Source: Elainellaceae cyanobacterium
GTDB lineage: Bacteria; Cyanobacteriota; Cyanobacteriia; CAZCXK01
Direction: 5' to 3'
DNA: 16,154 nucleotides
Assembly: GCA_051117555.1 (NCBI GenBank)
Contig: JBNPEG010000081.1
Location: 1 to 16,154, forward strand
Position 1 is the first letter of the stretch; each line of letters starts with the position of its first letter. Below, one piece after another: positions 1 to 16,154 of this stretch. A program made the translations under genes and the position numbers. The notes beneath the pieces were generated by a model. That model saw only the letters and a list, made by a program, of their open reading frames with translations, had not been told where the DNA came from and ran no database searches.

Positions 1-117
1 AAGCAGATTGGTCGTCGCGTCAAAATCTCAGGTGCTCAGTGGAATGAAAACAACGTTCCACAAGTCCTGGCTCATCGTTGCGCTTACCTCAATGGCATGA
101 TTGGGGCGCAAAAGTGA
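1..117 (+). CDS. C-terminal end of an ISKra4-family transposase (partial; runs off the left edge)
   Basis: Frame 1 reads KQIGRRVKISGAQWNENNVPQVLAHRCAYLNGMIGAQK-stop. This matches the characteristic C-terminus of cyanobacterial ISKra4-type transposases. It is not in the ORF track. Confidence 0.85.
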   Translation, partial: KQIGRRVKISGAQWNENNVPQVLAHRCAYLNGMIGAQK

Positions 118-126
118 CATGCTCCC
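1..126 (+). mobile_element. Right end of an ISKra4-like insertion sequence; candidate terminal inverted repeat at 108-126 (GCAAAAGTGACATGCTCCC)
   Basis: The transposase stop lies inside a terminal sequence ending in CCC (GGGAGCATGTCACTTTTGC on the minus strand), as expected for this family. The NACHT gene sequence begins directly after it. The other end is outside the window. Confidence 0.75.
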
Positions 127-1053
127 AACTACATGTCCCTGATCAACACCAGTCCACACAGCAAATCGGTTGGCAAAGGTTGTAACAGCGGCAATTCGAG
201 CTGCCACAATCAAGCGTTGATCACTATCTAAGCTGCCTACACGGCTTGAAGCATGACGGCTTTCATTCACTTCTTCACAGAGAAGCTTACATCCCTCAAG
301 ATAAAGTTCATGAAGTCTCTGATCTAGAGGGAATTGCCCACTATGACGGCGGTATGTGTTCAGCAAAAATCCTAGCGTGATTGGTTTGATTGCTAGGGGG
401 ACAGCATCCTTCTGATCAATTTCCTTCAGGAAATTATCAGGAGAAAAGTTGTCAACTTCTGCGGCTTCGACGACATCGATACGCCGAAGCGGAGCTAACT
501 CATAAACTCTAAAACAATCTTCTTTCCAAAGCTCCTTCAGTCCTTCTTCCAGGATTGCTGGAAATACGAATGTCCGACACGCTAGACGCAGATGAAGACG
601 ATTAATATGATTCTGATATTTTGGCTTCTTAAGCTCATCAATTAAACCTGTCGCTAGAGTTGGAATGCTCAAAAGACCTTCATCAAGGCTATCCAGAAAC
701 AGATAAAGATGATGACTATTCCCTAACCAATCAGTAAAAGTTTCATCCCTAAACAGATCTTCTTTTAGATTGGTACAAGATCGGAGATTCAGTTCTAAGA
801 CTTGACTGGCTTCGCAGATTTCCTTTTCCGTAAAGTCTTTTAGCTTTTCCAATTCACGAGACTTCCCGATGCCTGGTTCCCCTAGCAAGACTAGACATGG
901 AACATCAGCGATCGCCTCTAAACTCACTAAATCTGGGTTATATGCCTTCCCCCATTCCCCATCTGGATCACACAGATAACCACCACAAGCCAGATTAATA
1001 TTACCTGACCGAGGGCACCAAAATCGTTTCCAGTCATAGTCCTTTTTCGGCAT
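127..1053 (-). pseudogene. 5' part of a NACHT/STAND P-loop NTPase gene, interrupted by the IS
   Basis: Walker A LLGEPGIGKS, Walker B LYLFLDSLDE and a downstream RLACRT motif are present. The last ~32 codons of ORF 28..1053 (GSMSLLRPNH...) are read-through into the antisense strand of the IS. Confidence 0.8.
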
Positions 1054-1551
1054 ATTGAACAGCGATGAGGGCAGAACTCCTTCTCAAGGATAACTTCCTC
1101 CAAAGGGTTTAATGCCCTTACCCCACTGCCTCAAAAGATAGGTTGGCTAAGTTATCCACAAGGCATACATCTCAACAGATTGTCTTCAAGGAAGTCCCAA
1201 CCGACAGCTTGAGCAGACTAAACTACATGTAGACAGTTGCTTCTATCTAATCCCCCTGCCTACATGTCCAAAATGGCAATTCGTGCATTCTGGCTATCTC
1301 CTGATAAGAGAGGAGTTAGACAGAGCCCTAGCTAGGTCTGCATCAAAAATTAGCTCCATCGCTTCAGTAAATCTTCACATAGAAGACGGAATTATCTCGT
1401 GCGCGCCCTTTTCATCGCAAATACGCACACCCCGTCATCAGCCATCGTGCGATCGCCAAGATTCCAAAACTGCTTAATTAGTGCTCAGAGATGCTTAATT
1501 ACTGTTCTGAACGGTAATTTTGGTGTTCTGAGTGATAAATTAGCAGGTCTT

Positions 1552-1619
1552 AGATCCCCGGCGTCTAACTAAAGCTCTTCGATTATCCCCGACCCGGTCG
1601 ATTGATAAGCCGGGGATCT
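1552..1619. repeat. Small palindromic dispersed repeat (AGATCCCCG...CGGGGATCT type)
   Basis: Perfect 11-bp inverted repeat AGATCCCCGGC (1552-1562) / GCCGGGGATCT (1609-1619), resembling a common cyanobacterial intergenic repeat. Confidence 0.6.
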
Positions 1620-1645
1620 GCCCCCAAAGAAATTCATTAATACGG

Positions 1646-1884
1646 TTGTTTTTACCAACAACGTGCGGTATTCTCGGCTATCAAGCGCTCAAACATGAGC
1701 AGCGTCCCCCAGCAGTGGTAGCAACACTTGCCGGGAGACTAACCCCCGAACTCTGAATCAGCAGAATCGGAGGCTATGGATTGTTTTACCACACTCCTGT
1801 AGCCATCCCAATTCGCGATGCCTTATAGCGGGGTGGCTTCTCGTTTGAGCGCTCCTTACAACTACCCAAAAGGAGTGTTTCATC
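1646..1884 (+). promoter_or_regulatory. Putative promoter and structured 5' leader of the 78-aa gene, containing an 8-codon mini-ORF (1776-1802)
   Basis: TTGTTT(1646)-17 bp-TATTCT(1669). Imperfect hairpin at 1703-1739. GGAGG followed by ATG GAT TGT TTT ACC ACA CTC CTG TAG. ACACTCCT (1791-1798) is complementary to the downstream SD region AGGAGTGT (1871-1878). 1684-1694 pairs perfectly with 1843-1853. Confidence 0.55.
1700..1776 (-). ncRNA. Candidate cis-antisense RNA (SymR/Sok-like arrangement)
   Basis: A minus-strand promoter-like pair TTGGGA (1811-1806)-17 bp-TAAAAC (1788-1783) would start transcription at about the mini-ORF ATG. The RNA would end in the 1703-1739 hairpin. The -10 is imperfect and there is no clear U-tail, so this is inference only. 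Confidence 0.35.
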
Positions 1885-2121
1885 ATGGTAAATCCCAACG
1901 AACCGCCTGAGCGGTTTGACCCATCCTCATGCAATAACGACGACCGAGAAGTACTGCGCGTGATTGCCGTCGGTTCGCTCAAAGCAGTAAACCACCACAT
2001 CATGCAGATGTATCAACTCGGTTATGCTCAGCCTTACGAATGGTCAAAACCCATTCCCACCGTGAATCCTAACGAAGTGATGCAAATTCTCACGAAACGC
2101 ATCATGGGCTTGAGCGATTAA
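1885..2121 (+). CDS. Small conserved cyanobacterial hypothetical protein (78 aa)
   Basis: Good SD (AAGGAG). The pattern RE.LR.I..GS...V...I......GYA...EWS...PT.NP.EVM.IL is one I recognise from a multicopy cyanobacterial hypothetical family. Confidence 0.75.
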   Translation: MVNPNEPPERFDPSSCNNDDREVLRVIAVGSLKAVNHHIMQMYQLGYAQPYEWSKPIPTVNPNEVMQILTKRIMGLSD

Positions 2122-2151
2122 TCCAAGGCAGTGACGCCGAATGTCAAAGGT

Positions 2152-2195
2152 GCGATCGCCCGTGCCCTGAGAATCTCAGCGGGAGGGGCGATCGC
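2152..2195. terminator. HIP1-closed stem-loop between convergent genes (possible bidirectional terminator)
   Basis: GCGATCGCCC (2152-2161) / GGGCGATCGC (2186-2195) encloses CTGAG-AAT-CTCAG. It lies between the stops at 2121 and 2207. No U-tail. Confidence 0.4.
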
Positions 2196-2206
2196 CTAAC
2201 GCCCCC

Positions 2207-3490
2207 TTAACGAACATTGGCAATGCTATCTACAGTTGGGAGAGAAATCGAAAGATGTCCCAACTTTTCAGCCTTCGTTGATAAATAGCGAGCATTAAAC
2301 GAATTGATATCCGTCACCAACGGAATTCGATCAACCACATTGAGCCCAAACCCCCTCAAGCCCGAAATTTTACGAGGATTATTGGTAATCAGTCGAATAT
2401 TGCGAACACCAATATCATTCAGAATTTGCGCGCCGATCCCATAATTTCGCAAATCAGGCTTAAATCCAAGTTTCTCATTCGCTTCAACCGTGTCAAATCC
2501 CTTATCCTGCAATGAATAGGCTTTGAGCTTATTCACCAACCCAATGCCTCGACCCTCCTGTCGGAGATACACCACGACACCGTGTCCTTCCTGTTCGATC
2601 ATTCGTAATGATGTATGAAGTTGTGCTCGACAATCACATCGCAGAGAACCAAGGATATCCCCGGTCAAACATTCAGAATGCACGCGCACCATCAACGTCC
2701 GGTCATGGAAGGTAGCAGGATCACCTTTGACAATTGCAATATGCTCTGAATGGTCAAGCACATTGCGATACGCATAGACATCAAACTGACCAAATTCGGT
2801 CGGCAGACTCGTTGAAGCTTCACGGTAAACCAGTCTTTCCTGGTGTAAGCGATAGTTGATCAAATCTGCAATGCTAATCATCTTCAACTGGTGAGTTCGC
2901 GAATACTCAACGAGATTGGGCAACCGTGCCATCGAGCCATCAAGATTCTGGATTTCGCAAATTAGCCCCGCTGGATATAATCCTGTAAATCGCATCAAAT
3001 CAACAGCGGCTTCAGTATGTCCGGCTCTGACTAAAACTCCACCTTTCTTTGCACGCAGCGGAAAGACATGCCCCGGACGACACAAATCATCCGGTTGAGT
3101 CGCGGGGTTAATACAGGCTTGAATCGTTAGCGCTCGATCGTTTGCCGAAATTCCTGTCCCGCCACCGAGTTTTTTAGATGCATCAACACTGACTGTAAAT
3201 GCAGTTTCATGGTCATCCGTATTCCGCTGAACCATGTCTTTTAAATTGAGTTCATCGAGGCGAGAACCCTCCATCGCAAGACACAATAACCCACGAGCAT
3301 GAGTCGCCATGAAGTTGATGACTTGAGGCGTGACAAACTGAGCTGCACAGATTAGATCGCCTTCATTTTCTCGATGCTCATCATCTACAACAATCACCAT
3401 TCGTCCAGACCTTAATTCTGCTAATGCATCTGGAATTGAATCAAATAAATGGCGATTAATTGAGACTGGTTCAGTGGTATTAGTCTGCAT
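2207..3490 (-). CDS. ribBA: Bifunctional 3,4-dihydroxy-2-butanone-4-phosphate synthase / GTP cyclohydrolase II
   Basis: DHBP synthase motifs [34 protein letters not shown] and RAGHTEA. GCH II motifs [10 protein letters not shown]...RCDC (Zn ligands), QEGRGIGL and TNNPRK. Start placed at ATG 3490 (track uses TTG 3502). Confidence 0.95.
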
Positions 3491-3602
3491 TCGTGGTTTC
3501 AAAACTAAGATGAATTGATGACCTAATCAAAACTATTAATCGACAGCTTAGCGATGACCACTATGACAAATCGTAATTTTCAATACATATCTAAGGCTGC
3601 GC

Positions 3603-3873
3603 TATTCCATTTTGGAATATATAGGCTTGGACTCGATCAAATTCAGATTTCCAAATTGGAAAAATGCTTGTTCTAGAGCATCAGAGACATGTCAAGCATA
3701 TTTAAATACGACACAAGTATCGGTTTTCCTTAAAAAATCTGCGGATTTTTTGCGTCTTTAGTTCGCAAATTGAATGCTTTCCTTAAGAGCTTTATTCCGA
3801 AAGAGAATAGGTAATTTAGTAAATTTAGCTACGGAATTTAATGTGTTCAGTTGAGATATTCCATAACGTAATA
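3603..3873. promoter_or_regulatory. Four copies of a palindromic operator, consensus TATTCC-N5-GGAATA (T-N11-A core)
   Basis: TATTCCATTTTGGAATA 3603-3619 (perfect arms); ATTTCCAAATTGGAAAA 3647-3663; TATTCCGAAAGAGAATA 3793-3809; TATTCCATAACGTAATA 3857-3873. Confidence 0.6.
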
Positions 3874-3889
3874 GCTGAATAAATGTTAC

Positions 3890-3930
3890 GTATATCTGCA
3901 TACAATGTTCAAAGAAATAGCTGATAATGT
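3890..3930 (+). promoter_or_regulatory. NtcA-type activated promoter upstream of the symporter cluster
   Basis: GTA-TATCTGCA-TAC(A) at 3890-3903, a 21-nt spacer, then TAATGT (TAN3T) at 3925-3930 preceded by TGn. A second GTA-N8-TAC lies at 3819-3832. Confidence 0.65.
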
Positions 3931-3993
3931 TTACTCTCAAATCACCCAATAAAACAGTTTGTCACTTTCTTTTATTAGATTTGGGAGTAAAGA

Positions 3994-5466
3994 ATGGCAG
4001 GTATTGAGTTAGTTGCAAATCCTTCTTTGGCTCCAAGCCAAGGGATAGCAATGTTATTTTTGCTTGGATTAATATCATTAGGAGTCGCCTTTTATGTAAA
4101 ATCCAAGCTTGTTAAAAACACCCATGATTTCATCATTGCAGGACGTAAGTTAGGGTTTGGATTTGGTGTCGCCGGGTTAATTTCAGTCTGGACATGGGCG
4201 ATGGCAGTGATGATGTCGGCTGCGATGGCATATAACTTCGGATTGTCAGGATTGTGGTGGTTTACAGTCCCAAACGGGCTGGCTGTGATTGCCGTGATTC
4301 CATTTGCCAAACAGCTTAGAGAGAAGATGCCGCATGGCTATACCATGGGTGAATTTGTAAGCTCACGCTTTGATGGCGCAAAGCTGGCACGCATCGTAGT
4401 GACGGTAGGTTTAATTTTCGGTTCTCTGATTGAAATCATCATTAATTTGAAAGGTACGTCGCTGGTGATTTCTACAGTATTTGGGATGAACCCGACGACC
4501 GTTGCCGTCATTGCGATCGCCATTGTATTGATTTACAGCATGCTGGGTGGACTGTGGGCATCGATGTCTACGTCAACGTTGACAACGTTGTTTATCACAG
4601 TTCCTGCCTCAATTGTGATTATTTCAGTGTTACAGCATCTCGGCGGCGCTGCGCCTATTTGGGAAGAAGTGTCCGCACGAGGTAGTGAACTATTATCCGT
4701 CACACGCGCAGATGTTCCAGCCGCATTCGGAATCACCCTAGCGCTGGGATTGTTGACAGCAACCTTGGCAGGTCAATCTTTCTGGCAAGTCGTTTGGGGG
4801 CTCAAGCCTAAAGAAGTAGGACGGACATTTCTCTGGGCAGGGTCGTGGTTCTACCCAATCCCAATTTGCTTGGGGATTTTAGGACTCATTGGAATCGCGT
4901 TGAATGTGGATCTGGCAACCGATCTTGGTAATGATGCTGCCGCAGTTGGACCCTTTGTAATTTCTCATATTGGCTTACCCAACTGGTTAATCTATTCCTA
5001 TGTGTTTGTGATCCTTTCGGCCTGTTATTCAACCATGGATGGCGCACTGGCGTCGCTCAGCTCTATTGCGGCTGTGGATGTGATTAAACCTGTTTCACCC
5101 CAGGTTCAAGACCGCACTCTATTTGGTTTAACCCGGATTTCGATGCTGGTTGCAGCCGCAATTGCACTGATCGTGGTGCTATCGGGGATAGACTTCGTCA
5201 CGATTGTATTGACGACCTATGCCATTCGCACCGCAATCTTAGTGCCGTTGATGCTCGCAATCTTCTGGCCCAAGATGACAGCAAATGGATTTGTATGGGG
5301 AACGATTGCGGCGATCGCCATTGGCATGCCATTGCGGATGGTCTTTGGTGAATTAATCGGAACGCTTGCCATCTTAGGAATTAGTGCCGTGGTGCCCATT
5401 GCTCTCAGCTTTTCTAATACGCGTCCGTTTGATTACGACTCCCTCAAGCGAGTTGAAGATATCTAG
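3994..5466 (+). CDS. Sodium:solute symporter (SSS) family transporter, DUR3-like
   Basis: About 13 hydrophobic segments. SSS motifs DFIIAGR, YSMLGGLWAS and SACYSTMDG. SVWTWA...AYNFGLSGLWW resembles the WTWA segment of DUR3 urea/amine transporters. SD GGGAG. Confidence 0.85.
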   Translation: MAGIELVANPSLAPSQGIAMLFLLGLISLGVAFYVKSKLVKNTHDFIIAGRKLGFGFGVAGLISVWTWAMAVMMSAAMAYNFGLSGLWWFTVPNGLAVIAVIPFAKQLREKMPHGYTMGEFVSSRFDGAKLARIVVTVGLIFGSLIEIIINLKGTSLVISTVFGMNPTTVAVIAIAIVLIYSMLGGLWASMSTSTLTTLFITVPASIVIISVLQHLGGAAPIWEEVSARGSELLSVTRADVPAAFGITLALGLLTATLAGQSFWQVVWGLKPKEVGRTFLWAGSWFYPIPICLGILGLIGIALNVDLATDLGNDAAAVGPFVISHIGLPNWLIYSYVFVILSACYSTMDGALASLSSIAAVDVIKPVSPQVQDRTLFGLTRISMLVAAAIALIVVLSGIDFVTIVLTTYAIRTAILVPLMLAIFWPKMTANGFVWGTIAAIAIGMPLRMVFGELIGTLAILGISAVVPIALSFSNTRPFDYDSLKRVEDI

Positions 5467-5473
5467 CCGTGAT

Positions 5474-5508
5474 GAACTACTGACTTTGGGCGATCGCGGC
5501 AGTAGTTC
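5474..5508 (+). other. Intergenic stem-loop around a HIP1 site
   Basis: Perfect 9-bp inverted repeat GAACTACTG / CAGTAGTTC just after the symporter stop. No U-tail, so possibly an mRNA stability or processing element. Confidence 0.45.
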
Positions 5509-5568
5509 GGAATAGGGCGCATCATAAGACGCATTATCAATCTACGTCACCCTACAAAGAGGTCAACT

Positions 5569-6075
5569 ATGAAGACTCCAGCACATAATCATTCCTTGAA
5601 CGACTTCATTAAGCAAAGCAAATACTTCATCGTCGGTGCGTTAGCCACGGTAATAACACTCGCCATTCACGCCAAAGCTAATGCGGCATCTCCTGCAACG
5701 CTTGGGGGCTTCATTTCACCCATCACGATTATTTTTCTCATCGTCGGGATTGCAGTGTGTGTGTTCTATATCAAAGCAATGCTGACCATATTACATGAAG
5801 CCGCCGATTCGTACACCGAAGTGGAAGATGATACAGACGGTTCCTACTATGCTGCACCTGCATGGGGCGCGGCGTTAGCGGGAGTTATTGCTGCGATCGT
5901 AATCTGGTCGTATGGCGTAAATCCTTCATTTTTCTATTTAGGACCTGTGCTGTCAATGCTCAGCCCGATTGCAATTCTGTACTGCATGCTGCAAGACATC
6001 AAAAACTTTAAGTTGGCTCATATGGAAATGAGAGATAAGGACAATAAAGCGATTTCTGAACTGATTGAACACTAA
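5569..6075 (+). CDS. Hypothetical membrane protein (168 aa)
   Basis: SD AGAGG. Signal-peptide-like N-terminus ending AKANAA, then about three hydrophobic helices with an acidic loop (EVEDDTDG). Co-oriented with the cluster. Confidence 0.75.
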   Translation: MKTPAHNHSLNDFIKQSKYFIVGALATVITLAIHAKANAASPATLGGFISPITIIFLIVGIAVCVFYIKAMLTILHEAADSYTEVEDDTDGSYYAAPAWGAALAGVIAAIVIWSYGVNPSFFYLGPVLSMLSPIAILYCMLQDIKNFKLAHMEMRDKDNKAISELIEH

Positions 6076-6112
6076 CTAAAACTGAAAAACCGTGGGGATT
6101 ATCAGAACATAT

Positions 6113-6205
6113 GGGCGAACGGCTGTGCGCCAAGGCAGGCTACGCCAACGCCCCAACCCTTGGCATATCGCAAAGCTGTTCGCCCCCCGATCAACCCTTG
6201 GCATA
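6113..6205. repeat. Composite REP/SDR-like palindromic element
   Basis: GGGCGAACGGCT (6113-6124) pairs with AGCTGTTCGCCC (6174-6185); inner GCCAAGG/CCTTGGC. Contains AGGCTACGCCAACG. 14-bp direct repeat CAACCCTTGGCATA at 6154 and 6192. Confidence 0.55.
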
Positions 6206-6263
6206 CTGTGACATTATCTTCTCCCAGACTCAATCAACTACTGTTCGGCTACTGTTCGACTTG

Positions 6264-8291
6264 ATGAAACTCGAAGACATCACGCTAAACCATATCAAGA
6301 TCCTAAAGACTGTCAATGATTGCCAGAGCTTTTCAAAGGCTGCTAAGAAATTGGGATACAGTCAAGCTTTAATCAGCAAGAAGGTGAAGCAACTAGAAGA
6401 CTATTTTGGAACCCGCTTACTCACTCGTTCGCCAGGCTTGGTGTGCCTTACGAACAAGGGTAAAAAACTAGTTGCAAAGACCTATGGAATTTTTGATGGC
6501 ATGGAGAACTTACAGCAAGAATTCCAGGCATCATTTAATGGAGTTGGTGAAGAGATTGTTGTTGGCATCACACCCCTGCTGTCAGAAGCATGGTTTGAGA
6601 AATATACCCATCGGTTTAGTATGTGCTTTCCCGGAAAGGAAATCAGGAAGGAGGTTACGTTATCCAACGATTTTTTGTCGTCAGGATCACCGTCTCCCAA
6701 TCTTCTGATTAATAATTCGTCTGCCTATCGCGAGAGCCATCCCTGCAATCGATTGCAAACCTATCGTATGCTTTTGATTGATTTTAATGCAGACACTGAA
6801 CATCACAAAACGGGCACAGTTAGCGTAAAAGATATTGATTTTAGCAATGTTTTTATCTTAGAAGAAGTCTACCGAGACCTATCGCGAAACCGATTTATCG
6901 ACAAGGTGAATTTGAGCCGCGCTTCGACGTTTGTTAGCTACACAGACGTCATTGAATCTGCGATCGCACATCAAAAATCAACGATTCTTCCTGAATGCTG
7001 TTTGATTGATCTCAAAAAATATAAGCACGTTTGCTACTCCACAGTCCGAGATACTAATGAATACGGAATTTATATTCATGTGCCACTACATAGCGAATTG
7101 CTCGTGCTTGCAGAAGGGCTCGTAAGAAGTTTTCGGCTAGAGCAAGATATTTTGGAAGAGAGCTATACACCTAGCTTTCAAGTAGGTGATTCTTCAACCA
7201 ATGAAATTGGAACATTAAGACTCGGAATACAGCGAGATTCTATTGGTCAACTTATCGCGGGACACGGAGTCAAATACATCTCTGAAATTCTCCGATCATC
7301 TTCCTTGGATTATACAAGCTTTAAAGACCTTGAAATTAGTCGAGAGTTTGAATTACAAATCAGCCTGTTTTCATCTGGAGAATTGATGAATCGACAAATG
7401 AAAAAGGGTGAATTAGATATCTGTATTATGGATGATGTTTCTCTCTTGAATAATGGATCATTATTTTTTGATGATCTCAGTTTTGGGTCAAAATTAATTG
7501 GCATCGCATCCTATAATATTTTGGGCCAAGACATTAGCGTTGTGTTGCCAAATGTCTCTCACATTACATCAGTTCAAGAATTGAAAGGGAAGCGAATTTC
7601 GACACCGTTTGGATCTAATTCTCATCGATTTATTATCAACTTACTTAATTTATGCGGTATTAATAGTAATGTGGACTGTACTTTGATTGATGAAGATCCT
7701 CGGACAGCAAGCAATAGCTTAGCCAACGGAAGTATTGATGCTCATATCTGTTGTGAAACCTTTGCCACTCTTTTGGAAGAATACAACTATTCCAAACGGC
7801 TGTATCAGGCTCAGGATTTCAACATTCGTCTTCCCTCTCTACGAGGAATCGTGTGTCGATCGCAATTTATTCGAGATAATCCTAAGTATGTAATCGCCTA
7901 TCTCCACAATTTGGCGATCGCCAACCATTGGTTCCTGACGAATCCGGTCGATGCTGCGCATACATTAAGCCAGTTGATCAATGTCAATTCCGCACAAGTC
8001 TTGAAATTTTTCTCATCAAACTTTGGCACTCGGATCGATCCCACCTTAAAACCCCAATGGTCATGGCTACTCAAAACATTAAACCGACGATTGGAAGGAA
8101 ATTATGGCATCTCAAAGTTCGATGTTGACTTTTGGATTGATGACTATTTTCTTCGGCTGACCTACAACCTGCTCGGGCTCGATTATCACTTTCAACAGGT
8201 GTCGTTTTCGAGTGAGTTATCAAACAGCTATTTCGTTGATGAGCAGTTTAGCAAGTATATGGAAGTATTAAACATGCAGCTAGTGTCTTGA
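6264..8291 (+). CDS. LysR-family transcriptional regulator fused to a C-terminal SsuA/TauA/NrtA-like (NMT1/THI5-type) solute-binding domain (675 aa)
   Basis: N-terminal LysR HTH (SFSKAAKKLGYSQALISKKVKQLEDYFGTRLLTRS...LTNKGK). The C-terminal half has SBP motifs LRLGIQ, FSSG...MKKGELDI, ITSVQELKGKRISTPFGSNSH, LANGSIDA and FIRDNP. Start placed at ATG 6264 because the track's upstream extension runs through a repeat element. Confidence 0.85.
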   Translation: MKLEDITLNHIKILKTVNDCQSFSKAAKKLGYSQALISKKVKQLEDYFGTRLLTRSPGLVCLTNKGKKLVAKTYGIFDGMENLQQEFQASFNGVGEEIVVGITPLLSEAWFEKYTHRFSMCFPGKEIRKEVTLSNDFLSSGSPSPNLLINNSSAYRESHPCNRLQTYRMLLIDFNADTEHHKTGTVSVKDIDFSNVFILEEVYRDLSRNRFIDKVNLSRASTFVSYTDVIESAIAHQKSTILPECCLIDLKKYKHVCYSTVRDTNEYGIYIHVPLHSELLVLAEGLVRSFRLEQDILEESYTPSFQVGDSSTNEIGTLRLGIQRDSIGQLIAGHGVKYISEILRSSSLDYTSFKDLEISREFELQISLFSSGELMNRQMKKGELDICIMDDVSLLNNGSLFFDDLSFGSKLIGIASYNILGQDISVVLPNVSHITSVQELKGKRISTPFGSNSHRFIINLLNLCGINSNVDCTLIDEDPRTASNSLANGSIDAHICCETFATLLEEYNYSKRLYQAQDFNIRLPSLRGIVCRSQFIRDNPKYVIAYLHNLAIANHWFLTNPVDAAHTLSQLINVNSAQVLKFFSSNFGTRIDPTLKPQWSWLLKTLNRRLEGNYGISKFDVDFWIDDYFLRLTYNLLGLDYHFQQVSFSSELSNSYFVDEQFSKYMEVLNMQLVS

Positions 8292-8357
8292 GCTTTAGTT
8301 TGACTCAATCACGATAGTTCGCGCCGTTTATTGGTGATAGTTAAGGAGAATAGGTTA

Positions 8358-8906
8358 ATGCATGATATTGTGGCGATCGCTGGCAGCCCTTCTAGTTCTT
8401 CTAGGTCTTCAGCAGTATTAGAGTATGCAAACCATATTTTGATCAATCAAGGATTAAAAGTTGAGTCGATTACCGTTCGCAGTATTCCGCCTGAAGATTT
8501 AGTGTTTGGCAACTTTGAAAGCCCTGCATTGAAAGAGGTAAGTCAGCTCATCGAAAACGCCAAGGGCATTGTGATTGCAACTCCGGTCTATAAAGCATCG
8601 TACACAGGAGTACTGAAAGCAATGCTAGACTTGCTGTCCCAATATGCATTTGCAGGCAAAACTATTCTGCCGATTGCAACAGGAGGAACCATTACCCACC
8701 TCCTATCGATTGACTATGCTATGAAGCCCCTCTTTTCTACATTGGGAGCAACGAATATCCTACGGGGCGTCTTTATCGTTGACTCTCAGATGCAGCGTAC
8801 TGATGAAGGCGGCATCGTGCTTGATGACGATGTTGACCTCCGATTAAAAGAGTCACTCATTGAGCTATCTAGCATTTTGCAGCAAACCCGCCTAGCCGTT
8901 GGTTAG
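8358..8906 (+). CDS. ssuE: NAD(P)H-dependent FMN reductase
   Basis: IAGSPSSSSRS, ATPVYKASYTGVLKAMLDLL, LPIATGG...HLLSIDYAMKP. SD AAGGAG precedes ATG 8358. Confidence 0.92.
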   Translation: MHDIVAIAGSPSSSSRSSAVLEYANHILINQGLKVESITVRSIPPEDLVFGNFESPALKEVSQLIENAKGIVIATPVYKASYTGVLKAMLDLLSQYAFAGKTILPIATGGTITHLLSIDYAMKPLFSTLGATNILRGVFIVDSQMQRTDEGGIVLDDDVDLRLKESLIELSSILQQTRLAVG

Positions 8907-8924
8907 CTCCCAAAGAGCAGTCTC

Positions 8925-9027
8925 ATACCAATTCTTCGAAGTAAGGCTACAAATGAACAGGCTAGAACCCTTGCAAGGCTGGTGGCCGTCAATCCAAAAT
9001 CGCAAATCCAAAATCGAGAATTGGTAT
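8925..9027. mobile_element. MITE-like 103-bp element with an internal short tandem repeat
   Basis: Perfect 11-bp terminal inverted repeats ATACCAATTCT / AGAATTGGTAT. Internal AATCCAAAATCG occurs twice (STRR-like). Confidence 0.6.
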
Positions 9028-9071
9028 CACACCCCATCAATTTAGTTTTTGAAATACGAGGAAATAGCGAT

Positions 9072-10394
9072 ATGTCAGCTAAAAAGAAAGCACATCTTCT
9101 CGGCTTCCTTCAGCATGGAGTGAACAGTCACGCAACCGGAATGTGGCGGCATCCTAAAGATAAGGTTAACTGGGACTGGAGCAGTCCAGCTTACTGGCAG
9201 CATATGGCACGCACCATGGAACGCGGGCTTTTTGATGCCATGTTTATCGCTGACGAGCTTGCTCCGTACAATAACTTCGAGCAAAGCTCGGATGCCTGTG
9301 TGAAATGGGCGGTTCAATGTCCCACGCATGAACCATCCACCATCGTTCCTATCATTACAACTGCCACCAAGCATCTCGGTGTGGGTGTGACCTTATCGAC
9401 GGCGTTCGAACATCCCTATTCAATGGTGCGGCGACTTTCAAGTCTCGACCATCTTTCCGGGGGGCGCGTGGCTTGGAATATTGTCAGTTCTTACTCCAAA
9501 AGTGAATGGGATGCGTATGGAGCCGAAATGACCGATCGCTCGAAACGATATGAGCGAATGGAGGAGTACATGGAGATTTGCTATCAGCTCTGGGATTCAT
9601 GGGAACCCGATGCCATCATTGCGGACAAGGAAAGCGGAATCTTTGCTGATCCAGCGAAAGTCCATGAGGTAGATTTTAAGGGTGAGTTTTTTACTTGCAA
9701 AGGGCGATCGTTTTGCTTTCGTTCTCCTCAGGGCAAACCCGTCTTCTGGCAAGCCGGATCATCAAATCGAGGACGCGATTTTGCTGCAAAACATGCCGAA
9801 GCTATCTTCGCTGTCCATCCGACAGTCGAACGCATGCGCCAGTATTCAGATGACTTGAACACCCGATTGGAGAAAACGTTTAACCGCTCTCGTGGCAGTG
9901 TGAAGCTTATTTATGGATTGCAGTGCATTGTTGGTGAATCCAGAGACCATGCCCAGGAAAAATACGAGCAAATTCGCGACTGTATTCCTTTAGAGGGTGC
10001 ATTAGCGTGGATATCTGGGCATTTTGGACCAGACTTTTCGACGTATGACTTGAATGAGTATGTTCAAAATATCGAAATTCCTGGCATTCAAGGACTGTTT
10101 GAAAGCATCATTTATGCAAAAGGTGGAGAGCCTCTAACGGTTAAAGAGGCTGCACTCTACTATGCTATGGGAATGGGGATGCCCATTACAGTAGGCACAC
10201 CTGCCGATATTGCTGACAAGATGGAATACTACATGGATGAAGGGGGAGCAGATGGGTTTATGCTTGTCGCAACCTATACGCCTGGATGCTTTGAAGAATT
10301 TGTAGATATGGTGGTTCCTGAACTCCAACGCCGAGGACGCTTCCGGACAGAATATACCGGACAAACTCTGCGGGAGAATCTTCTAGCGTATTAA
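9072..10394 (+). CDS. FMNH2-dependent monooxygenase, NtaA/DszA/DmoA/SnaA family (luciferase-like class)
   Basis: GMWRHP, ERGLFDAMFIAD, HPYSMVRRLSSLDHLSGGRVAWNIVSS, LWDSWEPDA, SPQGKPVFWQAGSSNRGRDFAAKHAEAIF, VVPELQRRGRFRTEYTGQTLRENL. SD GAGG precedes ATG 9072. Confidence 0.93.
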   Translation: MSAKKKAHLLGFLQHGVNSHATGMWRHPKDKVNWDWSSPAYWQHMARTMERGLFDAMFIADELAPYNNFEQSSDACVKWAVQCPTHEPSTIVPIITTATKHLGVGVTLSTAFEHPYSMVRRLSSLDHLSGGRVAWNIVSSYSKSEWDAYGAEMTDRSKRYERMEEYMEICYQLWDSWEPDAIIADKESGIFADPAKVHEVDFKGEFFTCKGRSFCFRSPQGKPVFWQAGSSNRGRDFAAKHAEAIFAVHPTVERMRQYSDDLNTRLEKTFNRSRGSVKLIYGLQCIVGESRDHAQEKYEQIRDCIPLEGALAWISGHFGPDFSTYDLNEYVQNIEIPGIQGLFESIIYAKGGEPLTVKEAALYYAMGMGMPITVGTPADIADKMEYYMDEGGADGFMLVATYTPGCFEEFVDMVVPELQRRGRFRTEYTGQTLRENLLAY

Positions 10395-10408
10395 ACATGC
10401 TTCGGTCA

Positions 10409-11596
10409 TTATGTTCTGACAGCTTCCTTAAACCGAATCTTGAGATAGTCATCTTCAATCTTGGCTCCAGCGGGTTGCAGAGCAGCCAATGCTTGCGGCA
10501 ACACTAAGTTACGGCGATGATTGCCGATACGAATATTCAGCTCATCGCCAGACTTGCTGAGATCAATTTTGTCTTTTGGGATTCCAGGCAGATAGACCTC
10601 TAAGCTGTATTCATTTTGCTCTTGGGTCACCCGCATGGTTGTTTCTTTGTAATAGACCTGAGTCGGGTCTTCGTCTGCGTAGAGGGTTTCTTTAAGCCTC
10701 TCTAACGCAGCCAATCCGCACATTTCTTCCGAATAAAGCGGTACTTCTTTTACCGGAAGCGGACGGAAATTTTCGTGGATTTCGTGGCGATATTGCTGCT
10801 GATTTTCTTTCCACCGTTGAAAGAAAGGATCGGTGACCGAATCAGGGATAATGCGGTTAGCTACAACTAAATCGGTGCCAACGTTATAAAGGCTGAGGTA
10901 GGCATGGGCCCGCAACGACTCTTTGATGACCATCTTTTCAGGATTCGTCACCAAGCGAACGGACGTTTTTGCGTTATCCGTGAGCACTTTCTCTAGTTCT
11001 TCAATCTGCTGATAGAACTCGTAGGGCGCATCCATGACTTCTTGGTTGGGAAGCGAGAAGCCAGCAATGGGTCGAAAGATCGGCTCGACAAGGGGGCGCA
11101 GCGCTACCGAAACAGCTTGCAACGGCTTGTAGAAGCGGCGCATATACCAGCCTGCCACTTCAGGGAGGCTGAGCAGCCTCAATGCAGTCCCCGTAGGAGC
11201 CGAATCAATGATTAGGACATCAAACTCGCCTTCATCATAGTGACGTTTCATGCGAACAAGGCTGAAGATTTCGTCCATGCCGGGTAAGATAGCAAGCTCT
11301 TCTGCTTCAACGCCTTCTAACCCTCGTGCTTGAAGCACTTGAGTAATGTAGCGCTTCACGGCTCCCCAATTGCCTTCGAGTTCCATAAGCGCGTCAAGCT
11401 CTGCTCCCCATAGATTTGGGCGGACTTGCTTAGGCGTATGCTCTAGCTCCATGTCAAAGCTGTCTGCCAAGGAATGGGCAGGGTCAGTACTGAGTACTAA
11501 GGTTTTATGTCCTAATTCCGCACAGCGTAACCCTGTCGCAGCCGCAACTGAGGTTTTGCCAACTCCACCCTTTCCGGTCATCAGAATTACGCGCAT
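10409..11596 (-). CDS. TRC40/Get3/ArsA-family ATPase with a C-terminal HSP20-like domain (cyanobacterial Get3d type)
   Basis: [34 protein letters not shown]-terminal alpha-crystallin-like segment LEVYLPG...[17 protein letters not shown]. Confidence 0.93.
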
Positions 11597-11640
11597 GGAT
11601 CGTCAAGCCTTCCTGAGAATGTGTTCATGCCTACTCATTA

Positions 11641-12033
11641 TTATGACGACTTCTGAGGAAACACGTGTTGTTTTATGACGTCGAGGCGAGAACAATGCCA
11701 ATAGTCGATATGGGAGATAATTAATCCGTCGTCGTTAAGTTTGAGTTCGCTCCAGCCATCGATTGCAATGCGAGGCTTCCAGGGTAACGGCGTTGTCCAG
11801 CTTAGCGTCCAGTCGGTGCGGATGTCGTTTCCAGAACGCTGAATCTGATGCAAATCAAGTTGAGGATCAGAGAACCACTGATCGATGAATTGCAGCATTT
11901 CTCGGTAGCGATCGCACCCGTGAAATTCGTTGAGCGGGTCTTTGAAATAAACATCCTCAGCATAGATATCGTAATGCTGGTCTTTGGGAAATGTTTGGTA
12001 ATCGTTTTTAAGAATGTCGAGGATATCGGGCAT
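11641..12033 (-). CDS. DUF2358 / SnoaL-like protein
   Basis: YDIYAEDVYFKDPLNEF.G...Y, TPLPWKPRI...GWSEL and IISHIDYW motifs. Confidence 0.85.
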   Translation of the reverse strand: MPDILDILKNDYQTFPKDQHYDIYAEDVYFKDPLNEFHGCDRYREMLQFIDQWFSDPQLDLHQIQRSGNDIRTDWTLSWTTPLPWKPRIAIDGWSELKLNDDGLIISHIDYWHCSRLDVIKQHVFPQKSS

Positions 12034-12084
12034 GGCAGATATTGGGCAACATTGGACGGGGCTTAAATAAGAATGGATGGTCTA

Positions 12085-12113
12085 CAGGGCGTTTTATATC
12101 AGGGCGTTTTATA
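12085..12113. repeat. Short tandem duplication CAGGGCGTTTTATA x2
   Basis: Copies at 12085-12098 and 12100-12113. Confidence 0.7.
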
Positions 12114-12126
12114 CCAGAGTGACACA

Positions 12127-12687
12127 TTACCCCTCATTCCAAAGTCGCTGAAGCTGATGGCGCCAAGCGTTTAATACAGCATCGCGTTGCTCGGCAGGCT
12201 GGTCTACATTGCCCATGACGCCTTCTCGATAAAACCGATCGAGGGTTTGCATGGTGTCTTCAAGCGACTGCCCTCGCTGCTTGGCAGCTTGAATGATTTG
12301 CAGAATTTGAGTTTCGGCAAGCTGATTAAAGACGTCAGATAATCCTTTTTGCTGAAGGGAAATGAGACGGGCGATCGCCCGCTTAAAGTCGCTACTGGTC
12401 AGGCTTTCGCGGTCGTGCTGAAAGACTCCCCATAAGATGCCCTGAGAGAGGGCGTATCGAGTTTCTTGAGTCTTATCAAAATTGGCTTCTAGCAGTTGAG
12501 GCAAAAAGGATTCTGCCTCAATTTGAGGGGCGATCGTGATCAGAACTCGCATCCACGATAAATCTTCGGACAGCAACACGAGTATGCGAGAATTACCTTG
12601 CTCCACCTGCCACGAATCAGGCTCCATGACTTGCACATTCTCTGCAAACATGTCTCTAAGGGTTTGGGTGATGTCATCTAGCGTCAT
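12127..12687 (-). CDS. Conserved cyanobacterial hypothetical protein, type III secretion chaperone/YbjN-like fold
   Basis: LLEANFD.TQETRYAL...LWGVFQH and TLDRFY.EG.MG motifs; 186 aa; co-oriented with the DUF2358 and Get3 genes. Confidence 0.75.
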   Translation of the reverse strand: MTLDDITQTLRDMFAENVQVMEPDSWQVEQGNSRILVLLSEDLSWMRVLITIAPQIEAESFLPQLLEANFDKTQETRYALSQGILWGVFQHDRESLTSSDFKRAIARLISLQQKGLSDVFNQLAETQILQIIQAAKQRGQSLEDTMQTLDRFYREGVMGNVDQPAEQRDAVLNAWRHQLQRLWNEG

Positions 12688-12749
12688 CAGGCGGTTTAAG
12701 ACTCAGCAGAGTTATTGTATCGCTCATGCCAATGTATATACGCTCTATA

Positions 12750-12836
12750 TACGCTCTCGCGTTAGGACGTTGAACGGTGTGGTGAACCCTCGCGGCGCGG
12801 GGGCTCACCACACAAACCTAAGCCCGTAGGGCTGTA
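12750..12836 (+). repeat. Dispersed palindromic repeat (MITE-like family), copy A
   Basis: TACGCTCTCGCGTTAGGACGTTGAAC...TGTGGTGAACCCTCGCGGCGCGGGGGCTCACCACA...GTAGGGCTGTA. Similar to 12922-13005 and 15666-15750. Confidence 0.7.
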
Positions 12837-12921
12837 TCCATGCGATTTAATCCATGCGATTTACCACGACTCGACGCTCTGCTGCACAATGTAGCTAGAA
12901 CCCATAAACTTTGACGGAGCC

Positions 12922-13005
12922 TACGCGATCGCGCTAGGACGTCGAACCTGTGTAGAACTACCAGGACGTGGGGGCTACACAAAAATCAAAATCTGTACGG
13001 CTGTA
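12922..13005 (+). repeat. Dispersed palindromic repeat (MITE-like family), copy B (more diverged)
   Basis: TACGCGATCGCGCTAGGACGTCGAAC matches the start of copy A at 22/26. Inner TGTGTAG/CTACACA. Ends GTACGGCTGTA. Confidence 0.6.
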
Positions 13006-13032
13006 CTTGGGCGTTGTCCAAACTGGTGTGTT

Positions 13033-14433
13033 ATGTCGATCGTCATTGCTGACTATAAAGATCTTTTAGCTGATTTCATTTCCAAATATCGTTCGCGCGT
13101 TGATTTTCTTGCCATTCGCCTCGAAGAATCAGAAGGTACTGATATTCTCCTACGGGGTGAGCGCATTGAAACGCTCAGTGAAGGCATTTCGGTCGGTGGG
13201 CAAGTCCGCGCATGTCATCGAGGCGGATGGGGCTTTGCTAGTTTTAACCAGTTATCGAGTTTGTCAGATCGGATTGAAGAGGCGATCGCCGCGGCTCGAT
13301 TGGTGGGTCAAGAAGAAACGCTTCTGGCTCCCGTTGACCCAGTCCACGATATTCGAAATTTGCCTTTAACCGGAACCGATCCTCGGCGGATTCCCCTCGT
13401 TCGAAAGAAAGACTTATGCAGTCAATATGCCGAAATCTTGCGAAGCGTCGATTCTCGCATCGCAACAACGTCGGTTCGCTATGGCGACAGTGCCCAGCGC
13501 ATCATTCTAGCAACGTCGGACGGCACCGTTTTAGAGCAAGCGTGGGTCGATATGGAAATGCGCTTTGCCGCAACCGCCCGCAATGGCGAAACCGTCCAAA
13601 CAGGACGCGAAACAACTGGCTCTCGAAAAGCCTATGAAGACTTGAATCATCTAGATACCCAAGTTCAACAGGCGGCTCAACGCGCGGTCGAAGCGCTGGC
13701 GCTACCTCCCGTTAAGGGCAACACCTATACCGTCGTGATTGATCCCATTCTCACAGGCTTATTTGTTCATGAGGCATTTGGGCATCTTTCTGAAGCCGAT
13801 ATGGCCTATGAAAATCCCGATTTGCTTGAGGTGATGACGATTGGACGACGCTTTGGCCCCAAAAACTTGCAAATCTTTGATGGAGCAGTTCCAGAAGGGC
13901 ATCGAGGTAGCTACTATTACGACGACGAGGGCGTGCCTGCGACCACAACTCAGCTCATCAAAGACGGTGTGCTGGTCGGGCGGCTGCATTCTCGTGAGAC
14001 GGCGGGCAAACTGGGAGAGGCTCCTACGGGGAATGCACGCTGTTTGAGCTATCACTATCCTCCGATTGTGCGCATGACAAATACTTGGATTGAACGCGGC
14101 GAAACCCCTGTCGCTGACTTGCTTAAAGATATTAAAGAAGGCGTGTATGCCCGCAACTGGCTCGGCGGCATGACCAACGGAGAAATGTTTACCTTTGCAG
14201 CAGGCGAGGCGTGGATGATTCGCAATGGGGAGATTGCTGAACCGGTGCGAGATGTCACCTTGTCGGGCAATGTCTTTACGACCCTGGCTGATATTGAAGC
14301 GGTCGGCGATGATTTCTTTTGGGACGAATCAGGCGGATGTGGCAAAGGGGGGCAAAGCGGGCTTGCTGTTGGCTGTGGCGGGCCAAGCTTGAGAATTCGC
14401 AACGTAGTGGTTGGGGGTGAAGCCGCAGAGTAG
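13033..14433 (+). CDS. tldD: TldD/PmbA-family metalloprotease, catalytic TldD subunit
   Basis: HEAFGH (HExxGH) motif, DDEG, TGNAR, VRMTNT and C-terminal CGKGGQ. Confidence 0.93.
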   Translation: MSIVIADYKDLLADFISKYRSRVDFLAIRLEESEGTDILLRGERIETLSEGISVGGQVRACHRGGWGFASFNQLSSLSDRIEEAIAAARLVGQEETLLAPVDPVHDIRNLPLTGTDPRRIPLVRKKDLCSQYAEILRSVDSRIATTSVRYGDSAQRIILATSDGTVLEQAWVDMEMRFAATARNGETVQTGRETTGSRKAYEDLNHLDTQVQQAAQRAVEALALPPVKGNTYTVVIDPILTGLFVHEAFGHLSEADMAYENPDLLEVMTIGRRFGPKNLQIFDGAVPEGHRGSYYYDDEGVPATTTQLIKDGVLVGRLHSRETAGKLGEAPTGNARCLSYHYPPIVRMTNTWIERGETPVADLLKDIKEGVYARNWLGGMTNGEMFTFAAGEAWMIRNGEIAEPVRDVTLSGNVFTTLADIEAVGDDFFWDESGGCGKGGQSGLAVGCGGPSLRIRNVVVGGEAAE

Positions 14434-14623
14434 TGCCGCAGAGTCGTGCAATAGTAATCCCAAATGATTTGTAGAAATCTCCAGCGTGTTTTGTCCGTAG
14501 CGATGCATCGCATTAGCGTCTCGCTTCTCCTGGTGGAGAGGCGTTGCCAACGCGGGCAAGATGCCCCCACTCCCATGTCATAAATGACTTAGAATTGCTA
14601 AATCTGGCCGCTCCTTGGATTAG

Positions 14624-15490
14624 CTAAATTGTTCCTCTAAAAAGACCTTGGGGGCGCACTAGCAGCACCAAGACCATCATTAATAAAGCCACTGCGATCT
14701 TATACTCGGTGGGCAGGAAGTAGGTGCTGGTTTCTTGCACAATGCCAATGATAAAGGCTCCGGCGATCGCCCCATAGGGGTTGCCGATTCCGCCCAAAAT
14801 CACCGATGCAAACATAGGCAAGATCAAAAACCATCCCATATTAGGGCGCACGGCAGTAATCAACCCATACATTCCGCCTCCGAGGGCAGTCAACCCGGCG
14901 GCAATAATCCACGTCCAAATCACAACCTGCTCAACGTTAATGCCTGCCACTCGTGCAAGATCGATATTGTCAGCGACTGCCCGCATGGCTTTGCCGATCT
15001 TGGTGTATTGCAACAAGATATGCAAACCGACAATGGCAAGCACTGCCAAAATCACGACGATAATTCGGTAGTAGGCAATTTTGATACCTGCAATATCGAT
15101 CGCGCTCGCAACCGGGAGGGCATAGGTTTGATTGCCCCCTCCCCAAATCAAAACAATGCCATTGCGAATAAATAGCGCTAGCCCAATCGAGATAATAATC
15201 AAAGTGGTCGAGGAGGCGCGGCGATCGCGCATTACTGACCAAACTAGCTTTTCACTTAGGAGGGCTAGGGCGATAGTAATTGCTGCGCCAATCACCATGG
15301 ACAACCAAATATTGACCCCGCTGATATTGATGACAAATGTCATATATGCGCCCAAGGTTAAAAAGTCTCCGTGGGCAAAATTGGCAAGGCGCAGAATACC
15401 ATAGGTGAGCGTCAGACCGACGGATGCCAGGGCGATGATGCTGCCTAGAGCAATCCCATTAACCAAGAATTGAATCAGTTGTGAATCCAT
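14624..15490 (-). CDS. natD: Branched-chain/neutral amino acid ABC transporter permease (LivH/NatD type)
   Basis: NGIALGSIIALASVGLTLTYGILRLANFAHGD, TKIGKAMRAVADN..LA...GI, FASVILGGIGNPYGA and RPQGLF. Start placed at ATG 15490. Confidence 0.88.
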   Translation of the reverse strand: MDSQLIQFLVNGIALGSIIALASVGLTLTYGILRLANFAHGDFLTLGAYMTFVINISGVNIWLSMVIGAAITIALALLSEKLVWSVMRDRRASSTTLIIISIGLALFIRNGIVLIWGGGNQTYALPVASAIDIAGIKIAYYRIIVVILAVLAIVGLHILLQYTKIGKAMRAVADNIDLARVAGINVEQVVIWTWIIAAGLTALGGGMYGLITAVRPNMGWFLILPMFASVILGGIGNPYGAIAGAFIIGIVQETSTYFLPTEYKIAVALLMMVLVLLVRPQGLFRGTI

Positions 15491-15594
15491 TTGGGTAAAT
15501 TCAGGTAATTGAGGATTAAAACCAGAGTGTAGACCGTAGCGATTATTGTCTAGCAATGGAGTGAGTTTGCAAAGTTCAATCTGTACGGTTTGGC

Positions 15595-15626
15595 TTGACT
15601 CTCCAGTAGACTGGATTATTTAAATT
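15595..15626 (+). promoter_or_regulatory. MerR/CueR-type promoter-operator
   Basis: -35 TTGACT (15595-15600), dyad TCCAGT-AG-ACTGGA (15602-15615) inside an elongated 19-20 bp spacer, -10 TTAAAT/TAAATT. It points toward the heavy-metal-associated (HMA) domain gene. Confidence 0.7.
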
Positions 15627-15665
15627 AATCATGCCTAAGGAGTATGGATTAAATAATCTAGAGAA

Positions 15666-15779
15666 CTATAGCCGTACGCTCTCGCATTAGCATGTTGAAC
15701 GTGTGTAAGCCCCCGCGCCGCGCGGGCTCACCACATAAATCTGAGCCCGGCTATGCGTACGGGCTTGGCAATGCCAAGC
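15666..15779 (+). repeat. Dispersed palindromic repeat, copy C, followed by a REP-like hairpin
   Basis: CTATAGCCGTACGCTCTCGCATTAGCATGTTGAAC...GGGCTCACCACATAAATCTGAGCCCG matches copy A. Hairpin GCTTGGCA-A-TGCCAAGC at 15763-15779. Confidence 0.7.
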
Positions 15780-15856
15780 TCCTGCTGCCGGACGCGGGGA
15801 GGTTATTAAATCTACGTTCCCAAGGAATTTTTTTTTGATCTCAGGAGATTTTAGTA

Positions 15857-16045
15857 ATGTCAACGCTTCAACTTACAGTTCCGAGCATGGCCTGTTCTGC
15901 CTGTGCCGACACGATTTCTAACGCCGTCCACGCCATTACTAGCCTAACGCCGCCCCTTAGTAAACTCCAAATCGCCTCTAATCCGCTAGGCTGGAAAAGC
16001 AAACGATTTCGCTCAGCGTTGCAGTTCAGCACAGTATCACGGTAG
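15857..16045 (+). CDS. HMA-domain copper chaperone (Atx1/CopZ-like); C-terminal half aberrant, possibly a pseudogene
   Basis: [34 protein letters not shown] has the MxCxxC motif. Similarity to the usual family pattern is lost after about residue 27. Confidence 0.65.
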
Positions 16046-16050
16046 ACAGT

Positions 16051-16154
16051 ATGCAGCATCCGATTCAGGTGATAGGTGGCGGTCTGGCAGGGACAGAGGC
16101 AGCGTGGCAAATTGCTCAGGCAGGCGTGCCCGTCGTACTGCACGAGATGCGCCC
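16051..16154 (+). CDS. trmFO: tRNA (uracil-54-C5)-methyltransferase TrmFO/Gid, N-terminus (partial; runs off the right edge)
   Basis: ATG 16051 reads [35 protein letters not shown], the FAD-binding N-terminus of TrmFO. Not in the ORF track. Confidence 0.92.

Follow-up and report, generated by a model that had tools for sequence, protein, structure and literature searches.

The 5' leader of a small cyanobacterial gene probably represents a new cis-acting translational switch, either riboswitch-like or protein-responsive. The window analysed is the whole 16,154-nt stretch of DNA, and the feature under study is at positions 1646..2195 on the + strand. A promoter of its own, a 5' leader of approximately 200 nt and a 78-aa ORF make up a unit that is found in 16 strong copies at unrelated places in the genome. 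The parts of the unit and its 3' flank are as follows.

1646..1674, + strand: putative promoter, from the conservation of the hexamers at a fixed spacing.
1684..1853, + strand: structured leader RNA core with five helices, P1–P5, from an RNAalifold consensus and pair counts.
1776..1802, + strand: mini-ORF of 8 codons that coincides with helix P4 and for this reason is not considered a gene.
1791..1798, + strand: internal anti-Shine-Dalgarno (anti-SD) sequence ACACTCCT, in the internal loop and 3' strand of P4; perfect complement of 1871–1878.
1849..1857, + strand: second anti-SD sequence GCGCTCCTT, which pairs with 1870–1878 and overlaps the end of the P1 3' strand by 5 nt.
1870..1878, + strand: Shine-Dalgarno (SD) region AAGGAGTGT, from sequence reading; the ATG is 6 nt downstream.
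1885..2121, + strand: gene of an uncharacterised cyanobacterial family that encodes a soluble protein of 78 aa, from tblastn, profile search and AlphaFold2.
2148..2197, + strand: long GC-rich hairpin, a possible terminator without a U tract, between the stop codon of the 78-aa gene and the convergent ribBA gene.

The region 3' of the 78-aa gene (positions 2122–2215) folds at -40.5 kcal/mol. The hairpin region at 2148..2197 is common to the three near-identical copies of the unit only, and the terminator scan does not call it.

Helix P1 consists of positions 1684–1694 paired with 1843–1853, and P2 of 1704–1717 paired with 1725–1739. P3 (1743–1748/1768–1773) has an inner hairpin, P3a (1753–1755/1762–1764), and is followed by P4 (1775–1779/1797–1801) and P5 (1802–1809/1830–1837). 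P1 closes a domain of approximately 170 nt. The helix starts about 3 nt inside the predicted 5' end, and some 30 nt separate its end from the start codon. The two strands of P1, AGCGCTCAAAC and GTTTGAGCGCT, are perfectly complementary over 11 nt, as had been noted in the original prediction. As a lone repeat P1 is unremarkable: the window holds five non-palindromic inverted repeats with an exact 11-nt seed within 250 nt, and three of these, P1 included, are 100% complementary over 11–12 nt. P1 is taken as real because it is conserved with two-sided changes; 9 of its 11 pairs are changed on both sides across 78 leaders.

Covariation in homologous leaders, which had been proposed as a check on the structure, extends over the whole domain. 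In the 78 leaders, which come from several families, 34 of the 43 pairs are changed on both sides, and 92.8% of the cells are paired compared with 36–48% in slid controls, in an alignment that was fitted to the model and is thus biased toward structure. None of 500 shuffles attains the score, with the reservation that the permutation and shuffle tests, here and below, ignore relatedness and so overstate significance. A set of 50 leaders gives 93.3% of cells paired vs 33–43% with slid partners. The fold z-score of the leader domain is -4.16, and the P1 fold is the minimum-energy fold. With close copies the reverse strand scores 21–26 bits vs approximately 170–185 bits for the forward strand, and the pattern of covariation is that of a single-stranded RNA read from the sense strand. 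A search of Rfam 15 with both strands of the whole window (E ≤ 1) matched no family.

In a comparison of the three near-identical copies that leaves aside the P2 loop and the interior of P3, 1 of 146 positions of the RNA core differs; for the third codon positions of the 78-aa gene the count is 12 of 79. The leader domain is more conserved than synonymous sites and is under selection. All 12 differences in the gene are on third codon positions, a comparison of sequences that demonstrates purifying selection on the 78-aa protein. The P2 loop is variable. It has an entropy of 1.11 bits vs 0.07 bits elsewhere in 13 close copies, and 4 of its 7 positions differ in the three near-identical copies vs 15% at third codon positions. 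Faster-than-neutral change of this loop was considered and set aside as the sample is too small; only a lack of constraint can be claimed.

Upstream of the domain, a -35 element TTGTTT (1646–1651) and a -10 element TATTCT (1669–1674) are separated by a 17-nt spacer, with a predicted start at about 1681. The -10 motif TATNCT is invariant in 15 of 15 copies in the genome, and the -35 motif GTTGT is at least 90% conserved at the fixed 17-nt spacing, with a variable spacer sequence (14–15 copies, same genome). Both elements are also kept in relatives. A generic sigma-70 scan does not call this promoter (7 of 12 matches). Because the two elements are conserved at a fixed spacing, a transcription start near 1681 is plausible despite the silence of the scan. 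The hexamers of the sense promoter originally proposed, with its +1 near 1681, are thus present and conserved.

The ribosome-binding site (RBS) is complementary to two elements of the leader. An SD-like motif is present 4–12 nt before the chosen start in 71 of the 78 leaders. In the present copy ACACTCCT (1791–1798) is the perfect complement of AGGAGTGT (1871–1878), and GCGCTCCTT (1849–1857) forms 9 pairs with AAGGAGTGT (1870–1878), two of which are G-U pairs. Complementarity between the 3' half of P4 and the RBS has a mean of 6.6 nt for cognate vs 5.4 nt for non-cognate combinations, a mean that 0 of 5000 permutations attain, and it reaches at least 7 nt in 23 of 53 leaders. For the 25 leaders of other families, a mean of 5.92 nt compares with 3.89 nt for shuffled RBS windows. 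The variants of the P4 3' half and the RBS compensate each other; examples, counted as independent compensating changes, are ACACTCCT/AGGAGTGT, GCTCCT/AGGAGC, TCACTCCAC/GTGGAGTGA, TCCTGTGGT/ACCACAGGA and TTACTCCTGTT/AACAGGAGTAA. Thus ACACTCCT, listed in the original prediction as an additional anti-SD, is a conserved and covarying partner of the RBS.

The anti-SD that follows P1 is complementary to the RBS over a mean of 7.5 nt vs 4.74 nt for shuffled windows, and over at least 7 nt in 29 of 52 leaders. It overlaps P1 by at least 3 nt in 43 of the 52. The overlap ranges from 0 to 7 nt, and because it varies the mutual exclusivity of P1 and the post-P1 anti-SD is not universal. The P1 3' strand is also complementary to a sequence farther downstream that mimics the P1 5' strand; this additional match is 4 nt in the present copy and is strong in some leaders (at least 6 nt in 16 of 52). 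When the folds are enforced on the leader, the anti-SD hairpin GCGCTCCTT/AAGGAGTGT gives -72.0 kcal/mol vs -75.4 kcal/mol for P1, a gap of 3.4 kcal/mol. An alternative pairing of the SD region that excludes P1 had been predicted, and in this copy the 9 pairs and the near-equal energies agree with it. The covariation of P1–P5 and the enforced folds likewise uphold the broader claim, that the gene is under an elaborate RNA structure with exclusive folds at the SD region.

These properties suggest how the leader may function. The RBS would be captured by either of two internal anti-SDs, one in P4, which is a mimic of the 16S rRNA 3' end, and the other on the P1 3' strand. Whether the domain is folded or not would decide which RBS pairing forms, and in this way the leader would gate, in cis, the access of ribosomes to the small gene. 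The trigger may stabilise or open the domain; a physical cue, a small ligand, and the encoded protein or one of its paralogues are candidates. Transcription from 1681, the switching, its polarity and its trigger are the parts of the model that we infer. A constitutive structural 5' UTR, which would serve mRNA stability or set a fixed low translation with no switching, is an improbable alternative. It would fit the finding that the P1 fold is the one of minimum energy; it is at odds with two separate conserved anti-SDs, with alternative folds that are nearly isoenergetic, and with an RBS that covaries with the 3' half of P4, itself partly engaged in P4. Two anti-SDs, near-isoenergetic folds and RBS covariation are what a switch needs and go beyond what stability requires.

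Riboswitch-like properties found here are a covarying domain, a position before the ORF on the same strand, and an alternative pairing of the RBS. The terminator scan shows no terminator-like site between the leader RNA and the ORF. A more specific form of the switch model is a new riboswitch class, with the five-helix domain as an aptamer for a small molecule, ion or second messenger. This is possible but doubtful, and a metabolite riboswitch for one small gene family with at least 15 copies per genome would be unusual. If true, filamentous cyanobacteria would turn a set of paralogous small proteins, 15 to 27 or more per genome, on or off in concert, and this set would be a regulon under RNA control whose uncharacterised protein family has a fold without a match.

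Of the 151 cyanobacterial genomes sampled, 31 carry the leader, representing 9 of 34 families, and usually they have many copies of it. Its place is fixed, in nearly all cases immediately ahead of a homologue of the ORF. In this genome, where the 78-aa gene has 18 tblastn matches, 18 of the 19 matches to the leader model precede an ORF of the family and the 19th is cut by a contig end. Elsewhere 25 of 30 leader loci have the ORF directly downstream (E ≤ 0.001). The distance from the end of P1 to the start codon is less than 60 nt in 59 of 71 leaders; 12 of the 71 have an insertion of approximately 100 nt or longer (120–146 nt from P1 to the start vs 25–59 nt), and the ORF is kept.

Only some members of the protein family come with the leader: model R1 matches at 11 of 43 more distant protein-family loci, and the broader model R2, applied to 52 loci either missed by R1 or new to the search, matches at 2. 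No leader is detected by R1 at three plasmid-borne homologues, and R2 does not recover leaders in the majority of distant relatives. Relatives without the leader RNA often carry a small Cro/C1-type HTH gene instead. This replacement of the RNA by a regulator suggests that the product may need tight control.

RNA and ORF travel as a unit, and the large domain varies less than synonymous sites do. These properties could also belong to a folded RNA with a job of its own, i.e., a stable non-coding RNA released by processing of the 5' end, or the protein's RNA partner or antidote in the sense of a type III toxin-antitoxin system, in which case the two would be linked by co-expression only. The small HTH regulator of RNA-less relatives is compatible with this, since it points to a product needing tight control. 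We regard such an RNA as unlikely. There are no tandem repeats in positions 1400–2300, where an RNA of the ToxI type would be expected to show them, PADLOC has no match, and no terminator-like site is present between the RNA and the ORF. The complementarity of the RBS to two elements of the domain, with covariation, argues for control in cis.

The 78-aa protein was modelled with AlphaFold2 (pLDDT 84.8) and displays a beta-alpha-beta-beta core with pLDDT above 95. The product had been described as soluble, and the strand-helix-strand-strand core and the sequence, which has no hydrophobic helix and no run of 18 hydrophobic residues, are in accord with this. The slightly acidic character of the protein gives no hint of RNA binding. 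By profile search (E ≤ 0.001) its family comprises at least 818 sequence clusters. Nothing above threshold comes from Pfam, NCBIfam or PADLOC; the sole Pfam match, MRP-S32 with an E value of 0.045, is below threshold and is ascribed to chance. The best E value by Foldseek against the PDB is 0.29, and the TM scores of the MinE, dodecin and ACT-like chains listed there are approximately 0.3–0.45. VIA-align with 48,161 chains gives a best Z of 3.8 and no structural relative, and no AbrB-like chain is near the top in either fold search. The resemblance to dodecin, in a gene beside ribBA, was dropped as too weak. Searches of the ESM Atlas return unnamed cyanobacterial clusters only. The assignment to an uncharacterised cyanobacterial family is consistent with these searches.

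The original prediction viewed this locus as a possible type I toxin-antitoxin-like module, where translation of a toxic product is coupled to the mini-ORF and blocked by a cis antisense RNA. The present copy does have the elements on which this was based. The mini-ORF at 1776–1802 has 8 codons, encodes the peptide MDCFTTLL and has GGAGG upstream, and there is an opposing promoter-like sequence (TTGGGA, 17 nt, TAAAAC), which is weak and has a -10 without the final T. In addition, the 5' element pairs far downstream, alternative folds exist, and the unit is multi-copy and solitary, as are many type I loci. However, the mini-ORF, although present together with its anti-SD, is not conserved: of the 78 leaders, 19 retain its ATG and 15 encode the peptide. 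The mini-ORF's SD coincides with the 3' strand of P3, its ATG is in the 5' strand of P4 and its stop codon is in a strand of P5, all of which covary as pairs, and this speaks against translational coupling to the mini-ORF. The antisense hexamers and their spacing are kept in just 12 of 78 leaders and the promoter scan is silent on them; the promoter-like sequence exists, but blocking of translation by an antisense RNA does not follow from it. The proposed antisense start at 1776 is 100 nt upstream of the RBS, and the low bit scores of the reverse strand given above also count against an antisense gene. CTAACC, formerly seen as part of a symE-like leader layout, is the conserved P2–P3 junction of the folded RNA. 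Membership in the hok/mok/sok or symE/SymR systems is not supported by the product, a soluble beta-alpha-beta-beta protein without a hydrophobic helix, or by searches, in which Pfam shows no SymE or toxin family and PADLOC and Rfam show nothing. A type I module is thus extremely improbable here.

Mobility of the unit was also considered. Sixteen strong copies at unrelated places could represent mobile DNA, e.g., an integron gene cassette, with a fold that serves recombination or mobility. An integron integrase gene (TIGR02249, 466 bits) is 115 nt upstream of one copy, integrase remnants adjoin another, and in three copies a dispersed palindromic repeat of 133 nt directly adjoins the stop codon. 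Integron cassettes carry an attC recombination site at their 3' end and are arrayed beside intI. Against a mobile unit, just one intact integrase turned up, and the copies stand singly at dispersed sites of the genome, not in arrays. Conservation in distant copies extends from the promoter to the stop codon without terminal repeats, the covariation is that of a single-stranded sense RNA, and the palindromic repeat is itself scattered over 29 contigs. Mobile DNA is therefore a very unlikely explanation. A fixed partner gene of the unit was looked for and rejected, as the neighbours differ between copies.

To our knowledge, large well-covarying bacterial RNA domains without a curated family are rare finds today. 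This leader is widespread and is tied to a family of at least 818 clusters that has no Pfam family, name or structural relative. A full-text literature search found no description of the motif or the protein. A screen of 202 cyanobacterial genomes is anchored on 931 KEGG gene groups (PMC12873609), and because of this anchoring a gene without a KEGG term would be outside its coverage, although its supplements may hold a copy. A system this compact, with a 170-nt RNA, two anti-SDs and one gene, could reveal a new sensed signal in cyanobacteria or, alternatively, a new protein-RNA feedback loop, and the Cro/C1-type regulator in RNA-less relatives provides a lead to the function of the protein.

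The hok-type toxins are small hydrophobic membrane proteins of approximately 50 aa with a transmembrane helix. Their translation is coupled to the leader ORF mok, the antisense RNA has its own promoter, and Rfam holds hok/sok models. The unit resembles hok/mok/sok loci (plasmid R1 and chromosomal) in the long-range pairing of the 5' end, in alternative folds that would decide the opening of the RBS and in its solitary, multi-copy occurrence. It differs in that the leader has no conserved ORF, conserved antisense promoter or Rfam match and no membrane toxin is encoded, and in that the pairing is within the leader and not between the mRNA ends. With symE/SymR of E. coli it shares a small soluble protein and a 5' region proposed to be under RNA control, but the present protein has no match in Pfam to the AbrB-like domain of SymE toxins, and no conserved antisense gene was found opposite the mini-ORF; SymR itself covers the RBS and start of its toxin gene. 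Type III (ToxIN-like) systems differ by their tandem-repeat antitoxin RNA, which precedes an endoribonuclease toxin; such repeats are absent from 1400–2300, and PADLOC reports no such system here.

Cyanobacterial leaders before small, poorly known ORFs include the glnA RNA (glutamine riboswitch) and the Downstream-peptide motif, both of approximately 60 nt and in Rfam. The present leader has a similar setting, but there is no match to either at E ≤ 1, and its fold is unrelated and three times larger. The 5' UTRs of the cspA family and the ribosomal-protein leaders are autoregulated or sensory leaders of small multi-copy genes. They resemble the unit in having a long conserved 5' UTR, a small protein (approximately 70–80 aa) and many paralogues; in them ribosome access is governed by RNA structure, as it would be here, and the product may act back on its own leader. 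The 78-aa protein differs in that it is slightly acidic, is not an OB-fold or RRM protein and has no PDB relative.

Translational riboswitches and orphan riboswitch candidates that hide the Shine-Dalgarno sequence include thiM TPP, SAM-II and preQ1-II. Like these, the leader has a covarying domain at the 5' end that is closed by P1, without a terminator; an anti-SD coincides in part with the 3' strand of P1, and part of the domain can pair with the RBS. In contrast to these, the present domain has five helices in approximately 170 nt, no Rfam match and two alternative anti-SDs, and it would control one small gene family with at least 15 copies per genome.

The sequence elements named in the original prediction are all present in the window at the positions it gave. 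They are as follows:

1646–1674, + strand: promoter-like TTGTTT, 17-nt spacer and TATTCT, read from the sequence
1684–1694 and 1843–1853, + strand: the two strands of helix P1, AGCGCTCAAAC and GTTTGAGCGCT, perfectly complementary
1776–1802, + strand: mini-ORF of 8 codons with GGAGG upstream
1791–1798, + strand: ACACTCCT in helix P4, complementary to the ribosome binding site (P4 anti-SD)
1849–1857, + strand: GCGCTCCTT (post-P1 anti-SD), which can pair with the ribosome binding site (RBS) AAGGAGTGT at 1870–1878
− strand: opposing promoter-like TTGGGA, 17 nt, TAAAAC
1885–2121, + strand: ORF of 78 aa

Fifteen leaders from the genome of the window can be aligned from promoter to ATG. The -10 sequence TATNCT is invariant and the -35 sequence GTTGT nearly so; the 17-nt spacing is constant and the spacer sequence is variable. 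The proposed sense promoter thus has conserved hexamers, but a generic promoter scan of the window calls neither it nor the opposing promoter. Just upstream, the stretch 1552–1619 contains a hairpin whose 11-nt arms, AGATCCCCGGC and GCCGGGGATCT, match perfectly. The arm motif has 22 and 20 occurrences in the genome in two orientations, and sequences related to GAAGCCGGGGATCT are found upstream of the copies on contigs C219, C28 and C136. It probably belongs to a short repeat scattered through the genome or serves as a terminator upstream of the unit.

The 11-nt inverted repeat of P1 is unremarkable alone, being one of five non-palindromic repeats in the 16-kb window (exact 11-nt seed, no more than 250 nt apart). 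A secondary structure model was derived from 50 distinct leaders, taken from four related genomes and from three at greater distance. The RNAalifold prediction comprises P1, P2, P3 and P5, and the structure was completed by hand to P1, P2, P3 with inner hairpin P3a, P4 and P5, a total of 43 pairs. In these 50 leaders 93.3% of cells are paired, compared with 33–43% when partners are slid by 1–3 columns, and 18 pairs show changes on both sides; these counts are MAFFT-based and free of model-fitting bias. In 78 leaders aligned to R1, a covariance model built from the 50-leader alignment, 92.8% of cells are paired (36–48% for slid partners), 34 of the 43 pairs change on both sides and none of 500 shuffles reaches the observed pairing score, although this alignment leans towards the structure. 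The pairing of the five-helix structure thus covaries in both sets. The predicted P1 pairing is perfect in the window, and 9 of its 11 pairs show both-side changes in the 78 leaders. Close copies score ~170–185 bits on the forward strand and 21–26 on the reverse, which argues for an RNA read on the sense strand. The fold z of the window leader is -4.16, and a search of the whole window against Rfam 15 gave no family at E ≤ 1.

The genome has 18 tblastn matches to the 78-aa ORF. Fifteen of them cover its full length, and in three the encoded protein is identical. The repeated DNA spans 1621–2196 at ~95% identity in the closest copies, and promoter through stop codon in more distant ones. The three near-identical copies have 12 differences in the coding region, all at third codon positions, a pattern that marks the ORF as a real gene kept by purifying selection. 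In the RNA core only 1 of 146 positions varies, compared with 12 of 79 third codon positions; the figures are 4 of 7 for the P2 loop and 10 of 31 for the stretch from P1 to ATG. Among 13 leaders at least 88% identical, almost all of the variation lies in the P2 terminal loop (1718–1724, 1.11 bits/column) and the P3 interior (1745–1764, 0.66), with 0.07 bits/column in the other 166 columns. Such a pattern fits a strongly constrained RNA whose loops are free to vary; the sites are too few to claim diversifying selection.

R1 finds 19 places in the genome of the window. The family ORF follows 18 of them, including two weak matches before a distant paralogue, and the 19th is interrupted by a contig end. 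Of 151 genomes chosen from across the class, 31 contain the leader, and these belong to 9 of 34 families; a genome usually has at least several copies (no more than 17 candidates were scored in each). In other genomes the ORF is immediately downstream in 25 of 30 loci (E ≤ 0.001), and a separate per-locus search places it at one more (E 4.6e-7). The distance from the end of P1 to the chosen start codon is 25–59 nt in 59 of 71 leaders, and 120–146 nt in 12 because of an insertion. This insertion, ~100 nt or longer, lies between P1 and the RBS (e.g., L029:1156–1270, and loci L030, L048, L050 and L063), begins with tandem AAGGCRG-type heptamers and leaves the ORF intact; three related genomes have it in part of their copies. 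Copy L030 combines a type-1 P4 anti-SD with a type-2 RBS.

Two internal sequences of the leader are complementary to the RBS: the P4 3' half, and a pyrimidine-rich stretch that comes after the P1 3' strand and overlaps it. In the window the P4 sequence is a perfect complement of the RBS AGGAGTGT. Other lineages have differing yet matching P4/RBS pairs: GCTCCT/AGGAGC, CACTCCAA/TTGGAGTG, TCACTCCAC/GTGGAGTGA, GCACTCCACT/AGTGGAGTGC, TCCTGTGGT/ACCACAGGA, TTACTCCTGTT/AACAGGAGTAA and ACTCCTGTTTT/AAAACAGGAGT. The longest Watson-Crick match averages 6.6 nt for cognate and 5.4 nt for non-cognate pairs among 53 distinct leader/RBS combinations, with matches of ≥ 7 nt in 23 of 53 cognate pairs compared with 18% for non-cognate ones; none of 5000 permutations gives so high a mean, a significance that is overstated, as the permutation and shuffle tests for both anti-SDs ignore relatedness. 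For 25 leaders of other families the mean is 5.92, whereas shuffling the RBS windows gives 3.89 (sd 0.18). The original prediction also had 1849–1857 pair alternatively with 1870–1878. This is possible in the window, and across leaders the complementarity exceeds that of shuffled windows: with G-U allowed the mean match is 7.5 nt against 4.74, and 29 of 52 leaders have ≥ 7 nt where 4.2 are expected. The far set has a Watson-Crick mean of 4.8 against 4.0. The post-P1 anti-SD overlaps P1 by at least 3 nt in 43 of 52 leaders. With folds enforced on the window copy, P1 gives -75.4 kcal/mol and the post-P1 anti-SD hairpin -72.0, a gap of 3.4. The independent compensating variants of P4 and RBS are a stronger argument than the significance tests, and on these comparisons the RBS is the predicted target of the leader.

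The leader is thus likely to be a cis-acting translational switch. The mRNA is predicted to start ~3 nt ahead of P1 and would then adopt the five-helix fold. Two competitions would decide whether the RBS is open: one between P1 and the post-P1 anti-SD hairpin, the other between the P4 stem and a helix of the P4 anti-SD and the RBS. Translation would be switched by a trigger acting on the stability of the domain, either closing or opening it; candidate triggers are temperature, a small ligand and the 78-aa protein or one of its paralogues, and the polarity may be either on or off. A structural UTR that does not switch is improbable beside the RBS complementarity, and so is a separate role for the RNA itself.

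A type I toxin-antitoxin module, as originally proposed from the mini-ORF and the antisense promoter, is extremely improbable, as both are poorly kept: an ATG is at the mini-ORF start in 19 of 78 leaders, the peptide in 15 (all in the closest subgroup), and opposing hexamers with workable spacing in 12. The parts of the mini-ORF are helix strands. GGAGG is the P3 3' strand (1768–1773), the ATG is within the P4 5' strand (1775–1779) and the stop is at the P4/P5 boundary; their positions vary in step with their pairing partners (pair counts, 50 and 78 leaders). CTAACC, part of the layout likened to symE leaders, is the conserved P2/P3 junction. A repeat search of the unit region found no tandem repeats suggesting a ToxI-type RNA.

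The neighbours of the copies vary and include ribBA (window), ribD, glmS, metK, clpB and many STAND, NACHT, CHAT and caspase genes; a fixed partner gene is therefore rejected. About half of the copies (L021–L038) adjoin STAND-type NTPase, NACHT-GUN4, caspase-GUN4, CHAT-TPR, AIPR or AbiEii-like AAA genes, an adjacency that may be due to chance. The window neighbour at 28–1053 (− strand) has weak P-loop matches only.

Possible traces of mobile elements are found near some copies. An intact integron integrase gene, the sole intact copy in the genome (L032:1230–2195, contig C211; TIGR02249, 466 bits, cutoff 265), is 115 nt upstream of one unit on the same strand. A ~110-nt flank of that unit is also present at the C7 copy, and degenerate integrase pieces are upstream of the C168 copy (G000:C168:30224–30451). 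A palindromic dispersed repeat of ~133 nt (33 matching pieces, 29 contigs) starts exactly at the stop codon in three copies (L032:2741–2890, C236 and C28) and is < 600 nt from two more (C219 and C71), a placement far commoner than chance expectation. It could be a MITE-like element targeting terminators or an attC-like site. That the unit is mobile and the folded region serves mobility is very unlikely.

The 78-aa protein has no Pfam, NCBIfam or PADLOC family and is called hypothetical wherever sources name it. An AlphaFold2 model (35 sequences, pLDDT 84.8) has a disordered N-terminus of 20 residues and a confident strand-helix-strand-strand core, for which no convincing PDB relative was found (best Foldseek E 0.29; best VIA-align Z 3.8 in 48,161 chains). 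A profile search of 1.84 billion representatives gives 818 clusters at E ≤ 0.001 and 400 at E ≤ 1e-10, mostly 70–125 aa with the domain C-terminal. One match of 580 aa, P0068, has a TIR_2 domain, WD40 repeats and the small domain at its C-terminus (residues 518–578); this may be a true fusion protein, or the gene caller may have joined two genes. Record titles place relatives in Elainellaceae, Crinalium, Nodosilinea, Halomicronema, Leptolyngbya, Scytolyngbya, Oculatellaceae and others, with plasmid-borne relatives in Nostocales.

The link between leader and protein is not universal across the protein family. Of 43 named relatives at greater distance, only 11 give an R1 match to the leader, and the three plasmid-borne homologues give none; R2, a broader covariance model, detects it in 2 of 52 loci missed by R1 or newly searched. 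Among 38 inspected loci of other genera (L153–L190), most without the leader, 15 have a divergent small ORF of ~77 aa (three scanned, all Cro/C1-type HTH_26) and four a same-strand upstream ORF (three scanned, all DUF7662 + HTH_3), ~200–560 nt upstream of the family ORF. Control of the family gene would thus lie with a small DNA-binding protein dedicated to it in some members of the family, and with the folded leader in others. Two alternative controls fit a product whose level matters and imply nothing more specific.

Neither the leader RNA family nor the protein family was found in Rfam 15, Pfam, NCBIfam, PADLOC or a full-text literature search. The one clearly related paper (PMC12873609) is anchored on KEGG gene groups, and therefore its coverage of the 78-aa family gene is unlikely. 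As a type, leaders whose structure hides the RBS are already well known.

Follow-up and report, generated by a model that had tools for sequence, protein, structure and literature searches.

A probable organosulfur-scavenging gene cluster combining a sodium:solute symporter, a LysR::SsuA-like fusion regulator and a ribBA paralogue

The alkanesulfonate system ssuEADCB of E. coli and Pseudomonas joins an SsuE reductase and the monooxygenase SsuD to an ABC importer with the periplasmic binding protein SsuA. The nir operons have NtcA/NtcB-dependent promoters, in which a LysR box lies directly upstream of the NtcA site. A dimethylsulfone-methanesulfonate pathway, encoded by msuEDC, sfnFG and sfnECR, is described in reports on Pseudomonas and Acinetobacter (PMC13352529, PMC11588060, PMC8234197), in one of which two-component flavin monooxygenases run off one reductase, a likeness to the present cluster (PMC13352529). 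In Bacillus subtilis, a sulfur-regulated 12-gene unit containing ribR is presented, in a review citing Pedrolli et al. 2015 (PMC7693651), as a sulfur uptake and degradation operon with FMN-dependent monooxygenases. Methionine or taurine induces this unit and sulfate represses it; its RibR protein, a flavokinase that also binds RNA, overrides FMN riboswitches (PMC7693651).

In this study, a window of 16,154 nt (the whole stretch of DNA analysed) from an Elainellaceae cyanobacterium (GCA_051117555.1 JBNPEG010000081.1:1-16154) was examined. Family-model searches placed at positions 2207-10394 a second RibBA copy, encoded divergently from a sodium:solute symporter (SSS), a protein with three transmembrane segments (3-TM), a LysR::SsuA-like fusion, SsuE and an NtaA/DmoA-family monooxygenase (LLM), confirming the gene set and the ribBA-divergent layout proposed in a first-pass annotation. 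Each part is of a known kind; the gene combination and the sensor protein appear not to have been described before. A literature search for a described system with this combination found none, in line with the same statement in the first-pass annotation. We consider, with moderate confidence, that the cluster is an organosulfur-scavenging module, a symporter-based counterpart of the ssu, msu and sfn systems. An SsuE-equivalog NAD(P)H:FMN reductase, an FMNH2-dependent luciferase-like monooxygenase and an SsuA-type binding fold for substrate recognition are common to ssu and this cluster. In contrast to ssu, the cluster has the SSS and the small 3-TM subunit instead of an ABC importer (no ABC genes were found in it with Pfam and NCBIfam models), a 440-aa NtaA/DmoA-type LLM instead of SsuD, a cytoplasmic SsuA-like domain fused to a LysR regulator instead of periplasmic SsuA, and a ribBA paralogue as part of the unit. 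It differs from msu/sfn in that the window has neither SfnG nor MsuD/SsuD and that the enzyme common to its relatives belongs to an uncharacterised NtaA/DmoA-type orthogroup; PMC13352529 mentions neither a symporter nor riboflavin.

The importer (3994..5466, + strand) belongs to the SSS family, scoring 82.9 bits against PF00474 (cut-off 22.8), and represents a distinct subfamily; in NCBIfam it came no closer than the SSS superfamily, below the cut-off (119 vs 184). It had been called DUR3-like, and DUR3 is indeed its nearest solved relative, but only weakly (51 bits, E 8e-13, query residues 10-210 only) and without full-length close similarity. On this partial N-terminal similarity, the importer would not be placed in the DUR3 urea transporter subfamily. 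Behind it lies the gene for a small hydrophobic membrane protein whose 3-TM core is conserved (168-aa ORF, 5569..6075, + strand). The protein matched no known family in the family-model searches, and its place is conserved as well: across phyla, the SSS gene has an ORF of 99-209 aa immediately on its 3' side. A model of the complex between SSS and the small protein scored 0.81 against 0.00 for the best of three controls, with at least 93% contact agreement between runs and a partner pLDDT of at least 77. Of 157 solved complexes, 116 reach this mark, as do 2 of 215 mismatched pairs; this calibration is only rough here because the complex model used our own alignments. The modelling supports the small protein as a predicted accessory subunit of the symporter.

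The regulator ORF, listed at 6111-8291 (+ strand), combines a LysR HTH with an SsuA/NMT1-like part; its real start is probably at 6264, since homologues are 672-696 aa long, giving a feature at 6264..8291. The HTH scored 57.7 bits against PF00126, and the structural model comprises the HTH (residues 1-63), a linker helix (65-91) and an alpha/beta effector domain (98-293; mean pLDDT 69). Full-length LysR-type regulators head its Foldseek list (CcmR 5y2v, E 5e-17). The protein thus has the HTH_1, linker helix and two-lobed effector domain of the LysR type; the Pfam LysR_substrate domain was not detected in it. The additional C-terminal domain has SsuA as its closest relative in sequence (3uif, E 1.9e-6) as well as in fold (2x26, 3uif). 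Its likeness to SsuA is real but distant, as it scored 84.9 bits against a cut-off of 163.5 for the SsuA family (TIGR01728). Nor is it a periplasmic ABC binding protein: it forms the C-terminal part of a DNA-binding protein that has no transmembrane segment (maximum hydropathy 1.31), and it is accompanied by no ABC genes in the cluster. The LysR-solute-binding fusion noted earlier is upheld at the sequence level.

The SsuE-type NAD(P)H:FMN reductase (8358..8906, + strand; ORF listed from a TTG at 8331; PF03358) is an SsuE equivalog, scoring 225.1 bits against TIGR03567 (cut-off 164.05). The following LLM gene (+ strand) is listed from a GTG at 8982; its real start is probably at 9072, as homologues are 438-442 aa, giving 9072..10394. 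The protein is a member of TIGR03860 (491.9 bits, cut-off 279.7, model positions 4-422 of 422), and from the adjacent SsuE gene we infer that it is an FMNH2-dependent oxygenase with a separate reductase. Its scores against solved enzymes are 351 bits for LadA, 336 for DmoA, 291 for DszA, 244 for riboflavin lyase, 220 for NtaA and 147 for EmoA; HcbA1 is also among the solved relatives. The C-N-cleaving enzymes NtaA and EmoA are thus the farthest among those listed, and DmoA and DszA cleave C-S bonds. LadA (long-chain alkane monooxygenase, 3b9n) and DmoA (dimethyl-sulfide monooxygenase, 6ak1) align with the LLM over nearly the full length and share TIGR03860 with it, but are distant compared with the 77-89% identity within the LLM's own orthogroup across phyla; the constant SSS partner also implies an imported polar substrate, unlike dimethyl sulfide or alkanes. 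Because the best solved relative, LadA, is an alkane hydroxylase, it is context only that points to C-S cleavage by the LLM. No SsuD, SfnG or TauD was found in the genome holding the window (100% complete), so the LLM would be its only enzyme of this kind; the LLM itself scores 45.5 bits against the SsuD model.

To gauge the conservation of the cluster, 31 related loci, which span at least five phyla, were compared. SSS, the small protein and the LLM form their constant core. An LLM orthologue with at least 77% identity is present in 30 of them, in Cyanobacteriota, Myxococcota, Alpha- and Gammaproteobacteria, Bacillota and Verrucomicrobiota; locus L036 has only a 39% paralogue and, with full flanks, no SSS. 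The SSS gene adjoins that of the LLM in 21 of the 31 loci, and is present in all 21 orthologue loci whose flank is uncut; in 9 of the 10 loci without SSS, the contig ends 35-3490 nt upstream of the LLM gene. Among 401 sampled cyanobacterial genomes, 7 encode the SSS, each together with an NtaA/DmoA LLM, which in six lies on the same contig within about 5 kb. In the seventh, 61% complete, the two are on separate contigs. The co-occurrence for which the first-pass annotation had suggested a gene-neighbourhood search is therefore found in both samples.

The neighbours of the core in these relatives include sulfur genes scoring above the NCBIfam cut-offs, namely SfnG in L010 (626), L016 (622) and L025 (549), SfnB in L016 (631) and L038 (639), SsuD in L034 (633) and L015 (572), and SsuA in L034 (248) and L015 (193), which gives the cluster a sulfur context. 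As a likeness to msu/sfn, the core has SfnG/SfnB orthologues next to it in L010, L011, L016, L025 and L038, with a sigma-54 activator in L025; as a likeness to ssu, true ssu genes adjoin the cluster in L015 and L034. In addition, a CymR-like Rrf2 gene occurs in L038, a rhodanese and a YedE-like gene in L010, and a gene for a putative sulfate exporter of the YeiH family, below its cut-off, in L015, L028 and L030. The flanks examined at L031, L032, L035, L018, L022 and the Pararhizobium plasmid contain no sulfur gene, and no nitrogen-assimilation gene recurs as a neighbour in the 31 loci. A full ssu set is retained beside the system in Paenibacillus fonticola and Phormidesmis, suggesting that the substrate of the cluster is probably not a standard SsuD substrate.

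The ribBA2 gene (2207..3490, - strand) encodes a short bifunctional DHBP synthase/GTP cyclohydrolase II. Its ORF is listed at 2207-3502 from a TTG at 3502, with a likely ATG start at 3490. RibBA2 contains both PF00926 and PF00925 and scores 772.7 bits against NF006806, above the equivalog cut-off of 764. The match covers only profile positions 8-408 of 561, indicating that RibBA2 lacks the C-terminal extension of the long cyanobacterial form. The genome has another full copy (at C58), which is of the long form and 70% identical to ribBA2, and one short and one long copy are likewise present in all five other cluster-bearing cyanobacterial genomes. In a phylogenetic tree, the long copies group together in a single clade (99/98) to which no short copy belongs. 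In 8 of the 31 loci, including those of an alphaproteobacterium and Marinobacter, a ribBA or ribB gene is part of the cluster or adjoins it; ribBA is missing from the other 23, which keep the core. Phylogeny and gene position indicate that ribBA2 is a dedicated short paralogue of the cluster; its being a second copy and sharing a mirrored promoter module with the operon bear out the earlier description of the cluster as having "its own ribBA". Coupling of flavin supply to an operon with FMN-dependent monooxygenases recalls the B. subtilis ribR unit described in PMC7693651; the difference is that here a whole extra RibBA enzyme would be expressed from a promoter mirrored on that of the operon, whereas RibR overrides riboswitches. 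No riboswitch is present at this locus.

The two transcription units share a control region at 3503-3993 (491 bp, GC 0.32-0.33 vs ~0.46 around), corresponding to the AT-rich region of about 500 bp reported earlier. It contains two mirrored promoter modules, each ordered as a LysR box, 17 nt, GTAN8TAC, 21-22 nt and TAN3T. The ribBA-facing module (3545..3618, - strand) consists of a LysR box at 3604-3618, GTAN8TAC at 3573-3586 and, after 22 nt, the -10-like TAAGCT at 3545-3550; the operon-facing module (3858..3930, + strand) consists of a box at 3858-3872 with two mismatches, GTAN8TAC at 3890-3903 and, after 21 nt, the -10-like TAATGT at 3925-3930. Three of the five GTAN8TAC matches in the window, for which 1.29 are expected, fall in the control region (3573, 3819 and 3890), in agreement with the NtcA boxes noted before; the one at 3819..3832 lies outside any composite module and is conserved in the same-genus locus L009. 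The operator ATTCCA-N3-TGGAAT occurs at 3604 (0 mismatches), 3648 (2), 3794 (3) and 3858 (2). The secondary box at 3648..3662 is 44 nt from the ribBA-side primary box, and the weak one at 3794..3808 is 64 nt upstream of the operon-side primary box. All three sites in the window with at most two mismatches are in the control region, and the perfect one at 3604 is the only perfect one in the 6.06-Mb genome. With up to three mismatches, 14 sites were found against 10.9 expected in the window, which is not above chance. Four copies of the operator, as originally reported, are thus present, but the 3794 copy alone is at chance level.

At least one composite module arose in 1 of 20,000 dinucleotide-preserving shuffles and at least two in none, against the two observed. 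Genome-wide there are three composite modules, two of them in this control region, and all six relaxed composites in 470,102 nt of related loci lie in SSS or ribBA promoters. The operon-side order and spacing are repeated upstream of the SSS gene in L009, L015, L018 and L022, and with a variant box in L028; the ribBA-facing module also faces ribBA in L009 and L028. On both sides the geometry is that of NtcA-activated promoters, with GTAN8TAC centred about -41.5 from the inferred start and TAN3T about 22 nt downstream. Besides NtcA (392 bits), the genome codes for a paralogue of NtcA whose recognition helix is almost identical; both are candidates for the predicted CRP-family factor at the GTAN8TAC sites. 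As in nir promoters, GTAN8TAC, a spacer of 21-22 nt and TAN3T are preceded directly upstream by a T-N11-A type palindrome. The differences from nir are the LysR partner, here a 675-aa fusion with an extra binding domain, the sulfur gene context and the orthologous sites, which in three of six genomes deviate from the NtcA consensus. Taken at face value, NtcA-consensus promoter sites point to nitrogen control.

In the proposed mechanism, SSS and the small 3-TM subunit would import a small polar organosulfur compound, most likely a short alkanesulfonate (for example methanesulfonate) or a sulfone akin to it. SsuE would provide reduced FMN, with which, and with O2, the LLM would break the C-S bond, freeing sulfite or another assimilable sulfur species. 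The fusion regulator may use its additional solute-binding domain to sense the compound within the cytoplasm, and may bind the ATTCCA-N3-TGGAAT boxes; together with a CRP-family activator at GTAN8TAC near -41, it would switch on both back-to-back promoters, one for the operon and the other for the short RibBA isozyme, which would supply more flavin to an FMN-consuming pathway. The self-contained module envisaged in the first-pass annotation is retained here in its import, cytoplasmic sensing, cleavage by a two-component flavin monooxygenase and extra flavin supply, but not in its nitrogenous, amine-type substrate.

If the cluster scavenged nitrogen instead, the symporter would import an organic nitrogen compound, the LLM would cleave a C-N bond as NtaA and EmoA do, and NtcA and the LysR fusion would activate the genes under nitrogen limitation. 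The canonical NtcA-type geometry found at either side of the control region in three genomes (those of the window, L009 and L028) is consistent with this, as are the nir-like LysR box directly upstream, DUR3 being a urea transporter, and the inclusion of NtaA in TIGR03860. We regard it as unlikely, because the informative neighbours in the 31 loci are all sulfur genes, SsuA is the nearest relative of the sensor domain and the reductase is an SsuE equivalog; an amine-type substrate is likewise disfavoured by the ranking of the solved LLM relatives listed, LadA and the C-S-cleaving DmoA and DszA standing nearest. Furthermore, the DUR3 match is weak and partial, the sites of L015, L018 and L022 stray to GTGN8CAC or GTAN8CAC, and the NtcA paralogue could use the GTAN8TAC sites. 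As these sites are genuine and suitably positioned, nitrogen may have some input.

LadA as the top solved match, together with HcbA1, raises another alternative, namely that a small compound without sulfur is degraded for carbon or detoxified, for instance by hydroxylation of an alkyl or halogenated substrate, the sulfur neighbours reflecting general clustering of FMN enzymes. Several loci do lack sulfur neighbours and the proteins bear no sulfur-sparing signature, but a hydrophobic substrate would need no symporter with an accessory subunit, alcohol or aldehyde dehydrogenases or other downstream carbon genes do not recur in the loci examined, and one hydroxylation would yield little carbon for a photoautotroph with a minimal five-gene module; with the SsuA-like sensor and SsuE-equivalog reductase, this makes the alternative quite improbable. 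It is very improbable that the cluster breaks down or salvages riboflavin or a pteridine or pyrimidine related to it, in which case the pathway itself, not the supply of cofactor, would account for the ribBA linkage. In favour of this reading are the riboflavin lyase among the solved LLM relatives, the recurrence of the ribBA/ribB linkage across phyla and the fact that some NMT1/THI5-like binding proteins bind pyrimidines or riboflavin; yet the lyase scores well below LadA, DmoA and DszA, most core-keeping loci lack ribBA, the neighbours are sulfur and not flavin genes, and RibBA2, being above the RibBA equivalog cut-off, looks like an ordinary biosynthetic enzyme.

Proteins of sulfur starvation are sometimes poor in Cys and Met, a signature that the cluster proteins do not carry: compared with 3066 background ORFs, they are not Cys/Met-poor, the LLM standing at the 98th percentile and RibBA2 at the 89th.

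ORF listing and family scans covered the first 16,154 nt of the 18,465-nt contig C240 of a 6.06-Mb genome (100% complete) and recovered all genes named in the first-pass annotation. On the minus strand lies a ribBA gene, here called ribBA2 (2207-3502, probable true start 3490), with 772.7 bits to NF006806 against a cut-off of 764. The plus strand carries genes for a sodium:solute symporter (SSS; 3994-5466), a small hydrophobic protein of 168 aa matching no Pfam or NCBIfam family (5569-6075), a regulator that joins a LysR HTH to an SsuA/NMT1-like C-terminal region (6111-8291, probable true start 6264), an SsuE equivalog (8331-8906, probable true start 8358), and an FMN-dependent monooxygenase of the NtaA/DmoA family (LLM; 8982-10394, probable true start 9072). 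Homologue lengths and N-terminal translations suggest that the ribBA, regulator, ssuE and LLM genes are shorter than the listed ORFs. The genes beyond 10394, encoding an ArsA/Get3-like ATPase, a DUF2358 protein, TldD and a LivH/UrtB-like permease, were common only to same-genus loci in tblastn searches and lie outside the unit. At the other end, a 341-aa ORF (28-1053, minus strand) weakly resembles the antiphage proteins EruA (62.6 bits) and HyoA (49.5 bits) in their N-terminal NACHT part, the cut-offs being 1000 and more; it is a gene fragment or else encodes a small NTPase that stands alone.

To define the conserved part of this unit, the LLM was used as query with one genome per species. 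As a result, 31 loci were obtained, 30 of which contain an LLM orthologue with 77-98% identity, from Cyanobacteriota, Myxococcota, Alpha- and Gammaproteobacteria, Bacillota (Paenibacillus, Cohnella) and one Verrucomicrobiota MAG; locus L036 has a 39% paralogue instead. In tblastn searches with the window proteins, 21 of the 31 loci gave an SSS match. Of the ten without one, nine end 35-3490 nt upstream of the LLM, at the contig end, where the SSS gene stands in the cyanobacterial order, and the tenth, L036, has full flanks and no SSS. Directly 3' of the SSS gene, all loci examined encode a protein of 99-209 aa built on one common hydrophobic core of three helices, that of Bacillota being below BLAST detection yet alignable. 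Among 401 sampled cyanobacterial genomes, nine contain the LLM orthologue (at least 86% identity), seven the SSS and four the full-length regulator. Six of the seven SSS genes share their contig with an NtaA/DmoA-family LLM, at a distance of up to about 5 kb; the remaining genome has a completeness of 61%. Because of this co-occurrence across the 31 loci and the 401 genomes, the SSS, the small protein and the LLM are taken as the constant core, and the conserved co-occurrence that the first-pass annotation had proposed as a check was found for these three, linked across phyla. The fusion regulator (11 of the 31 loci by tblastn) and a close SsuE (13 of the 31) are cyanobacterial additions.

On a Pararhizobium plasmid, the triad is named in RefSeq 'sodium:solute symporter', 'hypothetical protein' and 'LLM class flavin-dependent oxidoreductase', the last being all the name that RefSeq gives to an orthogroup 77-89% identical between phyla. 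The SSS partner is conserved at a lower level (48-85%, tblastn), and the far higher conservation of the LLM suggests a tightly constrained active site. Two LLM copies depart from this pattern: in the Egbenema chromosome (L038:10001-10252) the match spans residues 65-148 only and the gene looks truncated, and in a Phormidium lacuna MAG (L016:901-2213) the gene is broken into two ORFs. These copies represent either decaying genes or assembly errors.

The first-pass annotation proposed a nitrogen-scavenging role. To weigh nitrogen against sulfur, Pfam and NCBIfam models were run on the neighbour genes of the related loci, and the matches were cross-checked by tblastn. Above curated cut-offs, SfnG was found in L010, L016 and L025, SfnB in L016 and L038, and SsuD together with SsuA in L034 and L015; L011 also encodes a 76% orthologue of the L010 SfnG. 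Near the cluster there are, in addition, a CymR-like Rrf2 regulator in L038, a rhodanese and a YedE-like gene in L010, and a sigma-54 activator in L025. Two cyanobacteria and Marinobacter carry a YeiH-family 'putative sulfate export transporter' with scores below cut-off (L015:12729-14839, L028:1801-2847 and L030:13670-15701), which is paired with a YeiE-like LysR regulator in L015 and L030. The nitrogen proposal was not upheld, since these organosulfur genes (SfnG, SfnB, SsuD and SsuA) recur as neighbours whereas no nitrogen-assimilation gene recurs in the same scans. The proteins of the unit also speak for sulfur, with a reductase that is an SsuE equivalog and a sensor domain whose best sequence and fold matches are SsuA proteins. 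Among solved relatives of the LLM, LadA (351 bits), DmoA (336) and DszA (291) score highest, and NtaA (220) and EmoA (147) score lower. Against the sulfur reading stand the uninformative neighbours in L018, L022, L031, L032, L035 and the Pararhizobium plasmid, as well as the NtcA-like look of the promoter. Composition gives the sulfur reading no support either, because Cys+Met is not scarce in the cluster proteins relative to 3066 background ORFs, as a sulfur-starvation signature would have it. On balance, we read the module as one for sulfur scavenging. An iron-chelate ABC system directly upstream of the SSS gene in Cohnella (L035:4916-7576) and on the Pararhizobium plasmid (L104:2567-5423) was considered as a linked function and dropped, as it did not recur in tblastn searches.

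The host genome itself (100% complete) encodes no SsuD, SfnG or TauD and has no match to TIGR00971 (Sbp/CysP sulfate-binding protein). SfnB is present with SsuA-like ABC genes on another contig, in a second organosulfur-type cluster (C192:3000-21000, locus L062) that comprises SfnB (584 bits), two SsuA-like binding proteins, a TauC/SaoP-like permease, a SaoA-like ATPase, three Rieske GbcA-like oxygenases, a formamidase-like gene and a TetR regulator. GTAN8TAC occurs twice in this second cluster against 1.37 expected, that is, at chance level.

The spacer between ribBA2 and the SSS gene is 491 bp long with a GC content of 0.32 and contains three GTAN8TAC matches and four matches to ATTCCA-N3-TGGAAT, a 15-mer T-N11-A palindrome of LysR type, in accordance with the AT-rich control region with NtcA boxes and a four-fold operator described before. 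These elements form two composite modules facing opposite ways. The operon-facing module (plus strand) consists of a box at 3858-3872, 17 nt, GTATATCTGCATAC at 3890-3903, 21 nt and TAATGT, and the ribBA-facing module (minus strand) of a perfect box at 3618-3604, 17 nt, GTATTGAAAATTAC at 3586-3573, 22 nt and TAAGCT. At least one composite occurred in 1 of 20,000 dinucleotide-preserving shuffles and two in none of 20,000, and the whole genome contains three, two of them in this spacer. The third (C43:52865), which is flanked by the ends of two convergent ORFs, was taken as a chance match. A relaxed composite was found six times in 470,102 nt of related loci (twice in L009, once each in L015, L018, L022 and L028), always in an SSS or ribBA promoter of a regulator-bearing genome. 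L028 (Halomicronema) has a module on both sides, that of the SSS gene having a variant box. Relative to the inferred transcription start, GTAN8TAC falls near -41 and the box near -72, an arrangement predicted to be a CRP-family site of class II preceded by a LysR site. The CRP-family site matches the NtcA consensus in the window, L009 and L028, and reads GTGN8CAC or GTAN8CAC in L015, L018 and L022. No sigma-70 consensus promoter was found in the control region, and the scan totals were at shuffle level. Neither the window nor seven non-cyanobacterial loci (131,596 nt) gave an Rfam match at gathering score, so neither an S-box nor an FMN element helps to decide the regulation.

The CRP-family partner was sought among the regulators of the genome, which encodes NtcA and a 210-aa NtcA paralogue (C100:43130-43759, locus L096) with a near-identical recognition helix, differing at 2 of 10 positions. 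The paralogue was matched in 360 of 401 cyanobacterial genomes (E 1e-30 or better), although some of these matches may be NtcA. A role as cluster-specific co-regulator was not borne out: the paralogue is near-universal in cyanobacteria, and its distribution does not discriminate and decides nothing. The paralogue may be a CysR-type factor. CysR, a sulfur regulator of Synechococcus elongatus, is grouped with NtcA in the sections of PMC3590769 and PMC12016511 on which we draw, and these sections hold no CysR binding motif.

The mirrored module bears on whether ribBA2 belongs to the unit. A second full ribBA, of the long form and 70% identical, is present on contig C58. All five other cluster-bearing cyanobacterial genomes tested likewise pair a short copy of 402-455 aa with a long one of 565-589 aa, the latter consisting of two adjacent pieces in one genome. 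In a tree of 13 RibBA sequences trimmed to the first 445 residues, from which two fragments and two extra alphaproteobacterial paralogues were left out, the long copies form one clade (99/98) with the short cluster-linked copies outside it; deep branching is weak and two rows of the tree are very long. The second long copy and the promoter module shared with the operon led us to reject ribBA2 as an incidental housekeeping neighbour and bear out the earlier view that the cluster has a ribBA of its own. The position of the gene varies: it is divergent from the SSS gene in L009 and L028, inside the operon in L010 (Elainella saxicola; SSS, small protein, ssuE, ribBA, LLM), 3' of the LLM in L015, and near the cluster in L016 and L038. 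In the Marinobacter operon a reductase gene is followed by ribB, and in a Beijerinckiaceae MAG ribBA lies between two SfnG-type genes. Bacillus subtilis ribR, as presented in the part of the review PMC7693651 used here, is a precedent for FMN-enzyme sulfur scavenging that needs more flavin; the idea of extra flavin is shared, but the means differ in the window cluster. The RibBA-like L015 protein directly after the LLM (L015:11331-12698; cf. Phormidesmis sp. LEGE 11477) has 455 aa and is highly divergent: it shares 42% identity with the window copy, reaches 346 bits where the cut-off is 764, forms a very long branch in the tree and may no longer be an ordinary RibBA.

The regulator, of 675 aa, has 115 homologues of 560-710 aa, and all named ones are cyanobacterial. 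In an AlphaFold model based on 28 sequences (mean pLDDT 69, pTM 0.43), an HTH (1-63), a linker helix (65-91) and an alpha/beta domain (98-293) are followed by a disordered link, a second alpha/beta domain (317-590) and low-confidence C-terminal helices. Foldseek matched the first ~300 residues to the full-length LysR regulators CcmR, CbnR, OxyR and BenM and the later part to SsuA (2x26, 3uif), and no hydrophobic segment was found in the whole protein. On these three grounds, the protein is a complete LysR regulator with an additional cytoplasmic SsuA-like domain, which agrees with the first-pass description of a cytoplasmic fusion. The extra domain would bind the substrate or product, and the regulator could provide a ready-made biosensor scaffold.

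For the small protein, a Protein Atlas search gave a best score of 0.82 with no family attached, at most a hint. Complex prediction of the SSS with small-protein residues 50-150 scored 0.81, the best of three controls scoring 0.00. Among 157 solved complexes, 116 come up to this mark, and among 215 mismatched pairs, 2 do; the counts apply approximately here, as the prediction used our own alignments. The runs share at least 93% of contacts, with a partner pLDDT of at least 77, which supports binding of the small protein to the SSS. We know of no solved complex of this type.

Read most economically, the five-gene unit would import a small polar compound and release its sulfur in one oxygenolytic step. 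A short alkanesulfonate would fit as substrate by a pathway-hole argument: the sensor is SsuA-like, the gene set is minimal, and loci with SfnG and SfnB lack SsuD/MsuD; a sulfone, sulfoxide or thioether is possible. Two loci have a full ssu set beside the system, so the substrate is probably other than a typical SsuD substrate. Taken together, and offered as a tentative reading that we consider rather less probable than not, the triad would be an unrecognised cross-phylum uptake-and-desulfurisation system whose substrate is a single small, abundant organosulfur compound (methanesulfonate or dimethylsulfone, or one closely related). Cyanobacteria would have added a one-component sensor of a new kind, in which a full LysR regulator carries an SsuA-type domain as second, cytoplasmic ligand module, NtcA/CysR-type co-activation integrating nutrient status, and a private RibBA isozyme expressed from a mirror-image promoter. 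If true, this would be the first case of cofactor synthesis hard-wired into a nutrient-scavenging promoter pair, and a new sulfur route from small organosulfur compounds in cyanobacteria and many soil and marine bacteria that works without an ABC importer, SsuD, MsuD or TauD.

In full-text literature searches covering few subscription journals, no description was found of an SSS-linked NtaA/DmoA monooxygenase, a LysR::SsuA fusion or ribBA paralogues in sulfur clusters, nor of a system with this gene combination, of which the first-pass annotation knew none either. Since the parts are all of known kinds and the overall logic resembles that of ssu/msu/sfn systems, the cluster is placed as a variant of such systems. 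The mirrored promoter pair offers a simple, testable case of cofactor supply matched to demand, and because the orthogroup is highly conserved yet generically named, a single substrate screen would annotate thousands of genes. A second, shorter luciferase-like monooxygenase, SfnG-like with 174-227 bits and under the SfnG cut-off, adjoins the core in L010, L024, L025 and L030 and also in L023 and L029, and on the Pararhizobium plasmid a second LLM of 440 aa occupies the same place.
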